Sequence record: PZ386947.1
Direction: 5' to 3' (one strand)
Length of the DNA: 64,000 bases
From: a phage
Part shown: positions 1-64,000 of the stretch, one piece after another
How the letters are laid out: every line of letters begins with the position of its first letter
How positions within the stretch are numbered: position 1 is the stretch's first letter
The notes under the pieces: generated by a model
What the model saw: only the letters and a program-made list of their open reading frames with translations
Told to the model about the DNA's origin: nothing
Databases searched by the model: none
Program-made: the position numbers and the translations under genes

Positions 1-162
1 TTCGACTGTTTGCTTTGGAGCTTCTTTATAACACTTGACATTAGGATTATAAAATTTGCTTGAACAGTTTACAATTTTTCCTACATCAGACTGATTTACT
101 ACCGGTCCTTGAGCTACACAACCAGTAAGACCTAATGCAATAACCAAAATAGCGATTTTCAT
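1..162 (-). CDS. putative lipoprotein, N-terminal part (gene continues past window start)
   Basis: Minus-strand ATG at 160-162 preceded by GAGGAAATT RBS; translation MKIAILVIALGLTGCVAQG... has a signal peptide with lipobox LTGC. Lies in the T4 imm/42 side of gene 43. Confidence 0.55.
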   Translation of the reverse strand, partial: MKIAILVIALGLTGCVAQGPVVNQSDVGKIVNCSSKFYNPNVKCYKEAPKQTVE

Positions 163-172
163 AATAATTTCC

Positions 173-409
173 TCAAATGCAAGTAGTAATTACTCCAGTA
201 GTGCTTATGCAGGTATTACCCATTTGCACACCTAAAGATCCATTTGTATTCACATGAAGATTATCATCAATTTTAACTGATATTTTACCATTAGTGTGAA
301 TAACGGTGCTAGATTCAATCACAGGTTGAGTATCATTTTCAACACTAACAAATGGAACTGCTGCTAATGCAACTAAACAAACTGCTAAGCATCCCATAAC
401 AATTTTCAT
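173..409 (-). CDS. small signal-peptide/membrane protein
   Basis: ORF track 173..421; likely true start is the ATG at 407-409 (MKIVMGCLAVCLVALAAVPF...) with GGAGAATAAA RBS. Hydrophobic N-terminus; an early promoter lies immediately upstream. Confidence 0.55.
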   Translation of the reverse strand: MKIVMGCLAVCLVALAAVPFVSVENDTQPVIESSTVIHTNGKISVKIDDNLHVNTNGSLGVQMGNTCISTTGVITTCI

Positions 410-431
410 TTTATTCTCCAAATCCGTATTA

Positions 432-492
432 GTTGATAGTTGTATAGTACCATGGAAGAACAGTCTTGTAAACAGTTTTGTGAAAATTTTTT
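432..492 (-). promoter_or_regulatory. T4-type early (sigma70) promoter, conserved about 60 bp element
   Basis: On minus strand: TTTTCACAAAACTGTTTACA, 17 nt spacer, TACTAT. Same element recurs at least 13 more times in the window. Confidence 0.7.
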
Positions 493-550
493 AGGGAATT
501 CTAAAGGTCCAGAATCATCTGTTTTTCATAAGTATAGATTTATATTACTT

Positions 551-576
551 GTATGAAAAAGGGACCCGGAGGTCCC
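551..576 (-). terminator. rho-independent terminator downstream of gene 43
   Basis: Hairpin GGGACC-CGGA-GGTCCC followed on the minus strand by TTTTT, immediately after the polymerase stop. Confidence 0.65.
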
Positions 577-589
577 TAGATTTATTCTA

Positions 590-3286
590 TCAGCCAAACA
601 GGAAGTCTAACGAAGCTTTTTCTTCATAGTCCATACCAGCCGATTCACACATACCCGCAAGCGGTTTAACAAACGATTTTTGGAACAAAGTTGAGTAGTC
701 AATCCAAGATAGTACATCAGAACGAATTTCTTTTGGAAGTTCTGTACCCGATGGCCAAGCAATGCACTTATCACCAAACGGATTTCCTTCACGTAATGGA
801 AGAACCATTACTTTATTTCCATCCAAAATTGGAGCTACACCCAGACCACTAACAGCTCGACGATAAGTTAGCACACCACGAATATGGAACGGGCATTTAA
901 ATCCTGGCCAACCTTTATCATCATATTTCGCTATATCGTTCGCAGTTTTTACTTCAGCAATAACTTTATAGTCAAGTTGACGATATTCTTTCTCGAAGTT
1001 CTTGTAATATTCTTGGACAGACTCTTCGCCTTCCTGAAGAATACGACGAATACTTTCTTCGAGAGCTTCTTGGACCGCTTTAGGCGTTGAACTCTGCTGA
1101 GTTTCCATACCCATGATTTTTAGATGTGGTTCAGCAAAACGCTTATCTTCCATATCATAAACGTTCAGAGCATAACGCTTTTTCGCTTTCCAAAATCCAC
1201 CAACACCCTTTGAACCAAGTGGAGGGCAAGAAATAGCTTCACGGTCCATATGCATCAGATGCTCGCGGTTATTCATATAATCACATAACTCACGATATGC
1301 AACATCAATCATAGGTTCCATCTTTTTCTTACCGAACTGATTCATGAATTCAACTAAATCGTTCTGCTCTTTGAATCGGTCAAGACCAACTTTTTCAATA
1401 ACTTTATCTACACAAACATATACAGAATCAGTATCACCCGCTGCGATGAAATCTTCGCCATTAGTTCCACACACCTTATTCAGGTATTCATTAATTTTAC
1501 GAGCAATCCACTGAATACCAACTTGACCAAAAATTGTGATAGCAGTAGCATTTCGCAAATCATAGTAACGGAAATGAATATTACCAAGAGCACCATAAAG
1601 ACTGTTGATAAGAATTTTACGGTTTAGCTGATTTGTGTTAGCAAGTGTAGCTGCTTTTTCACATTCTTCGATCAGACTATTAAGAACAGATTCGGTGTAA
1701 TTCGATAATTCATTTAAGAAATCATCACTGAACTTAACATATCGTTCAACTTCTGGTTTAGTTGAGCGAGACCCTGCACCTTTCATAATAATCTTTTTAA
1801 TAGCTTCGGCATTCATTTCTTCGGCGAACATTTTCTTTTTCCAATCTTTACGTTGGAAAAATACTTTAGCGATTTCCTTTGGAATGATACCTTCTTGATG
1901 CTTATCATACATCCATCCATTCGGAGAACAAGAATATTCATCACTTGGCTTAGGAGCTGTTCCTGCGATATATTCATGAATTGGATGAACTTTAAACTGA
2001 CCACGAATAGTCTCAGGACTAATGTTAACCTGACGAATAATGCTAGGATACAGAGACGTCAAGTCAAAACTCATAATGTATCGACGAGCAATCGGTTTAG
2101 GTTCAAATACAAATGCACCTGGAAAACTTTGTTTAACGTGCGAACCTTGTTGAGGAATAACCTTATGTTCACCTTTCAACGAGTTAAAAATAATAGCATC
2201 CCAAGTTTTAATAGGACTCATTACACCAGAAAAAGGCATTTTAGCATAATAAGACATACTTAAAACTAGATCGATAAACCCACGAATTTTATCAATTGCT
2301 TGAACTGATTCTACGTCAATGATGTTATAACTAATGTATCGTTGATGATTAGTCTCACGAAGTTTATTAATAGGACCGTCGTATGGCAATTTACCTTTTT
2401 TGGTTTCATGTTGAGCAACTGATTCCAAAGAGAATGATGGCAAATTAGTAAATGCGAATTTCTTGTACAAATCTAAATAATCAAGAATAGATACGCCATC
2501 AATAGAATAAATTTCTTTGCTACCGTACATATTTTGAATTAGTTTAGATTTTACTCGACCGATTGGAGAGAAGCGTTTCATACTGCGTTCGCCCAGAACC
2601 ATTTTAACACGATTCATGATATACGGAACGTCAAATCCCTCAATATTCCAGCCGGTAAAAATAGCAGGTCTTTTCTGTTCCCAGAGATTAATATATTCCA
2701 TGAGCATATCACGCTCATTATCAAATGGCATATAAATTACTCGGTCAAGAATTTCTTGAGGAACTTCATCACCACCTTCACAGTCAAGTTTAGCAGCTAA
2801 CTTTGCATCCCATTTTGATACTGAACCGTACATTGAATTCAACAAATCAAAGACGTAAAAACGGTCGTCAATTGAATCATAATGAGTGATAGCATCAATT
2901 TCATATTCTGCTTTCATTGGGTCAGGAAATTTATCACCAGTAACCTCAATGTCACAGTTAGCTACACGAACAAATTTTCGGTCATAAACAATTTCTGAAC
3001 CATATGTATCACTGATATAAGCGAGTTTAAAATCGTTCATACCGAGAGCTTCGAGACCGATGTCTTCCATTCGCTTCATCCAATCTCGAGCATCTTTCAT
3101 TGATGGAAATTTTTGAGGAGCGCAGTTTTTACCATAGATGTCTTTGTATTTTGACTCTTCCTTACAATGCCTAAACATAGTTGGAAGATATTCTACTTCA
3201 CGAGTACGTTCCTTTCCGTTTTCATCAATATAACGTTCAACAATGTTATTTCCGACTGTTTCAATAGAGATATAAAATTCTTTCAT
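590..3286 (-). CDS. 43: DNA polymerase gp43 (family B, with 3'-5' exonuclease)
   Basis: 898 aa ORF; N-terminus MKEFYISIETVGNNIVERYIDENGKER..., exo motif FDIEV, polymerase motifs SLYPSII and YGDTDS; same length as T4 gp43. Confidence 0.97.
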   Translation of the reverse strand: MKEFYISIETVGNNIVERYIDENGKERTREVEYLPTMFRHCKEESKYKDIYGKNCAPQKFPSMKDARDWMKRMEDIGLEALGMNDFKLAYISDTYGSEIVYDRKFVRVANCDIEVTGDKFPDPMKAEYEIDAITHYDSIDDRFYVFDLLNSMYGSVSKWDAKLAAKLDCEGGDEVPQEILDRVIYMPFDNERDMLMEYINLWEQKRPAIFTGWNIEGFDVPYIMNRVKMVLGERSMKRFSPIGRVKSKLIQNMYGSKEIYSIDGVSILDYLDLYKKFAFTNLPSFSLESVAQHETKKGKLPYDGPINKLRETNHQRYISYNIIDVESVQAIDKIRGFIDLVLSMSYYAKMPFSGVMSPIKTWDAIIFNSLKGEHKVIPQQGSHVKQSFPGAFVFEPKPIARRYIMSFDLTSLYPSIIRQVNISPETIRGQFKVHPIHEYIAGTAPKPSDEYSCSPNGWMYDKHQEGIIPKEIAKVFFQRKDWKKKMFAEEMNAEAIKKIIMKGAGSRSTKPEVERYVKFSDDFLNELSNYTESVLNSLIEECEKAATLANTNQLNRKILINSLYGALGNIHFRYYDLRNATAITIFGQVGIQWIARKINEYLNKVCGTNGEDFIAAGDTDSVYVCVDKVIEKVGLDRFKEQNDLVEFMNQFGKKKMEPMIDVAYRELCDYMNNREHLMHMDREAISCPPLGSKGVGGFWKAKKRYALNVYDMEDKRFAEPHLKIMGMETQQSSTPKAVQEALEESIRRILQEGEESVQEYYKNFEKEYRQLDYKVIAEVKTANDIAKYDDKGWPGFKCPFHIRGVLTYRRAVSGLGVAPILDGNKVMVLPLREGNPFGDKCIAWPSGTELPKEIRSDVLSWIDYSTLFQKSFVKPLAGMCESAGMDYEEKASLDFLFG

Positions 3287-3304
3287 AGATATTCCTTAGT
3301 TTAT

Positions 3305-3324
3305 AGCCCGAGTTATTAGGCTCT
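3305..3324 (-). promoter_or_regulatory. putative gp43 translational operator hairpin
   Basis: Minus-strand RNA AGCC-UAAUAACUC-GGGCU a few nt upstream of the gene 43 RBS region; resembles the T4 gp43 autoregulatory operator as I recall it. Confidence 0.5.
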
Positions 3325-3344
3325 TGATATATTATACTCCAATT

Positions 3345-3362
3345 AAGGGGCCGAAGCCCCTT
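3345..3362 (-). terminator. GC-rich intercistronic stem-loop (AAGGGGC-CGAA-GCCCCTT)
   Basis: Perfect hairpin with CGAA loop between regA and gene 43; no clear U-tract, so possibly a stability or partial terminator element. Confidence 0.45.
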
Positions 3363-3364
3363 GC

Positions 3365-3733
3365 TTAATTACCAATCGTATATTTAGGAACGAGTTTCCA
3401 TTCATGTTTTTGTTTAAAAGAAATAACTCGGAAGTTATTAGTTAAATCTTTCATAAAAGTTCTTTGACCAGGAACGATTTCAATCAGTCCCCAATCTTCT
3501 AACAACCATGCAATCGAATCACGACGAACTTCATCTTCTTCTGTCATTTCAACCTGGCGACCATCCATACGAAGCATTTCTTTAAAATGAACGATATAGT
3601 ATAGTCCTTTTTTCTGAAGAATATGACAGGACTGATACAGAACTTTATCTTTATTATTAGCAATTCCCATACGAGTCAAAGTTTCTTTTACTTTCAGAAA
3701 ATCTTCAGGTTTTTTAAGAGTAATTTCAATCAT
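3365..3733 (-). CDS. regA: translational repressor RegA
   Basis: 122 aa; MIEITLKKPEDFLKVKETLTRMGIANNKDKVLYQSCHILQKKGLYYIVHFKEM... matches T4 RegA in sequence and position after gene 62. Confidence 0.95.
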   Translation of the reverse strand: MIEITLKKPEDFLKVKETLTRMGIANNKDKVLYQSCHILQKKGLYYIVHFKEMLRMDGRQVEMTEEDEVRRDSIAWLLEDWGLIEIVPGQRTFMKDLTNNFRVISFKQKHEWKLVPKYTIGN

Positions 3734-3734
3734 T

Positions 3735-4298
3735 TTACCATTCCAATGCTAGTTTTTTGAGTTGTTTCTGTTCTTTTACGTTCTTAGTCACTTCTTTCAA
3801 AAAATCATCCGTGACTAATCCTTTAAGTTCTTTTAATACTAAAGGTAGTTTTCCATTTTTAGTAAGAATTGATTTATAGTTAATTGCATCATTTGTATTA
3901 ACTTGATAACGCTTAGCAAGTAACTTAATAATCAATACTTCGGTGGAATCTTCAACTAGTTTTGCCCATTTACCATATCTTTTACCACGAGGAACTGCAG
4001 CCATTAGATAATTAAAATGAGCTTCATCACTTAATCCAGAACCGATTAAATTCATAGCATATACAGCTGGCATGCACTCTGGAAATTGTGATAATGCATT
4101 TTCAACCATGAATTTTGAATAATCTTTTTGAGCAATAGAGCATTTAGTTTTATTATTAATAGCTCCAATTATTTCAAAAAACTCATTTTCAGCTTTTTCT
4201 TTAAAAGAATCAGCAGCGGATTGGACAGCCGTCCAATCTTTTGAATACCAAGCAACTTGATGCTCGTTTAATTGAATATCATCTTCAAATAAGCTCAT
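3735..4298 (-). CDS. 62: clamp loader small subunit gp62
   Basis: ORF track 3735..4319; true start likely [22 protein letters not shown] (187 aa), overlapping the gene 44 stop. Confidence 0.93.
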
Positions 4299-4299
4299 A

Positions 4300-5259
4300 T
4301 CACTTCCACTGCATTTCACATGCTAACTGAATGAAAAGATAAGCTAAATGCAATTCAGTATTAGCTGCAATACCATGATACTGATTATTTTCGCCGACAA
4401 TTTCGTACATACGAATAATACTCTGTGGAGTTACACGTGAATAGATTTCTTCGGCAAGTTTACCCACGAACCACGAATAATCGGCTGCATATTTTGGTGC
4501 TAAAGCTCTGAGTTGTTTAACATCTTTATTTTTGAGAGACTCAAGAACATCATCAATAGCACCACGATCGTTAGTAACCAGTGATAAAATACCAGCATCC
4601 AAAACACCTTTAGATGAATAACTATCGAGCTCGCCAATAGTTTTACGAAAATCAGGAAAATTCTTTTTAACCAAAGCTGCTACAACTTTCATATCAGCTA
4701 TAGCAATTCCTTCATGCTTACAGATTTCAGTCAATCGACGAATCATCTGCTTCATCATTTCAATTTTATCTTCATCGGTCGGTTGACCGAACGTAATAAC
4801 TCGGCAGCGTGACTGAAGTGGTTTAATAATACCATCAATATTGTTAGCAGTAATAATAATACTACAGTTTGAACTATAAGCTTCCATAAAGGAACGAAGA
4901 TGTCGCTGAGACTCTGCTAACCCTGAACGGTCAAATTCATCAATAACGATTACTTTTTGACGACCGTCAAATGAAGCTGCGCTGGCAAAATTAGTCAAAG
5001 GACCACGAACGAAATCAATTTTACAATCTGATCCATTCACAAACATCATATCAGCATTTACATCATGACACAATGCTTTCGCTACAGTTGTTTTACCTGT
5101 TCCTGGAGAAGGAGAATGAAGAATAATATGTGGAATCTTACCTTTACTTGTAATAGATTTAAAGGTTTCTTTATCAAAGGCGGGAAGAATACATTCATCG
5201 ATAGTAGATGGACGATATTTCTGTTCAAGAATGTGTTCTTTTTCATTTACGGTAATCAT
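4300..5259 (-). CDS. 44: clamp loader ATPase gp44 (RFC-like AAA+)
   Basis: Walker [11 protein letters not shown], Walker [12 protein letters not shown] motif QSRC; start taken at MITVNEKEH (319 aa). Confidence 0.95.
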
Positions 5260-5293
5260 AATTTCCTCATTCAAGTTTTAGTGTAAATTATAA

Positions 5294-5307
5294 AGGGCCG
5301 AAGCCCT
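5294..5307 (-). terminator. intercistronic stem-loop AGGGC-CGAA-GCCCT
   Basis: Hairpin between genes 45 and 44; member of a recurring GGGCCGAAGCCC hairpin family. Confidence 0.4.
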
Positions 5308-5310
5308 CTA

Positions 5311-5997
5311 TTAAAAATCGTGGGTAGAATCAGCTTCAAGAGCTACTACATAATTCGCATGTTCACCTTCAAATTTAGCAGCACCTTGTTTACCTTTTGC
5401 CCAGAGCAGAAGTTTATAATTTCCTGGTTGCATTTTCATATTTGCCATATTGATAATGAAATTAAATGTATTTTCACCATCATAATCACCAAGAGTCAAA
5501 GAATATTTAACACGGGTCAAAGCAGAATCTTCTACTTTATTAAAACCGTTAATTACGATTTTACCTTCTTTTACCGTGATAGCAATTGTATCAATTTGCA
5601 GACCACGAGATACACGCAACAGTTGTTGAAGGTCTTCAGCTTTAATTTCAGTAACAACAGATGCTACCGGGAATGGAATTGGTTTATTAGGAGCAACTAC
5701 TGTACTCGGATCGGCTGCTGGCCAAAAAATTGTTGAGCGGGCATCAGCAATTTTAATATTTCCATCTTCTGACTGGGAAATTTCTGCATCATCATTAACT
5801 AGCGACAGAATACCGAGAAAACCGTTCAAATCGTAAATTGCTACATCAAAATCAATAACGTCAGAAATATTTGCTTCCGCATAAGTTGTACCATTAACTG
5901 CGCGAGTCATAATAAATTGACCGGATTTAAGCATAATACCGGAGTTAATAGTAGCGAAATTTTTAAGCAGAGCAGTAGTATCTTTAGACAGTTTCAT
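5311..5997 (-). CDS. 45: sliding clamp gp45
   Basis: 228 aa; MKLSKDTTALLKNFATINSGIMLKSGQFIMTRAVNGTTYAEANISD... matches T4 gp45. Confidence 0.96.
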   Translation of the reverse strand: MKLSKDTTALLKNFATINSGIMLKSGQFIMTRAVNGTTYAEANISDVIDFDVAIYDLNGFLGILSLVNDDAEISQSEDGNIKIADARSTIFWPAADPSTVVAPNKPIPFPVASVVTEIKAEDLQQLLRVSRGLQIDTIAITVKEGKIVINGFNKVEDSALTRVKYSLTLGDYDGENTFNFIINMANMKMQPGNYKLLLWAKGKQGAAKFEGEHANYVVALEADSTHDF

Positions 5998-6052
5998 GTA
6001 ATTTCCTTCAATTCAAATGAGATTTAATTTTATAACTAATTTAATAAAGCAA

Positions 6053-6442
6053 TTAACGATTAAAATCAGCCGCAATTGTTTCCGCAACAATTTGAGCAGC
6101 AACAATTAGACGTTCATCTGCATTACCACAATAATCATCTTCAAGGCGTTCACCACATGAAGTCATAATAAATTTAGCACCGGCGTTTAGGGATTCTGTA
6201 GTATGTTTGCGCATTAGTTCAATCCATTTATTACTTACTTCACGATCGATAGCTTCATAATACGCATGACGAGCAGGTGCAGATTTAATTTTGTTCTGAA
6301 TAACTTCCATTGCGTTATCAGAAAGAGACAAAACCCATGCTCGACGAATTTTATTTTGATTTTGTGGATTTGATTCAGAACGCACGTGTTTTGGCTGAAT
6401 ATCTTTTACATCAACAGTATAATTCACAGTAATTTTAGTCAT
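6053..6442 (-). CDS. rpbA: RNA polymerase binding protein RpbA
   Basis: 129 aa, position between 45 and 46 and sequence consistent with T4 RpbA. Confidence 0.88.
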
Positions 6443-6451
6443 AATACACCT

Positions 6452-6640
6452 TTAATCATAATAATCAGTAACAGTCCAAGCTTCATTTCTATTGGACATT
6501 ATTTTTGTATATTCTGCTTTAAATGCATTCTTAAGCATAGATTCAGTAACTATATGCTCTTCATTAGAAAAATTATTTCTCAGAATATATCGTTTTATTT
6601 CAGGAATAGTTAATAGATGCTGTCCAGTTGAATATTCCAT
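6452..6640 (-). CDS. hypothetical protein (45.2-like)
   Basis: 62 aa ORF between rpbA and gene 46, as in T4. Confidence 0.65.
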   Translation of the reverse strand: MEYSTGQHLLTIPEIKRYILRNNFSNEEHIVTESMLKNAFKAEYTKIMSNRNEAWTVTDYYD

Positions 6641-6695
6641 GTTTTTCCTCCATAGAGATTATACTCTAATAAATTAAAGCATAATCTCTTATAAA

Positions 6696-8378
6696 TTAAA
6701 CCATTACAGTAAATCGACCAACTTTCTTCATTTGAAGATGCTGACCATATTCTTGCGGGTCATGGTCTTTATGTGAAATTATAAAAACATTAGTGTTTTT
6801 CATTGAATTTATAATATTAGCTACACCTTTAATACCTTCGGCATCAAATGACCCATCAAACACTTCATCGAGTATTAATGTACTAATACTAACACCAGAT
6901 ACAATAGAAGCAATATCACGCCAAGTAAATAAAAGAGCAATATCAATTCGTGCTTTTTCACCTTCACTAAATGAAGCATAACTAAAATCTTCACGACCAC
7001 GGGATTTAATTGTCTCATTAAATTCTTCATCTAATGTAAACACATAATCCGCTTCCATTATTTTAAGATAATGGTTAATCTGCTTATTAAATAATGGAAT
7101 GTACTTTTTAATAATAGCACCTTTAATACCAGAATCTTTGAGCATATCAGTCAAAATTCCTCGGTGGTATTTTTCCATTACTAAATTAGTTTTTGTCTTA
7201 ACAATTTTATCAAGTTCTTCTTGAAGCAGTGCTATTTCATCAGCATGGTCAATAAACTCAGAAGATGCTTTTTCTATAGCCGCTTTAACTTTTTTGGCTT
7301 TATCTACCGTCGTGATTAGAGATTGCTTTTTATTGCGAATATCATTTGCCAACGACTGTTGGGTTTTAATATTATCTCGGTATTCATCAACAAGAACTTT
7401 TAAATTATCACGATGTGTTGAAAGCTGTTCAAACGAATGCGTACATTCAGAAACTTTATCTTTAATTTTAGAAACAACTTTATCACCGGAACTCAATTGT
7501 GACAAACAGGTTGGACATAATCCACCTTCGTGATACATATTAATGACTTTATTATACGAGTCAATTTTTGATTTAATTAAAACTGCTTCTTGACCGATTT
7601 TATTAAATGCATCAGTCGGGTCTTCATCCAAAACAATATTAACTAATCTTTCGTTAGCTTCTTCTATTTCCGATTTTAGCGTTCTAGCTTCTTTTGCCAA
7701 ATCATCATACATATTTTGCAGACGAGTAAGGTTGTCACCCGTTAATTTTTTCTGGCGTTCAACGTTATCATTATATATTTTAATTTGTTGGATAATACTA
7801 TCTTTTTTAACATCAAGCACTTGGTTCTGCGAATTTAATTCACGTATTAGTGCTTTATTAAGCTTATCCATTTCAGCTAATGTTCCTACCTCAAGCAGGT
7901 CTTCCACAAGCTTTCTTCGCGCAGGGGTCGACAAACCCATGAAAGGGGTATACCCTGCTGTACCAAGGACAACAATCTGCTTGAAACTGGCATATGACAT
8001 TCCGATAAGCTGTTCAAATTCTGCTTGGAAATCTTTACTGCTGGCAGATTCATTAAGACGTGTACCGTTAACGGTGATTTCGAAAACGTTTGGTTTTTGT
8101 CCTCTTTTGATATAGTACTTTTTCTCATCATATTCCATCCACAGTTCAACTAAAAGTTCTTTCTTATTTGTGCTGTTTATTAATTGACCTTTCTTTACAT
8201 CACGAAATGGTTTGCCAAAAAGCCCAAATGTGATGGCTTCTAACATAGTAGACTTACCACCGCCATTTCGGCCAGTAATAAGAGTTTTTTGAACCTTATC
8301 TAATTGAATGTCAACTCCATTTTGACCAACTGACATTATATTTTTATATTTTACTCTATTAAGTTTAAATGATTTCAT
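6696..8378 (-). CDS. 46: recombination endonuclease subunit gp46 (SbcC/Rad50-like ATPase)
   Basis: 560 aa; N-terminal Walker A GRNGGGKST, long coiled-coil middle with CPTC zinc hook, C-terminal signature/Walker B LILDEVFDGSFD. Confidence 0.95.
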   Translation of the reverse strand: MKSFKLNRVKYKNIMSVGQNGVDIQLDKVQKTLITGRNGGGKSTMLEAITFGLFGKPFRDVKKGQLINSTNKKELLVELWMEYDEKKYYIKRGQKPNVFEITVNGTRLNESASSKDFQAEFEQLIGMSYASFKQIVVLGTAGYTPFMGLSTPARRKLVEDLLEVGTLAEMDKLNKALIRELNSQNQVLDVKKDSIIQQIKIYNDNVERQKKLTGDNLTRLQNMYDDLAKEARTLKSEIEEANERLVNIVLDEDPTDAFNKIGQEAVLIKSKIDSYNKVINMYHEGGLCPTCLSQLSSGDKVVSKIKDKVSECTHSFEQLSTHRDNLKVLVDEYRDNIKTQQSLANDIRNKKQSLITTVDKAKKVKAAIEKASSEFIDHADEIALLQEELDKIVKTKTNLVMEKYHRGILTDMLKDSGIKGAIIKKYIPLFNKQINHYLKIMEADYVFTLDEEFNETIKSRGREDFSYASFSEGEKARIDIALLFTWRDIASIVSGVSISTLILDEVFDGSFDAEGIKGVANIINSMKNTNVFIISHKDHDPQEYGQHLQMKKVGRFTVMV

Positions 8379-8393
8379 TTTGTATCCAATTGT

Positions 8394-9248
8394 TCACAAT
8401 GAAGAAAATTCTTTAACTAAAGCCTGTAATGAAGCCTCTATTGGATATCCATTCTTAACTAACATTTTCCTAAACATTACATGTTTAGGACGATTATATG
8501 ATATCCACAATTCATACAATTTATCTTTATTATCCCAATGATAGCCTTTTCGTCGAGATGCTATATGAGCTTTTCTAATCTCCGGATTTTTCCAACTAGC
8601 AGCTACTGAATTTGATATAGCTATTTTATATTCAGGTTTTGATAAAGCAGCACGAACAGCCTTTTGGTGTTTAATTTTATTTTCTTCGTTATTAAACCAT
8701 TCCCTTGAAGCCATTGAAATTTTTTGTTTTGTTTTAAAATTATTTAATCTTTCTTTATTATCTTTCCTATTTTTTGCTACTGAAAAATATTTTAATGCCC
8801 TTTCTCTAGCAGCATTTCTATTTTGCGGATTTGAATAATACTGTTGAAGCCTTTTTGATATTGTGTCACTTACATCTTGTTTTATAAAACTATATTCAGC
8901 AGCTATTAAATCAACTTCGGCTAAAGATAAATTTTTATATGTTTTTCCTGACATCATTCTATTTAAAGCATTTAGCATTTTTCCATTTTTACCTTTTGCT
9001 AATAAGAAGTGTGCTTTAAAATGATTAAAATGACTTAAATTAACTAAATTCCATGTAGATTTTAAATATTCAGGAAATATTGATTTAGGAAGCACGTGGT
9101 GTGCTTCCGTTTTACCTGGAGTTTTAACAGTTGAATTCACAGAAATAAAATTAATGTAAGACTTGGCGTCTTCTTCACTCAACGCTAATTTTTCAACTAA
9201 TTCCTTTATTAAAAATTCATCATTAATGTCAAGTTTAAAATTCTTCAC
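8394..9248 (-). CDS. HNH homing endonuclease with NUMOD-like repeats
   Basis: 284 aa; HNH core EAHHVLPKS...NLVNLSHFNHFKAHFLLAK; C-terminal basic repeats; paralogous to the ORF at 29124..29903. GTG start overlapping upstream stop (GTGA). Confidence 0.85.
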   Translation of the reverse strand: MKNFKLDINDEFLIKELVEKLALSEEDAKSYINFISVNSTVKTPGKTEAHHVLPKSIFPEYLKSTWNLVNLSHFNHFKAHFLLAKGKNGKMLNALNRMMSGKTYKNLSLAEVDLIAAEYSFIKQDVSDTISKRLQQYYSNPQNRNAARERALKYFSVAKNRKDNKERLNNFKTKQKISMASREWFNNEENKIKHQKAVRAALSKPEYKIAISNSVAASWKNPEIRKAHIASRRKGYHWDNKDKLYELWISYNRPKHVMFRKMLVKNGYPIEASLQALVKEFSSL

Positions 9249-9460
9249 AAAAGATTCCTTTTAATGTATCTTTTAGACCATTCTATCATATCATCATAAT
9301 CTAAAAAGTATTCATCAAATTCAGCCATGCAAACAACGCCTTGTGCTGCTTTTGATGTGATATAAATTATTCCAACATATCTAGAATCTTCTTCGGTGTA
9401 ATCAATATTTGCTATGAATTCATCATTAATGTCAAATGTCGAAAACTTCACAGTATGCAT
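9245..9460 (-). CDS. hypothetical protein (46.1-like)
   Basis: ORF track 9245..9508; likely start MHTVKFSTFDINDEF. N-terminus shares an 18 bp DNA repeat with the HNH gene start. Confidence 0.45.
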   Translation of the reverse strand: MHTVKFSTFDINDEFIANIDYTEEDSRYVGIIYITSKAAQGVVCMAEFDEYFLDYDDMIEWSKRYIKRNLL

Positions 9461-9695
9461 CCTTAATACAAGATACAGCCATATCTCGTAATGATTTAGG
9501 TGTGTCATTATCTAAAATGTTGAAGTTAAAAGATACAGCCCAGTCAGTGCAGACTGTAACCTTTTTAATACAATTATCTTCAACCTCTAGCGGTTCAAAC
9601 CAATATTCAATAATTTCTTTATGACCAATATCATCTTTTACTTCGCATTCAAAATGCTGACTCATCATAACATTTTTAAATTCATCAAAAGTCAT
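9432..9695 (-). CDS. hypothetical protein (46.2-like)
   Basis: 87 aa ORF directly upstream of gene 47 in the same array; stop overlaps gene 47 start. Confidence 0.5.
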   Translation of the reverse strand: MTFDEFKNVMMSQHFECEVKDDIGHKEIIEYWFEPLEVEDNCIKKVTVCTDWAVSFNFNILDNDTPKSLRDMAVSCIKDAYCEVFDI

Positions 9696-10711
9696 TGTGT
9701 TGCCTCTACATATAGCTGATTCGCATATTGAATAAGTGCTTCACGGTCAGAATCAGTGATGTCTGGAATTGCATTAATGTATTCTTCCATCAACGTCTGA
9801 AGAGATTGAACTTCAACTTCTTCACTTTCATCTGACTCGACAGAGTTATCAATTTTTGACACAACTCGTAATGAATGCACAACTTTTTCTAGTTCAGATT
9901 CGAACTTCGTCAGATTTTTGTCTACCTCAGTTACTATAACACGTACTGATAGATTTGTAAAATCTTTATAGTCAATTTTTCCTTTAAATGGATAATGAAT
10001 TCTACGATGCCAGGTAGTATTGTTTGGAATAAATTCCATTCGTTCTGTTTCTGTATCAAACATCCAGAACCCACGAGGGTCATTCTCGTCACCTGCAGTT
10101 AGTGTCCATGGTGTCCCAATATATCTGACGTTAGCAGCCTCAGAGATAGTATGGAAGTGACCAGACCACACCTCTTTATAAGTCTTAAGGAAATCAGGTT
10201 CAAGACCGTGAGATTTCATTCCTTTATAAAAATAAAATCCATTCAGCTCCCAGTGACCAACACAAAAAGAAGCAGATGAAGTTTTGATGTGTTCAAGAAT
10301 TTCACCAGTATTTTCTTCACACATCCAAGGAATTAAATCAATCAAACATCCGTCAAAATCTACTGTAGTAGGCTTATCATACACTTTAACATTAGGATAT
10401 TTAGCCAAAAGCTCAGTAGAGGCATTTGGAGTTAAAGTATTTTTAAAGTGCATATCATGGTTTCCTACAACAGTATGTAGGGTAATACCAGCATCATCAA
10501 GCATTTGAACTATTTCACGAGCGAACTCCATAGTTTTATGTGTGATTGCTTTTCGCACATCAAAAATATCACCATATTGAATCCATACAGTAATTCCATT
10601 TTTCTTAGAATATTCTATCGCTTGCTTAATTCCATCAATTTGAATACCGCGAATCCACTCATCATCGGCTTTAACGCCTAAATGCCAATCACCTAAATTT
10701 AAAATTTTCAT
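9692..10711 (-). CDS. 47: recombination endonuclease subunit gp47 (Mre11/SbcD-like phosphoesterase)
   Basis: 339 aa; phosphoesterase motifs LGDWHLG, GDIFD, GNHD, GHWE/GHFH. Confidence 0.95.
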   Translation of the reverse strand: MKILNLGDWHLGVKADDEWIRGIQIDGIKQAIEYSKKNGITVWIQYGDIFDVRKAITHKTMEFAREIVQMLDDAGITLHTVVGNHDMHFKNTLTPNASTELLAKYPNVKVYDKPTTVDFDGCLIDLIPWMCEENTGEILEHIKTSSASFCVGHWELNGFYFYKGMKSHGLEPDFLKTYKEVWSGHFHTISEAANVRYIGTPWTLTAGDENDPRGFWMFDTETERMEFIPNNTTWHRRIHYPFKGKIDYKDFTNLSVRVIVTEVDKNLTKFESELEKVVHSLRVVSKIDNSVESDESEEVEVQSLQTLMEEYINAIPDITDSDREALIQYANQLYVEATQ

Positions 10712-10871
10712 ATATCAAGAACCGTCATTGAAATGCAAAATAAAATTATTGAAATAAACCCATCTGGTGTGCTAAAGAACCCAATCCAACATGCTCTAGT
10801 GAATAGATAAAATGCAAGAAAAAGTATCACATATCCAAGAAATATCATTATATCAAACTCCGTATAAAGCT

Positions 10872-10889
10872 AAAGGGCCGAAGCCCTTT
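10872..10889 (-). terminator. intercistronic stem-loop AAAGGGC-CGAA-GCCCTTT
   Basis: Perfect palindromic hairpin just downstream of the a-gt stop. Confidence 0.45.
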
Positions 10890-12090
10890 ATTTTGTAATA
10901 ATGTCAAACTGTTCTTTAAAGCAGAAGCTTGAATCTTGATGCTGATACAAAAATTCATATGCTTTTTCTCGCTCACGGTCATAAAGAGCTCGGTCAGATG
11001 ACAGTTCTTTAATACGTTCAAATGTTGATTCCATATCATTTTCATCAAACCAAATGATACCGCTATCATGCGAGGTCAAAGGAGTATTATCAACACGGAA
11101 TTTTAAATTTTCGCCAGTAGATTTCCAAAATACCGGAATTGTTCCACATGCACCAAGCTCGAGATGAGTATATTCTAAAGAACGTTGTAGATATTTTTTA
11201 TCCAACTTACTCAACTGATAACCAAATCCGGATTTACTCATACGTTCAAGCATTTCGCTATTTACATAACGGTCAAGAATTTGCGTTGGCAAATTAGGAG
11301 CAATTTTAATTTGGTCTACTTGATGAAGACGATAATACTCGTATGGAATTCCTTTTTCTTTAATAGGAATGAACGCTGGAGAACGTTCCAGACCTTCCAT
11401 AATAGTACTTAGTCCTGCAGGTTTAAGATGTTTTTCGTGAAAATCAAACATCTGATAAAAACCTTTCCATGTAGTCGTACGACCAATCCAACGGTTGATA
11501 TTCATGTTAATTTCAGAAACATCTTTCCAGTAGGTTGACCGAACCTTCGCAATATCCATAGGAGGCTGAAAGTTATATACTGTCGGTGCTTCTTCAATAT
11601 CATCAAACAGAGAAACTGTTTCTGGATACCATTCTTTCATCAGAACTTTATTAAAATCGCCATTATCAGAATGACTAAAAATAACATCAGCTCGACGAAC
11701 AGTTTCTTCTAATCCCAAATTTCGGCGCAAAGAAAGAGAAGAATGGTCATGTTGATAAACTACAACACGAACAGAAGGTTTAATGTTATCAATAATTTTT
11801 TTATAGTTATTAATAGTGTCTTCTTCAACCGAAGTAGCAGGAACTGAATTGATAATTAGAATATCACAATCATTTACCAGCTTAAGTGTTTTATCATATT
11901 CTTTTGCCAATAAAACCGGAATTGAAAATGATTTATAATCATGCGCGCAATTACGAGTAAATGATTTATCTTTAGCATAAACCAAAGTTACTTCATGACC
12001 ATTTTTAATAAACCAATCACGTTGCTCAAGAGAAAATTTAGTTACACCACAACCTTCAAGACCTCGAGCCATAAAAATACATACTTTCAT
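10888..12090 (-). CDS. a-gt: DNA alpha-glucosyltransferase
   Basis: 400 aa; MKVCIFMARGLEGCGVTKFSLEQRDWFIKNGHEVTLVYAKDKSF... matches T4 AGT in sequence and length. Confidence 0.93.
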   Translation of the reverse strand: MKVCIFMARGLEGCGVTKFSLEQRDWFIKNGHEVTLVYAKDKSFTRNCAHDYKSFSIPVLLAKEYDKTLKLVNDCDILIINSVPATSVEEDTINNYKKIIDNIKPSVRVVVYQHDHSSLSLRRNLGLEETVRRADVIFSHSDNGDFNKVLMKEWYPETVSLFDDIEEAPTVYNFQPPMDIAKVRSTYWKDVSEINMNINRWIGRTTTWKGFYQMFDFHEKHLKPAGLSTIMEGLERSPAFIPIKEKGIPYEYYRLHQVDQIKIAPNLPTQILDRYVNSEMLERMSKSGFGYQLSKLDKKYLQRSLEYTHLELGACGTIPVFWKSTGENLKFRVDNTPLTSHDSGIIWFDENDMESTFERIKELSSDRALYDREREKAYEFLYQHQDSSFCFKEQFDIITK

Positions 12091-12140
12091 TTAATATCCT
12101 CTTTGTTTTGGTTTATTTTACCAAAAATTTATAAAGCAAT

Positions 12141-12160
12141 ATAGGAGCCGAAGCTCCTAT
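12141..12160 (-). terminator. intercistronic stem-loop TAGGAGC-CGAA-GCTCCTA
   Basis: Hairpin of the same family just upstream of a-gt. Confidence 0.4.
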
Positions 12161-12333
12161 CCACATAATACGCCATACAGAGACTCGTTAGAACTTTTAA
12201 ATTTTATGCGCTTATATGTTATAGTTCCTTCTGCTTTAGCTTTATCATGAGACTCTTTAAAGCGTCTCATCATTTCCTCTTTAGAGGAACGAATTTTATT
12301 ATAATCTATTTCAGAAGTCTGGATGTTCATCTT

Positions 12334-12540
12334 TCACAGTTGCCACCATTTTTTGACTTGATAAGAATCAACCCACACTTTCATATTAGGGTCTGCTCTT
12401 ACAATAGGAGGATTAACTTCTTTAATTGAACTATCATGGTATTCTTTTTCAGAAATTTTCACACAAAGATGACCATTCAAAGATTCAGTAAATCCTGCAT
12501 TAATTTTAAGACGCTTGAATTTTACGTGTGTAAGCATCAA
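12334..12540 (-). CDS. hypothetical protein
   Basis: 68 aa ORF co-oriented in the early array; weak support. Confidence 0.4.
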   Translation of the reverse strand: MMLTHVKFKRLKINAGFTESLNGHLCVKISEKEYHDSSIKEVNPPIVRADPNMKVWVDSYQVKKWWQL

Positions 12541-12823
12541 TCATATCCTCAATTTGCGATCTAGTAGTCTTCCAAAGAATACTGATGAGTTCATCGTTAT
12601 ATGGCTGTTTTAGAATATCCCGACTTTTCTTGATAGCATATTCGTATTGAGCAAAATTATTGTTTTCAGCTGCGATCTGAGCGTGCTTATAAAGACGATT
12701 CAGTTCGCGTTTGTTTTTAGACAATAACTTATTTGCTTTTCTTTCTGCTTCAAGACGGTTCTTTTCTTCAATAGAAGAAATAAGCTTTTCCACTTCATCA
12801 TTAATTTCGGGTTTATCAGTCAT
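12506..12823 (-). CDS. hypothetical protein
   Basis: 105 aa ORF, coiled-coil/charged, co-oriented. Confidence 0.5.
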   Translation of the reverse strand: MTDKPEINDEVEKLISSIEEKNRLEAERKANKLLSKNKRELNRLYKHAQIAAENNNFAQYEYAIKKSRDILKQPYNDELISILWKTTRSQIEDMIDAYTRKIQAS

Positions 12824-12824
12824 A

Positions 12825-13043
12825 TTATTTCTCTAATATAAAATAAAAATCATCATCTGTTAAATGATACCTGTAATTTAATTCTACACCATTAGATTTA
12901 AAAGCGGTATCATACGGATTTTCTGGATCAATATCAATGTCAAGAGCTAAAACTTCCCTGAGATACATTTTAAGTAAATAGGGAATAGCTTCAACTTCAG
13001 GTATTTCTTCCAAGAATCCGGAGAGGTTAATCGTTAGCCTCAT
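12825..13043 (-). CDS. hypothetical protein
   Basis: 72 aa ORF immediately downstream of gp55 on the minus strand. Confidence 0.5.
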
Positions 13044-13584
13044 ATAAAAAATCCAAACTAGGAGAATCGTCTACAACACTTTTCTTTTCAGCCCCCGGTG
13101 TTCTATAGGTTGATTCTTCGTAATGCGTCATTTTATCGTAAATGTCTTGAATAAAAGTTTCATCTACTAACGCAACCATATCGTCGTCACGGCTGTCATA
13201 GACATTGTGAACGAAGTAACTATATTTCTTTGCAACTTCCTTACGTTCTTTTTTAATACGTTGGACGAATGCATTAAAACAAGCTTGAGTTATATACGCA
13301 TGTGGGTTTTTATATTTCGTTTCATCAAAATTATGAAGCCCCTTAATAGAAGCTTCTATACCATCTGCAATCATTTCTTGTTTCCAAGACTGGGTGTATC
13401 CTGAAAAGTTGAAACGTTTAGATAAGCCTTCTGCAATAAGCATAATGGCTAATCCGATAGTATCATTCTGACGAACTACTTTATTTGGGTCTTTATTATT
13501 TGCTAATTCTGTTTTCCAATCAATAATAGCTTGTAAAAGCTCTTTATTGTTTACGTAATTATATTTAGGCTTAGTTTCTGACAT
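13027..13584 (-). CDS. 55: late-transcription sigma factor gp55
   Basis: ORF track 13027..13590; start at [31 protein letters not shown]... (185 aa), matches T4 gp55. Confidence 0.93.
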
Positions 13585-13662
13585 TTTCACCTCTTAGCTC
13601 AATTCATAGATCTATTATATCATAATATTTGAAGATCTATCTTAAAGCATAGAGGATATCAG

Positions 13663-13932
13663 TTATCTAAGTAAACAGTATGCTTGGAACACTTTATCCA
13701 TCATCTTTTTAAATTCATGAATATCTATATAATGACTAGTTAGATCAGCATGATATAAAAAGTCTAAAAACTTTTCATGTGTACTAACATATTCACTTTC
13801 ATTTAATTCAGAAACATGACTTTCCCAATATCCAACACCAGTCTTATTTGGGAAAAATGAAATTTTCATGTATTGGTCAACATAGAAAATGCCATAATTT
13901 TCAATAGTAATAGAAATATTAATAAATTTCAT
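13663..13932 (-). CDS. hypothetical protein
   Basis: 89 aa ORF co-oriented. Confidence 0.5.
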   Translation of the reverse strand: MKFINISITIENYGIFYVDQYMKISFFPNKTGVGYWESHVSELNESEYVSTHEKFLDFLYHADLTSHYIDIHEFKKMMDKVFQAYCLLR

Positions 13933-14150
13933 ACATTCATCAACTTAGCCGCTTCAAGAGCTGCATCTAGTGAATCAAATTGATCAACATATTCAATCAA
14001 TTCGCCGTAATTGGCATATAACCACCATTGGCTAAATTCATACTCAAGGATGAATCCGTTTCCTTCAATTTGAGTTAAACCAATGCCATTTGTATTTACT
14101 TCATATCCGGCAAGACGCAAATCGTTAATAAGAGCTTCGTTCATATTCAT
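13929..14150 (-). CDS. hypothetical protein
   Basis: 73 aa ORF; start/stop overlap with neighbours. Confidence 0.5.
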   Translation of the reverse strand: MNMNEALINDLRLAGYEVNTNGIGLTQIEGNGFILEYEFSQWWLYANYGELIEYVDQFDSLDAALEAAKLMNV

Positions 14151-14473
14151 ACCTTAGCAATTTTCAGGTCTGCAAATTTTTTCTTGCGTTGATTTTTCAT
14201 GCGACGAATAGTTTTATCGGAAATTTCATGCTTTTGATAAGCTTTAGATTCTACGCCAAAAGCTTTAACATCAAATTCCGACAAGATATATTGAACCAGC
14301 AATTCACGGACAGTATTACGTCCAATCTTCTGATCATTCTGTTTCATCGTCTGATGAAGCTCTTTTTCCCATTTATCCAAAATTTGAGGAGTTACAATAT
14401 CGCCTTTTTCTAACAAAGAAACTACTTTATCATATGCGTAAGAATTGATGGCGTTTTTAATTTGAATAGTCAT
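14147..14473 (-). CDS. hypothetical protein
   Basis: 108 aa ORF co-oriented. Confidence 0.55.
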   Translation of the reverse strand: MTIQIKNAINSYAYDKVVSLLEKGDIVTPQILDKWEKELHQTMKQNDQKIGRNTVRELLVQYILSEFDVKAFGVESKAYQKHEISDKTIRRMKNQRKKKFADLKIAKV

Positions 14474-14512
14474 ACATTATCCTCAATTACGTTAAAATTT
14501 TATTATCCAAAA

Positions 14513-14526
14513 AGGGCCGAAGCCCT
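14513..14526 (-). terminator. intercistronic stem-loop AGGGC-CGAA-GCCCT
   Basis: Hairpin between small ORFs; same recurring family. Confidence 0.4.
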
Positions 14527-14726
14527 TAGCTAAACTTTTTGGCACCCTTCCAGCCTTCATACATCATTGCGGCTGATATTAATATTGCTCCTGAGCAACT
14601 TGAATATTTGTGATTCCAAAACCAGTTTAGAAAAACTTCATCATCAATACCTTGGGCTATCATATTTTCAAAGAACTGACGACGAGATTCGGCAATTCGT
14701 TGTGATAATTTAGATTCAGGATTCAT
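14526..14726 (-). CDS. hypothetical protein
   Basis: 66 aa ORF. Confidence 0.45.
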   Translation of the reverse strand: MNPESKLSQRIAESRRQFFENMIAQGIDDEVFLNWFWNHKYSSCSGAILISAAMMYEGWKGAKKFS

Positions 14727-14858
14727 TTAAATTTTCCAGTTACCGTTTTCATCAATAAATTTAATCCAGTCATTTACTGACCACTTAGTTGTATCGCCTT
14801 TTGGAGTAGCATTTAAAGTATATAGTCCTTGCTTAAAAAGCATTCGTTTGATATTCAT
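14727..14858 (-). CDS. hypothetical small protein
   Basis: ORF track 14727..14942; trimmed to MNIKRMLFKQ start, which has a GAGGAAA RBS and removes overlap with the next ORF. Confidence 0.4.
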   Translation of the reverse strand: MNIKRMLFKQGLYTLNATPKGDTTKWSVNDWIKFIDENGNWKI

Positions 14859-14865
14859 ATTTTCC

Positions 14866-15159
14866 TCAGCTATAACGATAACACTCGTTTGATTTACGTT
14901 TAGCAACTCGTTGAGAAGTATTATAATCAAAATCATCGTCAATGTAAACAGATTTTTTCAACTTTCTTACTTCGCCGCGTAATTGACGATTTAGCTCATC
15001 TTTAACTTCTGAATCAATACCTTTCATTCTACGCCATTTATCTGAGCGAAAAATGTTTTCAACCATATCTTTATGACTTACACCATCAGGAGCTTTACGC
15101 TTTCCGAAATAGTCATAATCACGCACTTTTAAGTCTTTACGACGATACGTTTTACCCAT
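14866..15159 (-). CDS. hypothetical basic protein
   Basis: ORF track 14866..15204; likely start MGKTYRRKDLK; lysine/arginine-rich. Confidence 0.5.
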   Translation of the reverse strand: MGKTYRRKDLKVRDYDYFGKRKAPDGVSHKDMVENIFRSDKWRRMKGIDSEVKDELNRQLRGEVRKLKKSVYIDDDFDYNTSQRVAKRKSNECYRYS

Positions 15160-15334
15160 GGAGTTTAATTTCCTTAGCAACTGAACTAAATACAGCACGA
15201 TCACAAATCATACGTTTATGTAACTTGAGTATAATATAGCAAACTTCAAAACTATTTACATGAGTAACACGAACAGCATTACCATTAATGAGATAATACT
15301 GTCCCTTTTTAATTTCTTTATCAACCACAACCAT
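15152..15334 (-). CDS. hypothetical protein
   Basis: 60 aa ORF directly downstream of an early promoter. Confidence 0.45.
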   Translation of the reverse strand: MVVVDKEIKKGQYYLINGNAVRVTHVNSFEVCYIILKLHKRMICDRAVFSSVAKEIKLHG

Positions 15335-15364
15335 ATCAATTCCTCAAAGGTAATTCATATGTTA

Positions 15365-15393
15365 ATAATACCACGGTTTGAACTTGTTGTAAA
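15365..15393 (-). promoter_or_regulatory. T4-type early promoter
   Basis: Minus strand GTTTACA, 17 nt, TATTAT with TTTTCACAAAGTTG upstream. Confidence 0.65.
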
Positions 15394-15475
15394 CAACTTT
15401 GTGAAAATTATTTTAGGGAATGATAAGAAAGGAACGATAGCTTAGAATGGTAATATACAGAATGTGAGAAAGAAA

Positions 15476-15489
15476 GGCCCAGAGGGCCC
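15476..15489 (-). terminator. stem-loop GGCCC-AGA-GGGCC
   Basis: GC hairpin immediately downstream of nrdH stop. Confidence 0.4.
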
Positions 15490-15492
15490 GTC

Positions 15493-15801
15493 TTAATCTT
15501 CTATGATATCTCTATCATATCCAAGTGAAATGAGAGTTTCTTTGAAGTGTTTAATGTTCTTTTGTCTAGAATCATTAATGAAAATGACTGGATAACGAAT
15601 GTTAAGAGATGTGAATCCAGCGCGTTTAGCAAGAGATACAATCAGTGGACGATCATACTCAATCTTACCGTTATTTGTAAGAACTTTATAGAAAGTAAAA
15701 GGAGCATTGAGCTCCTTTAGAAGTTTTGTAACTGATTGACATCCAGGACAACGACCTACTTCATCTGGAATTCCATAGACTTCAATCTTATTTTGTTTCA
15801 C
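15493..15801 (-). CDS. nrdH: glutaredoxin/NrdH-like redoxin
   Basis: 102 aa with CPGC redox motif; adjacent to nrdG/nrdD as in T4. Confidence 0.8.
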   Translation of the reverse strand: MKQNKIEVYGIPDEVGRCPGCQSVTKLLKELNAPFTFYKVLTNNGKIEYDRPLIVSLAKRAGFTSLNIRYPVIFINDSRQKNIKHFKETLISLGYDRDIIED

Positions 15802-15803
15802 AA

Positions 15804-16016
15804 CTATTCCTTACTAAGAGCAGCATTCAGCTTGTTAGTAATTTTATCCAGACGCTCATTGAACTCACTAGAAGATAAGCCTTTTTCTGGAGAAATTAAG
15901 CTAATCACGAAAAATACAACAATAAAAGGAATAAGGAAAATAGCTCCAACTGCCATAAACAGAAAGAATGTTACAGTTGTAAGAAAATCAGCTAAACCTT
16001 TACGAAATTTATACAT
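15804..16016 (-). CDS. small membrane protein
   Basis: 70 aa with one long hydrophobic segment (FLFMAVGAIFLIPFIVVFFVISLI). Confidence 0.5.
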   Translation of the reverse strand: MYKFRKGLADFLTTVTFFLFMAVGAIFLIPFIVVFFVISLISPEKGLSSSEFNERLDKITNKLNAALSKE

Positions 16017-16131
16017 ATTTTACCCTTAATTGATTAACCAAGCATTGATAAGCACTAAACTATACTGCGAATAAAATTCTGGACCAAAATGAAAAATCAT
16101 ATCATTTATAGTATCCATAATGTAATTCAAT

Positions 16132-16602
16132 TTAATCATGTTTCCACACCCCATCGGTATTTGACCAAAGCCGCTGATTATCTGATCCTCTCCACAGCTT
16201 TTTGGTCGGAAGATTTTTCTCATACTTCCCATCAATAATAACATCAACATATTTAAGCATTTCTAGTTGTTTAATATCTTCAAACTTATATCCTGTCCAC
16301 AACCAAATGCTTTTATTTGGATAAAGATTTTTTACTGTTTGAACAATGCAATGAATAACATCTCGATTATCAGGATAGAGAGGGTCTCCTCCAGTTATAG
16401 TTAATCCTTCTATATAATCATTATTCAAACATTCAATTAATTGTTCTAGTGTTTCACCAGTAAATGGAATACCATTTCTAGCATTCCATGTTGATTTATT
16501 ATAACACCCTTCGCATTTATGCAAACAACCTGTAACGAAAAGAACGGCCCTGCATCCAGGGCCGTTCACAAAATCGCAAGGATAAAATCTATCATAATTC
16601 AT
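16132..16602 (-). CDS. nrdG: anaerobic ribonucleotide reductase activating protein (radical SAM)
   Basis: 156 aa; Cys cluster GCLHKCEGCYN; overlaps nrdD start. Confidence 0.93.
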   Translation of the reverse strand: MNYDRFYPCDFVNGPGCRAVLFVTGCLHKCEGCYNKSTWNARNGIPFTGETLEQLIECLNNDYIEGLTITGGDPLYPDNRDVIHCIVQTVKNLYPNKSIWLWTGYKFEDIKQLEMLKYVDVIIDGKYEKNLPTKKLWRGSDNQRLWSNTDGVWKHD

Positions 16603-18416
16603 TGGTGTTTAACCCTATGCATGATTTCTTTATTTTTACCGAGATTAAATCCGCGTTCGTTCGGATTTCCCAAATAACCACATGTTCTTCTTATTGTGTT
16701 CATCTTTTTAGGATCAGTTTCTCCACAAATAGAACAAACAAATCCGTTTTCAGTAGGAGTCATTTCATGGGTACTTCCACATGTAAAACATTTATCTACT
16801 GGCATATTAACACCAAAATAATCTAAATGTTGTGCAGCATAATCCCATACGGCCTCAAGACCCTTTAAGTTATTTTTCATATCAGGAAGTTCAACATAAG
16901 AAATGTGACCACCTGTCGCAATGAAATGATATGGCGCTTCACGAGAAATCTTTTCAAACGGAGTAATATTTTCTTCTACTGAAACGTGGAAACTGTTAGT
17001 GTACCAGCCTTTATCGGTAACATCTTTTACACTTCCATATTTTTCTGTATCAAGTTTACAGAAGCGATAACAAAGGTTTTCAGCAGGAGTCGAATATAAA
17101 CTAAAAGCAAATCCAGTTCTTTCAGTCCACTGTTTAAGATGAGCATTCATTTTAGTTAAAATTTCTTGTCCAATATCACGACCGACAAGAATATTCAATT
17201 CGTGAATACCAATGTATCCTAGGGACACTGAACTTCTACCGTTTTTAAATAACTCAATTATGTCGTCATCAGGTTTAAGACGAACCCCGAATGCACCTTC
17301 TTGGTAAAGAATAGGAGCAACAGTAGCTTTAACTCCTTTTAAGGAACTAATTCTACACATCAATGCTTCAAAACATAAATCCATTCGTTCATTGAACAAT
17401 TCAACAAATTTCTGTTCATTGAATTGTGTTCCAATATAAGAATCTAACGCGATGCGAGGAAGATTCAATGTTACAACACCAAGATTATTACGTCCATCAA
17501 GAATTTCATTGCCAGTCGAATCTTTCCATACGCTCAAGAAACTACGGCATCCCATCGGAGAAACAGGAACAGATGAACCAGTGATAGCTTTATTGTTCTT
17601 AGCCGAAATGATGTCAGGATACATTCTTTTGCTTGCGCACTCTAAAGCAAGCTGCTTAATATCATAGTTCGGGTCGTCTTTATAAAGATTAACACCTTCT
17701 TCAACGAACATAACAAGCTTAGGGAAAATAGGAGTTATCCCATCACGACCAAGACCTTTAATACGATTTTTCAGAATTGCTTTCTGAATCATTCGTTCAG
17801 TCCAGTCAGTTCCCGTACCAAATGTAATTGTTACAAAAGGCGTTTGTCCGTTTGAACTAAAGAGAGTATTTACTTCATATTCATAAGCTTGGAATGCATC
17901 GTATACGTCTTTTTCTGTTTTAGATTGAGCATAATTTAACGCATCAGCGATTTGCCATTTTTCTGCATCCTCAATATGTTTTGCATAGGTGCGTTTAACA
18001 TAAGGAGAAAGTACTTTATCTACATTAGCAAAAGTCGTTCCGCCGTATTGATGGGAAGCAACCTGTGCAGTAATTTGTGCCATAATTGCAGTAGCAACAC
18101 CGATTGATTTAGGAGTTTCAATCTGTGCATTACCAAGCTTAAATCCATTCTCAAGCATTCCTTTTAAATCTACTAAACAACAATTAGTAAATGGAAGAGC
18201 AGGGGAATAATCAATATCGTGGAAATGAATAATTCCGCTTTCATGCGCTTTCATAATAAAAGACGGGACCATATTTTTGGCAATGTGTTTAGACACAATA
18301 CCAGCCATAAGGTCCCGTTGAGTTGGAAAAACACGAGAATCTTTATTAGCATTCTCGTTTAAAAGGTCTTTATTAGTTTTATGAATCAATCCTTCAATTT
18401 CTTTTTCAATTGTCAT
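16599..18416 (-). CDS. nrdD: anaerobic ribonucleoside-triphosphate reductase, uninterrupted
   Basis: 605 aa continuous ORF; C-terminal zinc ribbon and glycyl radical motif RRTCGYLG. Confidence 0.95.
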   Translation of the reverse strand: MTIEKEIEGLIHKTNKDLLNENANKDSRVFPTQRDLMAGIVSKHIAKNMVPSFIMKAHESGIIHFHDIDYSPALPFTNCCLVDLKGMLENGFKLGNAQIETPKSIGVATAIMAQITAQVASHQYGGTTFANVDKVLSPYVKRTYAKHIEDAEKWQIADALNYAQSKTEKDVYDAFQAYEYEVNTLFSSNGQTPFVTITFGTGTDWTERMIQKAILKNRIKGLGRDGITPIFPKLVMFVEEGVNLYKDDPNYDIKQLALECASKRMYPDIISAKNNKAITGSSVPVSPMGCRSFLSVWKDSTGNEILDGRNNLGVVTLNLPRIALDSYIGTQFNEQKFVELFNERMDLCFEALMCRISSLKGVKATVAPILYQEGAFGVRLKPDDDIIELFKNGRSSVSLGYIGIHELNILVGRDIGQEILTKMNAHLKQWTERTGFAFSLYSTPAENLCYRFCKLDTEKYGSVKDVTDKGWYTNSFHVSVEENITPFEKISREAPYHFIATGGHISYVELPDMKNNLKGLEAVWDYAAQHLDYFGVNMPVDKCFTCGSTHEMTPTENGFVCSICGETDPKKMNTIRRTCGYLGNPNERGFNLGKNKEIMHRVKHQ

Positions 18417-18886
18417 TTTAAACTCTTTCTAAGCTGCTTCTTAAATGAAGCTATTAATTGTGTTTTGGTGTCAGATTCATTATATTCAAATCCTCTTTGA
18501 AGCATCTCGGCCATCATTTCCTCTTTTCCTAAACGAGAAAATTCCTTTGTTTTATCTCCAACAAAGTTAGGGTGAATATTATTTTGGGTGTAATCGGATT
18601 TTAAATAAGTAAGTAAATTTTCTAACCATTCAAGATAATCAACACCTTGTCCCTTTAAGCCAGAACGATTAAATTTGTGCTTCATTTGACCTTCTGCGGC
18701 ATTACAGAGATTACAAAGCAATCCACGTACCTTTCCTGCTTTTGGTCCATTTAATTCATGGTCATGATCAAGATGATTAGCTTGAACATCAGGATTTAGT
18801 TCTCGTTGGCAAATTAAGCATTTACCGTTTTGTGCATCATAAAATTTCTGTTTTTCTTCTTTATATAATTTGCCAGTCAATAACAT
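18413..18886 (-). CDS. 49: endonuclease VII (Holliday junction resolvase)
   Basis: 157 aa; MLLTGKLYKEEKQKFYDAQNGKCLICQRELNPDVQANHLDHDHELNGPKAGKVRGLLCNLCN... matches T4 gp49. Confidence 0.95.
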   Translation of the reverse strand: MLLTGKLYKEEKQKFYDAQNGKCLICQRELNPDVQANHLDHDHELNGPKAGKVRGLLCNLCNAAEGQMKHKFNRSGLKGQGVDYLEWLENLLTYLKSDYTQNNIHPNFVGDKTKEFSRLGKEEMMAEMLQRGFEYNESDTKTQLIASFKKQLRKSLK

Positions 18887-18927
18887 AATAAACCCTTACC
18901 TTAAATAGATAAGGGTATTTATTATTT

Positions 18928-19413
18928 TCAAGTATTGTAAAACATTTGATGCAATCGCTTATATTGCCGAATCTTTTGGTCAGAAAAAGAAATTTGGGTT
19001 TCAAGCCATTCAATATATTCTGCCGCAGCTTGCATCAAATTTCCTTCATAGCCATCGTTATTTTCTTGTGCAGCTAATTTAGCTAATGCGTATGAAATAC
19101 GTTCACCCTGAAAATCGGCTTTAGGCTTCTGAACAACTTGATTAGTTCGCTCTACAACTTCTTCAATTTCGCCATTTTCGACTGATTCAGTATTCCACAA
19201 ACACCAATACGTAATTGGCTTATCGTAGATGTTAATAATCTTTCCATCAGAAAGTTCAATTTCAATAATTCCAGTATCAGGTTCTATATCATCTTCACAT
19301 TCTTTTGCAAGTTCACGAACCTTAAAGACAGTACCTGCACTAAGTTCCGGCCAGTAATTACACAGCCCTGTATCAGCACGATTAATTCTAAACCACTTAT
19401 CTACTGTAATCAT
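18928..19413 (-). CDS. pin: putative Lon protease inhibitor Pin
   Basis: 161 aa from MITVDKWF; size and position between gene 49 and nrdC as for T4 pin. Sequence identity not verifiable from memory. Confidence 0.6.
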   Translation of the reverse strand: MITVDKWFRINRADTGLCNYWPELSAGTVFKVRELAKECEDDIEPDTGIIEIELSDGKIINIYDKPITYWCLWNTESVENGEIEEVVERTNQVVQKPKADFQGERISYALAKLAAQENNDGYEGNLMQAAAEYIEWLETQISFSDQKIRQYKRLHQMFYNT

Positions 19414-19536
19414 GTCCCATCTCCATATCAATTAAGTCATTTATCGTTGGTTCATTATATACTGTTTCTTCATCAGTGTAAACCGGTTCTTCCGGCTCTG
19501 GCTCTACAGTTTCCCATCTAGCCGCCCACCAAGGTT

Positions 19537-19857
19537 TTATAGCGTAATCCATTCTCGTACTGTCTGAGTTACTACACGTTCATGGGGCTCGACTAGTTCA
19601 ACAGTCGGAACTGCATAATACCAGTCAGAATGATAAGAACCTGACCGAGATTCATTTACCGCTACATGTACATTATGTTTTGGACTAAAGTAAACAAACT
19701 GACGATATTGGCATTTACCATCTTGCACCCAGTCTTCTATTTCGATAGGTTTAAGATAGTCGGAAAAATCGAAATCATAGTTTTCCGAAAATGCATCATG
19801 GTCTTCAATGATTTCGCTCAGAACTGCATCAACATCTAATTTATTTTCAATAGTCAT
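19537..19857 (-). CDS. hypothetical acidic protein
   Basis: 106 aa ORF. Confidence 0.5.
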   Translation of the reverse strand: MTIENKLDVDAVLSEIIEDHDAFSENYDFDFSDYLKPIEIEDWVQDGKCQYRQFVYFSPKHNVHVAVNESRSGSYHSDWYYAVPTVELVEPHERVVTQTVREWITL

Positions 19858-19867
19858 TTTTCACCAA

Positions 19868-20077
19868 TTAATTTCGCAATTTATTAAGTTCTTCATAATC
19901 AATCCAGGATTCTAATCCTGATGGCAAATCACATTCAATTTCCCAAAGAAGTTCTTCAATTTTATGAAGACGATCTAGTTCTTCAGCAGGAATAGTAACC
20001 ATTGACGGAGCTCTTGCTACATTAATATCGTAAATCATATTTACACCAGTTTGACCATACAATCGCCGTATTTCCAC
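19868..20077 (-). CDS. hypothetical protein
   Basis: 69 aa ORF. Confidence 0.45.
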   Translation of the reverse strand: MEIRRLYGQTGVNMIYDINVARAPSMVTIPAEELDRLHKIEELLWEIECDLPSGLESWIDYEELNKLRN

Positions 20078-20256
20078 TTAGAAATAGACTTTTCACCATT
20101 AGAATAATAAACTTCAAGTTTAGCACGATTATTTTTAATTTGAATAACCTTTGCTGTCATCAAAGTTCCATACCCATAATAAACTGCAACTTCATCACCT
20201 ACATATACAGCGCTTCCGCGGTAATCGTGAATATAGTCAGTTCCTTCGAGCATCAT
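20041..20256 (-). CDS. hypothetical protein
   Basis: 71 aa ORF overlapping nrdC stop. Confidence 0.45.
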   Translation of the reverse strand: MMLEGTDYIHDYRGSAVYVGDEVAVYYGYGTLMTAKVIQIKNNRAKLEVYYSNGEKSISKWKYGDCMVKLV

Positions 20257-20516
20257 TTAAAATATTCTCGCAGTTGGTCAAATCCACCAATATGACTTCC
20301 ATCAGGAGCAAATACCTGAGGCATTGTCAAGCCGATTTGAGTATCACGACCTAGTTTAGTCAGAAGCTCAGCGATTTTCTCATCATCAAAAACACCTTTT
20401 TCCGGCATAATGTTGATAAATTCAAACGGCTGTTTCTTCACGGTCAAAAGACGTTTTGCATTATCGCAATACACACATTTATGAATGTTGCTATCATAAC
20501 CATATACTTTAAACAT
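20253..20516 (-). CDS. nrdC: thioredoxin/glutaredoxin NrdC
   Basis: 87 aa; MFKVYGYDSNIHKCVYCDNAKRLL... with CVYC active site, matches T4 NrdC. Confidence 0.93.
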   Translation of the reverse strand: MFKVYGYDSNIHKCVYCDNAKRLLTVKKQPFEFINIMPEKGVFDDEKIAELLTKLGRDTQIGLTMPQVFAPDGSHIGGFDQLREYFK

Positions 20517-20517
20517 A

Positions 20518-20760
20518 TTATTCCTTAATTCCTAGTACTTGTTTAAAAGTCTCGTCGTAATCAAGACTTTGGCCCGTTTGTTCTTTATGTTTGTATATAA
20601 TATCACTTACTTCTGATAGCATATTTTTATATGAACGAGTTAAAGCAGATTTAAGCACGCTGTATCTATCAGGAAATTTACCATGTTCATTATAATAAGC
20701 TATTGCTAATTCATGGACTGCCTTTTCAGCAGCCTCCATATATTCTTTACGCTTGGTCAT
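20518..20760 (-). CDS. hypothetical protein
   Basis: 80 aa ORF. Confidence 0.5.
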
Positions 20761-20762
20761 TT

Positions 20763-21152
20763 TTAATCCAAAATATTATTAGGCATTGGTTGAACACTCA
20801 CAAGTTCTTTAAAGAACTCAGTAGAGTCAGGCAATTTAACCATTTCCGGAGCATGCTTACTGAATTTATGTTTACATTGACGGCATTTATATTCAAGCTC
20901 TGGTTTACGCCAGTTAATCAATTGAACTTGTTCAGTACCGCATTCAGGGCAATTAGGAACGTTTTTAGAAGCTCTTTCACGTCGTTCAACCATAGCCATA
21001 ATAGCATCCCATGCTGGAGGTTTAAAATCTAAATCGTCGCAGCCGTGAATCTTTCCACGCATTTCCATATCATCTTCCTCACCAGCCATAATAATTTTAA
21101 TTAGACTAGAATTACTTGAAGCTGCAATATCTTCTAATAAACGCTTTTTCAT
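20763..21152 (-). CDS. zinc-ribbon protein
   Basis: 129 aa with CPEC...CRQC pair. Confidence 0.55.
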
Positions 21153-22075
21153 TTCAGTACCTCAATAGCATCACGTAAACCATTTGCTTTGGCGGTTAAA
21201 GCCTTAAGAACTTTAGTATGCTCTTCAATTTGTTTTTCAACTTCAATCAAACGAGCATTGAGATATTCGCGTTCTTCTTTCATAGTATCATTTCCATGAT
21301 TAGATTTTGGTGTAGGTTTAAATTCACTAGGGTCCTTTAATTTAATAACAAATTTAGTTTCAAACAGTGAAAGACCATAATTCGTATTATCATCAAAGGA
21401 TTTGACTACATCCATATCAGATAATAACACGCGCAAATTATAAGCCAAAGAACTAATAGTTTCATTGTGTTTATTAGCTTCGCGTGGTTTCATATACGGA
21501 AGATTTTTATATATCTCATGCGGAGCGCAAACGATAATTGACAATTCAAATTGTCCATTCTGGGACGATGGAATGAATTTAGCCGTAACCCAGTCTTTTA
21601 CATTCACATTAATAGTACGGTTATCACCATGACAAAACAGTCTACGAGAATGCTTAAAAAGCATATTCACGTTATTATTGAATTCGTGTGAAAATTCACT
21701 AGCAAATTTTTCTTTACTATCTTTAGAAAACCATTCTTCTAAATAAGTTCTTTTCACATCGTTAATAATATTAAATGTAACAACACTAGCATTTGATACA
21801 TTAGTCTCAATGTAGCTTGGATACATAAATTTTTTAACATTATTAACAGCTATCACAGAAGATAGTAATCGGGAACGTTTGAACCACTCGAGCAAAGAAC
21901 CAAGAGAATGTGAATACGCATTTTGTGTATCTTTACAAATATGGTTTTCCCATCCAATATAGTCTAAAAAATCACGAAGAATATTATTGATTACTGCTCT
22001 GTGTCCTATCTGATAATCACGATGTTTAGTAATAAGACTGTCAAAATAATCAATATAATGTTTACGAGTTTTCAT
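21149..22075 (-). CDS. hypothetical protein with C-terminal coiled-coil (paralog family member A)
   Basis: 308 aa; N-term MKTRKHYIDYF; C-terminal heptad-rich 45 aa. Confidence 0.6.
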   Translation of the reverse strand: MKTRKHYIDYFDSLITKHRDYQIGHRAVINNILRDFLDYIGWENHICKDTQNAYSHSLGSLLEWFKRSRLLSSVIAVNNVKKFMYPSYIETNVSNASVVTFNIINDVKRTYLEEWFSKDSKEKFASEFSHEFNNNVNMLFKHSRRLFCHGDNRTINVNVKDWVTAKFIPSSQNGQFELSIIVCAPHEIYKNLPYMKPREANKHNETISSLAYNLRVLLSDMDVVKSFDDNTNYGLSLFETKFVIKLKDPSEFKPTPKSNHGNDTMKEEREYLNARLIEVEKQIEEHTKVLKALTAKANGLRDAIEVLK

Positions 22076-22129
22076 GTTCTTCTCACTTGGTTAATGATTT
22101 ATACTCCGAGCCATCCTTGGCTTTAAATT

Positions 22130-23128
22130 TTACTTAATTAACTGTAAAGCTTGTTCAAGACGATCCAAGCGATTGACAGATTCTTCCCAAATCCTTTTAG
22201 CCTGCTCATATTCTTTCTGCGCTTTATTAGAAATTTCTAGAACTTCTTTATAAGCTTTTTCTAATGCAATAACTTCTGGACGAATTTCTACCGGTTCAGG
22301 TGAATCATCAAGACATTCCATTAGTTCCTCAAGGGTAGTTTCTTCTTTAGGAGTATTCACAATTTCATCACATTTTTGTTGGTAAATTTCTTTACTAGTA
22401 GGTGAATAAGTACATTTCACTTCACGAAGACTAACTACAATTTTATATCCTTCCCAACCGCATATATTCTTAAAAGGATATGTATGAATATTTTCTACTG
22501 TTTCCATACAGCCCAAAACCGCCTTTAATTGATAAGTTATAGTGCTAGCAATTGAGAAAAATTTATTAATATTCTTTTGGTTAGCGTTTGGTGTAAAAAA
22601 TCCATAATTCACAAAAATAGCTACTTTATTTTCATCAAGCTCATATTCTTTTACGATAATCATATCAGAAGCCAAAGGATGAATTTGACGATAATCGCCA
22701 TAACATAATTTAGAAGCTGATTTTAGAATTTGTCCTTTGAAAAGTCTGAAATTACTAATCCAACGACGAGTAAAAATATTCTCAGGGGCTTCTTTATTAA
22801 GATGATAAGAATTAACATCACCGAACCAATTATATCCTACTACATCTTTAGTTCGTTTAATTTCTTTCCCAAATTTACTAAGAATATCTCTGTTGACTAA
22901 GTATGAAAGAAGACGAGACCCTTTAAAGGTTTTCTTAATGTCATCTTTATCTACACGGCTAGAAATTTCACGAACTTCATGAATAAATTTGCCGGAAGAA
23001 ACAATACTTGCATCAGTATTATTGAGCCATTGATTGATAATAGAAATCACACTATTCTTACTAGACATAGGTTTAACTTTATCATCAATAACGCTATTGA
23101 ATGATTTGATATATTCGTTACGAGTCAT
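22130..23128 (-). CDS. hypothetical protein with C-terminal coiled-coil (paralog family member B)
   Basis: ORF track 22130..23179; start trimmed to MTRNEYIKSF (GAGGAG RBS); the extension upstream runs into a promoter. Confidence 0.6.
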   Translation of the reverse strand: MTRNEYIKSFNSVIDDKVKPMSSKNSVISIINQWLNNTDASIVSSGKFIHEVREISSRVDKDDIKKTFKGSRLLSYLVNRDILSKFGKEIKRTKDVVGYNWFGDVNSYHLNKEAPENIFTRRWISNFRLFKGQILKSASKLCYGDYRQIHPLASDMIIVKEYELDENKVAIFVNYGFFTPNANQKNINKFFSIASTITYQLKAVLGCMETVENIHTYPFKNICGWEGYKIVVSLREVKCTYSPTSKEIYQQKCDEIVNTPKEETTLEELMECLDDSPEPVEIRPEVIALEKAYKEVLEISNKAQKEYEQAKRIWEESVNRLDRLEQALQLIK

Positions 23129-23156
23129 AATAATCTCCTCAGTAGAAAGTAAGAAC

Positions 23157-23185
23157 ATTATACCACATCCTTGTGGCAAAGTAAA
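23157..23185 (-). promoter_or_regulatory. T4-type early promoter
   Basis: Minus strand TTTACT, 17 nt, TATAAT upstream of 22130..23128. Confidence 0.55.
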
Positions 23186-24205
23186 CTAGTTCAGTGCATT
23201 TAGTGCATTGTTCAGTTTAGAACGTTGCTTCGTGAGATTTTTGACTTTTTCTTGAGCTTTTTCTAGCATCTTTTCAGCTTCTAGCACTTCATTGGTCGCT
23301 TTAACGAGTTCATCATCTACTGCCTTGATAGACTTCTCAATCGCATCCGCGTGCCATTTTTCAACAGGTTTAAGACTCGGATTTTCAATAGGAAGAAAAT
23401 TCACTTTATTGAATTTCCATGCATCTTTATTACCTGAACTATACATCCAAAATTTAGGATCGTTTGATGAGTAATTAGATGAATTTAAGTTATCTTGCAC
23501 TTCTTGCTTTTTCTCTTGCGGGACTTCGTCCTTTCTCAAAAAATCGTATTTAAATGAAACGATCATATCAAGTTCATATGTTGTTGTATGTTCCCAATTT
23601 CGCTCAAAACGAGGTAAAATCTTAGAATGAACAGCGGCAACAACATCCATATACTTAAATGCTTCTGTCAACTGCGATTTAAGGCATTCGCAAATTGAAA
23701 GAGAATTTTTTGTATTAGGTTTAAAGCTAATTCGTGCAGTTCTATTATTTTCTTTTAATGGTCTTACTTCCATCTGAAGAGTATAACCATCAAATTTCAG
23801 GTTCTTTAAGTTAATATCAGAACCTTTTAATCGACTAGCCGTCGACAAAATTTGCTTTAATTGTTTACGGAATAGAGCAATAAATCTCCATTCAATACGA
23901 TAATGATTTGGATTGAAAAATCCAGATGATAAATCGACCTTACTCTGACCAACACCTTGAACAAACAGAGGATTTTTATAATCAATAGTTTTACAGAAAT
24001 CGGTGAGCTGCTCACGAGCAGTCATTTGTGTAATATATCCCGCTTTACTAAAATGACGTAACCATTCACTGCTATTCATATACTTAAAGTGAATGGAACT
24101 ATTAACTCTATCAGGGTCTAAATTATTTTGGCACAAAAATGTCATAACATCACGAGTATAGCTGGCATTACGAACCATATCTTCAATTTGAGAACGAGTT
24201 TTCAT
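23186..24205 (-). CDS. hypothetical protein with C-terminal coiled-coil (paralog family member C)
   Basis: 339 aa; N-term MKTRSQIEDM resembles member A. Confidence 0.6.
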   Translation of the reverse strand: MKTRSQIEDMVRNASYTRDVMTFLCQNNLDPDRVNSSIHFKYMNSSEWLRHFSKAGYITQMTAREQLTDFCKTIDYKNPLFVQGVGQSKVDLSSGFFNPNHYRIEWRFIALFRKQLKQILSTASRLKGSDINLKNLKFDGYTLQMEVRPLKENNRTARISFKPNTKNSLSICECLKSQLTEAFKYMDVVAAVHSKILPRFERNWEHTTTYELDMIVSFKYDFLRKDEVPQEKKQEVQDNLNSSNYSSNDPKFWMYSSGNKDAWKFNKVNFLPIENPSLKPVEKWHADAIEKSIKAVDDELVKATNEVLEAEKMLEKAQEKVKNLTKQRSKLNNALNALN

Positions 24206-24213
24206 AGTGTTCC

Positions 24214-25116
24214 TTAAGATTTAAGTAAATCAACAATTTTAATTAATTTTTCACGCTCAGATTTAGCTTTACTACTCAATCCAGATAGTCTGAAAATTTC
24301 ATCGTCATATTGTTGAATAGAAATATTCAGCTCTTCAATTTGCTTATTAAAATAATCAATTTGTTCAGAATGTTTTTCGTTACTACGAACTGGTACAGGT
24401 TTTGTAGGCAATTTAGTTGAACTGGATTCATCCGGGCGATAAATTAAAATACAACTTGAACCAATAGGGCATTTAGCACCAGATGAATATTCTAACGTTC
24501 CAGCTTCTTTTAAAACTTCAAAAGCTAAACAGAGATGATGCCCCATATTAACATAATCTGTAGAGCGAGCTCTGATATAATAATCATCGCCGCGAATACT
24601 AAATTTAAAGCATTTAAGGTCTTCTGTATTATTGGTCTTAAAAATCATTTGTTTATCTAGACCTTTAGCTAATCGAGCGCCTAATGCTAATAATCGTCGT
24701 TGATTTTCCCACAAATCCGCAATCATTTGATCGAATGATAATTTCGGCATTAGTCGACCATAAAGGTCATATCCTTTATTATAATTGCGAAGGATTTCAC
24801 TCGCATTAATACGAGACAACGCTCCAATTTTATTAAGGGCTTTCATAATGCGATTAGATAAACCCATTCCAGACCCGTTTGTTCGTTGTAAATGTTTATC
24901 TAATCCAAACCCAATATCAACTTTAAATTTATCTAAAATTTCAGCATGAACATCTCTGTCAATAACATTCAAATCCAAAGTTGGGTTAAATCTATGAAAA
25001 AATTTATCTGGCTCTCCACGACGAAGTACAGTCCATTCATTTAATTTTTTATTAACTAAAGATTTAATTACTGCATTGACATTATTAATTACTACTGACA
25101 TATTTTTCTCACTCAA
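24214..25116 (-). CDS. hypothetical protein with C-terminal coiled-coil (member D)
   Basis: 300 aa; C-terminal heptad-rich tail. Confidence 0.6.
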   Translation of the reverse strand: MSEKNMSVVINNVNAVIKSLVNKKLNEWTVLRRGEPDKFFHRFNPTLDLNVIDRDVHAEILDKFKVDIGFGLDKHLQRTNGSGMGLSNRIMKALNKIGALSRINASEILRNYNKGYDLYGRLMPKLSFDQMIADLWENQRRLLALGARLAKGLDKQMIFKTNNTEDLKCFKFSIRGDDYYIRARSTDYVNMGHHLCLAFEVLKEAGTLEYSSGAKCPIGSSCILIYRPDESSSTKLPTKPVPVRSNEKHSEQIDYFNKQIEELNISIQQYDDEIFRLSGLSSKAKSEREKLIKIVDLLKS

Positions 25117-25517
25117 TTTTCAATTTTACTAAATACACAGAATATGATGGAAAAGACTATATAAGCACAACACACAGATTGAACTAATACCATTCCAAAG
25201 AACCAAACAATATTATCAAACAATGTCTGTTTTACGTCGAAAGGACGTAAACTTACAGTAATATTATCGCCTTTTTCTATTGATGAATACATCTCTGGTG
25301 AAATATATTCGCTAAATCTATAACCGTCATTGAGTTCATATACGGCAATAAACGATAAACTAGACCCCTTTCCTTGAGTTCCTGTAAGGGTATTAACTAC
25401 AGTAACATCATAATCTTTATAATGCATATAATCATTAATTGCGTAATAACCATATGCAACTACTACACATAAACAACATATCAATAAATTCAATCTTTTA
25501 ATTATCAACTGTTTCAT
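25113..25517 (-). CDS. membrane protein
   Basis: 134 aa, two hydrophobic segments at N- and C-termini. Confidence 0.55.
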   Translation of the reverse strand: MKQLIIKRLNLLICCLCVVVAYGYYAINDYMHYKDYDVTVVNTLTGTQGKGSSLSFIAVYELNDGYRFSEYISPEMYSSIEKGDNITVSLRPFDVKQTLFDNIVWFFGMVLVQSVCCAYIVFSIIFCVFSKIEN

Positions 25518-25572
25518 AATAATCTCAATTAAAAGGGCTTAGAACCATTATACCATCCTTGGTATAAAGCGG

Positions 25573-26100
25573 TTATGCGAGTACCGTCTTTAACCGTTCT
25601 TCAAACTTCCGAAGAGTATTCTGGCGTTCAGCTCTTTGCTTTTTGTAAGTTTCAATACGCTCTGAAATGAGAGTGTATCGTTCATTTACTGATTCTTTCA
25701 TAAAATCAGGAATTTCACGAGAAGCTTTAATCTCATCAAATTTATCAATAACAGCTTGCTCTTCAGCAATTAAGTTATCATACATCAAAATATCTTTCTT
25801 GATGAACTCAATATCTTCTTGAGTTACACGAGATAACTTAGATGCTTTATCCTTTTTGTACTGTTCGTTAGTATCACGAGACCAGTGTAATGTACGATTT
25901 TTATTCGTATTCTTGTAAATTTCTACAATACCAATCTCATCAATAATAACGATCCAATTCCAACGAGATTTGTAAATTTGTCCTCCGTCAACCGTGATTT
26001 CACCTCCGATTGAGATGTCATTAAAGAACTTGCTTTGTGCTTCTGATTTAAATTTACCATCGTTGTAATTTACCAGGTTGAAAATATCTTTAGCGTTCAT
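25573..26100 (-). CDS. hypothetical protein
   Basis: ORF track 25573..26160; start trimmed to MNAKDIFNLV (GGAGGAACA RBS); the upstream extension is promoter read-through. Confidence 0.55.
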   Translation of the reverse strand: MNAKDIFNLVNYNDGKFKSEAQSKFFNDISIGGEITVDGGQIYKSRWNWIVIIDEIGIVEIYKNTNKNRTLHWSRDTNEQYKKDKASKLSRVTQEDIEFIKKDILMYDNLIAEEQAVIDKFDEIKASREIPDFMKESVNERYTLISERIETYKKQRAERQNTLRKFEERLKTVLA

Positions 26101-26128
26101 TTTGTGTTCCTCCGTAGTTGATAGTTGT

Positions 26129-26157
26129 ATAGTACCACAGAGGAACGGTCTTGTAAA
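26129..26157 (-). promoter_or_regulatory. T4-type early promoter
   Basis: Minus strand TTTACA, 17 nt, TACTAT within the conserved 60 bp element. Confidence 0.65.
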
Positions 26158-26160
26158 CAA

Positions 26161-26475
26161 CTAAAAGAAACTTCTTTCACAATTTTTTCCACTGAACCAC
26201 GCACTCACTGCTTTCTTAGTCTCAGGAGCAGTGTTATCCATAAACCATTCAAAGGCAGCCTTTTTATGATTCTGGAGGTCTTCTCGGGCTTTAATCTGCT
26301 CACGGTCTATTAACACTAACATATGAGCCTTTCTTGTCACCATGGGCTTCTTATGATTTTTTGAATACTCCCAGTCATTTGTCCATCGCATTGTCGTTGC
26401 GAATTGAAATACAGCTTCTTTAATTTTAGTTTCGTAAATTTCACGAGCCTTTGAGTATAACATCATTACCTCCAT
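26161..26475 (-). CDS. hypothetical protein
   Basis: 104 aa ORF. Confidence 0.5.
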   Translation of the reverse strand: MEVMMLYSKAREIYETKIKEAVFQFATTMRWTNDWEYSKNHKKPMVTRKAHMLVLIDREQIKAREDLQNHKKAAFEWFMDNTAPETKKAVSAWFSGKNCERSFF

Positions 26476-26564
26476 TTACCAGTTTAATTCTAGTCATCTT
26501 TTTGATGGCAGTCCATATAATCTATTTCTGAACTGCCTTTTTATCTTAGAAGGCCTCTTATGAA

Positions 26565-27551
26565 TTATTTCAGAAGAGTAACCTCAGCGATTTCTTCCCA
26601 ACCGTTTTTGTCGGTCATAATAAAGTCAGCAAGATAAAGAGCAGTACGCAGTGAAACATTGCGTAAACGATTAACATTGACTTTCATCCATGATAATGCT
26701 TTATAAGTTTCTTCATCAGAAAGACCGCGCTTTTGCATCATGTCAGTTGAAAGAATAACATCTTCAACCCTGACCATAATTTCTTCATTAGTGTGAACAC
26801 CCAAATCTAAATAAACTGAGCGGGACACTAATGCTTGTAAATGTGGAGCAAGTTTAGTACCACGGTCTAATTCGCGGTCAATATCAACGTTTGTGATAAA
26901 AACAATCGTTCCTTTAAATTCAAACTCACGCTCAATGCCTTTTTCTTCTAAGTAAGAAGATGCAGTGCTCCAGCAGACTTTACGGGTCTCTCCGGTGTCC
27001 AGAGCAGCTTTCAGAAGATTAAGAATGTCCATATCAGAGAAAACATCCACATCATCAATCAAAAGGACAGAATTCTCTTCACGATTATTCCAAAGCTGTT
27101 CATAAAGACCGATACCAGAGATTTTACCATTAATGCTTTTATACTCAATGTATCCAATATCATTTGCTTTATTTAAAGCTTTATCTAAAGAATACGTTTT
27201 ACCAATACCTGCTGCTCCCGAGATAATTAATGAACGAATGTTTCCGTTAATAATACCATTCGTCATCATTCCCATAACATTAAATCTTTTATTAATGCGG
27301 GTTTTCATATCTTCATACGATTCTTTAACTTCTTCAACTTTTACACCATCATATGAAATGTCTGATTTGTAAACCCAAACACCGCGACGTTTACCGTCAA
27401 TTTCAACAAAAACTTTACCATCTCCTTGTGCATCTACCGGAGCATTATCTGGGAACCATTCGCCTAAGAGCTCAAAAGTTCCAGAGATTTCTTTACCGAA
27501 GTAGATACCCTTATTGATAGTTACAGTTTTCATTTTGTTCTCCAATTTCAC
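26565..27551 (-). CDS. P-loop ATPase (AAA-like)
   Basis: 328 aa; Walker A SGAAGIGKTYS and Walker B VLLIDDVD. Confidence 0.65.
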   Translation of the reverse strand: MKLENKMKTVTINKGIYFGKEISGTFELLGEWFPDNAPVDAQGDGKVFVEIDGKRRGVWVYKSDISYDGVKVEEVKESYEDMKTRINKRFNVMGMMTNGIINGNIRSLIISGAAGIGKTYSLDKALNKANDIGYIEYKSINGKISGIGLYEQLWNNREENSVLLIDDVDVFSDMDILNLLKAALDTGETRKVCWSTASSYLEEKGIEREFEFKGTIVFITNVDIDRELDRGTKLAPHLQALVSRSVYLDLGVHTNEEIMVRVEDVILSTDMMQKRGLSDEETYKALSWMKVNVNRLRNVSLRTALYLADFIMTDKNGWEEIAEVTLLK

Positions 27552-27569
27552 ATTTGTTTTGATAGGGTA

Positions 27570-27598
27570 ATAATATCACACTACTACCCTGCTGTAAA
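27570..27598 (-). promoter_or_regulatory. T4-type early promoter
   Basis: Minus strand TTTACA, 17 nt, TATTAT. Confidence 0.6.
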
Positions 27599-27602
27599 CA
27601 AT

Positions 27603-27866
27603 TTATTTTAATGTTTGCCAAATTTTTACTGCTTCACGACGAGATACTTCTACAGCTCCAAGTTCTACAGCTTTTTGGCGTCGCCGAGCGTGTAAGTCAT
27701 AATGTTTAATGCGTTTATCTTGAAACCAAGAACGTTTCATTCCTATTGCTTCTGCCATTTCATGAAGCTCTTCAATATCTCCATCAGTGAACATATGACA
27801 ATTTTTAGTTGGATGACCGCGAAGTTTCCATCCATGATTCATTAAAACATCTACGTAAACTGTCAT
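27603..27866 (-). CDS. hypothetical protein
   Basis: 87 aa ORF MTVYVDVLMNHGW... Confidence 0.5.
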   Translation of the reverse strand: MTVYVDVLMNHGWKLRGHPTKNCHMFTDGDIEELHEMAEAIGMKRSWFQDKRIKHYDLHARRRQKAVELGAVEVSRREAVKIWQTLK

Positions 27867-28012
27867 TGATTCTTCTCCAAATAAGTTTCGATAATTTTCT
27901 GAGCGAGATAAACTGCATTATCTTCAGTTGCATCTTCTAAGAAACTTTCAAAACACTCTGAAATTTCTTCTGTGTCAATCAACTTTTTTACTTCAATTGG
28001 TGTAATTTTCAT
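27863..28012 (-). CDS. hypothetical small acidic protein
   Basis: ORF track 27863..28081; trimmed to MKITPIEV because the upstream part translates the promoter element. Confidence 0.4.
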   Translation of the reverse strand: MKITPIEVKKLIDTEEISECFESFLEDATEDNAVYLAQKIIETYLEKNQ

Positions 28013-28049
28013 TTTGTTTTTCCGTTTAAGTGTTTGTTTTGATAGTTGT

Positions 28050-28078
28050 ATAGTACCATAAAGCTTTATGCTTGTAAA
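28050..28078 (-). promoter_or_regulatory. T4-type early promoter
   Basis: Minus strand TTTACA, 17 nt, TACTAT. Confidence 0.65.
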
Positions 28079-28109
28079 CAATTTTGTGAAAAATTTTTGA
28101 AATAAAAAA

Positions 28110-28127
28110 GGGAGCCCGAAGGCTCCC
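28110..28127 (-). terminator. rho-independent terminator
   Basis: Hairpin GGGAGCC-CGAA-GGCTCCC followed on the minus strand by TTTTTTATTT, directly after the 28130..29176 stop. Confidence 0.7.
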
Positions 28128-28129
28128 TA

Positions 28130-29176
28130 TCATTTATAATAACTTCGGTGGTTTTCAAGATAAACCCTCTCAAGGAAGTCATCCCAAAAACCCATGTCTA
28201 CTTTTTGCTGCATACCGTTCTTAGAAGCTTCAGTAGATGCTGCTTCTACTTGATCGACCACATCTTCCAAAAACTCTTGAACCGTTTTAAATGGATGTTT
28301 ACCCAACTTCACGTCGAGAATAAATGGAGCATCTTGGAGTGGATAAACCAAGTCACCAGTTTTGTAAATTTCCAATAGTTGGAGTCCACCACGGCAAGCA
28401 TGACTCATAGCTTTCCAGTCAATACCTTCATTGGCTTCGGCCTTACGAGCACGTTCACCGTATTCAGCATCTAATTTGTTCAGTGACTGCTTAAGCTCAA
28501 TAAGAGAAAGCGTTGTCTGATATTTACGACCCAACACTGTGTAAAACGTCTGTGGGCCTGTTTTCTCATGATTATGGAACACCCATTCACAGAATTCGTT
28601 TTCTGGAAGACGATGCTTAATATCTTCAACTTTAGTACGACGCTGCTTAATGGAACCGTCTTCTTGGTAATCAACCCATTGCTCAGGGATTTGATTAACT
28701 ACTTTCAATACATCGCGTAATGCAGCCAAACGAGAACCCTTAACGCCGTATTTAGAAGCTTGCTTACGGACATATCCTAAATAGGATTTCATGTTAGTCG
28801 TATAAAAACGAGAACGGTTGTCTTGAATAAACTTCCACACATCAGGCAAATCAGATTTAACCACTAACTCAGGTGGAGTGTGAAGCATATCTAACGCTAC
28901 AGTTTCACCATCTGCTGCTAATTTAAAGAAATATTTAAGACTATACAATTCGTGGTCAATATCATCTTTAGTGTTTTTAGATGATGTGTTGTTAGTGTTT
29001 TTACTCATATGCTCTTTAACATTTCCGATAAGAATATCGCGAGCAGGAGGAACAAAAATTTCTTTAAAATCTACATCAGATTCTGGAGTAGAAGTTCCAT
29101 AAAGATGACTACCAAAATAAGACTTAACTACAGTTTTCATTATTAGACCTTTCATAATCTTCATTAAATTGTACAA
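28130..29176 (-). CDS. predicted nucleotidyltransferase (pol-beta-like NTase fold)
   Basis: 348 aa; N-terminal motif YFGSHLYGTSTPESDVDF fits the G[GS]x9-13 DxD NTase signature. Start uncertain (M1, M5 or M13). Confidence 0.65.
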   Translation of the reverse strand: MYNLMKIMKGLIMKTVVKSYFGSHLYGTSTPESDVDFKEIFVPPARDILIGNVKEHMSKNTNNTSSKNTKDDIDHELYSLKYFFKLAADGETVALDMLHTPPELVVKSDLPDVWKFIQDNRSRFYTTNMKSYLGYVRKQASKYGVKGSRLAALRDVLKVVNQIPEQWVDYQEDGSIKQRRTKVEDIKHRLPENEFCEWVFHNHEKTGPQTFYTVLGRKYQTTLSLIELKQSLNKLDAEYGERARKAEANEGIDWKAMSHACRGGLQLLEIYKTGDLVYPLQDAPFILDVKLGKHPFKTVQEFLEDVVDQVEAASTEASKNGMQQKVDMGFWDDFLERVYLENHRSYYK

Positions 29177-29903
29177 TCAATCGATGATAATTAGATTTTG
29201 GATATCCTAATTTACTTATATAAGTTCCGAATGACCCACGTTTAGGTCTATTTAATTTAATCCATAACTTATAAAGTAAGTCATAGTCTTGCCAATGTTT
29301 ACCAGTTCTTTGTCTAATTTTAGATGAATTTGATTGTTTCTTTTTAGTTTCAAAATTATTCAAAGATTTTTTGACTGCAGCAGAGTGTTTTTCTTTAACT
29401 CCCGGTCGTTTAAAAGCAGCTTTCACCCCTTTAGATATTTTTTCTTTAACTTCCGGTTTGTTTTGTGCTTCTAACTGGGATTCTGAAATTTTAGCCCTTA
29501 TTTCAGGAAGACTTAATGTTATCGAACGTTTTTCTCTGTATTCATTAGACTTCCACATTTCTTTCATTGTATTAGAATGTATTTTTGAAAATTTTTCTCT
29601 AACTAACTGATATCCTCTTGAAGTTAATTTGAGATTTCTTCCTAAAGAATCTTCTCCAAAATTATAAAATGACCACCATGCATAAATTAATCCAGGCGAA
29701 TTATAATGAATTTTAGCTAAAAGCCAATGGGCTATAAAATGCTCTCTAGCTGTTAATAAAACTAGATTATCAGAATCATCATTACCACCAATACAAGATG
29801 GAATAATATGATGCTTTTCCGTATAAAAATTTAATTTAGATTTATCTAATTTTCTGAGTTTTCCTTTCTTAATTAAATTATTATATACTTTAGTATAATT
29901 CAT
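29124..29903 (-). CDS. HNH homing endonuclease, MobD-like, with NUMOD-like repeats
   Basis: 259 aa; EKHHIIPSCIGG...NLVLLTAREHFIAHWLLAK; repeated basic motifs; position matches T4 mobD after the nrdC cluster. Confidence 0.85.
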   Translation of the reverse strand: MNYTKVYNNLIKKGKLRKLDKSKLNFYTEKHHIIPSCIGGNDDSDNLVLLTAREHFIAHWLLAKIHYNSPGLIYAWWSFYNFGEDSLGRNLKLTSRGYQLVREKFSKIHSNTMKEMWKSNEYREKRSITLSLPEIRAKISESQLEAQNKPEVKEKISKGVKAAFKRPGVKEKHSAAVKKSLNNFETKKKQSNSSKIRQRTGKHWQDYDLLYKLWIKLNRPKRGSFGTYISKLGYPKSNYHRLIVQFNEDYERSNNENCS

Positions 29904-29977
29904 TGGTTTTTCGTCTCATTTAATTTTGCTTTGCATTTATAACACATGTCTGTTCCACTTGAAATAAACATATTTCC

Positions 29978-30535
29978 TCACTTTGAAATCATAGTTGGAA
30001 TGACAGAATCAAGATAAGTCTTTAGTGCAATAGCTTCGTCTTTGGTAAATGTGACAATATGTGCTCGAAAATCATCAATTTGACGAATAGTTAAGACATC
30101 TCCATCTTCATAACATTTTGATACGTTTAAAACAGTTTCATCATTCTGATTGCAAGCGTTAGTAATAATAGCATTGCAATTTTTAAACCATTTTAAACTA
30201 TGTTTTCTTTCATTAGAATAATAAAAATATTTAATCTTATCTATAAAACTATCCCAATGGATAACTGATAAACACATTGACTCACTTTTAATATTAAATC
30301 CTGGGCATGAAGAATAAAAATGAATTTTGTGCTCATCATTGATGCTTACTATTTTATCAGTATAAGGATATTCAATTTGGGTTAAATGAATGATTTCACT
30401 AGGCGTAAAATATAGCATATCGTCTTCTTGTGTCAAACGATACATATTATTTACTTTTTCTATAGCTAATTCACCAAAAAGCGGACTAACTTCTAATACT
30501 AATCGTTTCATATTGATTCTCTTCGACTCACTCAC
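29978..30535 (-). CDS. hypothetical protein
   Basis: 185 aa ORF. Confidence 0.55.
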   Translation of the reverse strand: MSESKRINMKRLVLEVSPLFGELAIEKVNNMYRLTQEDDMLYFTPSEIIHLTQIEYPYTDKIVSINDEHKIHFYSSCPGFNIKSESMCLSVIHWDSFIDKIKYFYYSNERKHSLKWFKNCNAIITNACNQNDETVLNVSKCYEDGDVLTIRQIDDFRAHIVTFTKDEAIALKTYLDSVIPTMISK

Positions 30536-30865
30536 AATTACATACTCCTTTGAATAATATCAATAATGTTGTTCACCAGATTATAAGTAAACATTGGATA
30601 ATTATATTGAATCATCACATACACAACAAACAAAACTTTCATTCTCTTCTCCTTGGAAGTTGACAAGATTACTATACCATAACCTTGCCAACTTGTAAAC
30701 CATTAAATGGCGTTTTCAATAAAATTCTGAAGCTTTGTGTGAGCATCAACCATGATTTTCATTTCTTCTTTGGCGAAAGCTGTACCTCTTTCCCGAGAAG
30801 AACATTCATAGTCAGAAACTGCATTAGCATATTCTTCAATTAGTTTCATTAAAAACATCTGCTTT

Positions 30866-31060
30866 TCAGTTTTCATTATTCCACCTAATCATTTCAAGAT
30901 ATTGAACTAACTTAGCTTTAGATTTATCCAAATCCTTTTTAGCTGCTTCTATACCATCGTATGAATATCCTTCACAATGCTCAACTGCTAATTGATATGA
31001 ATCTATTTCAATATCACGTGCTAATTTAATGATTTTTTCAAACTGTTCGCGTGTTAGCAT
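30866..31060 (-). CDS. hypothetical protein
   Basis: 64 aa ORF. Confidence 0.45.
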   Translation of the reverse strand: MLTREQFEKIIKLARDIEIDSYQLAVEHCEGYSYDGIEAAKKDLDKSKAKLVQYLEMIRWNNEN

Positions 31061-31062
31061 AC

Positions 31063-31266
31063 TTACACTCTCGTATTATGATCGATAATTTCATCAAGAA
31101 ACATATCTAACGCTTCTATAGCATTATCCACTTTAGTTTCAAAGTCTTTAATGCCTTTATTCGAAATACCCGATGAATACCAAGCAAAGTCAATCAGCTC
31201 TTCATCTGCTTTACGAATTGAAGCCACTAATTCCTTGATTTTATCTGCTTGCTCTATACTAATCAT
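31063..31266 (-). CDS. hypothetical protein
   Basis: ORF track 31063..31302; trimmed to [11 protein letters not shown]. Confidence 0.45.
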   Translation of the reverse strand: MISIEQADKIKELVASIRKADEELIDFAWYSSGISNKGIKDFETKVDNAIEALDMFLDEIIDHNTRV

Positions 31267-31454
31267 TATTCCACCACATATGACAGAGAGAATATTGCAC
31301 ACGCCATGTGAGTTGCAACTTCATCACACATATCATAACGTTTCTTAAGAAGTTCTACAAGTTCTTCACTAGTGACTTCATCCATGTCGACGAAAAAATC
31401 ACCATTAATGATGACATAGATATTTCCTTCTTGATTAAGTGCTTCAATTTTCAT
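31266..31454 (-). CDS. hypothetical acidic protein
   Basis: ORF track 31266..31499; start MKIEALNQ with AGGAG RBS. Confidence 0.5.
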
Positions 31455-31482
31455 GATGTTCTCCTCTTTATCCGATGGTTGT

Positions 31483-31512
31483 ATAGTACCACAGCTCAAA
31501 CGGAAAGTAAAC
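31483..31512 (-). promoter_or_regulatory. T4-type early promoter
   Basis: Minus strand GTTTAC, spacer, TACTAT. Confidence 0.6.
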
Positions 31513-31528
31513 CGGTAAAATGAAAAAA

Positions 31529-31544
31529 GTCTCCCGAAGGAGAC
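31529..31544 (-). terminator. rho-independent terminator
   Basis: Hairpin GTCTCC-CGAA-GGAGAC followed on the minus strand by TTTTTTCATTTT, after the 31550..31936 stop. Confidence 0.65.
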
Positions 31545-31549
31545 TAATG

Positions 31550-31936
31550 TTATTCGAGGGAAAGAAGATACTTACTCTGGTAAAACATTCCAGTAATATC
31601 ATCTATCGTGCTTTGGATGGCTGGAGGCATTTCTTTATAAATGCTGTTAGATTGGTCTAGTATGTGATCAATCATTCTAATTGTGTCGGTAGGAAGTTTA
31701 CTAGCATCTGGAATTGAAGGTGTGTATTTTCTACCAGAATACCCCAAATATTGCTCACCAAATTTATCAATCAAATCTGGCAACTCGGAGAAAATAAAAT
31801 CGTATGCTTTGTGTCTAGCATAACTTTTAGTTTCAAAATGTGCAGAATGAAAATAAGCTTGTGCAGCCATTAATAAACCTAAGTATTCATCTGCCTTTGA
31901 AGGTTTTCCACTTTGTGAAAAGTCGCTGAATTTCAT
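31550..31936 (-). CDS. hypothetical protein (rI.-1-like)
   Basis: 128 aa ORF immediately downstream of rI. Confidence 0.55.
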
Positions 31937-32226
31937 TCAGTCTCCAATTTAATGTTCATAATTCTAGCGTATGATTGTGCCATCTCCGCGCCTCGCTCTA
32001 TACATTCAAAATCGGAAGAGCACGGGTCATTTTTATAAGTCGTTCGCATAAAACTATAGAACTGTTCAGATGATTCTACGCTTTTGTTTTCAAAAAGCAT
32101 ATAAACGTGTCTAATACCAGATTCCATAAATTTATCAAAATGAGGATCGACATTCGCTTCAATTGGTGGAGATAAAGCAAACGCTAATCCTAGCATGGCA
32201 AATAGTGCCGTTGCTTTTAAGGCCAT
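31933..32226 (-). CDS. rI: lysis inhibition regulator rI (antiholin)
   Basis: 97 aa with N-terminal signal-anchor MALKATALFAMLGLAFALSPPIEA; size and position as T4 rI. Confidence 0.85.
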   Translation of the reverse strand: MALKATALFAMLGLAFALSPPIEANVDPHFDKFMESGIRHVYMLFENKSVESSEQFYSFMRTTYKNDPCSSDFECIERGAEMAQSYARIMNIKLETE

Positions 32227-32238
32227 AAAGGCCTCCTA

Positions 32239-32451
32239 TCATTTTTGTCCTGTATTTACTTTATGCCGATGCACGGCCTTAACTTTATCAAGGTATTTTT
32301 CAAAATTTCGCAATCTAGTATAGTCTGCCGGAGATTGGTTGAGTGATACTTCTCGACGCAAAGCTGAAATGATATTTCCAACTTCCCTACGAATTTCATC
32401 TAATTGAAGAACAGTAAGATTGCGAAGTTGCTTTTCAGTTAATTGTAGCAT
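32239..32451 (-). CDS. hypothetical protein
   Basis: 70 aa ORF. Confidence 0.5.
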
Positions 32452-32493
32452 ATATACCCCTTTAGTTAGATAAACCTATTTATAACTTTTGCA

Positions 32494-33075
32494 CTAACCG
32501 AGCTTTTTAGTTAATTCATTCCAATGTTTTCTACACAAAGAAACATAAATTTCATCACCAATACAGATTTGATTACCTTCTTTAACTGGTGTTCCATCTT
32601 CCATTAATCGAGCTGTCATAATAGCTTTTTTACCACAATGACAAACTGCCTTTAGTTCAATAAGTTTATCTGCAATCGCCAAAAGTTCTTTAGAACCTTC
32701 AAATAATTTTCCAGCGAAATCAGTCCTTAGCCCATAAGCCATAACAGGAACATTATATGTATCAACAATTCGACTTAATTGATGCACCTGTTTAGTTTTT
32801 AAAAACTGAGCTTCATCTACAAATACACAATGAATATCTTTTTGTGCTTCAGCCCATTTATAGAACTCAAAAATATCCATATCATCCGTAATAATATTCG
32901 CTTCCTGCTTAATTCCAATGCGAGAAACGACTTCACAGACAGAATCACGAGTATCAATAGCAGGCTTAAGAACTAATACACCCATTCCGCGTTCTTTATA
33001 ATTATGTGCAGCAGTCAAAAGAGAAGCAGATTTTCCAGCATTCATTGCTGCGTAAGTAAAAATTAAACTCGCCAT
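32494..33075 (-). CDS. tk: thymidine kinase
   Basis: 193 aa; P-loop AAMNAGKSASLL, zinc ribbon CHCG...C; matches T4 Tk. Confidence 0.95.
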   Translation of the reverse strand: MASLIFTYAAMNAGKSASLLTAAHNYKERGMGVLVLKPAIDTRDSVCEVVSRIGIKQEANIITDDMDIFEFYKWAEAQKDIHCVFVDEAQFLKTKQVHQLSRIVDTYNVPVMAYGLRTDFAGKLFEGSKELLAIADKLIELKAVCHCGKKAIMTARLMEDGTPVKEGNQICIGDEIYVSLCRKHWNELTKKLG

Positions 33076-33084
33076 ATCACCTTC

Positions 33085-33270
33085 TTAAAGCGTATTCACA
33101 TAAGCTATTAATTCGTTTTCTTTCTTATCAAACCGATCAGCAAATTCTTCTTGCTGATCGGGAGATAGCGGGCCGTATTCATCATAAAAGGTGTTTGCTT
33201 CTGTATGCTCATCTAGAAGTTCATGGATAAGCTCAAACAATTTATCTTTTTGTTCTTTACTCAGACTCAT
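33085..33270 (-). CDS. hypothetical acidic protein
   Basis: 61 aa ORF. Confidence 0.45.
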   Translation of the reverse strand: MSLSKEQKDKLFELIHELLDEHTEANTFYDEYGPLSPDQQEEFADRFDKKENELIAYVNTL

Positions 33271-33436
33271 ATATTAATTTCCAGGAGTTTTAAAATAATT
33301 CGCTTTTGCTTAAATATTTCCATAGTTAAATGACCAGTATCTTTTTGACCGATTCCAATGGCAAAACCTTTATTGACAGCGAGTTCAATTAAATTATCAA
33401 GCTCACGTAACACTTCATATTGTAACTCAAAACTAT

Positions 33437-33664
33437 TCATTTCGGTTTACCTTCTTTAACGAAATCAGGATAAGGATAAAATCCTGAATAAAATCCTTCA
33501 CCTTTATGATTGATGCATCCTTTATTAGAACAATAGCACCAATAATCGAAATCACAAGCCATTTCATCATTACATAAAGCAAAAACAACTGGCCATTCAC
33601 ACTTTTCGCAGTGGGCATTTTTAAGAATACTGGTTTGGCTCATAACCATGTAACCTTTAAACAA
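33437..33664 (-). CDS. cysteine-rich small protein (putative zinc-binding)
   Basis: 75 aa with CEKCEWP...C..C.C; the overlapping 33433..33618 frame is rejected. Confidence 0.5.
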   Translation of the reverse strand: MFKGYMVMSQTSILKNAHCEKCEWPVVFALCNDEMACDFDYWCYCSNKGCINHKGEGFYSGFYPYPDFVKEGKPK

Positions 33665-33852
33665 TATTCTTCTACATGTTGTTTACGACCTTTCCTATCA
33701 ATAAAGGTATATTCAACGAATGTTCCAATATAGTCTTTATCTACATCATGTGGACTATTAATTGGGCATTTAGTACGGCAAATGCGTTCCCATTGACGAA
33801 TAATTTCCACTTTGTTTTTAGGATCAAACGGATGCGGGTAATGTACTTTCAT
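33640..33852 (-). CDS. hypothetical protein
   Basis: 70 aa ORF. Confidence 0.45.
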   Translation of the reverse strand: MKVHYPHPFDPKNKVEIIRQWERICRTKCPINSPHDVDKDYIGTFVEYTFIDRKGRKQHVEEYCLKVTWL

Positions 33853-34303
33853 AATCCACCACTATTAAATCAATATCAGGAGTAAACATGTCGATTAATT
33901 TAGAAACCTTATCCCAATCGCCGCCAGCAATACCGCAACCTATGCGTGGAATGTAAATTACTGGTTTAAACAAAAGGGTTTCTGCCTGTAGATTTAATTC
34001 TATCATGCAGTTTACTAAAGCACCATAATCAAGATTAGGACCCGGTTCGTATTGTGTATACAGGTTATAGCATATACCAAATCCCGTAGGACTATGTTTA
34101 AAAACAATAGACATATCGCCTAATTTATCACGAGAACCGTACTCGGTAGTGGTTTTATCTATTTCTAAAATTTTGGGATAGGCTCTTGCTAATTGACCCG
34201 CTACGCCAGAGCCCATTGTGTGGAAGCAATTGCACCCGTGCGCAATAATATTACCTTGAAGAAATAGGGCGACAATATCGCCCTTGATATATTTTACAAT
34301 CAT
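33824..34303 (-). CDS. macro-domain protein (ADP-ribose binding/processing)
   Basis: 159 aa; macro-domain-like motifs IVKYIKGDI, AHGCNC, MGSGVAGQL, GCGIAGG. Confidence 0.7.
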   Translation of the reverse strand: MIVKYIKGDIVALFLQGNIIAHGCNCFHTMGSGVAGQLARAYPKILEIDKTTTEYGSRDKLGDMSIVFKHSPTGFGICYNLYTQYEPGPNLDYGALVNCMIELNLQAETLLFKPVIYIPRIGCGIAGGDWDKVSKLIDMFTPDIDLIVVDYESTLPASV

Positions 34304-34641
34304 CTAGTACTCAATCCTCGATTATAAGAATCTACTAAACGGTCAACCATTGAATGACAAGCGGCTTTATCTTTCTCCTCCGCAACTGAACATTCTAAAG
34401 TATTCCACTTTTTAGCATATCGTTTTAACAATGTATCATTTTTATATCTGCTTGATTTATCTCTTTCTCCGTCTTTATATGCATATATTAATTTCTGCGC
34501 AAATTCAGCTTGGCATGCTTTATTTTTCCCACAATAATCCGCGGCAGTACGGTTTACATACTCTCTAATTTCAGTATATGATGTATCTGCTAACGCAGAA
34601 AATGAAATTAATCCTATACATAAAACCAAAATTTTAGTCAT
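34300..34641 (-). CDS. secreted small protein
   Basis: 113 aa with signal peptide MTKILVLCIGLISFSALA. Confidence 0.5.
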   Translation of the reverse strand: MTKILVLCIGLISFSALADTSYTEIREYVNRTAADYCGKNKACQAEFAQKLIYAYKDGERDKSSRYKNDTLLKRYAKKWNTLECSVAEEKDKAACHSMVDRLVDSYNRGLSTR

Positions 34642-35179
34642 TTACTATTTCCAAAAGTTTATTATTTTTAAGGTAATTAGCCTTTTCTAGGACTTCAGAA
34701 GCATATTTAGAACCAGCTTTAACATTCCATCCCGAATTATAAGAGGATATTGCTTTTCTTATATCGCCCTTATGTATATTTAACCAATAAGAAAGTTCAA
34801 TGTACGCCCAGGAAGCTGAATTGGATCGTTTATTCAACATTCTTTTTATTTCAGCATCGGTCATATTATAACCAAGTTCCTTAACTCTTGCTCGCATAGT
34901 AGGCAAATAATTTTGGAACATTCCATAAGCGTGATGCTTTGGTTTAGATTTTAAATTAACTCCGCCAGAGCTTTCTTGCCATAAAATAGCAGCCATTATA
35001 TGACCTAATCCGCTCTTGTGGATATTTTTGTGTGTTTTATATTTTCCATCCTTAGAAAATTGTTCCCCGAATTGATACGCGTAACGCATGTTATCGAGTT
35101 GGACATTACTGAAAGTATGCTCGGAGCTATGTGCCATCATTGAAATGGCCAATAGACCAGCGAGTAGTGCTTTTCTCAT
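34634..35179 (-). CDS. secreted lytic transglycosylase-like protein (SLT domain)
   Basis: 181 aa; signal peptide MRKALLAGLLAISMMAHS; SLT-like catalytic region WQESSGG...AYGMFQ. Confidence 0.6.
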   Translation of the reverse strand: MRKALLAGLLAISMMAHSSEHTFSNVQLDNMRYAYQFGEQFSKDGKYKTHKNIHKSGLGHIMAAILWQESSGGVNLKSKPKHHAYGMFQNYLPTMRARVKELGYNMTDAEIKRMLNKRSNSASWAYIELSYWLNIHKGDIRKAISSYNSGWNVKAGSKYASEVLEKANYLKNNKLLEIVND

Positions 35180-35186
35180 GCTTACC

Positions 35187-35648
35187 TCATTGAGTTTTAA
35201 TTACTGCTTTAGAAGCCTTTCCTGGTAAACGACGACTGTTAATAATTGCCATCCTACATTGAAGTGACGGGTCTTTGAACTTCGCATTAGGTTTACAAAC
35301 TGTAAATCCAAGCCAAAGATTTCCATCTGTGATTTCTAAACGTCCAGGACGGTATTCAACCCCATCAATAAAATCCTCGTCAATGTCAGGACGCGGAGGC
35401 ATACTCAGGAATTCATTAACTTCTAAAACATGGTCTTTTATTTTGTGGAATAATTCAAAAACATATGTCTCATCAATCTCCCGTTGAATTGCACGATCAA
35501 GAAGATGCTGAGAATATTTTAGATGAAACGATGAGACCCCTGCTGCTTTTGATGCCTCACGAATCTCATTGTTAATTTGACGAAACTCCGACTCAAAGTG
35601 ACGACGAAGCTTATTTCGACGGATAAAAACTTCTGTGTTGATAGTCAT
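35187..35648 (-). CDS. regB: endoribonuclease RegB
   Basis: 153 aa; MTINTEVFIRRNKLRRHFESEFRQINNEIREASKAAGVSSFHLKYSQHLLDR... matches T4 RegB. Confidence 0.93.
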   Translation of the reverse strand: MTINTEVFIRRNKLRRHFESEFRQINNEIREASKAAGVSSFHLKYSQHLLDRAIQREIDETYVFELFHKIKDHVLEVNEFLSMPPRPDIDEDFIDGVEYRPGRLEITDGNLWLGFTVCKPNAKFKDPSLQCRMAIINSRRLPGKASKAVIKTQ

Positions 35649-35674
35649 GTTATTCTCCTCTTAACTGATAGAAA

Positions 35675-35704
35675 AATTATACCACAGTCAAGAGGAAAAG
35701 TAAA
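35675..35704 (-). promoter_or_regulatory. T4-type early promoter upstream of regB
   Basis: Minus strand TTTACT, 17 nt, TATAAT. Confidence 0.6.
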
Positions 35705-35707
35705 CAG

Positions 35708-36028
35708 TTATTCTTTAAATCTAATCAATTTATTCATAGACTTTGAAACTTCTGCACGGACCTCATGAAGGTTTTTGAGCTGTTCAAGACGTTGCTCATA
35801 GTAAGCAATTTCATCTTCTTCAAGACAGTCCTGTGAATCTTCTTTAAGATAACGTGCATAGTCCTGAAAAGCTTTACGGACTACTTCCTGGAAGTCATCA
35901 AGACTTTGAATTTTCTTAGGAGCAGCAGACACACGACGAGGGGCAGTATAATACTCATAACCAAACCCTGCGCTTAATTGAGCCATTAGTATTTTTCCTC
36001 TGGTTGGAACACAGCACGACAAGCCCAC
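35708..36028 (-). CDS. hypothetical protein
   Basis: 106 aa ORF. Confidence 0.5.
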
Positions 36029-36288
36029 ATACTGGCTTCTTTGAGTTTCGTTTTAGCAATAGCTAAATGATCGAGGCTTTCAGCGTAATTCTTCGCGAGT
36101 TCAAAGTCTTCGCAATTATCTAGTGCTTCCCAGAATTCATCATATAAAGCATCAAAGATAAGTCCTAAACGAACTTCAGCGTCTTTAATAGCATTTACTT
36201 TACCGATTTTTTCGTCGGTATGTGGCTTATAACCTTTAATATCTTCAATCATATTTGACTTCCTCACCAGTACATAAATCGTATTCAA
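35986..36288 (-). CDS. hypothetical protein
   Basis: 100 aa ORF. Confidence 0.5.
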
Positions 36289-36466
36289 CTAAACGAATAG
36301 GTTCATGAATGCCATATCCTTGAACAGAAATTTCTGTCGTAGGATAAATTCCATTAATATCACCCATGTTCCATGCTTCGTTAAATTGCTGTTCGCCTGA
36401 ATTACTAAACCACTCGGCGAAAGCATTTAGCACATCTTCAGAACCTTCAATAATTATCTTTGCCAT
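36245..36466 (-). CDS. hypothetical protein
   Basis: 73 aa ORF. Confidence 0.45.
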   Translation of the reverse strand: MAKIIIEGSEDVLNAFAEWFSNSGEQQFNEAWNMGDINGIYPTTEISVQGYGIHEPIRLVEYDLCTGEEVKYD

Positions 36467-36828
36467 TACAAACTCTCGGTGAAGGTACGAGCGATAACGT
36501 CGCGCTGCTGTTCCGGAGTCAGAGAGTTAAAGCGAACTGCATAACCGGATACACGGATGGTCAGCTGCGGATATTTTTCCGGATGCTTAACTGCATCTTC
36601 CAGAGTTTCACGACGCAGAACGTTAACGTTCAGGTGTTGACCACCTTCAATTTTAACTGTAGGCTGTTGCTCAATTTCAATTTCACGGGCATGCAAACCA
36701 TAGAAAATTTCTGGGTCTACAAAAGAGTCCTCTTTAAAGGTTTTAGAGACAATAATTCGTGCTTGAATACCATCTTCAAAATAAATAGTACCTTTATGTG
36801 TGCCTTCAAGAATTTGATATGCTTTCAT
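36466..36828 (-). CDS. autonomous glycyl radical cofactor (GrcA/YfiD-like)
   Basis: 120 aa; C-terminal 60 aa [59 protein letters not shown] carries the PFL-type glycyl radical motif RVSGY. The 3' half of the gene (about 36466-36660) is visibly more GC-rich than its surroundings. Confidence 0.85.
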
Positions 36829-36834
36829 ATAACC

Positions 36835-37215
36835 TCAATTAGAAAATAAATTTATCCAAGATTGTTCTTTAATTAAAAATGGCTCAGAATCATATGCCAT
36901 TAAACTCTGTGTGATTAGTCCTTTAAAAGGCCCATCAATAAATTCCATGGTAAAATATGGAATTTTATTCATTAGCCGTGCATTAGGAGCCGTGCACAAA
37001 ACTCTGCATCCTTTGAATACGCCTTTTTGTAATTTGTATTGCTTGGGATAAAATTCGCTCAAAATGTTATTTTTTGCCAAAATTTCAAAATGATTCACCA
37101 ATTTATTTTTAATAGTTTTTGGCGAAAAATAAAGATATTCGAAAAGCTGAGTGTCTGTCATCATTGCATTCCGATTACGAAAAACTGTGGACGAGTAATA
37201 CCACCAATGCAACAT
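36835..37215 (-). CDS. hypothetical protein
   Basis: 126 aa ORF. Confidence 0.45.
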   Translation of the reverse strand: MLHWWYYSSTVFRNRNAMMTDTQLFEYLYFSPKTIKNKLVNHFEILAKNNILSEFYPKQYKLQKGVFKGCRVLCTAPNARLMNKIPYFTMEFIDGPFKGLITQSLMAYDSEPFLIKEQSWINLFSN

Positions 37216-37748
37216 TTAATATTACAGCAGCAGTGTACAGTGTCAATATGGACACTATAAATCTTATCCATATCAGGAGATTTGACAGGCTCATCAATTA
37301 TATACAAAATTCGCGAAAGCGATAAACCTCTGAACTTGCTTCCTTTATTACCAATAAAACTGCGCACAGAATCAGTAAATAAACGAAAACGTATATCATC
37401 ATTAGAATAACGCGAAAATTCCTTTTTAATATTATCTGCGGAAATTTTAGCGTAAGCTGAAGTATTAGAAAGAACAATAACTGTTCCACCGTCATACAAC
37501 CAATTAGCGGCAAAATTAGTTACTGCAGTTGATTTACCAGATTGACGCCCACCATCTAGTCGAAGTGTACAATACTGTTTAAGTAAGTCTTCAAATGGCG
37601 GGATATATTCGTTTTTACAAATTTCTTCTACTCTAGCATCAGAATGGTGTGTAAAAGCATTCATCAGGGATAGATAAGGACCAGTTAAAAATGTTCTCAT
37701 TTTGTTCTCTCTAGGTTTGGGCCATTCCATGGCGCATGAATTGTCCAT
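37161..37748 (-). CDS. P-loop NTPase-like protein
   Basis: 195 aa ORF with Walker A-like GGRQSGKST and Walker B-like ILYIIDEP; start uncertain. Confidence 0.5.
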   Translation of the reverse strand: MDNSCAMEWPKPRENKMRTFLTGPYLSLMNAFTHHSDARVEEICKNEYIPPFEDLLKQYCTLRLDGGRQSGKSTAVTNFAANWLYDGGTVIVLSNTSAYAKISADNIKKEFSRYSNDDIRFRLFTDSVRSFIGNKGSKFRGLSLSRILYIIDEPVKSPDMDKIYSVHIDTVHCCCNIKCCIGGITRPQFFVIGMQ

Positions 37749-37845
37749 TTCTGTATTTACCCATTACCGCACTTGGGCTCGACCTTATTACAGGTTGGCG
37801 GGAATCCCTCACAGAATCATGAGGTCCAGGTTATTCCCATGTTAT

Positions 37846-38262
37846 TTAAATGTAAATATTTTTGCCGTAATACTTATACCAGTGTGGCTTCATTAAAATT
37901 TTTTCATCGAGTCGTTGTTGACTCAACTTAATAGCTGATTTGCATGGATTATAATCATTTTTCCATTCTACTGGAATATCGCTGATGTCAGGAACTTCAG
38001 TATCTTTTATACTGAACCCGCGTTTTAAGCATTCCGTTATAATGTCCGATTGACGCTTTCGCAAAAATTCTAACTTATCGTAAAAGAAAGTAACATGACC
38101 AGAACCTAAAATAAATTTAGAAGATATTTTAAAATCTTTAACGCGCTTACCGTTTGCCACATGCTTACGAACTATACCAAAAACACGCGGCAATTCACGG
38201 TATTCTGCGATTAAATGTTGATCAGCAAGTTCAGATACTAAAGTCAAATTAATACGAGTCAT
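37846..38262 (-). CDS. denV: endonuclease V (pyrimidine dimer glycosylase)
   Basis: 138 aa; [44 protein letters not shown]... matches T4 DenV. Confidence 0.95.
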
Positions 38263-38287
38263 TTTATCCCTCCAAGTAACTGTGAAT

Positions 38288-38316
38288 ATACTATCACAAT
38301 TCTAGGAGAAAGTAAA
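38288..38316 (-). promoter_or_regulatory. T4-type early promoter upstream of denV
   Basis: Minus strand GTTTACT, 17 nt, TAGTAT. Confidence 0.55.
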
Positions 38317-38321
38317 CAACT

Positions 38322-38852
<531 letters not shown>

Positions 38853-39308
38853 TTAAAAGAGGCTGTTCATTATTCGGTAAAGTGAAGGACCCATCACATA
38901 TTGCCACTGAGTACGAGGAATAAGGGCAAAAGCATCCATCTCTGGAATCATAACACCATCTTTATTTTCAAAATAAGACTCGCAATGGCAATTTCTGAAC
39001 ATCTCATGCTCTACTGGAATCGTATAATAAAATAACTGTAAGTCTTTATTACTAGAATATTTAAATACACCTAGGTCTTCTAGAAGGTCTGGATTATAAT
39101 TGCTAAAACCGGTCTCTTCTAAGCATTCTCTTTTTGCAGCTTCCAGTGCATTCAAATCAGAACTTTCTACGCGGCCCTTTGGAATATCCCAGCGATGTGC
39201 CATCATTCCAGGCTTACGAGAACCAGTAACCCGACCCATAAATAAATCTTTATCTTCTGTCATAAAGATAATACCAGCTGATAGTGTTTTCATTTTAATT
39301 TCCTGCAT
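38853..39308 (-). CDS. nudE: Nudix hydrolase
   Basis: 151 aa; Nudix box GRVESSDLNALEAAKRECLEETG; position after e as in T4 (e.1/nudE). Confidence 0.85.
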   Translation of the reverse strand: MQEIKMKTLSAGIIFMTEDKDLFMGRVTGSRKPGMMAHRWDIPKGRVESSDLNALEAAKRECLEETGFSNYNPDLLEDLGVFKYSSNKDLQLFYYTIPVEHEMFRNCHCESYFENKDGVMIPEMDAFALIPRTQWQYVMGPSLYRIMNSLF

Positions 39309-39481
39309 TCAGTGATAAAGTTATTTAAATTTTGAGTATATTTCTTTTCATCAAAAATCTTTTGTTGTCTGCGTAAACGCCATGGCATTTCAATGAACAT
39401 ACGCCATATTCCTGATAATACTGCTGCTGTAAAAATATTAACAAGTATAGTTAAAAGAACCCAATCTCCTATTCTGTCCAT
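39290..39481 (-). CDS. small membrane protein
   Basis: 63 aa with hydrophobic N-terminus. Confidence 0.4.
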   Translation of the reverse strand: MDRIGDWVLLTILVNIFTAAVLSGIWRMFIEMPWRLRRQQKIFDEKKYTQNLNNFITECRKLK

Positions 39482-39779
39482 TGGATTTTTTTATAAAAAA
39501 GTAAAATACGAACGATGATATAGGAAGACTAATGATATACCACAGAAGAACCTTCTTATCTGTGAACCAATCAGCATTCGTTAACTTAGCGCGACCGTTT
39601 TGAATACATACGAACTTATCATCTGTTACAGTAAATGGCTTAGCTGCTTGATATCCCATTCTAAACTCCCTAATCAACAAATTTTTCATATCTTCGGAAC
39701 AACCATTCCAGTCAACTCTATCAACTGAAATGCCATCATCCCCATCATCTAAATCATACCAGCGAGTTTTTAAAATCAT
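39438..39779 (-). CDS. hypothetical membrane protein
   Basis: 113 aa ORF with C-terminal hydrophobic segment. Confidence 0.45.
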   Translation of the reverse strand: MILKTRWYDLDDGDDGISVDRVDWNGCSEDMKNLLIREFRMGYQAAKPFTVTDDKFVCIQNGRAKLTNADWFTDKKVLLWYIISLPISSFVFYFFIKKSNGQNRRLGSFNYTC

Positions 39780-40138
39780 TTAATTTTCCTACAATCACTC
39801 ACAAACTCTTTCATTGACTCATTTTCAATATAAGACATGTAGCTATTATATTCTTTTAATTGTATTTTGTAATCTTTTTTTCTTTGCCAATTTATTTTAA
39901 AATTATCATAATGAAAATATAAAATGATACCAAAGAATGAAAACAATGAAATAATTTTAGTATAACAAAGCTCACTCCAAACTTCTGTTATATTTACTGT
40001 GCCGTCGATGTTTAAAATAAGACAGTCAATTAACAATCCAAAAAGACTACCTGCAAGAGCTGCAGCCAACGCCACAGCAAAAATTAAAAATGACTCAGAA
40101 AACGAATATTTGACTTTATTTAGTTTTGGCTTTTGCAT
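39776..40138 (-). CDS. membrane protein (2 TM)
   Basis: 120 aa; two hydrophobic helices followed by a charged tail. Confidence 0.5.
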   Translation of the reverse strand: MQKPKLNKVKYSFSESFLIFAVALAAALAGSLFGLLIDCLILNIDGTVNITEVWSELCYTKIISLFSFFGIILYFHYDNFKINWQRKKDYKIQLKEYNSYMSYIENESMKEFVSDCRKIK

Positions 40139-40533
40139 CGTGATTCCTTAACAAATTTCATAATTTCATCAAATTCATACGCAGCAAGTTTAAGCTGATG
40201 TTCCTTTTTAATCTTTTTACACTGTGCTTTCCAATCACGCACGCGTTTACGATAATGCCTTCCTTGATACCAGTATCCTACCCAATTTACGGGTACTAAT
40301 AAAAGTGGAACTATTAATGGAAGAATTAGCATTAACACAAGTATTTCGCCAGAATCAATATCAGTCATAACATCTAAAACACCTCCAATAATCAATAGAA
40401 TTACAAATGATATGAGTATAACAGGACCTATTAACACATCAGTAGAAATTATCTGACGCTTTAATTCATACTTCAACGGTTTACTTGGAAGGTATAGTGA
40501 TGGCTTTGACATATTCTCTACATTCCTTAACAA
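40120..40533 (-). CDS. membrane protein (2 TM)
   Basis: 137 aa; same architecture as 39776..40138. Confidence 0.5.
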   Translation of the reverse strand: MLRNVENMSKPSLYLPSKPLKYELKRQIISTDVLIGPVILISFVILLIIGGVLDVMTDIDSGEILVLMLILPLIVPLLLVPVNWVGYWYQGRHYRKRVRDWKAQCKKIKKEHQLKLAAYEFDEIMKFVKESRCKSQN

Positions 40534-41095
40534 ATTTTTCTAGTAATAAATCACTTTCAAAATTGGGATTTTCTACAAATTTATCAAAAAGATCATCAAC
40601 AATAGTTAAGATATTCTTTTTACTAAGAATACGTTTATTTTCATGCTTCGTTTCAGAATCAACTATAAGAGTAAAGAAATATTTCTTGCCCTGAAATTTT
40701 ACAGTAGTATCAATATAAAATAAATTTGACTTTTGTAAATTACGTTTAAACCATGCGTCACTTAAACTATAAACACCGAGATAATCAAAATCGTCGTTTA
40801 AATAACAAACCGTCCATTCAGGAGAAATGAAATCAGTAAATTCAACATCAAAATCACACGTCAATGAATGAATTGATTCAATACTGTTAATGAGTATTCC
40901 AGGACGTATTAAAGACTTTTTACCTCTAGAAAATCTTCCGGAAAGGCTTTCATCAGTTTCATATGAAGACCCCCAATAGTAATTACGTCCTTCTGCCATG
41001 CGTTTAAGAGCATTTAGTAATTGGTCTGGAACATCAACCTGTCTTTGGAACTCTTCAAACATTGAATTGAAATCACTTTGCATTTTCATTTTCAT
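40481..41095 (-). CDS. hypothetical protein
   Basis: 204 aa ORF. Confidence 0.5.
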   Translation of the reverse strand: MKMKMQSDFNSMFEEFQRQVDVPDQLLNALKRMAEGRNYYWGSSYETDESLSGRFSRGKKSLIRPGILINSIESIHSLTCDFDVEFTDFISPEWTVCYLNDDFDYLGVYSLSDAWFKRNLQKSNLFYIDTTVKFQGKKYFFTLIVDSETKHENKRILSKKNILTIVDDLFDKFVENPNFESDLLLEKFVKECREYVKAITIPSK

Positions 41096-41112
41096 TCCTA
41101 TTTACTCCAAGT

Positions 41113-41134
41113 ATAAGGGGCCGAAGCCCCTTAT
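41113..41134 (-). terminator. intercistronic stem-loop ATAAGGGGC-CGAA-GCCCCTTAT
   Basis: Perfect hairpin between two minus-strand genes, immediately 5' of the RBS of 40481..41095. Confidence 0.45.
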
Positions 41135-41136
41135 CA

Positions 41137-41730
41137 TTATTTCAGAGAATTAATGTATTCCTGAACATCGGCAGAGGTAGTTTCAACCCCAGAAATATTA
41201 CCGTTAAAGGTTTCAACTCGAGCAAGGGTATCTTCAATATCAACCTTAGTCAGTGCTGCAATTTCAACTACATCATCAGCAGTACTAATTCCAAGGGCAT
41301 TTGCTGCACGAGTTTCACGGATATATTCCAATTTAACTGCAAGTTCTTGGCGAGCATCATCCAATTCAACTACTTTCTTGGCGATTTCAATTCGCATTTC
41401 AGCATAACCATCAGCTTTAGTAGTCAACTGTTCAGCTGTTCGACGATATAGCAAGCCGAGTTTAGCATGCATTGTTACATCTTGACTTTCAGAAAGAAGC
41501 TTGCGAATTTCACGCTCTTTTGATTCGGCCTGTCGATTCTTTTCGACAATAAGTTCACGAATACGTTTTTCTTCATTAATAGATTTAACAGAAGCAGTTT
41601 TTAGATCTTTAATTTTATCAAGTAGTTTTGCTGCTGCAGCAGTATACTGTTCTTCGACAGATAGATTTTTAGCCATAGCAGAACCAAGTTTAGTGCGAAT
41701 AAACTCAACAATTTTCTTCAGTGTGTTCAT
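41137..41730 (-). CDS. coiled-coil protein
   Basis: 197 aa, heptad-rich, alanine/glutamate/lysine-rich. Confidence 0.55.
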
Positions 41731-42018
41731 AGTATTTCCTTAGGTTGATTAAGATTTAAAATCCGTGAGAGTATTATACTCCGGATAGTTTGTAAACTAT
41801 TTCAACATCGCCTTTTGCTGCTTTATAACCTTCAGCCCAAGATATAACCGAGTTTTTATCTGAAGATTCAAATTCTGGCATTGGGCTTTCGCCAATGTTC
41901 ACGCAGTATGTTTCTTCATTTTCGTCGAACCAAATAATTAAAGTAGTCATTTATTTCTCCGTTTCTGTATTTGTTTTGATAAGTCTATAATAACACCGTC
42001 CTTGGTGTTTGTACACAA

Positions 42019-42282
42019 TTATTTCATATTATTGAAATATTCTTCTGCGATTTCGTCGTTATCATGGTAAACTTTAGAAGACAGTTTAACATAACCTTCA
42101 GCAGTGAACATGTTAATCACAACCTTTACAGTATACCACTGACCATCTTCATTACCCATTACTGCGTAAGTTTCAAACATCGGATGGTCAGGACCGATAA
42201 CTTTAATATCATTCACTGTACGACCGAAATCTTCTGAAACACATTTCATAAAGAAGTTGAACAGCTCACCGTAATTATCCAT
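42019..42282 (-). CDS. hypothetical protein
   Basis: ORF track 42019..42345; trimmed to MDNYGELFNFF (GGAGAA RBS); upstream extension is promoter read-through. Confidence 0.5.
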   Translation of the reverse strand: MDNYGELFNFFMKCVSEDFGRTVNDIKVIGPDHPMFETYAVMGNEDGQWYTVKVVINMFTAEGYVKLSSKVYHDNDEIAEEYFNNMK

Positions 42283-42325
42283 TTCATTCTCCAAGTTGTT
42301 TTCTGTATCAGTAGTTGATAGTTGT

Positions 42326-42354
42326 ATAGTACCATGGAAGGACAAGGATGTAAA
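42326..42354 (-). promoter_or_regulatory. T4-type early promoter
   Basis: Minus strand TTTACA, 17 nt, TACTAT. Confidence 0.65.
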
Positions 42355-42487
42355 CCGTTTTGTGAAAAAATTTTTAAAAAGTTTTGGGGAATTCTAGGGC
42401 AGGAAGGGGAAATCAAAGGATAGGATAATATATTATAAAGGGTAGAAACTAAATGATGTCTAGAGAGGCCTGGAAAGGCCTAGATAC

Positions 42488-42513
42488 CAAAAAGCCCCAA
42501 CCTTTCGGTCGGG
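42488..42513 (-). terminator. rho-independent terminator (copy 1 of a duplicated 30 bp element)
   Basis: AGCCCC-hairpin followed on the minus strand by TTTTT; identical 30 bp sequence recurs at 43043-43072. Confidence 0.65.
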
Positions 42514-42523
42514 GCTAAGAATG

Positions 42524-42997
42524 TTATTTGATTTGTTTAGCAGACCAAATGCGATCTTTAATAATTTTTTGGATGTCTTCAACATACTCAAGAGAGTGAG
42601 CATGTGGATTATCTTTGAAACTATAAGCACGAGCTAGTTTTTGGCCTTCAGTTTTGATTACTAAAAGCTCTTTAAGGATAGCTTCATATTTGGAGATAAT
42701 TCCTTTAACAATATTTTTTTCTTGTGCAGCTTTAGGATCTGCTTTAGGAGCAGGTTTACCCGAAGCCTTTGCAAAAGCAGCGCCAGTAGCAACTAAACTT
42801 TTCCAGGCCATACTAACTGCATTTCCCGTAAATCCTTCCGCTTTCATGTCGCGTGCGAACTGGAATCGCGATTCATCAGAAGCATCTTTATAAGAATATT
42901 TACCCGCTGCAATGGCTGCTTTTGCGACAGCTTGAATTTCGGTGCTAGATGCTTCATTTAACACCGCTTCATTTAAAAATTGAGTATATGATTTCAT
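42524..42997 (-). CDS. internal-protein-like basic protein with capsid targeting sequence
   Basis: 157 aa; N-terminus MKSYTQFLNEA resembles the T4 IP capsid-targeting sequence MKTYQEFIAEA with an L-x-E prohead protease site; Ala/Lys-rich. Confidence 0.6.
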   Translation of the reverse strand: MKSYTQFLNEAVLNEASSTEIQAVAKAAIAAGKYSYKDASDESRFQFARDMKAEGFTGNAVSMAWKSLVATGAAFAKASGKPAPKADPKAAQEKNIVKGIISKYEAILKELLVIKTEGQKLARAYSFKDNPHAHSLEYVEDIQKIIKDRIWSAKQIK

Positions 42998-43044
42998 CTT
43001 ATTTCCTGTTTTAATTCGTGGTTTTAATATACTTATTTATACTA

Positions 43045-43070
43045 AAAAGCCCCAACCTTTCGGTCGGGGC
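43045..43070 (-). terminator. rho-independent terminator (copy 2)
   Basis: Same hairpin AAAAGCCCCAACCTTTCGGTCGGGGCTAAG; minus-strand U-tract follows. Confidence 0.6.
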
Positions 43071-43122
43071 TAAGCCTTGCGGCAACCTTGTCGGGGTTCC
43101 ACCTGCTAAGGCAAGTGTTTGT

Positions 43123-43213
43123 ACGAAACGCCGGGATTCGAACCCGGTTATTAAGCAGTTGACGCTACTCAATATTTTTAAAAGGCCATATCTCGACCAT
43201 ATCCGAACGTTCC
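43123..43213 (-). ncRNA. candidate structured small RNA / tRNA remnant
   Basis: GC-rich non-coding stretch with a perfect tRNA-like T-arm (CCGGG-ATTCGAA-CCCGG, plus coords 43131-43147) but no foldable anticodon arm. Confidence 0.3.
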
Positions 43214-43380
43214 GTCAAAAACGCTACTCGGCTTACGGCAAAGATATTTCCTCGAATCGATAATTCGGTGCGCCGTTTCTGCTGTGATGTAAGAGGGCAT
43301 CAATAAACGCAAAGATTATTAACGCAATTCCTTACTCAGGGAACATCAGTCCGACGACTTACCGGTAGCGACCCGGTTTC

Positions 43381-43731
43381 TTAATATTCTTTTAAAGCAT
43401 CAATCTGTTTACGGCGTTCACGCCATAAATCAATTGCTTCATACGCGGATTCAACATTTCGAATTGGACGGCATTTATATAAAGATTTGTGATTTTGATA
43501 TTGCGTAGATAACGGAATTTTATCTAAAAGGTCTTTACGTTCAAAGTATTCGTAACCATCTAAGCCAAATGAACGATTTTTGAGAAATTGCCAATGACCA
43601 AATTCGTTTTGAATATAAATATAATCCGCATGTTGATAAAGTAAATTAATTTCACGAAATGAGATATGTTTTTCATATTCATTGAAGTAAAATGTTAAAT
43701 CATGAACTACTAAATAAACATTACCTTTCAT
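43381..43731 (-). CDS. hypothetical protein
   Basis: 116 aa ORF between the small-RNA region and tRNA-Arg. Confidence 0.5.
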   Translation of the reverse strand: MKGNVYLVVHDLTFYFNEYEKHISFREINLLYQHADYIYIQNEFGHWQFLKNRSFGLDGYEYFERKDLLDKIPLSTQYQNHKSLYKCRPIRNVESAYEAIDLWRERRKQIDALKEY

Positions 43732-43749
43732 ATTTTCCTCACTTATAAT

Positions 43750-43825
43750 TGGTCGAGGCAGTAGGGATCGAACCTACGACCTAGGACTTAGAAGGTCCTT
43801 GCTCTTCCTTCTGAGCTATGCCCCG
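43750..43825 (-). tRNA. tRNA-Arg (anticodon UCU)
   Basis: Hand-folded: acceptor CGGGGCA/TGCCTCG, T-arm CCTAC-GATCGAA-GTAGG (plus view), anticodon loop CTTCTAA, encoded CCA. Confidence 0.85.
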
Positions 43826-43829
43826 TAAT

Positions 43830-43919
43830 TGGGGTGACCGATGGGAGTCGAACCACCCGAGTCGCAATGACAATGGATTTACAGTCCACACCGCTACCTC
43901 TACGGGATAACTCCCCTTA
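43830..43919 (-). ncRNA. tRNA-like RNA with Tyr-type anticodon loop (possible pseudo-tRNA or stable RNA)
   Basis: Sits between tRNA-Arg and tRNA-Ile with CCA-like end; good anticodon stem-loop GUGGA-CUGUAAA-UCCAU but T-stem and acceptor stem do not pair canonically. Confidence 0.35.
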
Positions 43920-43929
43920 ATTCTTAATT

Positions 43930-44004
43930 TGGTGGCCCTGGGTGGAATTGAACCACCATCTGGCGATTATGAGTCGCTTGCTTGAACCTTCCAGCTACAG
44001 GGCC
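43930..44004 (-). tRNA. tRNA-Ile (anticodon CAU, Ile2-type; Met not excluded)
   Basis: Acceptor GGCCCTG, T-arm GGTGG-TTCAATT-CCACC, anticodon loop CTCATAA, encoded CCA. Confidence 0.8.
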
Positions 44005-44005
44005 T

Positions 44006-44081
44006 TGGTGCTGATTGACGGAATCGAACCGCCGACCTTCTCATTACAAGTGAGTTGCTCTACCTACTGAGCTAAATCAGC
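44006..44081 (-). tRNA. tRNA-Thr (anticodon UGU)
   Basis: Acceptor GCTGATT, T-arm GGCGG-TTCGATT-CCGTC, anticodon loop CTTGTAA, encoded CCA. Confidence 0.85.
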
Positions 44082-44086
44082 AAAAC

Positions 44087-44176
44087 TGGCGGAGGCGATA
44101 GGATTTGAACCTATGAGTCGCCGGAGCGACTGCCGGTTTTCAAGACCGGTGCATTAAACCACTCTGCCACGCCTCC
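44087..44176 (-). tRNA. tRNA-Ser (anticodon UGA), class II
   Basis: Sequence GGAGGCGTGGCAGAGTGG...CCGGTCTTGAAAACCGG... with long variable arm; matches T4 tRNA-Ser as I recall it. Confidence 0.9.
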
Positions 44177-44182
44177 AAATAT

Positions 44183-44833
44183 TTATATATTGTTAATTTG
44201 ATTTAGAATTCTTTTTGCTTGAGTATGACTTACGCCAATATGCTTAGCATATTTAGACAATTCGCCACGTTTAGAAAAATCATATAATTTAGAAATTTCT
44301 ATTCTTCTTTTTCTTTCATCCGCAGAAACTTTTGCTTCGTTTGCTTTTGCTATTTTACGTTTAGCTTCTTGAGAATGAGTTTTACCAGCAAAGCCATTCT
44401 TCATTAATCCATTTGAAGACCATCCTTTTAATTTTCCGTTAGAATGTGCCTTTTTAACACCCAATGAAATTAATTCGCGTTGCTGATCTGTCATAGGATA
44501 ATTATTTATATGATCCCATCCACCTTCACCTCCAAGTTTTAAATTATACACATCTGGTCTATTTAAAAACTCTTCTGTGACAATATTTTTCTCGGCTTCA
44601 AGCATAGATTCTTTATCGTCAAAATACTCTAATATTTCTTTAGAAAAATTTTCTATACCATATTTATCTTGGGCTCTTTTTAATAATTTACCAGAACCCA
44701 TATATCCATCATCTAAATTTTCGGTAGAATGCACACCAATATAAATTTTATTATTAATTTTATTTGTTATTTTATAAAGATAAAAATGCATATCAGTCCC
44801 TAATAAAGAACTGAGCGTCTCACGACGAGTCAT
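44183..44833 (-). CDS. segB: GIY-YIG homing endonuclease (SegB-like)
   Basis: 216 aa; GIY-YIG motif FYLYKITNKINNKIYIGVH; C-terminal DNA-binding region; sits inside the tRNA cluster as T4 segB does. Confidence 0.85.
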   Translation of the reverse strand: MTRRETLSSLLGTDMHFYLYKITNKINNKIYIGVHSTENLDDGYMGSGKLLKRAQDKYGIENFSKEILEYFDDKESMLEAEKNIVTEEFLNRPDVYNLKLGGEGGWDHINNYPMTDQQRELISLGVKKAHSNGKLKGWSSNGLMKNGFAGKTHSQEAKRKIAKANEAKVSADERKRRIEISKLYDFSKRGELSKYAKHIGVSHTQAKRILNQINNI

Positions 44834-44837
44834 AAAT

Positions 44838-44911
<74 letters not shown>

Positions 44912-44916
44912 AAATT

Positions 44917-45003
44917 TGGTGCGAGAAGTGGGACTCGAACCCACAAGGAAATCATTCCGCAGCATTTTAAGTGCTGTGCCTTTACCAATTTGACCATTCT
45001 CGC
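44917..45003 (-). tRNA. tRNA-Leu (anticodon UAA), class II
   Basis: Acceptor GCGAGAA, long variable arm, anticodon loop CTTAAAA, T-arm GTGGG-TTCGAGT-CCCAC, encoded CCA. Confidence 0.88.
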
Positions 45004-45009
45004 GCTATA

Positions 45010-45642
45010 TTATTTATTACGTGAAAAAGACTGTTCTATCAATTCTGGACACTTTCGTTCTATCCATTTTCTAGCTTTTTGTGGGCTTATACCTATTATT
45101 TTAGCAGCTTTACTAACCCATCCAAATTTAGAATAATCGATTTTAACTAATTCTTCGTAAATTTCATCAGTTAAAATCTTTTCATTAATATTTACCAGTA
45201 AATGATATAATTTATTATCATTAGCAATTTTAATGAATCTTTTATAGTTTCCGCCTTTACTTAAACCTAATGAAGTAATTGCAGATGATATAGTAGCCGA
45301 ATTTAATAGTGCGTTTAAAATTTCTTCATCACTAACATTATAACGCTTTTTATTATTTTTAATATTTTTACCAGCAAAAGTATCAGTTTGCGAATGGCAG
45401 TTTGGACATAATAATCTTAAATTTGATTTAAGATGATTTTTGTTATTTCCATCAATATGGTCTAATTGCAGAACAATATGCTTATTTTGCCATTTTGAAA
45501 TTTTACAAATTGCACACTCATATGGAAAAATATTTTCTTTTATTATTTTGTCTTTCAGCTTTCCTGTACTAAAATTTGGATGTTTTCCTTCAAAAATTTC
45601 AGCTAATTTAGTATCCATAATATGATTCCCAATTATTAACAA
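45010..45642 (-). CDS. HNH homing endonuclease (zinc-finger HNH type)
   Basis: 210 aa; CAIC...HIVLQLDHIDGNNKNHLKSNLRLLCPNCH HNH-Zn motif; stop codon 7 nt from the tRNA-Leu 5' end. Confidence 0.85.
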   Translation of the reverse strand: MLIIGNHIMDTKLAEIFEGKHPNFSTGKLKDKIIKENIFPYECAICKISKWQNKHIVLQLDHIDGNNKNHLKSNLRLLCPNCHSQTDTFAGKNIKNNKKRYNVSDEEILNALLNSATISSAITSLGLSKGGNYKRFIKIANDNKLYHLLVNINEKILTDEIYEELVKIDYSKFGWVSKAAKIIGISPQKARKWIERKCPELIEQSFSRNK

Positions 45643-45717
45643 AGGCTCTCTAACAAGAACCCTTGATGATAGAGGGTATTAATCAGTGCGGTATGAGTTA
45701 ATAATAACAAATAATTC

Positions 45718-46233
45718 TTAAAGCAAATTAAACATTTTAACGGTCGGCAAAACAATTTCTTTTTCTATATAAGAGTATTTAACACTCTCAACTACACGCA
45801 AAAAATCATAATCATAATACTCAGAAGCATTACCTAAAATATTAATAAGTCCTTCAAGCACTTTATTACCATTCACAAAGAATAAGTCAAATACGCGTTC
45901 TTCGTCTTCTTCGGATTTATTACCAAGGTCAACTTCTATATCAAAGACCTTTTTAATGAATTCTGGATAAAGTTGTTCTGAGAACAGTCCTTCAACCAAG
46001 TATTCATAAATAAAAAGCGATTGCTCGCTGAACAAGCCATTACCACAATAACGTTCAGCTTTAGTACTAGAATGTCTACTTTTAAACTTCTTTAAAAGAT
46101 ATTGAAATTGTAAGATTTCATGCTCTTCTACGCCAAACAGTGTTTTAGTTTTATAGTTGTCACCATCATTTTCCCAGGTAGTGACATCAATTACGTAACC
46201 CTGTGGAATTGTAGTACCTAAACAAATATTCAT
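45718..46233 (-). CDS. hypothetical protein
   Basis: 171 aa ORF. Confidence 0.55.
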   Translation of the reverse strand: MNICLGTTIPQGYVIDVTTWENDGDNYKTKTLFGVEEHEILQFQYLLKKFKSRHSSTKAERYCGNGLFSEQSLFIYEYLVEGLFSEQLYPEFIKKVFDIEVDLGNKSEEDEERVFDLFFVNGNKVLEGLINILGNASEYYDYDFLRVVESVKYSYIEKEIVLPTVKMFNLL

Positions 46234-46523
46234 TTGCTCACCATATTAATGTAAGTATATTCAATACATTCAAGACCCAAAGGATTCTTGAAAATATCAT
46301 ATTCAAGAGGACCTTTTTCTGTTTCAATAAAGAAATCAAAATTTACTGTATTAAATTTACGGTCTTCCTTCACTAATTTAACCTGAGAAGATGAACGGTC
46401 AATGTAAACCTTTTCAACTTCAAAACATGTTAAAACGCCATAATCATCAATCAAGGCTTTAGCCGCGTCTTGATCATATTTATATCCATTTTCAATTGAC
46501 GATACTTTAGCATAAAGAATCAT
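46230..46523 (-). CDS. hypothetical protein
   Basis: 97 aa ORF. Confidence 0.5.
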   Translation of the reverse strand: MILYAKVSSIENGYKYDQDAAKALIDDYGVLTCFEVEKVYIDRSSSQVKLVKEDRKFNTVNFDFFIETEKGPLEYDIFKNPLGLECIEYTYINMVSK

Positions 46524-46525
46524 TA

Positions 46526-46906
46526 TCAGCCTTCATCAACAATAGTATGAGTGTGGGCATTTACAATTTGCCACCAATCAAAGCGATTAGAACCACACAT
46601 CGGTTTGTTTTCATTTTCTTTGATAATATCACGAAGTTCATCTTCGGTAGCGGCTTTCGCGATTAAATCAGCATATCCACCGCGAGGATAATAATTATCA
46701 CCTGCAAAAAGTAAAAAGTTCGGTTTAATATTATTGAACTCTTCAAGAGTAATAACTTTTCCTGTCGGTTGAACAATCTCTACATATTTATATCCTAATT
46801 TTTGAGCAGCATCTACTGCTTCAAGCAAAGTATCATGAGCCCATCCAATTTGACAACCTGGCTTTTCAGATGGATTAGCCTGATAATCCGCGTACACTTT
46901 ATACAT
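46526..46906 (-). CDS. hypothetical protein
   Basis: ORF track 46526..46945; start trimmed to MYKVYADYQ (AGGTGA RBS). Confidence 0.5.
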   Translation of the reverse strand: MYKVYADYQANPSEKPGCQIGWAHDTLLEAVDAAQKLGYKYVEIVQPTGKVITLEEFNNIKPNFLLFAGDNYYPRGGYADLIAKAATEDELRDIIKENENKPMCGSNRFDWWQIVNAHTHTIVDEG

Positions 46907-46907
46907 T

Positions 46908-47093
46908 CTATTCACCTTTAGAAATTTTATCCATAACGATAGCAATTAAACCAATTAAAAATGCTACTACAAGTGAAAAAACATTTTCTGCTGTAGTTAA
47001 TAATCCGCATATAAATCCAACAAACATTGAAAAACTAAAAGCAGAAGCAGAAATTGCAATAGCAACATTTCGAATTAATTCACAACGTTTCAT
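46908..47093 (-). CDS. small membrane protein
   Basis: ORF track 46908..47162; trimmed to MKRCELIRNVAIAISASAFSF... (GAGGAG RBS); upstream extension is promoter read-through. Confidence 0.45.
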   Translation of the reverse strand: MKRCELIRNVAIAISASAFSFSMFVGFICGLLTTAENVFSLVVAFLIGLIAIVMDKISKGE

Positions 47094-47121
47094 TTTATTC
47101 TCCTCAGTAGCTGATAGGGTA

Positions 47122-47150
47122 ATAGTATCACTACTAAAACCCAATGTAAA
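47122..47150 (-). promoter_or_regulatory. T4-type early promoter
   Basis: Minus strand TTTACA, 17 nt, TACTAT. Confidence 0.65.
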
Positions 47151-47154
47151 CAAT

Positions 47155-47379
47155 TTATTCAACGCCAGCGGCTTTCAAAAGTTTCTTAAGATTGGCAACA
47201 CCTTGAGCAGAAAATGTGACCTTGCCACCTTTTTCACTGATAGAACCAACCAATTTAGCAAGTTTATCATTAGGAATTTTTTTAAAATCAGCCAATGTTC
47301 CATCAAAGGTTTTTGAAACAAAAGGCAGTTCGTCTTCGCGTCTTTTAGCTTCTACAATAAATTCTTGATATGTTTTCAT
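47155..47379 (-). CDS. internal-protein-like (capsid targeting sequence)
   Basis: Starts MKTYQEFIVEA, near-identical to the T4 IP capsid-targeting sequence with I-V-E cleavage site; small basic protein. Confidence 0.65.
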   Translation of the reverse strand: MKTYQEFIVEAKRREDELPFVSKTFDGTLADFKKIPNDKLAKLVGSISEKGGKVTFSAQGVANLKKLLKAAGVE

Positions 47380-47415
47380 TTTAGTTTCCATTTGAGTGTT
47401 TGTTTTGATAGGGTA

Positions 47416-47444
47416 ATAGTATCACTACTAAAACCCAATGTAAA
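47416..47444 (-). promoter_or_regulatory. T4-type early promoter
   Basis: Same conserved element as at 47122. Confidence 0.65.
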
Positions 47445-47463
47445 CAACTTTGTGAAAAATTTA

Positions 47464-47751
47464 TTACAAAAGATTTTTAGCAATAATCTTGAGATGTGCC
47501 GCAGAAATGTGTTTAGCTTTAAACAACGCAGTTTCTTCAGCAGGAGAGATAACGATTGTAGCACCATCCTTTTTAGCAGACCACCCATCGCCTAGGTAAA
47601 CAGTACCTTTGATTTCTTCGCCATCAACCAGACTAATCATTGGTTTACCTTCTCGTCCTTTATTTGCTTTAATAACTTCAGAAGTAAGAGTAGCTTCGGT
47701 AATAGTAGAAACCGGGGTAGTTGTAGAAGTAAATTCTTTGAAAGTTTTCAT
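47464..47751 (-). CDS. internal-protein-like (capsid targeting sequence)
   Basis: Starts MKTFKEFTSTTTPVSTITEA; AGGAAA RBS; own promoter copy upstream. Confidence 0.6.
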   Translation of the reverse strand: MKTFKEFTSTTTPVSTITEATLTSEVIKANKGREGKPMISLVDGEEIKGTVYLGDGWSAKKDGATIVISPAEETALFKAKHISAAHLKIIAKNLL

Positions 47752-47781
47752 TTTATTTTCCTAATTAATTTTGATAGGGTA

Positions 47782-47810
47782 ATAGTATCACAACTAAAAC
47801 CCTATGTAAA
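47782..47810 (-). promoter_or_regulatory. T4-type early promoter
   Basis: Same conserved element. Confidence 0.65.
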
Positions 47811-47823
47811 CAACTTTGTGAAA

Positions 47824-48081
47824 TTATTTTAAATCTTCTAATCGTTTCTTCATCTTAGAACCGTTCTTAGCGATTTCGCCTGCATCAGAGCATAATGCTA
47901 AAAGCGCTTTAACTTTAGTTTGGTCTCCTTTAAAAGATGAAGGATCAACAGCAGCAGCAAGTTCTTTAATACGAGAGAAAAGACGCTCAGCTTCAGCTAA
48001 AGCCATTCCAAGCTTTACTTCCATACCGCGGGAAGATTCAGTAATAGTAGTTTTTGTAGCAAACTCTTTGAAAGTTTTCAT
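47824..48081 (-). CDS. internal-protein-like (capsid targeting sequence)
   Basis: Starts MKTFKEFATKTTITES; own promoter copy upstream. Confidence 0.6.
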   Translation of the reverse strand: MKTFKEFATKTTITESSRGMEVKLGMALAEAERLFSRIKELAAAVDPSSFKGDQTKVKALLALCSDAGEIAKNGSKMKKRLEDLK

Positions 48082-48111
48082 TTTATTTTCCTAATTAATT
48101 TTGATGAGGTA

Positions 48112-48140
48112 ATAGTATCACTACCTCATCAGTATGTAAA
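48112..48140 (-). promoter_or_regulatory. T4-type early promoter
   Basis: Same conserved element. Confidence 0.65.
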
Positions 48141-48153
48141 CAACTTTGTGAAA

Positions 48154-48838
<685 letters not shown>

Positions 48839-48839
<1 letters not shown>

Positions 48840-49564
48840 TATAGTACCTTTAGTGTATTTTTAATTTTAGAAAAAAGTTCTTCAAGAGAACCATCGTTTG
48901 TAATTACTAAATCGCCATCACGAATTGGCAATCCAGCTTCTGTAATATGTGTATCATTGGATTTTTGACCAGGACGAACTACATGAATTACTGTAGCACC
49001 CATCGCCCTAGCCGCATCCATTTCATGATCTTGACGGGTATCAGGAACGATATAATAATCATAACCTGAGTTAAATTTATCAAGATAATCTAAAGCAAAT
49101 AATTTTACCCAGTACATGCGGTCGAAGTTATTAACAATCAAATCCGTACCTAGGGCTTGCATCAGACGACGGACTGACCATTGATCTTCAATATTATTTA
49201 TAACGTCAATAATCTTGTTAAATGCTACGGAATTAACTGATTCTTGTCCTTCGTCATCAAAAACAAACACACCCTTAATTGGGCTTTTACCGTTAAGATA
49301 GCAAAATGCTTGTTCCATAATCGTGATTACTTCTGATTTAGTCAGATTTAAATTAGTCTCACGATCATAGTCAATTCCTTCAAACTCTTTACGAGTTAAG
49401 CAAGGATAGTCAGTGTTTGCTGCAAATACTCCCCATGCATAAGCCAATGCATCCTTAATAGGACCAGCAAGTTGGTATTTAACTGCAGAATAATTGCTCA
49501 TGATAAAATCAGCAGTAGTATCTTTTCCACTACGCTTTACACCGCTTAAAAAGATTAGTTTCAT
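48839..49564 (-). CDS. 1: deoxynucleoside monophosphate kinase
   Basis: Start MKLIFLSGVKRSGKDTTADF (P-loop), 241 aa; the ORF-track N-terminal extension is rejected. Confidence 0.95.
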
Positions 49565-49613
49565 GTGTTTCTCCTCAAATTTAATTAAGATTATAACACA
49601 CAAAACTGAAGCA

Positions 49614-50144
49614 TTAAACTTCTGCTATAATTTTACCATCTTTTTCTACTTGAAAATACGTATAAGGAATCGTAGCTGTACATACTAAAGCCGGGTCTGA
49701 ATCTTCTGTGTAGCTAAATTCTACTTCAGATAGGTCAGAAACCCAAGGCTTATAAAAATTTATTGACATCACGATTTCAGTTTTGCTATTATCTAAGATG
49801 TAAAGCGTAATGTACTCAGGACCTGTTTTTTGGGCAGTATTTTCACCTGTAAGATAGTTGCTAGTTCCTAGCATCCATTCATACATTCCTATCCACGACT
49901 TAAGTTCTTCATCAACTATAAATCTCACAATGAGTGGATCATACTCAAATGTAACACCTGGACGTTGTGCTCTACCCAGTCCAAACGGCCCAGTCACGGT
50001 ATCAGTAACAGGTATTCTAATTCCTGGAATAGGAACTGACTGAGCATTTAAAGTAAAAGCAGATGTAGTATTACTATGTGGTATTGATACTACAAAGTTA
50101 GTTGTATTTGCTTGGTTAAAAATTTGTTGCAGAGCTTGCGACAT
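49614..50144 (-). CDS. 3: tail completion / sheath stabiliser gp3
   Basis: ORF track 49614..50225; likely start MSQALQQIFNQ giving 176 aa as in T4 gp3. Confidence 0.85.
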   Translation of the reverse strand: MSQALQQIFNQANTTNFVVSIPHSNTTSAFTLNAQSVPIPGIRIPVTDTVTGPFGLGRAQRPGVTFEYDPLIVRFIVDEELKSWIGMYEWMLGTSNYLTGENTAQKTGPEYITLYILDNSKTEIVMSINFYKPWVSDLSEVEFSYTEDSDPALVCTATIPYTYFQVEKDGKIIAEV

Positions 50145-50250
50145 ATATTCCTCATAATGCTTTATAACTGTTGGTGGTATAATGGGTCTAAGTCCCTTCC
50201 ATTCAATTCCATTTAGAACAAACAACAGAAAAGAATGGAAGATAATAGAA

Positions 50251-51075
50251 TTAGATATTTGACCAGACTTTGTTTGCAGAGAAACGTTTTCCTTTTGAAA
50301 CGAACTGCTGAAGTGGCATCAACACAACGTTCGCCCAGTCTTTCGGGGCGATTTCAACAAGGCTACCCATAATATTACCAGGTATATATGCCTTAATCAT
50401 TTGGTCTGCACCCCTAAATCCTTTCACTTGACTCCAATCAATTTTTAATTTCGTTTTATTAGTAATAGTAGGTGTATTTGCATATTGCTTTAAAAGCTCT
50501 TCTAGGAATTGCTGACGAGCTTTAGGTGGAATATAGTGCAAGTTTAATCCGTACATTAAATTATGCTTACCTAAACCAAGGTAAATTATCAAAGGAAATT
50601 TATCCCAGTAAGGAAGAGTTTCCTTGTGTTTAGCATCATAAGCAAAAGCATATATTCGTCCCGGCTGCGGGCGAACAACTTTATGTCCTTTTACTTGCTT
50701 AATAGTTTCAGCAAACCATTTTCTGGTTTTATTATTAATTGCTGCACCTTCATTACGAATTTTATCACGCAATGTTTGTCTGAATGAATTTATCATAAGC
50801 AGTTGTCTTTCTTGCTTATTGAGCTTATTCATTGGTTTTGATTCAAGCTTTTGAATCTTTTCAGCCGTTTTAATTCCTGAAGCATATTTTGACATTGCCG
50901 AAGTAAACGTAGAGTATTTGATTCCTCTTTCTTCAGCAAATTGCTTTCCTGTCATTCCTTTTGCTTTGGCCTTTTTATATTCAAGACCTATCTGAATCCA
51001 TTTCTTTTCGTTTAATGATTGCTTAACCTTTGGAACTTGGGGAGTGCTTTCATTAATTATTTGAAAAATAGCCAT
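50251..51075 (-). CDS. 2: DNA end protector gp2
   Basis: 274 aa, same size and position as T4 gp2. Confidence 0.88.
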
Positions 51076-51527
51076 TATGCCCCCTTAAAGCCAAGAGCTC
51101 GTAATCCATCTTCTGTTAAAATTCTAAATTTTATTCCACGCTTTTCAGCTAAAGATTGTGCTGCTTTCCATTTGTCGGTGTTAACAGACCAGGTATAAAT
51201 TTCATTCATAAATCTTTTCTTCGCTGCGGTTGTTAGATGCGCCGGTTTAACTGGTGGTTGTGTTTCTTTTTTAGGTTTTATTTCAATAAAAAATTCTTGT
51301 CCAGAAGAATCTTTCATCCAAATATCCATGAAGTATCTACGTTTTTTCCCTTCTGCATTACAAAAATAAGGAATTACTGCTGTTTCACTACCCCATGCAA
51401 TAATTTCTGGATTTTTATCTAACCATTCAAAAAAGAATTTTTCCCAATTTGATCTATACGTAATTTTTTTAGGGTCACCTCTATACTTTGATATATTTTT
51501 AGGAACCCATTTTCCAGAATATGCCAT
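51075..51527 (-). CDS. 4: head completion protein gp4
   Basis: 150 aa, same size and position as T4 gp4; start overlaps gp2. Confidence 0.88.
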
Positions 51528-51538
51528 TGGATTCTCCT

Positions 51539-51546
51539 TATAAATA
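51539..51546 (+). promoter_or_regulatory. late promoter TATAAATA for gene 53
   Basis: Exact TATAAATA about 29 nt upstream of the gene 53 ATG. Confidence 0.7.
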
Positions 51547-51553
51547 GATAATA

Positions 51554-51561
51554 TATTTATA
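51554..51561 (-). promoter_or_regulatory. late promoter TATAAATA for genes 4-2-3 (divergent)
   Basis: Plus-strand TATTTATA is TATAAATA on the minus strand, upstream of the gene 4 start. Confidence 0.65.
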
Positions 51562-51574
51562 AACAGGAGGGCCC

Positions 51575-52165
51575 ATGCTCTTTACATTTTTTGATCCGAT
51601 TGAATATGCGGCCAAAACGGTGAATAAAAACGCGCCGACTATTCCTATGACAGATATTTTTAGAAACTATAAAGACTATTTTAAACGCGCTCTTGCGGGA
51701 TACCGCTTACGTACTTATTATATCAAAGGTTCACCACGCCCGGAAGAATTAGCAAATACTATATATGGAAATCCACAGTTGTATTGGGTTTTATTGATGT
51801 GTAATGATAATTATGACCCGTATTATGGATGGATTACTTCACAAGAAGCAGCTTATCAAGCATCTATACAAAAATACAAAAATGTAGGTGGAGACCAAAT
51901 AGTATATCATGTGAATGAGAACGGTGAAAAATTTTATAATTTAATATCATACGATGATAATCCATATGTTTGGTATGATAAAGGCGATAAAGCTAGAAAA
52001 TATCCTCAATATGAAGGAGCACTTGCTGCGGTCGATACGTATGAAGCTGCTGTTCTTGAAAATGAAAAACTTCGTCAAATAAAAATAATAGCAAAATCAG
52101 ACATCAATTCATTTATGAACGACCTTATACGTATAATGGAGAAATCTTATGGAAATGATAAGTAA
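51575..52165 (+). CDS. 53: baseplate wedge protein gp53
   Basis: 196 aa, same size and position as T4 gp53. Confidence 0.9.
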   Translation: MLFTFFDPIEYAAKTVNKNAPTIPMTDIFRNYKDYFKRALAGYRLRTYYIKGSPRPEELANTIYGNPQLYWVLLMCNDNYDPYYGWITSQEAAYQASIQKYKNVGGDQIVYHVNENGEKFYNLISYDDNPYVWYDKGDKARKYPQYEGALAAVDTYEAAVLENEKLRQIKIIAKSDINSFMNDLIRIMEKSYGNDK

Positions 52166-53876
52166 TAACCTTAATTGGTTTGTTGGTGTTGTTGAAGATA
52201 GAATGGACCCATTAAAATTAGGTCGTGTTCGTGTTCGTGTGGTTGGTCTGCATCCACCTCAAAGAGCACAAGGCGATGTAATGGGTATTCCAACTGAAAA
52301 ATTACCATGGATGTCAGTTATTCAACCTATAACTTCTGCAGCAATGTCTGGAATTGGAGGTTCTGTTACTGGTCCGGTAGAAGGAACTAGAGTCTATGGT
52401 CATTTTTTAGACAAATGGAAAACTAACGGAATTGTCCTTGGCACGTATGGTGGAATAGTTCGCGAAAAACCTAATAGACTTGAAGGATTTTCTGATCCGA
52501 CTGGACAGTATCCTAGACGTCTAGGAAATGATACTAACGTATTAAACCAAGGCGGAGAAGTAGGATATGATTCGTCTTCTAATATTATCCAAGATAGCAA
52601 TCTAGACACTGCGATAAATCCTGATGATAGACCACTATCAGAGATTCCAACTGATGATAATCCAAATATGTCAATGGCTGAAATGCTTCGCCGCGATGAA
52701 GGATTAAGACTAAAAGTTTATTGGGATACTGAAGGATATCCGACAATTGGTATTGGTCATCTTATCATGAAGCAGCCAGTTCGTGATATGACTCAAATTA
52801 ATAAAGTTTTATCAAAACAGGTTGGTCGTGAAATTACCGGAAATCCAGGTTCTATTACAATGGAAGAAGCGGTAACTTTATTTGAACGTGATTTGGCTGA
52901 TATGCAAAGGGATATTAAATCACATTCTAAAGTAGGACCAGTCTGGCAAGCTGTCAACCGTTCTCGTCAAATGGCATTAGAAAATATGGCGTTTCAGATG
53001 GGTGTTGGCGGTGTAGCTAAATTTAACACAATGTTAACTGCTATGTTAGCCGGAGATTGGGAAAAAGCATATAAAGCCGGTCGTGATTCATTGTGGTATC
53101 AACAAACAAAAGGCCGTGCATCCCGTGTTACCATGATTATTCTTACGGGGAATTTGGAATCATATGGTGTTGAAGTGAAAACCCCAGCTAGGTCTCTATC
53201 AGCAATGGCTGCTACTGTAGCTAAATCTTCTGACCCGGCTGACCCTCCTATTCCAAATGACTCGAGAATTTTATTCAAAGAACCAGTTTCTTCATATAAA
53301 GGTGAATATCCTTATGTGCATACAATGGAAACTGAAAGCGGACATATTCAGGAATTTGATGATACTCCTGGGCAAGAACGATACAGATTAGTTCATCCGA
53401 CTGGAACTTATGAAGAAGTATCACCGTCAGGAAGAAGAACAAGAAAAACTGTCGATAATTTGTATGATATAACCAACGCTGATGGTAATTTTTTGATAGC
53501 CGGTGATAAAAAGACTAACGTCGGTGGATCAGAAATTTATTACAACATGGATAATCGTCTTCACCAAATAGATGGAAGCAATACAATATTTGTACGTGGC
53601 GATGAAACTAAGACGGTTGAAGGTAATGGAACTATCCTAGTTAAAGGTAATGTTACTATTGTAGTTGAAGGTAATGCTGACATCACAGTTAAAGGAGATG
53701 CTACCACTTTAGTTGAAGGTAATCAAACTAATACAGTAAATGGAAATCTTTCTTGGAAAGTTGCTGGGACAGTTGATTGGGACGTTGGTGGTGATTGGAC
53801 AGAAAAAATGGCATCTATGAGTTCTATTTCATCCGGTCAATACACAATTGATGGATCGAGGATTGACATTGGCTAA
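52149..53876 (+). CDS. 5: baseplate hub / tail lysozyme gp5
   Basis: 575 aa; N-terminal OB domain, central lysozyme domain MAEMLRRDEGLRLKVYWDTEGYPTIGIGHL, C-terminal VxGxxxxx beta-helix repeats. Confidence 0.96.
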   Translation: MEMISNNLNWFVGVVEDRMDPLKLGRVRVRVVGLHPPQRAQGDVMGIPTEKLPWMSVIQPITSAAMSGIGGSVTGPVEGTRVYGHFLDKWKTNGIVLGTYGGIVREKPNRLEGFSDPTGQYPRRLGNDTNVLNQGGEVGYDSSSNIIQDSNLDTAINPDDRPLSEIPTDDNPNMSMAEMLRRDEGLRLKVYWDTEGYPTIGIGHLIMKQPVRDMTQINKVLSKQVGREITGNPGSITMEEAVTLFERDLADMQRDIKSHSKVGPVWQAVNRSRQMALENMAFQMGVGGVAKFNTMLTAMLAGDWEKAYKAGRDSLWYQQTKGRASRVTMIILTGNLESYGVEVKTPARSLSAMAATVAKSSDPADPPIPNDSRILFKEPVSSYKGEYPYVHTMETESGHIQEFDDTPGQERYRLVHPTGTYEEVSPSGRRTRKTVDNLYDITNADGNFLIAGDKKTNVGGSEIYYNMDNRLHQIDGSNTIFVRGDETKTVEGNGTILVKGNVTIVVEGNADITVKGDATTLVEGNQTNTVNGNLSWKVAGTVDWDVGGDWTEKMASMSSISSGQYTIDGSRIDIG

Positions 53877-53910
53877 TATACTTCCAATGAGCGCTGATTT
53901 AGGAGAATCC

Positions 53911-54405
53911 ATGGAAGGTTCTTCTATCGACGTCACCTTTACCGCTCAATTAGAAACAGGTGAAACGTTAGTATCTATAAATATAACTAGTTACGAAGAA
54001 ACTCCTGGGGTTTTAGTAGAAGAAAATCGCTTATATGGAACATATGAATCTGTGTTTGGATTTGGAAATGACGCGTTGAAATATCGTTTAGGCGATGAAT
54101 TTAAAACTGCTGCTTCATGGGAAGAACTTCCTACTGATTCTGATACTCAGTTGTATTTGTGGAAAGCTCCTCAAAATCTCCAGAAGACATTCACTTACGA
54201 AGTAACATTAATATATGACTACCAAGAACAAAGTGAATCTGGAGGTTCTGGCAGTAATTCTAGGTCATCTTCTGATACTACTGAACCGACGGATCCTCCT
54301 GCTCCAGTAAGAAAAACTCTCGTTAAAAATTATACTAAAACTATAGTTGGAAATTGGAGTCGTTGGGCTAATAAATTAAGAAGCTATGTGTATGAGAGGT
54401 CATAG
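53911..54405 (+). CDS. hypothetical protein gp5.1-like
   Basis: ORF track 53848..54405; preferred start MEGSSIDV at 53911 with TAGGAGAA RBS. Alternative start at 53848. Confidence 0.55.
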
Positions 54406-54699
54406 ATGTCAGGATTAAGTTATGATAAATGTGTTACTGCTGGTCATGAAGCATGGCCTCCAACAGTTGTGAATGCTACACAAAGTAAAGTATTCACTGG
54501 AGGAATTGCTGTTCTCGTAGCAGGTGATCCAATTACAGAACATACAGAAATTAAAAAGCCATATGAAACACATGGCGGAGTGACACAACCCAGAACTTCT
54601 AAGGTATATGTCACTGGAAAGAAAGCTGTTCAAATGGCTGATCCAATATCATGCGGTGATACTGTGGCTCAGGCATCATCTAAAGTATTCATTAAATAG
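54406..54699 (+). CDS. 5.4: PAAR-repeat spike tip protein gp5.4
   Basis: 97 aa; size and position after gene 5 as in T4; Gly/Val-rich small beta protein. Confidence 0.85.
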
Positions 54700-54707
54700 G
54701 ATTTAAA

Positions 54708-56690
54708 ATGGCAAATACCCCTGTAAATTATCAATTAACAAGAACAGCAAATGCTATTCCCGAGATATTCGTCGGGGGTACGTTTGCTGAAATAAAACAA
54801 AATCTCATTGAATGGCTTAATGGCCAAAATGAATTTTTGGATTATGATTTTGAAGGCTCAAGATTAAACGTTCTGTGTGACCTTTTAGCTTATAATACAT
54901 TGTACATTCAACAGTTTGGTAATGCTGCTGTGTATGAAAGCTTTATGCGTACTGCTAACTTACGAAGTTCAGTTGTTCAAGCTGCACAAGATAACGGATA
55001 TTTACCTACTTCAAAATCCGCTGCGCAGACCGAAATTATGTTAACATGCACCGACGCATTGAATAGGAATTACATTACTATTCCTCGCGGAACTCGCTTT
55101 TTAGCATATGCAAAAGATACTTCTGTTAATCCATATAACTTCGTTTCTACCGAAGACGTTATTGCTATTCGTGATAAAAATAACCAATATTTTCCGCGTT
55201 TAAAATTGGCCCAGGGACGTATAGTAAGAACTGAAATCATTTATGATAAATTAACACCTATTATCATTTATGATAAAAATATTGATAGAAACCAGGTTAA
55301 ATTATACGTTGATGGAGCAGAATGGATTAACTGGACAAGAAAGTCAATGGTTCATGCTGGTTCTACATCGACAATTTACTACATGCGTGAAACTATTGAT
55401 GGAAATACTGAATTCTATTTTGGTGAAGGTGAAATTTCTGTTAATGCTTCTGAAGGAGCTTTGACCGCTAATTATATCGGAGGTCTTAAACCTACTCAGA
55501 ACTCTACGATTGTTATTGAGTACATCAGTACTAATGGTGCTGACGCGAACGGAGCAGTCGGATTTTCATACGCAGATACATTAACAAATATAACTGTCAT
55601 CAATATTAATGAAAATCCAAACGATGACCCAGATTTTGTTGGGGCAGATGGCGGCGGTGATCCAGAAGATATTGAGCGTATCCGCGAATTGGGTACTATT
55701 AAACGCGAAACCCAGCAACGCTGCGTAACTGCGACTGACTATGATACATTCGTTTCAGAGAGATTTGGTTCTATTATTCAAGCAGTTCAGACTTTCACTG
55801 ATTCTACTAAACCTGGTTATGCATTTATTGCTGCTAAACCTAAATCAGGTCTGTATTTAACTACCGTACAGCGTGAAGATATTAAAAATTATCTCAAAGA
55901 CTATAATTTAGCTCCTATTACGCCATCAATTATTTCTCCTAATTATCTTTTTATTAAGACTAATTTAAAAGTCACATATGCTTTAAATAAACTGCAAGAA
56001 TCCGAGCAGTGGCTTGAAGGTCAAATAATTGATAAAATTGATCGCTATTATACCGAAGATGTAGAAATTTTTAACTCGTCTTTCGCTAAATCTAAGATGT
56101 TGACATATGTAGATGATGCAGATCATTCTGTCATTGGTTCATCAGCGACTATTCAAATGGTTCGTGAAGTACAAAACTTCTATAAAACGCCTGAAGCGGG
56201 TATTAAATATAATAATCAAATAAAAGATCGTTCTATGGAATCTAATACGTTTTCATTTAATTCTGGACGAAAGGTTGTAAATCCTGATACTGGTTTAGAA
56301 GAAGATGTATTATATGATGTTCGTATAGTATCAACAGACCGAGATTCTAAAGGAATTGGTAAAGTTATTATTGGTCCATTTGCTTCTGGCGATGTTACAG
56401 AAAATGAAAACATTCAGCCGTATACAGGCAATGATTTTAATAAATTAGCAAATTCTGATGGACGTGACAAATATTATGTTATCGGTGAAATAAATTATCC
56501 AGCTGACATGATTTATTGGAATATCGCTAAAATTAATTTAACATCTGAAAAATTTGAAGTTCAGACTATTGAATTATATTCTGACCCAACCGATGATGTT
56601 ATCTTTACTCGCGATGGTTCACTGATTGTATTTGAAAATGATTTACGTCCGCAATACTTAACTATCGATTTGGAGCCTATATCACAATGA
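54708..56690 (+). CDS. 6: baseplate wedge protein gp6
   Basis: 660 aa, same length and position as T4 gp6. Confidence 0.93.
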   Translation: MANTPVNYQLTRTANAIPEIFVGGTFAEIKQNLIEWLNGQNEFLDYDFEGSRLNVLCDLLAYNTLYIQQFGNAAVYESFMRTANLRSSVVQAAQDNGYLPTSKSAAQTEIMLTCTDALNRNYITIPRGTRFLAYAKDTSVNPYNFVSTEDVIAIRDKNNQYFPRLKLAQGRIVRTEIIYDKLTPIIIYDKNIDRNQVKLYVDGAEWINWTRKSMVHAGSTSTIYYMRETIDGNTEFYFGEGEISVNASEGALTANYIGGLKPTQNSTIVIEYISTNGADANGAVGFSYADTLTNITVININENPNDDPDFVGADGGGDPEDIERIRELGTIKRETQQRCVTATDYDTFVSERFGSIIQAVQTFTDSTKPGYAFIAAKPKSGLYLTTVQREDIKNYLKDYNLAPITPSIISPNYLFIKTNLKVTYALNKLQESEQWLEGQIIDKIDRYYTEDVEIFNSSFAKSKMLTYVDDADHSVIGSSATIQMVREVQNFYKTPEAGIKYNNQIKDRSMESNTFSFNSGRKVVNPDTGLEEDVLYDVRIVSTDRDSKGIGKVIIGPFASGDVTENENIQPYTGNDFNKLANSDGRDKYYVIGEINYPADMIYWNIAKINLTSEKFEVQTIELYSDPTDDVIFTRDGSLIVFENDLRPQYLTIDLEPISQ

Positions 56691-59600
56691 CAGTAAAAGC
56701 ACCTTCAGTCACTAGTCTCAGAATTTCCAAGTTATCCGCAAATCAGGTGCAAGTACGCTGGGATGACGTTGGTGCTAATTTCTACTATTTTGTAGAAATC
56801 GCTGAGACAAAAACAGACTCGGGGGAAAATCTCCCGAGTGATCAATATCGTTGGATTAATTTAGGATATACAGCAAACAATAGTTTCTTTTTTGATGATG
56901 CTGATCCACTAACATCATACATCATTAGAGTAGCTACAGCTGCACAAGATTTTGAGCAATCTGATTGGGTTTATACGGAAGAGTTTGAAACTTTTGCTAC
57001 GAATGCTTACACATTTCAAAACATGATTGAAATGCAATTAGCCAATAAATTCATTCAGGAAAAGTTTACTCTTAACAATTCTAATTATGTCAATTTTAAT
57101 AATGACACTATAATGGCTGCATTGATGAATGAATCGTTCCAATTCAGCCCATCATATGTTGATGTTTCATCAATCAGTAATTTTATTATTGGTGAAAATG
57201 AGTATCATGAAATACAAGGTTCCATTCAGCAAGTATGTAAGGATATTAACCGAGTTTATTTAATGGAATCAGAAGGGATTCTATATCTTTTTGAGCGTTA
57301 TCAACCCGTGGTTAAAGTATCTAATGATAAAGGACAAACCTGGAAAGCTGTAAAGCTCTTCAATGACCGTGTAGGATATCCTTTATCTAAGACAGTATAT
57401 TACCAATCTGCGAACACTACATACGTTCTAGGATACGACAAGATTTTCTATGGCCGCAAATCTACTGATGTTAGATGGTCAGCCGATGATGTCAGATTTA
57501 GTTCACAGGATATAACATTCGCTAAACTTGGCGACCAATTACATCTAGGATTTGATGTAGAAATTTTTGCCACTTACGCGACTTTACCAGCGAATGTATA
57601 TCGTATAGCTGAAGCCATTACTTGTACGGATGATTATATCTATGTTGTCGCCAGAGACAAAGTTAGATACATAAAAACGAGTAATGCACCTATAGATTCT
57701 GATCCATTATCTCCAACATATTCGGAAAGACTTTTTGAACCTGATACCATGACTATAACCGGAAATCCTAAAGCAGTATGCTATAAAATGGATTCTATTG
57801 GTGATAAAGTTTTTGCTCTTATTATCGGTGAAGTTGAAACATTAAATGCTAATCCTAGAACGTCAAAAATAATTGATTCTACTGATAAAGGAATATATGT
57901 TTTAAATCATGACACAAAAACGTGGAAAAGAGTTTTTGGCAACACTGAAGAAGAAAGAAGACGTATTCAACCTGGGTATGCGAATATGTCAACTGATGGT
58001 AAATTAGTTTCTCTATCTTCGAGTAATTTTAAATTTTTAAATGATAACGTTGTTAATGACCCTGAAACTGTAGCAAAATATCAGTTAATCGGTGCCGTTA
58101 AATATGAATTTCCTCGTGAATGGTTAGCTGATAAGCATTATCATATGATGGCATTTATAGCAGATGAAAAGTCTGATTGGGAAACTTTTACGCCTCAGCC
58201 AATGAAATACTACGCAGAACCGTTCTTTAATTGGTCTAAAAAATCTAACACACGCTGTTGGATAAACAACTCTAATAGAGCTGTAGTAGTTTATGCTGAT
58301 TTAAAATACACTAAAGTTATAGAAAATATTCCGGAAACATCACCAGATAGATTAGTTCATGAATACTGGGATGATGGTGATTGTACGATAGTAATGCCAA
58401 ATGTTAAATTCACGGGATTTAAAAAATATGCGTCTGGGATGCTTTTTTATAAATCTTCTGGTGAAATAATTTCTTATTATGATTTTAACTATCGTGTGAG
58501 AGATACAGTAGAAATTATTTGGAAGCCGACTGGAGTATTTTTAAAAGCATTTTTACAAAACCAAGAGCATGAGACTCCTTGGTCGCCAGAAGAAGAGCAT
58601 GGATTAGCTGACCCTGATTTAAGACCATTAATTGGCACAATGATGCCTGATTCTTATTTGTTGCAGGATTCGAATTTTGAGGCATTTTGTGAAGCATATA
58701 TTCAATATCTTTCTGACGGATACGGAACTCAGTATAATAATTTACGAAATTTAATTCGTAATCAGTATCCACGAGAAGAGCATGCGTGGGAATATTTGTG
58801 GTCAGAGATATATAAAAGAAACATTTATTTAAATGCTGACAAACGTGATGCTGTTGCAAGATTTTTTGAATCACGTAGTTATGATTTTTATTCTACTAAA
58901 GGAATTGAAGCATCATACAAATTTCTTTTTAAAGTTCTTTATAATGAAGAAGTTGAAATTGAAATTGAATCTGGAGCTGGTACTGAATATGATATAATCG
59001 TTCAATCTGATTCTTTGACTGAGGATTTAGTAGGACAAACGATTTATACAGCTACAGGAAGATGTAATGTTACTTATATAGAAAGAAGTTATTCTAACGG
59101 TAAATTGCAATGGACCGTGACTATACATAATCTTTTGGGGCGTTTAATAGCAGGGCAAGAAGTTAAAGCAGAAAGACTTCCTAGTTTTGAAGGCGAAATT
59201 ATTCGTGGGGTTAAAGGAAAGGATTTGCTTCAAAATAATATAGACTATATTAATAGAAGTCGATCATATTATGTAATGAAAATTAAATCCAATTTACCTT
59301 CTTCTCGTTGGAAATCTGACGTTATTCGTTTTGTTCATCCAGTAGGATTTGGATTTATAGCAATCACGCTTTTAACTATGTTTATTAATGTCGGTTTAAC
59401 TCTTAAACACACAGAGACAATAATTAATAAATATAAAAACTACAAATGGGATTCTGGATTGCCTACTGAATATGCTGATAGAGTAGCTAAATTAACTCCA
59501 ACTGGCGAAATTGAACATGATTCAGTAACAGGAGAAGCAATTTATGAACCTGGCCCAATGGCTGGTGTAAAATATCCTCTTCCTGATGACTATAATGCTG

Positions 59601-59785
59601 AAAATAATAATTCAATATTTCAAGGTCAATTGCCTTCTGAACGACGCAAGTTAATGAGTCCTCTATTTGACGCATCTGGAACAACATTTGCACAATTTAG
59701 GGATTTAGTTAATAAACGTCTAAAAGATAATATAGGAAATCCAAGAGACCCTGAAAATCCAACACAGGTTAAAATAGATGAATGA
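56687..59785 (+). CDS. 7: baseplate wedge protein gp7
   Basis: 1032 aa, same length and position as T4 gp7. Confidence 0.93.
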   Translation: MTVKAPSVTSLRISKLSANQVQVRWDDVGANFYYFVEIAETKTDSGENLPSDQYRWINLGYTANNSFFFDDADPLTSYIIRVATAAQDFEQSDWVYTEEFETFATNAYTFQNMIEMQLANKFIQEKFTLNNSNYVNFNNDTIMAALMNESFQFSPSYVDVSSISNFIIGENEYHEIQGSIQQVCKDINRVYLMESEGILYLFERYQPVVKVSNDKGQTWKAVKLFNDRVGYPLSKTVYYQSANTTYVLGYDKIFYGRKSTDVRWSADDVRFSSQDITFAKLGDQLHLGFDVEIFATYATLPANVYRIAEAITCTDDYIYVVARDKVRYIKTSNAPIDSDPLSPTYSERLFEPDTMTITGNPKAVCYKMDSIGDKVFALIIGEVETLNANPRTSKIIDSTDKGIYVLNHDTKTWKRVFGNTEEERRRIQPGYANMSTDGKLVSLSSSNFKFLNDNVVNDPETVAKYQLIGAVKYEFPREWLADKHYHMMAFIADEKSDWETFTPQPMKYYAEPFFNWSKKSNTRCWINNSNRAVVVYADLKYTKVIENIPETSPDRLVHEYWDDGDCTIVMPNVKFTGFKKYASGMLFYKSSGEIISYYDFNYRVRDTVEIIWKPTGVFLKAFLQNQEHETPWSPEEEHGLADPDLRPLIGTMMPDSYLLQDSNFEAFCEAYIQYLSDGYGTQYNNLRNLIRNQYPREEHAWEYLWSEIYKRNIYLNADKRDAVARFFESRSYDFYSTKGIEASYKFLFKVLYNEEVEIEIESGAGTEYDIIVQSDSLTEDLVGQTIYTATGRCNVTYIERSYSNGKLQWTVTIHNLLGRLIAGQEVKAERLPSFEGEIIRGVKGKDLLQNNIDYINRSRSYYVMKIKSNLPSSRWKSDVIRFVHPVGFGFIAITLLTMFINVGLTLKHTETIINKYKNYKWDSGLPTEYADRVAKLTPTGEIEHDSVTGEAIYEPGPMAGVKYPLPDDYNAENNNSIFQGQLPSERRKLMSPLFDASGTTFAQFRDLVNKRLKDNIGNPRDPENPTQVKIDE

Positions 59786-60782
59786 TTCAAGTGTTATCTA
59801 TCGTGCGATAGTTACTTCAAAATTTAGAACAGAAAAAATGTTGAATTTTTATAATTCAATTGGGAGTGGTCCGGATAAAAACACTATCTTTATCACATTT
59901 GGAAGATCAGAACCGTGGTCATCAAATGAAAATGAGGTGGGCTTTGCCCCACCTTATCCAACCGATTCTGTATTAGGCGTAACTGACATGTGGACGCATA
60001 TGATGGGAACAGTAAAAGTTCTTCCATCAATGCTTGACGCTGTTATTCCTCGCAGAGATTGGGGAGATACTAGATATCCGGATCCATACACATTTAGAAT
60101 TAACGATATTGTAGTGTGTAACTCAGCTCCTTACAACGCTACTGAATCAGGCGCAGGCTGGTTAGTATATCGTTGTTTAGATGTTCCTGATACCGGAATG
60201 TGTTCAATAGCATCTTTAACTAATAAGGATGAATGCCTCAAATTAGGCGGAAAATGGACTCCTTCTGTTAGGTCAATGACTCCTCCTGAAGGTCGAGGAG
60301 ATGCGGAAGGAACAATCGAACCTGGAGACGGATATGTTTGGGAATATCTTTTTGAGATTCCGCCCGATGTATCTATAAATAGATGCACAAATGAATATAT
60401 CGTAGTTCCTTGGCCTGAGGAATTAAAAGAAGATCCAACTAGATGGGGGTATGAAGATAATCTCACTTGGCAACAAGATGATTTTGGATTAATTTACCGG
60501 GTTAAGGCAAATACTATCCGTTTTAAAGCATATTTAGATTCAGTTTACTTTCCTGATGCTGCATTGCCAGGAAATAAAGGATTTAGACAAATATCAATAA
60601 TCACAAATCCTCTTGAAGCTAAAGCTCATCCAAATGACCCAAATGTTAAAGCTGAAAAGGATTATTATGATCCAGAAGATTTAATGAGGCATTCGGGCGA
60701 AATGATTTATATGGAAAATAGGCCACCTATTATCATGGCAATGGATCAGACAGAAGAAATCAATATTCTGTTTACATTTTAA
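59778..60782 (+). CDS. 8: baseplate wedge protein gp8
   Basis: 334 aa, same length and position as T4 gp8. Confidence 0.93.
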   Translation: MNDSSVIYRAIVTSKFRTEKMLNFYNSIGSGPDKNTIFITFGRSEPWSSNENEVGFAPPYPTDSVLGVTDMWTHMMGTVKVLPSMLDAVIPRRDWGDTRYPDPYTFRINDIVVCNSAPYNATESGAGWLVYRCLDVPDTGMCSIASLTNKDECLKLGGKWTPSVRSMTPPEGRGDAEGTIEPGDGYVWEYLFEIPPDVSINRCTNEYIVVPWPEELKEDPTRWGYEDNLTWQQDDFGLIYRVKANTIRFKAYLDSVYFPDAALPGNKGFRQISIITNPLEAKAHPNDPNVKAEKDYYDPEDLMRHSGEMIYMENRPPIIMAMDQTEEINILFTF

Positions 60783-60787
60783 ATTAA

Positions 60788-60810
60788 GGGAGCCCATGGG
60801 CTCCCTTTTT
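60788..60810 (+). terminator. rho-independent terminator after gene 8
   Basis: Hairpin GGGAGCCC-ATGGGCTCCC followed by TTTTT on the plus strand. Confidence 0.7.
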
Positions 60811-60813
60811 CTT

Positions 60814-60821
60814 TATAAATA
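60814..60821 (+). promoter_or_regulatory. late promoter TATAAATA for gene 9
   Basis: Exact TATAAATA 25 nt upstream of the gene 9 ATG, right after the terminator. Confidence 0.7.
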
Positions 60822-60845
60822 CTATAAACTCATAAGGAAACCGCT

Positions 60846-61712
60846 ATGTTCATTCAAGAACCAAAGAAATTGATTGATACCGGCGAAATTGGTAACGCTT
60901 CTACTGGTGATATCTTATTCGACGGTGGTAATAAAATTAATAGTGATTTTAACGCAATTTATAATGCGTTTGGCGATCAGCGTAAAATGGCAGTAGCAAA
61001 TGGCACTGGAGCAGATGGTCAAATTATCCATGCTACTGGATATTATCAAAAACACTCTATTGCTGAGTATGCAACTCCAGTAAAAGTTGGCACTAGACAT
61101 GATATTGATACCTCTACTGTAGGTGTTAAAGTTATCATTGAAAGAGGAGAACTTGGCGATTGTGTTGAATTCATTAATTCTAATGGATCAATATCAGTTA
61201 CTAATCCTTTAACGATTCAGGCTATTGATTCAATTAAAGGTGTTTCAGGTAATTTGGTAGTAACTACTCCATATAGTAAAGTTACTTTACGCTGTATTTC
61301 ATCTGATAATTCTACGTCGATTTGGAATTATTCTATTGAAAGCATGTTTGGTCAAAAGGAATCACCAGTTGAAGGTACGTGGAATATTTCTACATCTGGA
61401 TTAGTTGACATTCCATTGTTTCATCGCACTGAATATAACATGGCTAAATTGTTAGTTACATGCCAGTCAGCAGATGGAAGAAAAATTAAAACAGCAGAAA
61501 TAAATATTCTTGTGGATATTGTTAATTCAGAGGTCATTTCTTCTGAATATGCTGTCATGCGAGTTGGGAATGAAACCGAAGAAGACGAAATCGCTAATAT
61601 TGCATTTAGTATTAAAGAAAATTATGTAACGGCGACTATAAGTTCTTCAACTGTCGGTATGAGAGCAGCAGTTAAAGTTATCGCTACGCAGAAAATCGGG
61701 GTGGCTCAATAA
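60846..61712 (+). CDS. 9: baseplate protein gp9 (long tail fiber socket)
   Basis: 288 aa, same length and position as T4 gp9. Confidence 0.92.
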   Translation: MFIQEPKKLIDTGEIGNASTGDILFDGGNKINSDFNAIYNAFGDQRKMAVANGTGADGQIIHATGYYQKHSIAEYATPVKVGTRHDIDTSTVGVKVIIERGELGDCVEFINSNGSISVTNPLTIQAIDSIKGVSGNLVVTTPYSKVTLRCISSDNSTSIWNYSIESMFGQKESPVEGTWNISTSGLVDIPLFHRTEYNMAKLLVTCQSADGRKIKTAEINILVDIVNSEVISSEYAVMRVGNETEEDEIANIAFSIKENYVTATISSSTVGMRAAVKVIATQKIGVAQ

Positions 61713-63517
61713 TGAAACAAAATATTAATATCGGTAATGTTGTAGATGATGGTACCGGTGACTACCTGCGTAAAGGTGGTATAAAAATAAATGAAAACTT
61801 TGATGAGCTTTATTACGAGCTTGGTGACGGTGATGTTCCATATTCAGCTGGTGCCTGGAAAACTTATAATGCTTCATCAGGACAAACATTAACAGCAGAA
61901 TGGGGAAAATCATATGCCATTAACACTTCATCTGGAAGAGTAACTCTACAACTTCCTAAAGGAACCGTTAATGATTATAATAAAGTAATTAAAGCTAGGG
62001 ATGTATTTGCAACATGGAATGTTAATCCAGTTACTCTAGTAGCCGCTTCTGGTGATACTATTAAAGGATCATCGTCATCAGTTGAAATTAATGTTCAATT
62101 TAGCGATTTAGAATTAGTTTATTGTGCTCCAGGACGTTGGGAATATGTCAAAAACAAACAAATTGACAAAATTATTAGTTCAGATATTAGTAATGTAGCA
62201 CGTAAAGAATTTTTAGTCGAAGTTCAAGGACAAACAGACTTTTTAGATGTTTTCCGTGGAACTAGCTATAATGTTAATAACATCCGAGTAAAACACCGCG
62301 GTAATGAATTATATTATGGCGATGTATTTAGTGAAAACAGTGACTTTGGCTCTCCTGGGGAAAATGAAGGAGAATTGATTCCTCTTGATGGATTTAATAT
62401 TAGGTTAAGACAGCCTTGTAATATTGGTGACACTGTTCAAATTGAAACATTTATGGATGGTGTATCACAATGGAGAAGTTCATATACAAGACGCCAAATA
62501 AAAGTACTGGATTCAAAACTAACATCAAAGACTTCTTTAGAAGGAAGCATTTATGTTACTGATTTATCAGCGATGAAATCAATTCCATTTTCTGCATTTG
62601 GATTAATTCCTGGTGAACCCATTAATCCTAACTCTCTTGAGGTTCGTTTTAATGGAATTTTACAACAACAAGCTGGAACAGCCGGATATCCTCTGTTTTT
62701 GTGTGAAGGTGCTAATTCAGATACGCAAGAAGGATGTATATCTCTTGGTGGTGAATGGAAGGAATCGAATACAGATTATTCTATAGAATATGAAGATGGA
62801 AAACCTGTCAGTCTTTTATTTGATAGAAAATTTGAATCCGGTGATATAATCGTTATAACATGGTTCAATAATGATTTAGGAACTCTTTTAGAAAAAGATG
62901 ACATTATTGAATTAACTGATGACCGTTATGTTAGTAAAGGATCATCTACTGAAGTTACTGGTGATGTAGCCTTAACAGATTTTGATAAAATCGGTTGGCC
63001 AAATGTTGAAAAAGTTGATTCTTATACTAGAACGTATAATTCAATATCATCTATTTTCGACAGCATTTATCCTGTTGGTTCAATTTATGAAAATGCTATA
63101 AATCCAAATAATCCAGTGACTTATATGGGATTTGGTTCATGGAAATTATTTGGTAAAGGGCAGGTTTTAGTAGGATGGAATGATGATGTTACAGATCCAA
63201 ACTTTGCATTAAACAATAATGATTTAGATTCTAGCGGAAATCCTTCACATACCGCCGGTGGAACAGTTGGTACAACATCAGTAACGCTTGAAAACGCAAA
63301 TCTTCCTGCGACTAAAACTGATGAAAGAGTTTTAATTGAAGACGAAAATGGATCAGTTATTATTGGAGGATGTCAATATGACCCAGACGAAACTGGTCCT
63401 ATATATACAAAATATCGTGAAGACTACGCAACAACAAACTCTTCACATACTCCTCCTACTAATATTAGTAATATTCAACCGTCTATTACTGTATACCGTT
63501 GGATAAGGATTGCATAA
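61712..63517 (+). CDS. 10: baseplate wedge protein gp10
   Basis: 601 aa; length and position as T4 gp10. Confidence 0.92.
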
Positions 63518-64000
63518 TGAGTTTACTTAATAATAAAGCGGGAGTTATTTCCCGCTTAGCAGATTTTCTTGGTTTTAGAACTAAGAAAAATGATATTTCG
63601 GTTATGAATAATCAGCCGGTAGGCGCTGTAACAATTTCACAAATAGCAAAAGGTTTTTATGACCCAAATGTAGAATCTGCTATCAATGATGTTAGAAATA
63701 TGGCAGAGCAACAGGTTGGAGCTGTATTAATTAATATAAGCGGCGTATCTCCTACTGGAGTGCAACAAACAGACTATTGGTCATTTGAAGGAACTGTTAC
63801 TGATACTTCAGCCAAACCAGGTGACCCAGTTATTGTTAACATGTTTGGTATTCCAGTTAAAGCTACTAACGGAATGACTTCAATTGAATTTACCAGTGCC
63901 GTTAGAATAGCTCTACAGGAAATGGTTGCAAAATTTATTGCAATTGATTCATTTGAAGACCATCCTACCATAGGAAATAAAATACAAGTTAAGTATTTAG
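63517..64000 (+). CDS. 11: baseplate wedge protein gp11, N-terminal part (runs past window end)
   Basis: ATG overlapping the gp10 stop (TAATG); translation [20 protein letters not shown]... matches the T4 gp11 N-terminus; no stop within window. Confidence 0.8.

Follow-up and report, generated by a model that had tools for sequence, protein, structure and literature searches.

NrdC.11 of a T4-like Shigella phage: a predicted long-form RlaP nucleotidyltransferase with a possible role in RNA repair

What does a nucleotidyltransferase (NTase) encoded beside a homing endonuclease do for a T4-like phage? The gene that raises this question lies on the minus strand of a window of 64,000 nucleotides (sequence record PZ386947.1), which shows 100% DNA identity to the T4-like Shigella phage CM8. 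All of the features given with coordinates below are on the minus strand.

The nrdC.11 gene and its surroundings

The flagged open reading frame is the ortholog of T4 nrdC.11, a conserved T4-type gene: it is syntenic with T4 nrdC.11, between mobD and nrdC.10, and across nrdC.11 the DNA is about 98% identical to that of T4. The 38.9 kDa NrdC.11 of T4, encoded between nrdC and mobD and belonging to PHROG 388, has the same length of 336 amino acids and the same position as the CM8 protein, to which its protein cluster (T2/T4 cluster P0001) is about 99% identical. The two loci differ by a cassette of about 480 bp (a small ORF and a DUF4031 gene) which in CM8 lies between the NTase gene and nrdC.10 and which is absent from T4; a functional difference is not expected. 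Neither the DUF4031 protein nor NrdC.10 has any match in PADLOC or NCBIfam.

The reading frame extends over positions 28130..29176 and comprises 348 codons when read from a TTG, which is the length given in the preliminary description. The frame does exist, but translation almost certainly begins at the ATG at 29140, which yields a protein of 336 residues, because a Shine–Dalgarno-like AAAGG (29148..29152, from reading of the sequence) is located 7 nt upstream, the RefSeq annotation of the CM8 gene as a ‘nucleotidyltransferase’ is of 336 amino acids (YP_010075900.1), the close homologs are all 328–336 amino acids long and more diverse relatives align from residues 1–4 onwards. The coding sequence of this RlaP-family NTase is thus placed at 28130..29140, stop codon included, on the basis of the ORF list, the RefSeq CDS, the synteny with T4 and a verified translation. 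The 12 codons of the TTG-initiated extension (29141..29176) lie in the coding sequence of mobD and are probably not translated within the NTase, homologs and annotations both beginning at the ATG. The homologs number 1729 at E ≤ 1e-3 in a database clustered at 90%, and 3411 representative clusters, with 826 at E ≤ 1e-30, in a library clustered at 50%, which places this reading frame far beyond chance.

The neighbouring mobD gene (29124..29903) encodes an HNH homing endonuclease, as indicated by PHROG 655 (1.3e-56) and by the T4 annotation. Its stop is at 29124, so that its 3′ end overlaps the NTase ATG by 17 nt. In the direction of transcription the NTase gene is located downstream of mobD, and not upstream of it as had been described. 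We regard mobD as context and not as a functional partner; in the Yersinia phage fPS-90 the NTase is kept and mobD is absent from that position. On the other side, an intrinsic terminator detected by a terminator scan (28099..28128) closes the mobD–nrdC.11 transcription unit, with a stem of 8 bp (28128–28109), six of which are G–C pairs, followed by the T-run TTTTTTATTT. The annotation of fPS-90 lists this element, at the equivalent position, as a terminator, in agreement with the strong terminator noted earlier.

The gene was also said to sit in an accessory interval next to a mobile endonuclease. This is borne out in T4, where the nrdC.11–mobD.3 region can be deleted and is hence dispensable (PMC9825161). 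Such dispensability in the laboratory fits an accessory role, whichever that role may be. The region is an early one, with predicted early promoters nearby.

The NTase domain and its family

The N-terminal Pol-β NTase domain covers residues ∼1–95 (28856..29140), as delimited by a Pfam match, a profile–profile alignment (hhalign) and the secondary structure of the AlphaFold2 (AF2) model. From sequence and conservation, the motif YFGSHLYGTSTPESDVDF (29066..29119) comprises G10-S11, the predicted NTP-binding turn, and D22-x-D24, the predicted metal ligands. A third catalytic carboxylate is predicted at D62 (codon at 28955..28957), in the strand formed by residues 61–67. These five residues, G10, S11, D22, D24 and D62, are invariant across 86 diverse relatives; their counterparts in the short RlaPs, the canonical form of the family, are G27/S28, D39/D41 and D72, the last of which is invariant there as well. 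The GS…DxD signature that had drawn attention to the gene is thus confirmed, and the acidic triad expected of an active NTase is present on the alignment of homologs.

Pfam assigns the protein to RlaP (PF10127, RNA ligase-associating Pol-β nucleotidyltransferases) with 43.9 bits, compared with a gathering cut-off of 23 (E = 3e-11), for a match that spans only residues 7–134, corresponding to profile positions 24–142 of 249. PF10127 is moreover the sole Pfam family matched in 86 of 86 diverse relatives. PHROG 388, ‘nucleotidyltransferase’, is matched at 4.6e-136. By hhalign against the canonical short RlaPs, residues 2–138 align with a probability of 93.8% (E = 1.7e-7), the G-S, D-x-D and third aspartate being superimposed; only residues ∼1–140, i.e. 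the NTase domain and the helices that follow it, can be aligned in this way. A confident AlphaFold model (pLDDT 93.9) has NTases as its best structural neighbours, which agrees with the predicted fold. The subclass, which had been left unassigned, can therefore be given: Pfam designates RlaP, and T4 NrdC.11 is named as an RlaP in a recent preprint (PMC12776372). By its sequence, NrdC.11 appears to be a divergent ‘long-form’ member of this family, and the membership of its NTase domain was already known. In the sequence-similarity network of PF10127, T4 NrdC.11 has been placed in cluster 5, ‘of unknown function’, whereas the canonical RlaPs are found in cluster 1a (PMC12776372).

Several other NTase subclasses had been put forward as candidates. 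T4-like phages carry their own tRNA genes, and the generic Pol-β motif is in itself compatible with a CCA-adding enzyme for these tRNAs or with a cyclic-(oligo)nucleotide synthase of the cGAS/DncV type. We consider the chance of either to be negligible. Models of the CD-NTase, SMODS and PolyA_pol/CCA families (PF01743 among them) are unmatched in Pfam, PADLOC and NCBIfam, the NTase protein having no match at all in the latter two, and the top fold matches include neither a CD-NTase nor a CCA enzyme; a cGAS-like fold is not the best neighbour, and the only polymerase of the poly(A) type among the fold matches is Cid1, with a probability of at most 0.08. Some T4 tRNAs depend for their maturation on the CCA-adding enzyme of the host, an argument against T4 having such an enzyme itself. 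Membership of the MenT/AbiEii (DUF1814) group also found no match in Pfam or PADLOC, and the gene is flanked by mobD and a terminator with no antitoxin-like partner. Among the proposed candidates, the evidence thus favours a tRNA/RNA modifier and lends no support to the cGAS/DncV, MenT/AbiEii and CCA-adding classes. Their exclusion, together with the corrected start and strand relation, is what is directly useful for this locus.

A clade-specific C-terminal region

The large helical C-terminal region of the preliminary description is not helical throughout. The NTase domain is followed by a basic helix, KSYLGYVRKQASKYGVKGSR (residues 118–137, 28730..28789), in which Y123, Q127, K130, Y131, K134, G135 and R137 are each conserved in at least 85% of the relatives; on the basis of this conservation, it is a candidate NTP- or RNA-binding surface. 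A β-sheet module (residues ∼151–210, 28511..28690) then stands between the helical segments, with strands at 154–158, 164–168, 184–191, 195–202 and 205–208 in the AF2 model. In many relatives its first hairpin (151–170) varies or is lacking (gap fraction 0.42–0.49), and profile comparison found no similarity of the module to the short RlaPs. Only beyond it does the helical bundle proper begin, at residues 213–335 (28136..28504), as defined by the AF2 helices and the conservation profile; it is closed in the model by a long final helix at 316–335. The bundle carries the motif that the conservation profile shows to be the best conserved in the clade, DWKAxSHAxR (residues 241–250, 28391–28420). 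R230, K243, H247 and R250 are invariant in the 86 relatives.

Compared with the canonical RlaPs of Pseudomonas fluorescens and P. aeruginosa, which are encoded in an rtcB–rlaP–rtcA operon (PMC12776372), NrdC.11 has the G-S/D-x-D/D set and PF10127 in common, yet the identity is about 16% over ∼130 residues only and NrdC.11 is longer by about 70–80 residues. Its β-sheet module and helical bundle have no detectable sequence similarity to the C-terminal domain of canonical RlaP: for the C-terminal ∼200 residues, DWKAxSHAxR included, the profile comparison gives a probability of 0.3%. This part of the protein thus appears, at the sequence level, to be specific to the clade, and the dissimilarity implies that substrate specificity could differ between the two forms. 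The spacing K243-x3-H247-x2-R250 equals that of K149-x3-Y153-x2-R156 in short RlaPs, an observation that had prompted the idea of the long form as a canonical RlaP carrying an insertion of ∼95 residues. The probability of 0.3% comes from local hhalign of residues 212–336 (C-terminal part) and 141–235 (putative insertion) against the short-RlaP profile, and at the level of sequence this idea finds no support. In the crystal structure of PfRlaP, the C-terminal domain is helical and its last helix packs back on the NTase domain, forming a cleft (PMC12776372). Searches of PDB sequences with the protein, the 86-sequence profile and the short-RlaP profile returned nothing relevant, from a copy of the PDB that does not contain the PfRlaP structure.

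Cellular relatives and the possible activity of NrdC.11

Full-length NrdC.11-type proteins, with 33–53% identity, are encoded in 79 bacterial and archaeal loci. Genes for Pnkp, Hen1, RtcB, RtcA, Ro60 or Rnl1 are found within about 8 kb on either side in 15 of the 79, counts that derive from crude ORF calls and are approximate, probably lower bounds. These repair genes are mostly co-oriented with the NTase gene (24 of 28), and several abut or overlap it. The Pnkp in question is the kinase–phosphatase–ligase, and in loci L052 and L070, for example, the gene order is Pnkp→NrdC.11-like→RlaP. In addition, in 21 of the 79 loci the long form is immediately followed by a gene for a canonical short RlaP, in a fixed order and often with 4 nt overlaps. 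The repair-gene signal emerged only when neighbours were annotated with Pfam and seed tblastn; BLAST clustering of the neighbours alone gave no dominant partner family (at most ten of 80 loci). Operonic linkage of the clade with RNA-repair genes is thereby shown in cellular genomes. In cells, genes for RNA ligases and end healing accompany both canonical RlaP and the NrdC.11 type, and these two are often adjacent; what is new here is that the T4-type long form itself, beyond canonical RlaP, is embedded in Pnkp/Hen1/RtcB operons, and that it is often paired with the short form.

On the phage side such adjacency is essentially absent. A repair gene lies within 10 kb of the NTase gene in only five of 78 viral loci, and CM8 itself encodes Pnkp, Rnl1 and Rnl2 at 54–83 kb from it, not next to it.

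The chemistry of the family has been established only for the RlaPs of P. fluorescens and P. aeruginosa, which add one or two NMPs to RNA 3′-OH ends and accept neither DNA nor protein, favour Mn2+ and mimics of cleaved tRNA, and raise the aminoacylation of tRNA repaired after nucleotide loss (PMC12776372, a preprint of December 2025). When given total E. coli RNA, they label tRNAs and rRNAs of full length and discriminate little between NTPs (PMC12776372). This breadth, the lack of linkage of the phage gene to repair genes and its early accessory location near predicted early promoters would all be in keeping with an attack on the host, in which NrdC.11 would add nucleotides to undamaged host RNAs at their 3′ ends, for instance at tRNA acceptor ends in the manner of MenT, and so shut off translation or mark RNA for decay. 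We hold this to be quite unlikely, given the position of the clade inside Pnkp/Hen1 and RtcB repair operons of cellular genomes, the assignment to PF10127 alone with the MenT/AbiEii and PADLOC models unmatched, and the fact that toxicity is unreported and no cognate antitoxin-like gene is among the neighbours.

An NTase acting on a small molecule or a protein also has to be weighed, by adenylylation like that of the kanamycin or lincosamide NTases or by AMPylation like that of DrrA or GlnE, with the C-terminal domain as a substrate-binding module. Indeed, kanamycin nucleotidyltransferase ANT(4′), 3c18, LinB and AadA have the same succession as NrdC.11 of an N-terminal Pol-β NTase and a helical substrate-binding domain. 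The structural matches are nonetheless weak (TM 0.2–0.3) and reflect the common NTase core, Pfam is unanimous for RlaP, the cellular neighbours encode enzymes that heal and seal RNA ends rather than resistance or signalling functions, and the RlaPs that were assayed modify neither proteins nor DNA (PMC12776372), all of which makes such a substrate unlikely.

Finally, HalB of the Hailong defence system (PDB entries 9dbh and 9dbj) synthesizes poly-dA processively from a protein primer and works with the HalA channel. If NrdC.11 were a template-independent oligonucleotide synthase of this kind, the oligodeoxyadenylate or similar oligomer that it made could hold the DNA-gated channel of a Hailong-type system shut, or spoof another oligonucleotide-sensing defence. 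The resemblance of the two proteins (15% identity, r.m.s.d. of 4.2 Å, TM ∼0.24–0.35) is what is expected for two NTases with a helical domain, with no match at the level of sequence families, and HalA-like neighbours occur in none of the 79 cellular loci, where RNA-repair genes are found instead. The assayed RlaPs, moreover, add just one or two nucleotides and reject DNA acceptors (PMC12776372). NrdC.11 is thus not assigned to HalB, and we judge a synthase of this type highly unlikely.

A possible third step in phage RNA repair

The reading that we favour is RNA repair, and we consider it somewhat probable that NrdC.11 is a long-form RlaP which transfers NMPs without a template to the 3′-OH of broken RNA and thereby complements the RNA-repair enzymes of the phage. 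The RNA 3′-end nucleotidyl transfer is proposed by analogy with the Pseudomonas RlaPs, to which the identity is ∼16% over ∼130 residues, and the counter-defence role during infection is likewise a proposal. The trigger would be a ‘smart’ ribotoxin of the RloC type, i.e. a host anticodon nuclease that cuts tRNA and also removes a nucleotide. Pnkp would then produce a 3′-OH, NrdC.11, with D22, D24 and D62 coordinating two metal ions, would restore one or two nucleotides from NTPs, chiefly on tRNA halves, and a 5′-phosphate RNA ligase would seal the break, so that part of the functional tRNA pool could be regenerated. NrdC.11 would thus complement healing and sealing by Pnkp, Rnl1 and Rnl2. As Rnl1 and Rnl2 of CM8 are 5′-phosphate ligases, they are chemically compatible with a 3′-OH product (discussed in PMC12776372).

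The replacement by RlaP of nucleotides taken out by RloC-type nucleases, ahead of ligation, has been predicted (PMC7824862), and the idea of refilling was already proposed by Burroughs & Aravind (2016), as cited in PMC7824862 and PMC12776372. Since this idea is in the literature and the gene is in Pfam as RlaP, no new kind of system is described here. If NrdC.11 does refill RloC-type losses, it would complete the Pnkp/Rnl1 pathway as its missing third enzyme and would explain how T4-like phages survive nucleases that are believed to beat simple heal-and-seal repair.

The frequent position of a short RlaP directly downstream of the long form argues that the two are not redundant. We may wonder whether the long form is a functionally distinct partner of the canonical one, for example through different acceptor ends, a different choice of nucleotide or joint action in a heteromer that puts back particular nucleotides. 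Since T4-like phages retain only the long form, its specificity could be tuned to the damage that anticodon nucleases of enterobacteria inflict on tRNA. This extension of the proposal is doubtful, although conceivable. RNA repair as a phage counter-defence was first exemplified by the T4 Pnkp/Rnl1 pathway, which, with such a tuned long form, would in fact comprise three enzymes. In jumbo phages, the distribution of RlaP mirrors that of RNA ligases (PMC7824862).

The nrdC.11 gene and its surroundings

Over its 64 kb the window matches Shigella phage CM8 (NC_054939.1/MK962750.1), a T4-like Tequatrovirus, at 100% identity, and T4 shares about 98% identity with it over the common parts. The flagged gene is nrdC.11, whose syntenic counterpart in T4 lies between mobD and nrdC.10. 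The ORF listing gives a minus-strand frame of 348 codons from a TTG (28130..29176), read in the preliminary description as a 348-aa protein. The frame exists, but the product is taken here to be a 336-aa protein starting at the ATG at 29140, because this ATG is preceded by a Shine–Dalgarno-like AAAGG with a 7-nt spacer, close homologs are 328–336 aa long and distant ones align starting at residues 1–4. RefSeq annotates the same CM8 CDS (28130..29140, minus strand, 336 aa, product 'nucleotidyltransferase'), and the 12 extra codons of the TTG-started ORF fall within mobD. Along transcription nrdC.11 lies downstream of mobD, and not immediately upstream as initially described, the first 17 nt of its reading frame, from the ATG, coinciding with the end of mobD (29124–29140). 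The strong terminator reported after the gene is indeed there on the minus strand (8-bp stem with 6 G–C pairs, 28128–28109, then a T-run); it is also annotated in Yersinia phage fPS-90, where a predicted early promoter follows it.

The mobD product is a free-standing HNH homing endonuclease, and its gene is an insertion between nrdC.11 and mobD.1 (PMC2988022). In fPS-90 (locus L163, 2771–4242), which lacks mobD, another 'phage protein' gene ends exactly at the NTase start. A mobile insertion at the nrdC.11 junction fits both this arrangement and the abutment of mobD on the NTase start. T4 remains viable after deletion of nrdC.11–mobD.3 (PMC9825161).

On the other side, a cassette of about 480 bp (27603–28081, minus strand) separates the nrdC.11 terminator from nrdC.10 in CM8, whereas the two genes adjoin in T4, which does not have the cassette. 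It contains a promoter-like site (28078–28050), a small 49-aa ORF (27863–28012) and a DUF4031 gene (27603–27866; PF13223, E = 1e-21), all on the minus strand. At least 159 T4-like phage records carry it at 80% coverage or more, and a separate early promoter is predicted for it in fPS-90; DUF4031 is scarcely mentioned in the literature searched. The nrdC.10 ortholog (26565–27551, minus strand) encodes a 328-aa P-loop ATPase with a Walker A motif (GAAGIGKT), matched by PHROG 1250 ('unknown function') and only weakly, below threshold, by AAA_14, AAA_22 and nSTAND3. The Pfam census of genes flanking cellular NrdC.11-type genes revealed no conserved AAA partner. Just upstream of mobD, the mobD.1 ortholog (29978–30535, minus strand) matches T4_y05I_N (2.7e-39) and T4_y05I_C (1.1e-20) and is a putative y05I-like transcription factor.

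NrdC.11 has an RlaP-type nucleotidyltransferase domain

The sole significant Pfam family of NrdC.11 is PF10127, 'RlaP, RNA repair pathway DNA polymerase beta family' (E = 3e-11, 43.9 bits for a curated cut-off of 23), over residues 7–134 only, and PHROG 388 ('nucleotidyltransferase') matches it end to end (4.6e-136). PF10127, and no other family, is matched by 86/86 members of a diverse alignment (34–84% identity to NrdC.11), in which G10, S11, S21, D22, D24, N56, D62, Y131, R230, K243, H247, R250, P267 and K278 are invariant. These include all the catalytic residues of the Pol-beta type (G-S, D-x-D and a third D), which upholds the signature first noticed in the sequence (YFGSHLYGTSTPESDVDF, 29066–29119, minus strand); the acidic triad D22, D24 and D62 is intact. 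The NTase domain thus belongs to RlaP, and we assign NrdC.11 to this family with high confidence.

The AlphaFold2 model built from the 86-member alignment is confident (mean pLDDT 93.9, pTM 0.80) and has the NTase fold followed by a helical domain. It comprises an α/β NTase domain (residues ~1–95), helices (99–150), a β-sheet module (~154–208) and a helical bundle (213–335). The large helical C-terminal region announced from the sequence is therefore present as the bundle, but the model places a β-sheet module before it, whose first hairpin (151–170) is missing or variable in many relatives. The most conserved stretch is DWKAxSHAxR (241–250).

No solved structure is close to NrdC.11. The top structural match is HalB, which could point to a HalB-like oligonucleotide synthase serving as a decoy against Hailong-type defences; the similarity is nevertheless no greater than any two NTases would show, and no HalA-like gene was found alongside, so that we regard this as very improbable. 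Predicted viral structures offer good matches: 'nucleotidyltransferases' from many myoviruses, jumbo phages and giant viruses. The subclass had been left open between cGAS/DncV-like, MenT/AbiEii-like and CCA-adding enzymes, among others; none of these is found among the structural neighbours, and PADLOC and NCBIfam searches gave no match. A CD-NTase or CCA-adding enzyme, with neither family nor fold support, is the least credible identity of all.

We compared the 86-sequence alignment of these long, NrdC.11-type proteins with a profile of 13 canonical short RlaPs, drawn from those encoded directly downstream of a long form. The profiles match (93.8% probability, E = 1.7e-7) over residues 2–138 only, at 16% identity, with G-S, D-x-D and the third D in register; the middle (141–235) and C-terminal (212–336) parts, each compared separately, show no similarity to the short-RlaP profile (probability 0.3%). 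Because only residues 2–138 match, it is the NTase domain and the following helices that carry the family assignment, and the remainder is clade-specific at the sequence level.

Linkage of the T4-type clade to RNA repair in cells

We scanned one genome per prokaryotic species and kept the loci of the best 80 of 156 relatives (33–53% identical over full length). These 80 come from Desulfobacterales, Nitrospirota, Alphaproteobacteria, Bacteroidota and archaea, among others, and the T4-type clade is therefore not confined to phages. Pfam censuses were made on flanking ORFs that we called ourselves. At positions ±1 (147 genes) we found PF10127 itself (16), HD/HD_4 (9), AAA_33 kinase (3), Metallophos (3), PNKP_ligase (2) and RtcA (2), and at ±2 (133 genes) Hen1_L (3), RtcB (2) and Ro60 vWA (2). 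Cluster representatives were confirmed for RtcB, Hen1, bacterial Pnkp (kinase, phosphatase and ligase), Ro60-like and HD_4 proteins. By seed tblastn, 15/79 usable loci contain at least one RNA-repair gene; of 28 genes of this kind, 24 point the same way as the NTase gene, and some abut or overlap it. Examples are Pnkp–long NTase–short RlaP (L052), the same preceded at some distance by Hen1 (L070), RtcB–RtcA-like–long NTase–short RlaP–Hen1 (L040) and Ro60–long NTase (L015). Since genomes hold one or a few RNA-repair genes, this would represent, as a rough estimate and not a computed statistic, a very large enrichment. The T4-type clade is operonically linked with RNA end-healing and sealing enzymes, and the association that gave RlaP its name therefore holds for this clade itself.

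The long-form gene is directly followed, on the same strand, by one for a canonical short RlaP (~255–275 aa; best Pfam E 5.9e-81) in 21/79 loci (L008, L011, L024, L026, L027, L035, L036, L040, L041, L052, L053, L057, L060, L064, L070, L072, L073, L075, L080, L081 and L082). The long form invariably comes first, often with a 4-nt overlap between the genes. Such pairs, not mentioned in the RlaP preprint (PMC12776372), suggest two non-redundant activities or a heteromer. As the pairs are fixed, one could see in the long form a partner of canonical RlaP with a distinct function and not a mere divergent copy, a reading that we consider doubtful.

Two further arrangements were observed. HD and HD_4 are the second commonest families among immediate neighbours, and in five loci the gene next to the NTase encodes a small HD-domain phosphohydrolase of ~175 aa (HD_4 in L049, L050 and L078; HD in L016 and L083), which might be a phosphoesterase for end healing or an NTP-related partner. 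A 4 kb Bathyarchaeota MAG contig (L009), which may be of viral origin, carries an NrdC.11-type NTase (80–994) followed on the same strand by T4-Pnkp-like (E 6e-49, ~1370–2250) and T4-Rnl1-like (E 2e-17, ~2820–3650) sequences, and reads as a compact T4-type heal/refill/seal cluster.

Possible role in the phage

In Pseudomonas, two RlaPs whose genes lie between rtcB and rtcA extend RNA 3′-OH ends by one or two NMPs (or dNMPs), prefer Mn2+ and cleaved-tRNA mimics, and increase aminoacylation of a tRNA from which one anticodon-loop nucleotide had been lost before ligation (Carruthers, Fatma & Huang, bioRxiv, 30 December 2025; PMC12776372). In the crystal structure an N-terminal NTase and a helical C-terminal domain form a cleft, and the 3′-OH product is directly compatible with 5′-phosphate ligases, in contrast with RtcB (PMC12776372). 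These enzymes fall in cluster 1a of the PF10127 sequence-similarity network, whereas 'T4NrdC.11' is in cluster 5, 'of unknown function', away from the studied enzymes (PMC12776372). By analogy, NrdC.11 probably adds nucleotides at RNA 3′ ends. It is unlikely that the acceptor is something other than RNA, as it is for ANT, LinB or DrrA; neither DNA nor protein is an acceptor for the Pseudomonas enzymes (PMC12776372). RlaP is the most prevalent jumbo-phage NTase, its distribution mirrors that of RNA ligases and it was predicted to restore nucleotides lost to RloC-type nucleases before ligation (Iyer et al., 2021; PMC7824862). According to a second-hand citation, a repair role has been proposed since 2016.

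CM8 carries a polynucleotide kinase (Pnkp, gp183) and two 5′-phosphate RNA ligases, Rnl1 (gp177, 'RNA ligase and tail fiber attachment catalyst') and Rnl2 (gp225, 'RNA ligase'), 54–83 kb from nrdC.11. Among 78 viral contigs that carry an NrdC.11-type gene, most of them T4-like, Pnkp, Rnl1 or RtcB lies within 10 kb in only 5, and no short RlaP occurs in any of the 78. The phages found to have a short RlaP are all jumbo phages infecting Pseudomonas, Brevundimonas, Caulobacter or Burkholderia; no Escherichia phage is among them. T4-like phages thus have the long form alone, with repair partners scattered around the genome.

The best overall explanation, to which we give somewhat better than even chances, is an RlaP-type RNA-repair NTase acting with Pnkp and Rnl1/Rnl2. 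Pnkp would create 3′-OH and 5′-phosphate ends at broken RNA; NrdC.11 would then add one or two untemplated nucleotides to the 3′-OH, like the Pseudomonas enzymes, refilling those lost to nucleotide-excising anticodon nucleases such as RloC ahead of the action of Rnl1 or Rnl2, so that part of the repaired tRNA works again. That this serves as tRNA-repair counter-defence is proposed more tentatively, at slightly under even chances. The same chemistry turned offensively on host RNAs, as in MenT, seems quite unlikely for a clade whose cellular genes lie near those for healing and sealing RNA ends. The repair reading raises the testable question of a third, nucleotide-refilling enzyme in T4's classic RNA-repair pathway, which would not surprise specialists. 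A full-text literature search found no functional experiments on NrdC.11 itself; the gene, its NTase nature and the RlaP assignment are already known from Pfam, RefSeq and the 2025 preprint.

nrdC.11 is a real, conserved gene: 1729 homologs are found at E ≤ 1e-3 in a 90%-clustered collection (751 member sequences in the top cluster alone), 3411 representative clusters in a 50%-identity library (826 at E ≤ 1e-30, mostly full length, 310–350 aa), and 674 phage records match the region at the DNA level. Gene-name errors have propagated among them. Many GenBank/UniRef homologs are labelled 'thioredoxin', from 'nrdC', and one 'putative HNH homing endonuclease' (protein clusters P0001, P0004, P0005, P0008 and others). 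Likewise, RefSeq labels the CM8 mobD.1 and mobD.4 orthologs (~29978–30511 and ~31063–31266) 'molybdopterin-guanine dinucleotide biosynthesis protein MobD'.

Follow-up and report, generated by a model that had tools for sequence, protein, structure and literature searches.

Among described systems, the closest counterpart of the gene analysed here is tk.4 of phage T4. In a transposon screen, tk.4 was the single significant T4 gene depleted on a host carrying DarTG2, and a clean T4 tk.4 knockout was sensitised to this system (10.1101/2025.11.20.689424). The gene was given the new name adfM, for anti-DarT factor macrodomain, and removal of ADP-ribose from DNA was proposed as its function; the support for Tk.4 in this 2025 preprint is genetic (10.1101/2025.11.20.689424). 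The name AdfM has independently been assigned to gp104 of phage PhiKZ (Cell Reports 2026), which removes DarT2-made ADP-ribose in vitro, shows reduced activity as an N23A variant and is imported into the phage nucleus (PMC13309987). [quoted passage not shown] A longer, lysine-bearing mobile loop of SCO6735 was tied to DNA binding and processivity (PMC9411070). TARG1 also takes off thymidine-linked ADP-ribose (PMC12879935). In a comparative study, macro domains were found in 41% of myoviruses (PMC9503650).

The window analysed here is a stretch of 64,000 nucleotides of phage DNA, which matches Shigella phage CM8, a T4-like member of the genus Tequatrovirus, at all 1301 bases compared between positions 33400 and 34700 (100% identity). 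In the interval between tk and regB, the original prediction had located a macro-domain protein on the basis of four motifs. The reading frame indeed lies between these two genes, and all four motifs are present in its translation: IVKYIKGDI (residues 2-10), AHGCNC (21-26), GSGVAG (31-36) and GCGIAGG (122-128). On the minus strand, the genes follow each other in the tightly packed order regB, vs.1, vs, tk.4, tk.3, three small ORFs and tk. The score against the Pfam Macro profile, the match to PHROG 335 and the presence of homologues in many phage records identify tk.4, as judged from its sequence, as a real gene and not a chance ORF. The features of the locus are listed in Table 1.

Table 1. 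Features of the tk-regB interval, with positions in the 64,000-nucleotide window.
Feature	Position	Strand	Evidence or description
tk	32494..33075	minus	Pfam TK, E=1.7e-60
Tk.2-like 61-aa ORF	33085..33270		directly adjoining tk
57-aa ORF	33267..33440		PHROG 3452
small zinc-binding protein	33437..33664		Pfam Phage_zn_bind, E=4e-29
tk.3	33640..33852	minus	DUF7202
tk.4 3' end / tk.3 start	33824..33852	minus	29-nt out-of-frame overlap; DNA alignment to T4
tk.4/adfM orthologue	33824..34303	minus	159 aa, ATG start; single-domain ALC1/TARG1-like macrodomain
loop 2 of Tk.4, P119-RIGCGIAGGDW130	33914..33949	minus	glycine-rich; near-identical to BT1257/SCO6735 PRIGCGLAGGxW
Gln84 codon of tk.4	34052..34054	minus	column of DarG K80, TARG1 K84, SCO6735 Gln85
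loop 1 of Tk.4, M30-G-S-G-V-A35	34199..34216	minus	predicted phosphate-binding; aligns to TARG1 MGAGIA, DarG MGKG(I/V)A
Asn25 codon of tk.4	34229..34231	minus	equivalent to SCO6735 N27, PhiKZ gp104 N23
ATGA, vs stop codon / tk.4 start codon overlap	34300..34303	minus	read from sequence
vs	34300..34641	minus	next to tk.4
vs.1	34634..35179	minus	Pfam SLT lytic-transglycosylase domain, E=1.4e-5
regB	35187..35648	minus	Pfam REGB_T4, E=1.4e-68
sigma-70-like promoter match ahead of regB	35676..35704	minus	TTTACT-17-TATAAT with upstream TG; candidate

The ATGA shared by vs and tk.4 suggests translational coupling within one transcription unit. It is probable that tk.4 is co-transcribed with regB, vs.1 and vs, and that its product is made early, together with those of its neighbours. 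The sigma-70-like match ahead of regB is a candidate early promoter for regB-vs.1-vs-tk.4; overall, the promoter scan showed no excess of sites (16, vs 19.6 expected from shuffled sequence). A perfect 8-bp GC-rich hairpin, GGGCGAUAUUGUCGCCC, is observed at nt 19-37 of the tk.4 reading frame (34266-34284, minus strand), where it falls in a stretch 100% identical to T4 and was flagged by the terminator scan. It was rejected as a sign of regulation, because despite its local stability the 86 nt around it fold like their shuffles (z=-1.5).

In the RefSeq CM8 record, the tk.4 product is labelled 'phosphatase', and the T4 record reads 'phosphatase; Tk.4; contains A1pp phosphatase motif'; the RefSeq label goes back to the A1pp motif and is probably misleading. 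In the same CM8 record (NC_054939), the note 'Endoribonuclease RegB' stands on vs.1 as well as on several small, unrelated ORFs, apparently carried over by mistake during annotation. The N-terminus of vs.1 contains a signal-like segment, as judged by eye. Between tk and tk.3 (33085-33664), CM8 has three ORFs vs only Tk.1 and Tk.2 in T4, and no counterpart of Tk.1 was seen in this interval.

The assignment as a macro domain was corroborated by profile searches and by the predicted fold. Pfam Macro (PF01661) matches the tk.4 protein over profile positions 2-117 of 118 with 32 bits (E=1.3e-7), above the gathering cut-off of 22 bits, and PHROG 335 matches with E=1.2e-71. Structure prediction, which had been proposed as a check, recovered the macro fold with high confidence: the AlphaFold2 model, based on an alignment of 80 homologues that leaves out the T4 Tk.4 sequence, has a pLDDT of 94.1 and a pTM of 0.89, with residues 155-159 as the sole disordered part (pLDDT below 50). 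In a Foldseek search against the PDB, TARG1 was the best match (E=2.5e-10, TM 0.74-0.84), followed by Poa1p, BT1257 and DarG, while the family profile compared with PDB sequences retrieved BT1257 (7.8e-19), TARG1 (7e-17), SCO6735 (5.6e-16) and DarG (6e-12). CM8 Tk.4 is a macrodomain protein, and its model shows the alpha/beta/alpha macro fold. As its nearest structures are TARG1, Poa1p, BT1257 and DarG, it belongs to the ALC1/TARG1-like class and not to the MacroD or PARG types.

DarG is the sole match to CM8 Tk.4 in the PADLOC library (5.2e-7) and the best match in the NCBIfam library (1.5e-6). An identity as a DarG antitoxin was nevertheless rejected: the NCBIfam model NF048014 scores 27.7 bits vs a cut-off of 250 and is covered only over the first 142 of its 338 positions. 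Tk.4 furthermore has neither Lys80 nor a second domain, and its gene is flanked by vs and tk.3, not by darT. MacroD-type hydrolases carry their catalytic aspartate inside an N-x6-GG[VLI]D motif. In Tk.4 the motif reads N25-x6-SGVA, with the invariant Ala35 at the position of the aspartate, and this type was rejected as well.

To compare the active sites, the sequences of BT1257, SCO6735, TARG1 and two DarG macrodomains were recovered from PDB alignments and then aligned with CM8 Tk.4, T4 Tk.4 and gp104. The column of the catalytic lysine holds Lys in TARG1 (K84), in both DarGs (K80, NFPTK) and in gp104 (MFPTK), whereas it is Gln in CM8 and T4 Tk.4 (NLYTQ), in BT1257 and in SCO6735 (NMIGQ). In the numbering of the 5e3b chain, Gln85 of SCO6735 aligns with Q84 of Tk.4, and H24-V25-C26-N27 aligns with H22-G23-C24-N25. 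The position of the catalytic Asp125 of TARG1 is occupied by Ala126 in CM8 Tk.4. N25 and Q84 are invariant in the 80 close homologues as well as in a wider set of 148 sequences, each representing a 50% cluster, where G33 and Y82 are the only further invariant columns. Judged from these alignments, the active site is SCO6735-like and not DarG-like, with a Gln/Asn pair and neither a catalytic lysine nor a Lys/Asp dyad. The macro domain of human CHD1L/ALC1 (7enn/7epu/7otq) aligns to BT1257 with a glutamine (IVAQH) at the Q84/Q85 position, hence the Gln-type site extends beyond bacteria and phages.

Macro domains hold the diphosphate and the distal ribose of their ligand with two glycine-rich loops, while an N-terminal aspartate contacts the adenine. 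In agreement with the conserved nucleotide-binding residues expected by the original prediction, Tk.4 keeps both loops, MGSGVA (30-35) and PRIGCGIAGG (119-128), in alignment with TARG1 and DarG. Within the 80-sequence family alignment, G33 and A35 of loop 1 are invariant and M30 and G31 are conserved at >=90%, and in loop 2 P119, G122, G124 and W130 are invariant. D9, located in the KGD motif, is either D or N across the family. The mobile loop shows a 6-column gap in Tk.4 compared to BT1257 and SCO6735, its length being equal to that of DarG and TARG1. Because the long loop is absent, we leave Tk.4 outside the SCO6735/BT1257 subclass, although its residues suggest that it works like SCO6735. 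The match to Poa1p is strong over residues 3-79 only. His23 and Ser30, the residues mutated in deposited Poa1p structures, correspond to His22 and Thr29 of Tk.4, of which H22 is invariant and T29 is found in only 49 of 79 family members.

CM8 Tk.4 and T4 Tk.4 (NP_049723) share 58% identity over 155 aa (E=1e-70), and both genes occupy the same slot, with the gene order vs-tk.4-tk.3. By sequence and position, the CM8 ORF is assigned as the positional orthologue of T4 tk.4/adfM. The nucleotide identity between CM8 and T4 is 97.4% for tk, 96.8% for vs, 99.3% for vs.1 and 98.1% for regB, vs 63.5% for tk.4, for which the CM8 gene was compared with positions 4423-4890 of the T4 stretch (L002) by DNA alignment. 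Over its first ~40 nt, tk.4 does not differ from T4, and the divergence starts just downstream, resulting in a sharp 5' boundary. Compared with T4, the allele is a cassette-like replacement. At the tk.4/tk.3 junction, a 13-bp deletion takes away the tk.4 stop codon of T4, and the last 29 nt of CM8 tk.4 consequently overlap the start of tk.3 in a different frame, where they encode part of the C-terminal tail. The C-terminus of the CM8 protein, STLPASV, replaces PLL of T4 and forms a tail that is longer by four residues, the last five residues being disordered.

The two proteins differ at 69 alignment positions, four of which are the CM8 tail missing in T4. Only three of the 69 are located in columns conserved at >=90%, and T4 is the outlier, with GAGIGKGNW vs the consensus GCGIAGGDW. 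Since it is T4 and not CM8 that departs from the consensus at the three conserved positions, the CM8 allele is at least as canonical as the T4 allele, which was shown to work. The CM8-type allele (>=90% protein identity) is present in 313 phage records and the T4-type allele in 224, and a third class with 80-90% identity to T4 in 159. These counts indicate that at least three tk.4 allele classes circulate among T-even phages.

Beyond these phages the family is very large. Of 50,697 phage records, 2790 carry a Tk.4 homologue by tblastn, and an exhaustive search returned 6116 cluster representatives of Tk.4 homologues at E<=1e-3. In other records the homologues are named 'macro domain protein', 'Poa1p-like family protein' or 'Tk.4'. 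The chromosome of Pelagimonas phthalicica (L003, 6001-6459) encodes a homologue with 40% identity (P0094) as a stand-alone gene. Within 6 kb of it there is no DarT or other ADP-ribosyltransferase and the neighbours are of housekeeping type, hence its context provides no linkage evidence. In this orphan status it resembles SCO6735.

We consider it likely that CM8 Tk.4 is an ADP-ribosylglycohydrolase that cancels DarT2 by SCO6735-type hydrolysis of thymidine-ADP-ribose on phage DNA. On a DarTG2 host, the DarT2 toxin would ADP-ribosylate thymidines in single-stranded phage DNA and thereby block replication. Tk.4 would grip the ADP-ribose moiety via its two glycine-rich loops and hydrolyse the thymine-ribose bond, restoring the DNA. 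The SCO6735-type mechanism is suggested because the Gln84/Asn25 pair matches that of SCO6735: Gln84, held by Asn25, may position the distal ribose for the attack by an activated water. The absence of the lysine-bearing mobile loop, which in SCO6735 was linked to DNA binding, counts against this mechanism. The ORF, fold, class, residue equivalences and orthology come from the present analysis, while the DarTG2 phenotype and the SCO6735 chemistry come from the cited papers. The original prediction had also named the reversal of a host ADP-ribosylation-based defence as a possible role, which is in line with the requirement for the T4 orthologue against DarTG2; we infer that the CM8 allele shares its substrate with SCO6735 and its role with T4 Tk.4.

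Each of the catalytically dead variants SCO6735 Q85A, DarG K80A and TARG1 K84A is an inhibitor of DarT in vitro, the strongest being that of SCO6735 (PMC9411070), and protection by Tk.4 therefore need not be purely enzymatic. If Tk.4 acted chiefly by binding and inhibiting DarT2, as an antitoxin mimic with hydrolysis being secondary or absent, a protein-protein arms race would also suit the sharp allele replacement in near-identical T-even genomes. We regard this as improbable, because the invariance of N25 and Q84 in 148 diverse representatives argues for selection on catalysis, Tk.4 does not have the C-terminal DarT-binding domain of DarG, and PhiKZ gp104, a non-orthologous phage macrodomain, acts enzymatically. 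Small ADP-ribose derivatives as substrates, i.e. ADP-ribose-1''-phosphate, O-acetyl-ADP-ribose or ADP-ribose-derived immune signals, e.g. of Thoeris, are suggested by the legacy 'A1pp phosphatase' annotation and by the similarity to Poa1p with His22 and Thr29. There is little probability that this is the role of Tk.4, however, as the sole reported tk.4 phenotype is directed against DarTG2, a DNA-modifying system, and SCO6735, which has a matching Gln/Asn pair, is active on DNA. Data on Thoeris were not found, and the word is absent from the HIDEN-SEQ paper.

The very large size of the family and its orphan bacterial member without DarT indicate that DarT2 products may not be the sole substrate. 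T-even phages encode ADP-ribosyltransferases of their own, and Tk.4 could reverse other kinds of ADP-ribosylation, be it uracil-linked on RNA, ester-linked on protein, or the marks of Alt, ModA and ModB and RNAylation. Alt, ModA and ModB modify arginine, however, and we know of no arginine-linked ADP-ribose substrate of the TARG1-like class. SCO6735, TARG1 and DarG strip uracil-linked ADP-ribose from single-stranded RNA too (PMC13036486), and SCO6735 also de-modifies PARP1 (PMC9411070), but the literature consulted describes no bacterial defence that would stop T-even phages by ADP-ribosylating uracil. CmdT, which modifies adenine in a reaction described as irreversible (PMC13036486), likewise counts against such a target, and the CmdTAC paper, checked for a macrodomain link to T4, contained none. 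Overall, a role of this kind seems very improbable to us, and hydrolysis of thymidine-ADP-ribose on phage DNA is retained as the preferred function of Tk.4.

For T4, this gene has already been annotated and its role published, and the CM8 ORF brings no new biology. What the analysis adds is the assignment of a Gln-type active site, the mosaic structure of the allele and a collision in naming: from the sequence comparison, AdfM now denotes two non-orthologous proteins, T4 Tk.4 and PhiKZ gp104. For those working on AdfM, the Gln/Asn assignment points to N25 and Q84 as residues to mutate. T-even phages carry orphan antitoxin-like enzymes, the NADAR protein AdfN against DarTG1 and the macrodomain protein Tk.4/AdfM against DarTG2. 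More speculatively, and with considerable doubt, the Tk.4 family may form a distinct, mostly phage-borne TARG1-like subclass that joins the SCO6735-like Gln/Asn pair to a short, DarG-type loop. On this reading, an arms race would explain why the allele is replaced like a cassette in T-even genomes that are otherwise almost identical, with individual alleles neutralising different DarT2 variants or acting on additional substrates, for example uracil-linked ADP-ribose on RNA.

Compared with the known systems, human TARG1/OARD1 (PDB 4j5r) is the top structure in Foldseek, yet it uses a Lys84/Asp125 dyad where Tk.4 has Gln84 and Ala126. DarG (Thermus aquaticus 5m31, M. tuberculosis 5m3i) differs by Lys80 in place of Gln84, and it has a C-terminal DarT-binding domain and an adjoining darT gene, whereas Tk.4 consists of 159 aa in one domain. 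The Gln/Asn pair and loop 2 are shared with Streptomyces coelicolor SCO6735 (PDB 5e3b) and Bacteroides BT1257 (PDB 2fg1/2afc). The identity to these cellular proteins is only 26-27%, and the phage-encoded Tk.4 is without their mobile loop, which is longer by 5-6 residues and carries Lys89/Lys94. PhiKZ gp104 is, like Tk.4, a stand-alone phage macrodomain, which neutralises DarT2 and whose N23 aligns with N25; BLAST, however, shows a local match of 23 residues only, and gp104 is of the Lys type (FPTKDNW) and DarG-like (E=9.4e-25 to M. tuberculosis DarG), in contrast to the Gln-type Tk.4. Among 155 aligned residues, 65 differ between T4 Tk.4 and the CM8 protein, and the invariant residues H22, N25, Q84, G122, G124 and W130 are common to both.

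Follow-up and report, generated by a model that had tools for sequence, protein, structure and literature searches.

The two genes at 34300-35179 of the phage DNA analysed here (sequence record PZ386947.1, a stretch of 64,000 nucleotides that we call the window) probably encode a cell wall enzyme and its companion. We favour a reading in which vs.1 specifies an exported periplasmic GH23 lytic transglycosylase that carries out limited, non-lytic remodelling, and vs specifies its coupled, co-exported partner or regulator. This reading builds on the identity of the two genes, on the membership of Vs.1 in the SLT family by profile HMM, predicted fold and motifs, on the signal-peptide-like N-termini of both products and on the adjacency and coupling of the genes throughout the Straboviridae.

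Both genes lie on the minus strand and are the Tequatrovirus genes known in T4 as vs.1 and vs (Table 1). Vs.1 has 100% amino acid identity to T4 Vs.1 (ORF 61.4, UniProt P13311), and Vs shares 96-97% of its residues with the 115-aa T4 protein (P13310), the two-residue difference in length (113 against 115 aa) sitting in the signal peptide. The DNA of the vs.1/vs interval is 100% identical to that of Shigella phage CM8, a close relative, and the gene order regB-vs.1-vs-tk.4-...-tk is common to T4 and the window; the T4 pair is the same gene pair as here, with no substantive difference. A preliminary description of the window had placed two adjacent ORFs in this interval. Their limits proved exact, with both ORFs on the minus strand and overlapping by 8 nt, and the two motifs it quoted, WQESSGG and AYGMFQ, fall at residues 67-73 and 84-89 of Vs.1. 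It did not name the ORFs as T4 vs.1 and vs and missed the valyl-tRNA synthetase modifier annotation. The T4 RefSeq label for Vs.1 is still 'hypothetical protein'. Plus-strand ORFs in the same interval encode 44-46 aa, and vs and tk.4 likewise overlap (ATGA).

Table 1. Features of the vs.1-vs locus, in window coordinates.
Feature	Position	Strand	Description
Sigma-70-like promoter	35676..35704	(-)	TTTACT-17-TATAAT, TG-extended; upstream of regB; from a consensus scan only
Shine-Dalgarno GAGG	35185..35188	(-)	6-9 nt before the vs.1 ATG; annotated as an rRNA binding site in the T4 record X04567
vs.1 CDS	34634..35179	(-)	181 aa; predicted periplasmic family-1 (GH23) lytic transglycosylase precursor
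Vs.1 signal peptide	35126..35179	(-)	Residues 1-18, MRKALLAGLLAISMMAHS; predicted cleavage after AHS, before S
Motif I WQESSGG	34961..34981	(-)	Residues 67-73; predicted catalytic Glu69 at 34973-34975, then Ser70
Motif II AYGMFQ	34913..34930	(-)	Residues 84-89; equivalent to G-L-M-Q of Slt70 and MltE
Motif III S-Y-N-S-G and motif IV Tyr159	34703..34744	(-)	Residues 146-150 equivalent to A-Y-N-x-G
vs/vs.1 overlap	34634-34641	(-)	8 nt, ATGACTAA; vs start codon within the end of vs.1
vs CDS	34300..34641	(-)	113 aa; T4 ORF 60.9; annotated 'valyl-tRNA synthetase modifier'; Pfam PF26829
Vs signal peptide	34588..34641	(-)	Residues 1-18, MTKILVLCIGLISFSALA; predicted cleavage after ALA, before D

Vs.1 matched the Pfam SLT family (PF01464) over residues 61-154 with E=1.4e-5 and 25.1 bits, where the curated threshold is 21.3, and 29 of 32 Vs.1 homologues matched SLT (best E=1.3e-7) and no other family. 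The resemblance to soluble lytic transglycosylases that had been noticed from the motifs is therefore above chance. NCBIfam matched neither Vs.1 nor Vs. Against solved structures phmmer gave chance centrin matches only, and the Vs.1 profile found g-type lysozyme only, weakly (E=0.3), in a match that covers the motif III/IV stretch; since these sequence searches were uninformative, a comparison of folds was needed. The AlphaFold2 (AF2) model of Vs.1 (pLDDT 88.9, pTM 0.83) had GH23 enzymes as all of its top Foldseek matches, and its predicted fold is all-alpha and goose-lysozyme-like, as in family-1 lytic transglycosylases. The mature protein (residues 19-181) has a calculated mass of 18.8 kDa, a pI of 9.65 and no Cys, and the family is uniformly basic.

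In family-1 lytic transglycosylases motif II is defined as G-L-M-Q, motif III as A-Y-N-x-G and motif IV as a Tyr. Among the 32 aligned Vs.1 sequences W67, E69 and G73 of motif I are invariant, with S70 and S71 conserved in at least 90%; G86, F88 and Q89 of motif II are invariant too, as are Y147, N148, G150 and Y159 of motifs III and IV, position 146 being Ser or Ala. In the AF2 model helix 59-70 carries E69 at its C-terminal end. Hhalign, in alignments that are statistically weak, pairs E69 with Glu64 of MltE and with the 'QES' of Slt70, and AYGMFQ with AIGLMQ of MltE and SGLMQ of Slt70; PDB entry 4hjy is the MltE-E64Q mutant. Past E69 the alignment of the 32 homologues has no invariant Asp or Glu that could serve as a second acidic residue, and the lack of an invariant Asp such as g-type lysozymes have favours a transglycosylase over a hydrolase. 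The alignment is in this indirect way consistent with non-hydrolytic 1,6-anhydroMurNAc chemistry. The 2003 review of the T4 genome reportedly flagged vs.1 as SLT-like. A 2006 comparative paper also called it SLT-like and the similarity is in the literature (PMC1524935), so that the SLT reading of T4 vs.1 is already known and not new.

Both proteins start with what looks like a type I signal peptide. By rule of thumb (a positive n-region, an h-region of 7-15 residues and small residues at -3/-1), Vs.1 reads as RK, a 13-residue h-region (ALLAGLLAISMMA) and AHS before a mature N-terminus SEHTF, and Vs as K, ILVLCIGLISF and ALA before DTSY. The hydrophobic N-terminus is kept despite sequence drift in 32 of 32 Vs.1 homologues and in all 23 of the full-length Vs representatives, and this family-wide conservation is stronger evidence than the rule-of-thumb readings. 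In one Vs clade a lipobox (L-S-G-C) replaces the usual signal peptide. A crude scan of 110 non-overlapping ORFs in the window flagged 7 N-termini, of which only those of rI, vs and vs.1 had short h-regions of the cleavable type. The signal peptides that the preliminary description gave to both ORFs are thus borne out by these readings and by the family-wide hydrophobic N-termini, with which Vs.1 and Vs would be exported by the Sec pathway and cleaved.

The two genes stay together over large evolutionary distances. A Vs-family gene came after vs.1 in every Straboviridae locus examined, and the pair was present at 48/48 T4-like viral loci as well as at two further loci (L003 and L004). At 35 loci of diverged phages the vs.1 stop lies -8, -4, -1, 0, +2 or +3 nt from the vs start; in Acinetobacter phage Mokit the genes are adjacent and in Lw1 one gene lies between them. 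Even where Vs identity has fallen to about 20%, and from one subfamily to another, the two genes remain paired, while the other neighbours differ. By tblastn, Vs.1 homologues occur in 2046 of 50,697 phage records (about 4%), and to call such an enzyme unusual, as had been done, was an overstatement. In Ackermannviridae and Felixounavirus the SLT homologues stand without a Vs partner, which implies that the enzyme can work alone. A tblastn search of 72,556 plasmids found no homologue of Vs.1, and a pattern scan of 185,579 bacterial species genomes, a scan able to detect close relatives only, found none either. One candidate with 32% identity (L053) was dropped as a Vs.1 orthologue; its SLT domain is part of a longer ORF that continues past the contig end.

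A sigma-70-like site upstream of regB is likely the early promoter of regB-vs.1-vs-tk.4, in a region where such sites are no more numerous than in shuffled sequence. We saw a Shine-Dalgarno sequence for vs.1 and no good one for vs, and since the vs start also lies inside vs.1, translational coupling is inferred. In T4 both genes have an early RNA class and a middle protein class, and both proteins have been detected by mass spectrometry; the earlier placement in an early gene block holds for the T4 orthologues. T4 vs.1 is non-essential. Published transposon data show a similar fitness cost for disruption of vs and of vs.1: their insertion counts in LB were 26.6 and 22.6, about 7- to 29-fold under those of four sampled neighbours (regB 179, vs.4 265, tk.4 290, vs.3 652). 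On M9 glucose the log2FC was -2.19 for vs and -0.87 for vs.1, the latter non-significant after correction (padj 0.155), and plaques of a clean T4 vs deletion are defective on that medium. Two T-even-related papers on toxicity screens do not mention vs.1.

The Vs protein is placed in its family by phrog_1256 (E=5e-40), with PF26829 precomputed on all homologues; our own Pfam search, with a model set that lacked PF26829, gave noise only. After cleavage it is predicted to be a secreted, helical protein of 95 aa in which four Cys are conserved (C37, C43, C84 and C95). All 23 full-length representatives have exactly four Cys beyond residue 25, and in alignments of diverged members C37, C43 and C95 are invariant columns, with C84 shifted by a 3-column gap. 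The AF2 model is poor (pLDDT 61, from a 7-sequence alignment) and consists of four helices with the Cys at two hairpin turns; with this low-confidence model Foldseek returned only non-significant helical bundles and no known inhibitor fold. Homology to Spackle was considered and rejected, as hhalign pairs the signal peptides only, and these comparisons by hhalign, Foldseek and Pfam gave no similarity to the proteinaceous lysozyme and transglycosylase inhibitor families (Ivy, PliC/MliC, PliG, Spackle and Tsi). An inhibitor-like role would be by analogy.

These features sit uneasily with the name of the gene. In the classical literature the vs product is said to bind cytoplasmic ValRS and to act in vivo, and an exported Vs is hard to reconcile with such binding. 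The cytoplasmic location that ValRS binding needs is not what sequence prediction, taken by itself, gives for Vs, and its signal peptide, its four Cys and the lipobox of one clade make a poor fit with the label of a cytoplasmic 'ValRS modifier'. They suggest instead a protein that is exported together with Vs.1 as its partner or regulator. Full-length Vs with an N-terminal His tag was published to be insoluble in the E. coli cytoplasm, which fits weakly with secretion and disulfide bonding; the four Cys could in principle bind metal instead of forming disulfides. It is possible, if somewhat short of probable, that the PF26829 'ValRS modifier' family really is an envelope protein: a Sec-exported, disulfide-stapled helical partner of Vs.1, lipid-anchored in one clade, translationally coupled to it in a fixed ratio, and restraining or directing Vs.1 in the periplasm.

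From all this we infer the activity and product of Vs.1, its interaction with Vs and the role of the pair as follows. Early transcripts would yield Vs.1 as a precursor of 181 aa, which the Sec pathway would export with removal of the 18-residue signal peptide, leaving in the periplasm a family-1 (GH23) lytic transglycosylase that is soluble, basic and made of a single domain. There Glu69 is predicted to donate a proton to the MurNAc-beta-1,4-GlcNAc bond, and the C6-OH of MurNAc would then close the 1,6-anhydro ring. Vs.1 would not be the lysis enzyme, which is endolysin e; it would remodel the sacculus to a limited extent and without lysis during infection. Vs, translationally coupled to vs.1, would be exported along with it, a small helical protein that probably has two disulfides (predicted as C37-C43 and C84-C95). 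It would act with Vs.1 in the envelope, most likely as a bound regulator that either inhibits the enzyme or serves as a subunit to target or stabilise it.

Other accounts separate or reassign the two products. Vs.1 could be an exported transglycosylase and Vs a cytoplasmic ValRS-binding peptide whose N-terminus is unused, or only partly used, for export, their adjacency reflecting the tight packing of T4 early genes. The ValRS-modifier label is carried by RefSeq, PHROGs and Pfam PF26829, the ValRS work of Marchin and Neidhardt is cited in PMC8076793, the defect of the vs deletion shows on minimal medium, a condition in which aminoacylation might be important, and overlapping starts and stops of the vs/tk.4 kind are common in this gene block. 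We nevertheless find this account rather unlikely: every full-length member of the family has a signal-peptide-like N-terminus and four mature Cys, with a lipobox in one clade, the pairing with vs.1 outlasts Vs divergence to about 20% identity while other neighbours change, and X04567, the original sequence record, names the gene ORF 60.9 only. A different assignment has Vs.1 not working as a transglycosylase in practice: it would be a goose-type hydrolytic muramidase, or it would bind peptidoglycan without catalysis. A single GenBank record does label a homologue 'C-type lysozyme', but all four transglycosylase motifs are invariant with no conserved second acidic residue past Glu69, and the invariance of Glu69 itself argues against a silent binding protein, which leaves this assignment hardly credible to us.

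A role in lysis has more to be said for it, yet seems distinctly improbable. Vs.1 would in that case be an auxiliary enzyme pre-placed in the periplasm, possibly restrained by Vs, that weakens the sacculus and so speeds up holin-triggered lysis by endolysin e or makes lysis inhibition collapse sooner. A distance of 1-2.5 kb separates the pair from the antiholin gene rI, both in the window (where rI occupies 31933-32226) and in diverged lineages, although T4-like synteny is generally conserved and this proximity is therefore weak evidence; a Felixounavirus homologue annotated 'putative lysin' is found between rIIB and spanin genes, and endolysins and lytic tail proteins are among the PHROG families matched. 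However, vs.1 is transcribed early and not late, it is flanked by regB, vs and tk.4, and T4 e mutants do not lyse, so that Vs.1 is insufficient for lysis. With 13 residues and a cleavage site behind it, the h-region is also too short for a SAR-type anchor. Abedon's review of lysis inhibition mentions neither star genes nor a transglycosylase. The pair could, lastly, alter the wall early, through Vs.1 with or without Vs, and provide superinfection exclusion, as the preliminary description had suggested, or resistance to lysis from without, beside Imm and Spackle. Vs.1 is predicted to be periplasmic and made early, and T4 already uses the small secreted helical Spackle against the gp5 lysozyme (PMC7650644). 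Set against this, Vs is unrelated to Spackle in sequence, and glycan cleavage would be expected to ease and not to block penetration, and we hold such a function to be very improbable.

If the reading as a remodelling transglycosylase with a coupled partner is correct, vs.1 is an uncharacterised, predicted third murein-cleaving enzyme of the best-studied phage, one whose disruption costs fitness. The conserved coupling of vs.1 and vs, together with the secretory features of Vs, challenges the textbook annotation as a ValRS modifier. Viewing Vs as a partner also offers an alternative account of the only known vs phenotype, poor growth in minimal medium: the defect of the mutant would come from unregulated or misdirected cell-wall cleavage and not from altered aminoacylation, and the 50-year-old assignment of the ValRS factor to ORF 60.9 would be wrong or a secondary association. 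Should Vs regulate Vs.1, it would be a new kind of transglycosylase-binding protein, and T4 would gain a second pair of enzyme and periplasmic regulator beside gp5 and Spackle.

Among known enzymes E. coli Slt70, MltE/EmtA, MltF, MltC and MltD share only 13-19% identity with Vs.1. Compared with these GH23 enzymes Vs.1 consists of the catalytic domain alone plus a conserved 40-residue N-terminal extension; it is phage-encoded, has no lipid anchor and no superhelical or LysM domains, and has G-M-F-Q as motif II where the E. coli family-1 enzymes have G-L-M-Q. EtgA of the type III system, VirB1, IpgF, IagB and P19 are small specialised transglycosylases of trans-envelope machines. With specialised enzymes of the EtgA type Vs.1 has only architecture and fold in common and, unlike the VirB1/IpgF/EtgA type, vs.1 lies in a phage early region with no secretion, pilus or flagellar cluster; we know of no trans-envelope machine that Vs.1 might serve. 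The likeness to the gp5 lysozyme/Spackle pair and to type VI effector/immunity pairs (for instance Tse3-Tsi3) is one of analogy only, Vs having no detectable similarity to Spackle or to known inhibitors in sequence or fold, and the enzyme and its putative regulator are here predicted to be exported into the same cell. Within T4 itself the literature commonly counts only e and gp5 as murein cleavers (PMC7650644, abstract). Endolysin e and the gp5 tail lysozyme attack the same murein glycosidic bond as is predicted for Vs.1, but they are GH24 enzymes that act by hydrolysis, have no signal peptide and are late or virion-borne, whereas Vs.1 is a GH23 enzyme with predicted ring closure and its gene is early.

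The minus strand codes throughout window positions 33000-36500, and ORF calling placed exactly two ORFs, of 181 and 113 aa, in the interval 34300-35179. The larger is 100% identical in protein to T4 ORF 61.4 (vs.1) and the smaller corresponds to T4 ORF 60.9 (vs), annotated 'valyl-tRNA synthetase modifier', so that we are dealing with the T4 gene pair vs.1-vs. DNA identity is 100% to Shigella phage CM8 (Tequatrovirus) and 95-99% to hundreds of T4-type phages. Upstream of vs.1 lie the gene for the 153-aa RegB endoribonuclease (Pfam REGB_T4, E=1e-68) and, before it, a promoter-like site; downstream of vs come a macro-domain protein and thymidine kinase. The T4 version of the macro-domain gene, tk.4, was recently named AdfM, an anti-DarTG2 factor (HIDEN-SEQ preprint, bioRxiv 10.1101/2025.11.20.689424). 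Just past the vs stop, some 20 nt into the coding sequence of tk.4, lies a perfect hairpin rich in G+C (AGGGCGA-TATTG-TCGCCCT); with the T-rich tract that follows, it is terminator-like on the coding strand and could serve transcription attenuation or mRNA stabilisation after vs. Further upstream, the vs.6 homologue is labelled 'pyruvate formate-lyase' in CM8; Nolan et al. 2006 (PMC1524935) report that T4 vs.6 strongly matches a glycyl-radical domain, which would suit a small spare glycyl-radical module.

Features of the vs.1-vs region and of compared phage loci (L-numbers, own coordinates)
Feature	Locus	Position	Strand	Remark
vs.1	window	35179..34634	-	181 aa
vs	window	34641..34300	-	113 aa
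vs.1/vs overlap	window		-	8 nt, ATGACTAA; vs ATG inside end of vs.1
tk.4	window	33824-34303	-	159 aa, over vs stop (ATGA); Pfam Macro E=1e-7
Hairpin	window	34266-34284	both	
vs.6 homologue	window	36466-36828	-	120 aa
rI	window	31933-32226	-	antiholin; periplasmic signal-peptide protein
rI	L002	4834-5106		
rI	L004	6114-6404		
rI	L060	3545-3847		
Label problem	L001 (MK962750)	3335-3880, 5536-6401		
Lipobox clade of Vs	L035, L036, L038, L039, L050	~3549-3875		
Lw1 vs.1 homologue	L059	1791-2438		215 aa
SLT gene, Salmonella phage Det7	L057	1953-2570		
SLT gene, Escherichia phage finno	L058	2001-2549		

The preliminary description had read the larger ORF as a lytic transglycosylase of the SLT class from the motifs WQESSGG and AYGMFQ. 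Both are present (residues 67-73 and 84-89), and the reading is supported by Pfam score, fold and motif conservation. Vs.1 scores 25.1 bits against Pfam SLT, above the curated threshold of 21.3, as do most of its homologues, and no homologue matched any other Pfam family. An AlphaFold model from a 32-sequence alignment is confident (pLDDT 88.9, pTM 0.83), and Foldseek against the PDB ranks GH23 enzymes top (MltD, Slt and a GH23 chitinase) with weak E-values. Family-1 transglycosylases are defined by four motifs, all invariant in the 32 sequences (E69, G86-x-F88-Q89, Y147-N148-x-G150 and Y159), and S70 beside E69 is at least 90% conserved. In profile alignments E69 falls on Glu64 of MltE, the residue mutated in PDB 4hjy, and on the 'QES' of Slt70; with single sequences as templates, both alignments have weak statistics. 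In goose-type lysozymes an invariant acidic residue is expected after the catalytic Glu, whereas the 32 sequences have none after E69, which favours a non-hydrolytic mechanism. Mature Vs.1 is predicted to be a cysteine-free protein of 163 aa (18.8 kDa, pI 9.65), and Vs.1 is basic in every lineage compared. We think it very probable that Vs.1 is exported and active as a GH23 enzyme.

Nolan et al. 2006 (PMC1524935) had already reported that vs.1 matches SLT marginally in six of six T4-like genomes, and they credit the 2003 T4 genome review with earlier PSI-BLAST matches. Several homologues are already named 'Transglycosylase SLT domain-containing protein' in UniRef; the T4 RefSeq label is 'hypothetical protein', and our literature search turned up no experiments on Vs.1. 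In the Spackle structure paper (PMC7650644), e and gene 5 are still the only T4 lysozyme genes counted. A further secreted murein enzyme had been called unusual: the observation is confirmed and its structural interpretation supported, but as stated it was already known and ordinary. T4 omics data place vs.1 and vs in the early RNA class and the middle protein class, and mass spectrometry picked up both products (PMC9697503 supplement). In GenBank, vs.1 homologues frequently bear incorrect or conflicting labels ('endoribonuclease RegB', 'site-specific RNA endonuclease', 'putative RegB protein', 'C-type lysozyme/alpha-lactalbumin family protein'), and the CM8 vs.7 and vs.8 homologues are also labelled RegB. 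This labelling looks like spill-over from the adjoining regB.

Signal peptides, proposed earlier for both ORFs, are indeed predicted for both. The N-termini of Vs.1 (MRKALLAGLLAISMMAHS before SEHTF) and Vs (MTKILVLCIGLISFSALA before DTSY) resemble cleavable Sec signal peptides, a call that rests on their conserved character across homologues: a basic-then-hydrophobic N-terminus is kept in 32 of 32 Vs.1 homologues, at identities down to 40% and with freely drifting sequence, and in all 23 full-length Vs-family representatives. A crude scan covering 110 window ORFs without mutual overlap picked out only rI, vs and vs.1 as having short cleavable-type h-regions.

The two genes travel together. An initial Vs homology search returned only six close clusters, and two diverged vs.1 loci (Vs.1 identity 40% and 53%) carry directly downstream a gene of the Vs Pfam family PF26829, each product having a signal peptide and four cysteines. 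A Vs.1 profile collected 49 viral loci, 48 of them T4-like, and in all 48 the vs.1 stop is where a further ORF starts. Intact copies of this ORF are 104-122 aa long; the product has a hydrophobic N-terminus and, as a rule, four cysteines in the mature part. The copies in L020 (85 aa) and L038 (65 aa) are truncated and have fewer cysteines. An HMM built from T4-type Vs only matches 31 of 37 distinct downstream sequences, and when 1.84 billion representatives were searched exhaustively by HMM, the family came to only 25 members, all of 77-134 aa. The distance from vs.1 stop to vs start is -8, -4, -1, 0, +2 or +3 nt (35 of 35 loci measured), which implies translational coupling. The homologues are also adjacent in Acinetobacter phage Mokit (Twarogvirinae), and in Lw1 (Pseudotevenvirus) the pair is present with one gene between, encoding a non-secreted 133-aa protein. 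The Lw1 Vs.1 homologue has about 35 extra residues between signal peptide and conserved domain.

A signal peptide and a conserved set of four cysteines run through the whole Vs family, and in one clade a lipobox (MKKLFVLLVVFALSGC before K) replaces the A-x-A site, which is independent evidence of export. Together these features predict an extracytoplasmic Vs, and we think it highly likely that Vs is exported. Such a location clashes with the 'valyl-tRNA synthetase modifier' annotation, since ValRS is cytoplasmic. ValRS modification reportedly operates in vivo according to the classical vs papers; the original T4 sequence record calls the gene ORF 60.9 only. When made in the cytoplasm of E. coli, His-tagged full-length Vs is insoluble (PMC8076793), which agrees weakly with its being a secretory protein. 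Structure prediction for Vs gave a poor model (pLDDT 61) of four helices, with the cysteines at the two hairpin turns, and this model matched no known fold or inhibitor. Vs was also considered as a relative of Spackle, the T4 protein acting against gp5, and rejected as unrelated.

In T4 both genes scored non-essential in the HIDEN-SEQ transposon study (bioRxiv 10.1101/2025.11.20.689424), whose text makes no mention of vs.1. Mean LB insertion counts (Data S8) are 26.6 for vs and 22.6 for vs.1, 7- to 29-fold below four sampled neighbours (regB 179, vs.4 265, tk.4 290, vs.3 652), and this similar cost fits a shared function. On the shift to M9 glucose, vs was the strongest depleted gene (log2FC -2.19), vs.1 gave log2FC -0.87 (p=0.0055, non-significant after correction) and regB insertions rose about 2-fold; a clean vs deletion plated poorly on minimal medium. 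The bigger defect from loss of vs alone matches what is predicted if Vs restrains Vs.1. These data are suggestive only, and vs.1 insertions might be polar on vs.

We propose that Vs.1 would leave the cytoplasm in the early to middle phase of infection and act as a soluble periplasmic lytic transglycosylase making limited, non-lytic cuts in glycan strands, and that Vs, co-translated, co-exported and disulfide-bonded, may regulate or direct it. That the two act together physically is a tentative idea, just short of an even bet. The system might serve to remodel the wall of slow-growing cells, to prepare lysis, or in exclusion. Both in this window and in three diverged lineages, the rI gene follows the pair at a distance of 0.3-2.5 kb on the downstream side. 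This proximity hints weakly at lysis control, as do the rII and spanin genes that lie near the Felixounavirus homologue. What our work adds is a conserved, coupled and predicted-secreted vs.1-vs pair and doubt on the 'ValRS modifier' label.

Outside Straboviridae, related SLT proteins with signal peptides, sharing about 31% identity with Vs.1, stand alone: Det7 gp70 (Ackermannviridae) and finno_46 (Felixounavirus), the latter gene placed between rIIB and spanin genes. Neither is accompanied by any Vs-family gene, and the proteins themselves contain 3-4 cysteines.

Follow-up and report, generated by a model that had tools for sequence, protein, structure and literature searches.

A T4-like phage GrcA spare part, vs.6, as a mosaic probably formed by replacement of an internal segment from host grcA

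The glycyl radical cofactor GrcA (YfiD) of Escherichia coli and the Y06I protein of phage T4, encoded by vs.6, restore the activity of oxygen-cleaved pyruvate formate-lyase (PFL), and both obtain their glycyl radical from PFL-AE (PflA), not from NrdG in the case of Y06I (Wagner et al. 2001, BBRC 285:456, as cited in PMC8683613). Catalysis by GrcA does not require its disordered residues 1-60, whereas activation and the binding of cleaved PFL do, and residues 61-127 form the structured domain with the fold of PFL residues 693-759 (PMC8683613). Intragenic recombination between host and phage, leaving a patchy GC content, has been described for the psbA and psbD genes of cyanophages (Sullivan et al. 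2006, PMC1484495; also Zeidner et al. 2005, as cited there).

The gene considered here lies in sequence record PZ386947.1, of which a stretch of 64,000 nucleotides, referred to as the window, was analysed. It is the same gene as T4 vs.6, flanked as there by vs.7 and vs.5 and lying downstream of denV, with 98.6% nucleotide identity to T4T vs.6 and 119 of 120 amino acids in common, the sole difference being Q54 here and P54 in T4. The T4 tail carries two mismatches to grcA and the present one five, so the host-identical tract has another 3’ endpoint. Like E. coli GrcA, the protein is stand-alone and of similar size (120 versus 127 amino acids), with an identical C-terminal stretch of 60 residues, 169 identical nucleotides and a homologous N-terminal half. 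It differs from GrcA in this half, where identity reaches only 35% over 40 aligned residues, in the phage codon usage of its 5’ half and in its place within a phage early-gene cluster instead of next to ung. With cyanophage psbA and psbD it shares being a phage copy of a damage-prone host protein with patchy GC and segments exchanged with host alleles. However, gene, host and phage group are different, the exchanged segment is a single block with a constant 5’ junction and 100% host identity, transfer apparently ran only from host to phage, and the phage is strictly lytic, of the T-even type, and has modified DNA. Finally, the phrog_1209 homologues of RB49, T5-like, Cronobacter, Enterobacter and jumbo Erwinia phages share its architecture, in which the N-terminal half varies and a conserved domain ending in TFT follows, yet lack the host-identical tract and show 22-47 differences per 167 nt from the sampled bacterial alleles.

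The gene and its function are thus already known, and the T4 gene and its biochemistry being textbook-level, no new function is revealed; the mosaic is a further example of host-phage intragenic recombination of the cyanophage psbA type. A literature search returned no paper linking grcA or yfiD to T4-like phages at the nucleotide level, and an earlier mention is possible in Wagner 2001 or in the 2003 T4 genome review. The reading preferred here, with a probability of roughly 85%, is that vs.6 is a T4-like GrcA spare part made mosaic through replacement by a segment of E. coli grcA, and that such replacement happened more than once.

Gene identity and predicted function of vs.6

Sequence and gene order identify the gene as vs.6 (Y06I) from a T4-like phage (Tequatrovirus) and the window as T4-like phage DNA. 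The neighbours stand in T4 order (denV, vs.8, vs.7, vs.6, vs.5 ... regB), and the gene of Escherichia phage Pinarejo is 100% identical. As a stand-alone open reading frame of 120 codons, vs.6 has its own start codon and a Shine-Dalgarno-like element (Table 1), and its stop codon overlaps the start codon of vs.5 in the sequence TAATG, the vs.5 reading frame starting at 36466. A promoter and terminator scan around vs.6 gave nothing above the shuffled expectation, and the lack of a promoter-like site above chance fits co-transcription with the upstream vs genes.

Table 1 Features of vs.6 in the window, in window coordinates
Feature	Position	Strand	Remarks
vs.6 / Y06I coding sequence	36466..36828	minus	Codes for 120 aa plus stop; autonomous glycyl radical cofactor of a phage, GrcA/YfiD homologue
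Host-identical tract, 169 nt, putatively from conversion	36482..36650	minus	Gene positions 179-347; 100% identical to E. coli grcA (L001)
Phage-type 5’ half	36651..36828	minus	Gene positions 1-178, residues 1-60; AT-rich; diverged counterpart of GrcA’s N-terminal half, which is disordered
Phage-type 3’ tail	36466..36481	minus	Final five codons plus stop; 5 synonymous differences from grcA
GGT codon of Gly95, predicted glycyl radical residue, motif RVSGYAV	36544..36546	minus	Read from the sequence; aligned with GrcA/PFL
GAGG, Shine-Dalgarno-like element	36833..36836	minus	Overlaps the stop codon of vs.7, 4 nt upstream of the vs.6 start (ATG); putative function

An initial annotation, made from the letters of the window, had recognized a glycyl radical motif of the GrcA/YfiD type, and profile searches agree. 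The protein matches Pfam Gly_radical (PF01228) over residues 60-101 with an E-value of 2.5e-18 (67 bits against a cut-off of 22.2), the GrcA structure PDB 6OWR at 9e-42 and phrog_1209 at 5.7e-63. The NCBIfam GrcA model TIGR04365 (spare_glycyl; InterPro IPR011140) aligns over residues 20-120, covering model positions 25-126 of 126, with 154.9 bits, which is below the equivalog cut-off of 170 bits because of the diverged N-terminal half. Residues 61-120 are identical to residues 68-127 of E. coli GrcA, the protein of 6OWR, in accord with the annotation, and they align to PFL 697-759 at 5e-26. By sequence identity, the C-terminal domain is therefore predicted to have the fold of PFL residues 693-759. 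Within it, the motif RVSGYAV spans residues 92-98, and Gly95 corresponds in the alignment to the region holding the radical glycine in GrcA and in PFL (Gly734; PFL radical site in PMC8683613). In the N-terminal half, residues 22-60 match GrcA 28-67 at 14 of 40 positions, with an E-value of 5e-6 for that single comparison, and the N-terminal 60 amino acids alone matched no NCBIfam model. By this alignment the N-terminal half, too, is that of GrcA in diverged form. The catalytic domain is thus the host’s own to the nucleotide, and the N-terminal half is a conserved but phage-specific variant.

The annotation had also mentioned a T4 homologue characterized biochemically, and the window gene turned out to be that very gene, the T4 vs.6/Y06I of Wagner et al. 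2001 (via PMC8683613). Activation by PflA and rescue of cleaved PflB have been reported for T4 Y06I and, given 119 of 120 identical residues, would be expected of the window protein by analogy. Following the literature, host PflA (PFL-AE) with SAM would install the radical on Gly95, and the C-terminal domain (residues 61-120) would then substitute for the radical domain lost when oxygen cleaves PflB at Gly734, such that the conversion of pyruvate to acetyl-CoA and formate is restored. It could be speculated that the phage benefits because a shut-off host would be unable to make new GrcA or PflB during infection.

The host-identical tract

Aligned to E. coli grcA (L001:1302-1685), vs.6 falls into three parts with sharp edges. 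Gene positions 179-347, coding for most of the structured glycyl radical domain, are identical at 169 of 169 nucleotides, positions 1-178 are only ~46% identical (82/178), and positions 348-363 read TTC ACC GAG AGT TTG where grcA has TTT ACT GAA AGC CTG, with mismatches at 348, 351, 354, 357 and 358. Hence the annotation had placed the host-like DNA closely, at 36466-36660, with both ends lying slightly beyond the exact tract of Table 1. The comparison with E. coli grcA that it had suggested also gave a match at 95-99% in all 5,426 complete E. coli genomes. When the whole window was compared with these genomes by megablast, the tract was the only match besides a weak tRNA one, and the other 39 kb of the window gave zero megablast matches to E. 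coli.

The composition of the gene breaks at the same place. In line with the GC-rich, host-like 3’ half noted beforehand, GC and codon usage are not uniform across the gene and change between core and 5’ half: GC is 50% in the core versus 34% in the 5’ half and 34.6% in the whole window, and GC3 is 0.46 versus 0.20. Among 169-nt windows, its GC places the tract in the highest 0.5%. Leucine is encoded by CTG in five of six core codons, compared with 7% in the open reading frames of the window, and proline by CCG in three of three, compared with 15%. Comparable GC islands in the window are limited to the tRNA cluster and one stretch at 43037-43245; neighbouring islands were considered as a related feature and dismissed, as an Rfam scan of them gave only tRNAs.

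Protein constraint cannot explain the identity, since phage L014 encodes the same 60 C-terminal residues and nevertheless differs from E. coli grcA at 27 positions in the 167-nt core (31 of 183 nt compared). The longest exact run shared with E. coli grcA is 17 nt in L014 and at most 20 nt in alleles without the tract, versus 167-176 nt here and in T4.

Cores and flanks across phage groups

E. coli grcA matched 1,511 phage records, most of them (963) at only 60-90% identity. About 500, from Tequatrovirus and Mosigvirus, all align over one and the same interval, at 95-99% identity, and the rest, at 72-87%, include Jiaodavirus, Cronobacter and Enterobacter phages, RB49, T5-like phages and jumbo Erwinia phages. 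Measured over 167 nt, the cores of Tequatrovirus and Mosigvirus are 0-3 nt from E. coli, and those of the phage groups examined outside these two and Jiaodavirus are 22-47 nt from any sampled bacterial allele.

The Klebsiella phages of the genus Jiaodavirus were represented by phiA85, KPN6, PKO111, Shark, KEN25 and K65evo6 and by the IMG/VR contigs L028 and L075. They have the same 5’ junction as vs.6 and a phage-type tail, yet the product of their cores is ETLLDAVEHPEKY, the form of GrcA found in Klebsiella, with the Klebsiella-specific residues LLDAVEH, in place of the E. coli form. Bacterial alleles for comparison came from NCBI genomes and metagenomes, those from metagenomes being assigned to species via the protein name only; the protein of the commonest bacterial allele is named GRCA_KLEP7 by its sources. 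Among the best 80 species listed in a scan of bacterial species with the window protein, Klebsiella and E. coli itself were absent. With the exception of PKO111, at 14 nt even from the nearest of the bacterial alleles sampled, the Jiaodavirus cores differ at 0-8 of ~167 nt from alleles of the K. pneumoniae complex, against 21-23 from E. coli. The distances to the nearest such allele are 0-1 for L075, 3 for L028 and Shark, 5 for KPN6 and KEN25, 6 for K65evo6 and 8 for phiA85. No fewer than two conversions must have taken place independently, since the tract differs by 12% between the two hosts and the cores follow the host of each phage group.

The evidence on recombination consists of pairwise counts with Fisher, Poisson and hypergeometric tests. 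Between Tequatrovirus (the window and T4) and Mosigvirus (RPN187, L007 and L008), there are 18-20 differences in the 178 nt of the 5’ half and 4-5 in the 16 nt of the tail, compared with 0-2 in the 169 nt of the core (Fisher p ~1e-6). Counted by synonymous changes, there are 10-12 in 59 codons of the 5’ half and 0 in 55 core codons (Poisson P ~1e-5 to 9e-5). Tequatrovirus and Mosigvirus therefore share an identical core despite ~10% divergent flanks, and this could be one event spread by phage-phage recombination instead of two host-derived events. Within Jiaodavirus the pattern is reversed, with 0-8 of 178 differences in the flanks and 7-17 of 169 between cores, all of the latter synonymous bar one P-to-S change in phage Shark. 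For example, phiA85 and K65evo6 are identical over the 178 nt of the 5’ half and differ at 11 of 169 core positions (p = 3e-4). Shark has four of the five variants distinguishing bacterial allele L172 (hypergeometric P = 3.6e-6), and the fifth, the P-to-S change, is shared with a K. variicola allele. Sampled E. coli genomes show almost no variation in the tract (0-1 SNP), and the Klebsiella pool is polymorphic, so that the core diversity of each phage group mirrors the allele pool of its host and not the phage phylogeny.

The 3’ endpoint varies as well, with tail mismatches to grcA among close relatives numbering five in the window, four in L003 and two in T4 and L004. A pooled test of Jiaodavirus core variants against bacterial polymorphisms was not significant (20 of 30 versus 51% expected, p = 0.066), its weakness stemming from a bacterial pool so broad that it holds half of all synonymous changes; it was superseded by the haplotype-level and flank-versus-core tests. 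Phage L005 was considered as an extra conversion from another E. coli allele, having two E. coli SNP states, 213G and 240C. These occur together in no E. coli genome, which leaves the case suggestive only, and the double state may reflect parallel mutation.

Origin of the mosaic

The annotation had viewed the gene as a host radical domain fused to a phage N-terminus. Its host-derived 3’ half stands, at 169 of 169 nucleotides, and the fusion does not. An illegitimate fusion, creating a new chimera of a captured host domain and an unrelated phage N-terminal peptide, would account for the sharp break in composition and identity at codon 60/61 and for its closeness to the disordered/structured boundary of GrcA, yet it is highly unlikely. 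The N-terminal half is homologous to that of GrcA (E 5e-6, with the family model aligning over residues 20-120), full-length genes lacking the host-identical tract are carried by many phages, including Krischvirus (RB49), T5-like, Cronobacter, Enterobacter and jumbo phages, with variable N-terminal halves and the C-terminal domain kept in all, and the last 16 nt before and including the stop are phage-type, making the tract internal. Taken together, these points argue for replacement and not fusion, and the comparison of alleles shows a pre-existing phage grcA homologue in which an internal segment was replaced, evidently by gene conversion. Codon 60/61 (GrcA residue 67/68) lies just inside the structural boundary, and from there on the phage and host genes resemble each other in nucleotide sequence, so a recombination intermediate would be expected to stop there. 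Extremely unlikely, too, is a single ancient capture of whole grcA in which the 3’ identity persisted through extreme purifying selection on protein or codon usage, with no later recombination. The C-terminal domain is indeed extremely conserved at the protein level in all phage and bacterial homologues. Synonymous sites are nevertheless free to vary, as the 27 core differences of L014 and the synonymous differences among Jiaodavirus cores show, and vs.6 has 0 synonymous differences from E. coli grcA in ~56 core codons versus a near-saturated 5’ half. Nor would selection explain why E. coli and Klebsiella phages match their own hosts, which are 12% apart in the tract.

How often replacement occurred is a separate matter. 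Only two events, one of E. coli type and one of Klebsiella type, may have been followed by phage-phage spread and mutation, which would make conversion rare and historical. T-even phages recombine readily among themselves, which would ease such spread, and the same in-frame 5’ junction is found in ~625 phage records, including T4, T2, RB51 and RB69; the weak pooled test and the L005 double SNP found in no E. coli genome point the same way. Even so, this limited history is rather unlikely, given that the Jiaodavirus core is up to ten-fold more diverse than its flanks, that Shark matches a specific bacterial haplotype and that close relatives have differing, nested 3’ endpoints. The evidence, drawn from sequence comparison, thus favours repeated host-to-phage conversion. 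That transfer was from host to phage follows from the alleles compared: bacterial grcA keeps conserved synteny with ung, and its differences between E. coli and K. pneumoniae are spread evenly along the gene (30 of 199 in the 5’ part, 21 of 169 in the core), and the phage genes are uneven, with host-like GC3 in the cores and GC3 near 0.2 in the 5’ halves. Transfer from phage to bacterium, or an artefact of assembly or contamination, has next to no likelihood. Nothing specific speaks for it, although cyanophage psbA exchange runs both ways (PMC1484495). The synteny and even divergence of bacterial grcA and the host codon usage of the tract stand against the reverse direction, and a junction shared in frame by >600 independently sequenced phage genomes stands against an artefact.

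Under repeated replacement from the host, the structured-domain segment of the phage homologue would have been swapped for that of chromosomal E. coli grcA by homologous (homeologous) recombination or gene conversion, with the 5’ junction at codon 60/61, where similarity starts, and the 3’ junction within the last ~16 nt. The T4 recombination proteins may act on host DNA fragments as donors. The similarity kept high by the constrained domain, ~80% in alleles without the tract, would permit a first exchange, and the perfect identity thereafter would ease further ones. Within the gene, the tract stops 16 nt short of the end, and the host sequence at the stop codon is TAAGG, that of the phage TAATG; the tail may have stayed phage-type because vs.5 would lose its start codon if the tract extended past the stop. 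Against the model speaks the fact that T4 breaks down host DNA and uses hmC in place of cytosine, which should make host-phage recombination rare. Somewhat better than an even chance is given to the stronger reading, that strictly lytic T-even phages repeatedly re-copy the segment of the GrcA radical domain from their current host, with vs.6 evolving in concert with host grcA. As part of that reading, Tequatrovirus and Mosigvirus would carry the E. coli type and Jiaodavirus the types of the K. pneumoniae complex.

The evolutionary signal matters, as the tract is the only host-shared block in 64 kb besides the weak tRNA match, and Klebsiella phages carry Klebsiella sequence instead. It provides direct evidence, from genomes, of recombination between virulent T-even phages and the host chromosome at a homologous gene. 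Such recombination probably occurs repeatedly, even though these phages destroy host DNA and modify their own. If true, vs.6 would be a natural reporter of homologous recombination from host to virulent phage, and re-copying might keep the spare part matched to host PflA and PflB after host shifts. The vs.6/grcA pair thereby offers a testable system for measuring host-to-lytic-phage gene flow and any effect of a host-matched glycyl radical domain on phage fitness in microaerobic settings, e.g., the gut.

With respect to annotation, a comparative paper noted only the Gly_radical match of the gene and guessed at a role in nucleotide metabolism (PMC1524935). In PHROGs, phrog_1209 is annotated as ‘unknown function’, a database gap that the present identification corrects.

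GrcA-type homologues in other phages and in bacteria

Homologues of vs.6, the phage gene related to bacterial grcA, also occur in a longer form. IMG/VR contigs of about 150 kb from human-associated metagenomes (L021-L026 and L033) encode a GrcA homologue of about 130 aa, with a more bacterial-looking N-terminal half and a C-terminal domain similar to Pasteurellaceae GrcA, which differs from the nearest sampled allele at 24-34 positions per 167 nt. When their cores were compared with the sampled bacterial alleles, a recent host tract was absent from these homologues. Their greater length, bacterial-looking N-terminal half and Pasteurellaceae-like C-terminal domain suggest that other phage lineages acquired grcA separately.

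Disrupted copies of vs.6 were observed in two sequences. In Enterobacteria phage RB55 (KM607002.1), 13 nt (cggttatgcagtt) are deleted within the host-identical tract, removing the radical glycine codon and shifting the frame, and the record carries no vs.6 annotation. Either vs.6 is dispensable in the laboratory or the deletion is a sequencing error. In the Jiaodavirus-like contig IMGVR_UViG_2974754850_000001, the loss of 1 nt from the 5' half breaks the frame of the homologue, yet its core lies only 3 nt away from a K. pneumoniae-type allele.

A chimeric gene was also seen in the metagenome contig OKPS01001587.1: its 5' half is that of a bacterial grcA of K. oxytoca type, and it continues into a pfl-like C-terminal domain of divergent sequence (MNREMLLDAIAHPENYPNL...TQSI). 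The two parts meet in almost the same zone as in the phage vs.6 mosaics, and the gene could reflect a genuine exchange between bacterial paralogues or a chimera of metagenome assembly.

Coordinates of the features discussed
Feature	Sequence	Position	Strand	Size or content
vs.6 (phrog_1209)	window	36466-36828	-	120 aa
vs.7, mechanical ORF	window	36835-37215		126 aa
GC-rich island	window	43037-43245		GC <=0.515 in 169-nt windows
Six-tRNA cluster	window	43750-45003	minus	Arg-tct, Met-cat, Thr-tgt, Ser-tga, Gly-tcc, Leu-taa
Match with plasmid tRNA-Tyr	window	43840-43917		88%
vs.6 of RB55	L166	1015-1375		13-nt deletion
vs.6 homologue, Jiaodavirus-like contig	L028	1501-1862		1-nt deletion
grcA/pfl-like chimera	L215	570-953

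Annotation of vs.6 and the start of vs.7

In PHROGs v4, the family of vs.6 is labelled 'unknown function', despite the biochemical characterization of T4 Y06I in 2001 (Wagner et al. 2001, as cited in PMC8683613). GenBank records differ in naming the gene: some have hypothetical protein, others pyruvate formate-lyase and yet others autonomous glycyl radical cofactor. At the matching position, the phage T2 record AP018813.1 gives tail sheath monomer and tail tube protein; the labels there seem to have been shifted.

Upstream, the mechanical ORF of vs.7 is longer than the 109 aa annotated in T4, and the PHROG profile aligns only with residues 18-126; the true start is probably an internal Met (MMTDTQ...). 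The TGA stop of vs.7 overlaps the GAGG preceding vs.6.

Other GC-rich stretches

The GC-rich island adjoining the tRNA cluster contains no tRNA, and none of the Rfam models matches it at the gathering threshold. The cluster itself explains the window's other GC-rich stretch; its Met-cat tRNA is likely of Ile type, and it contains the segment matching a plasmid tRNA-Tyr.
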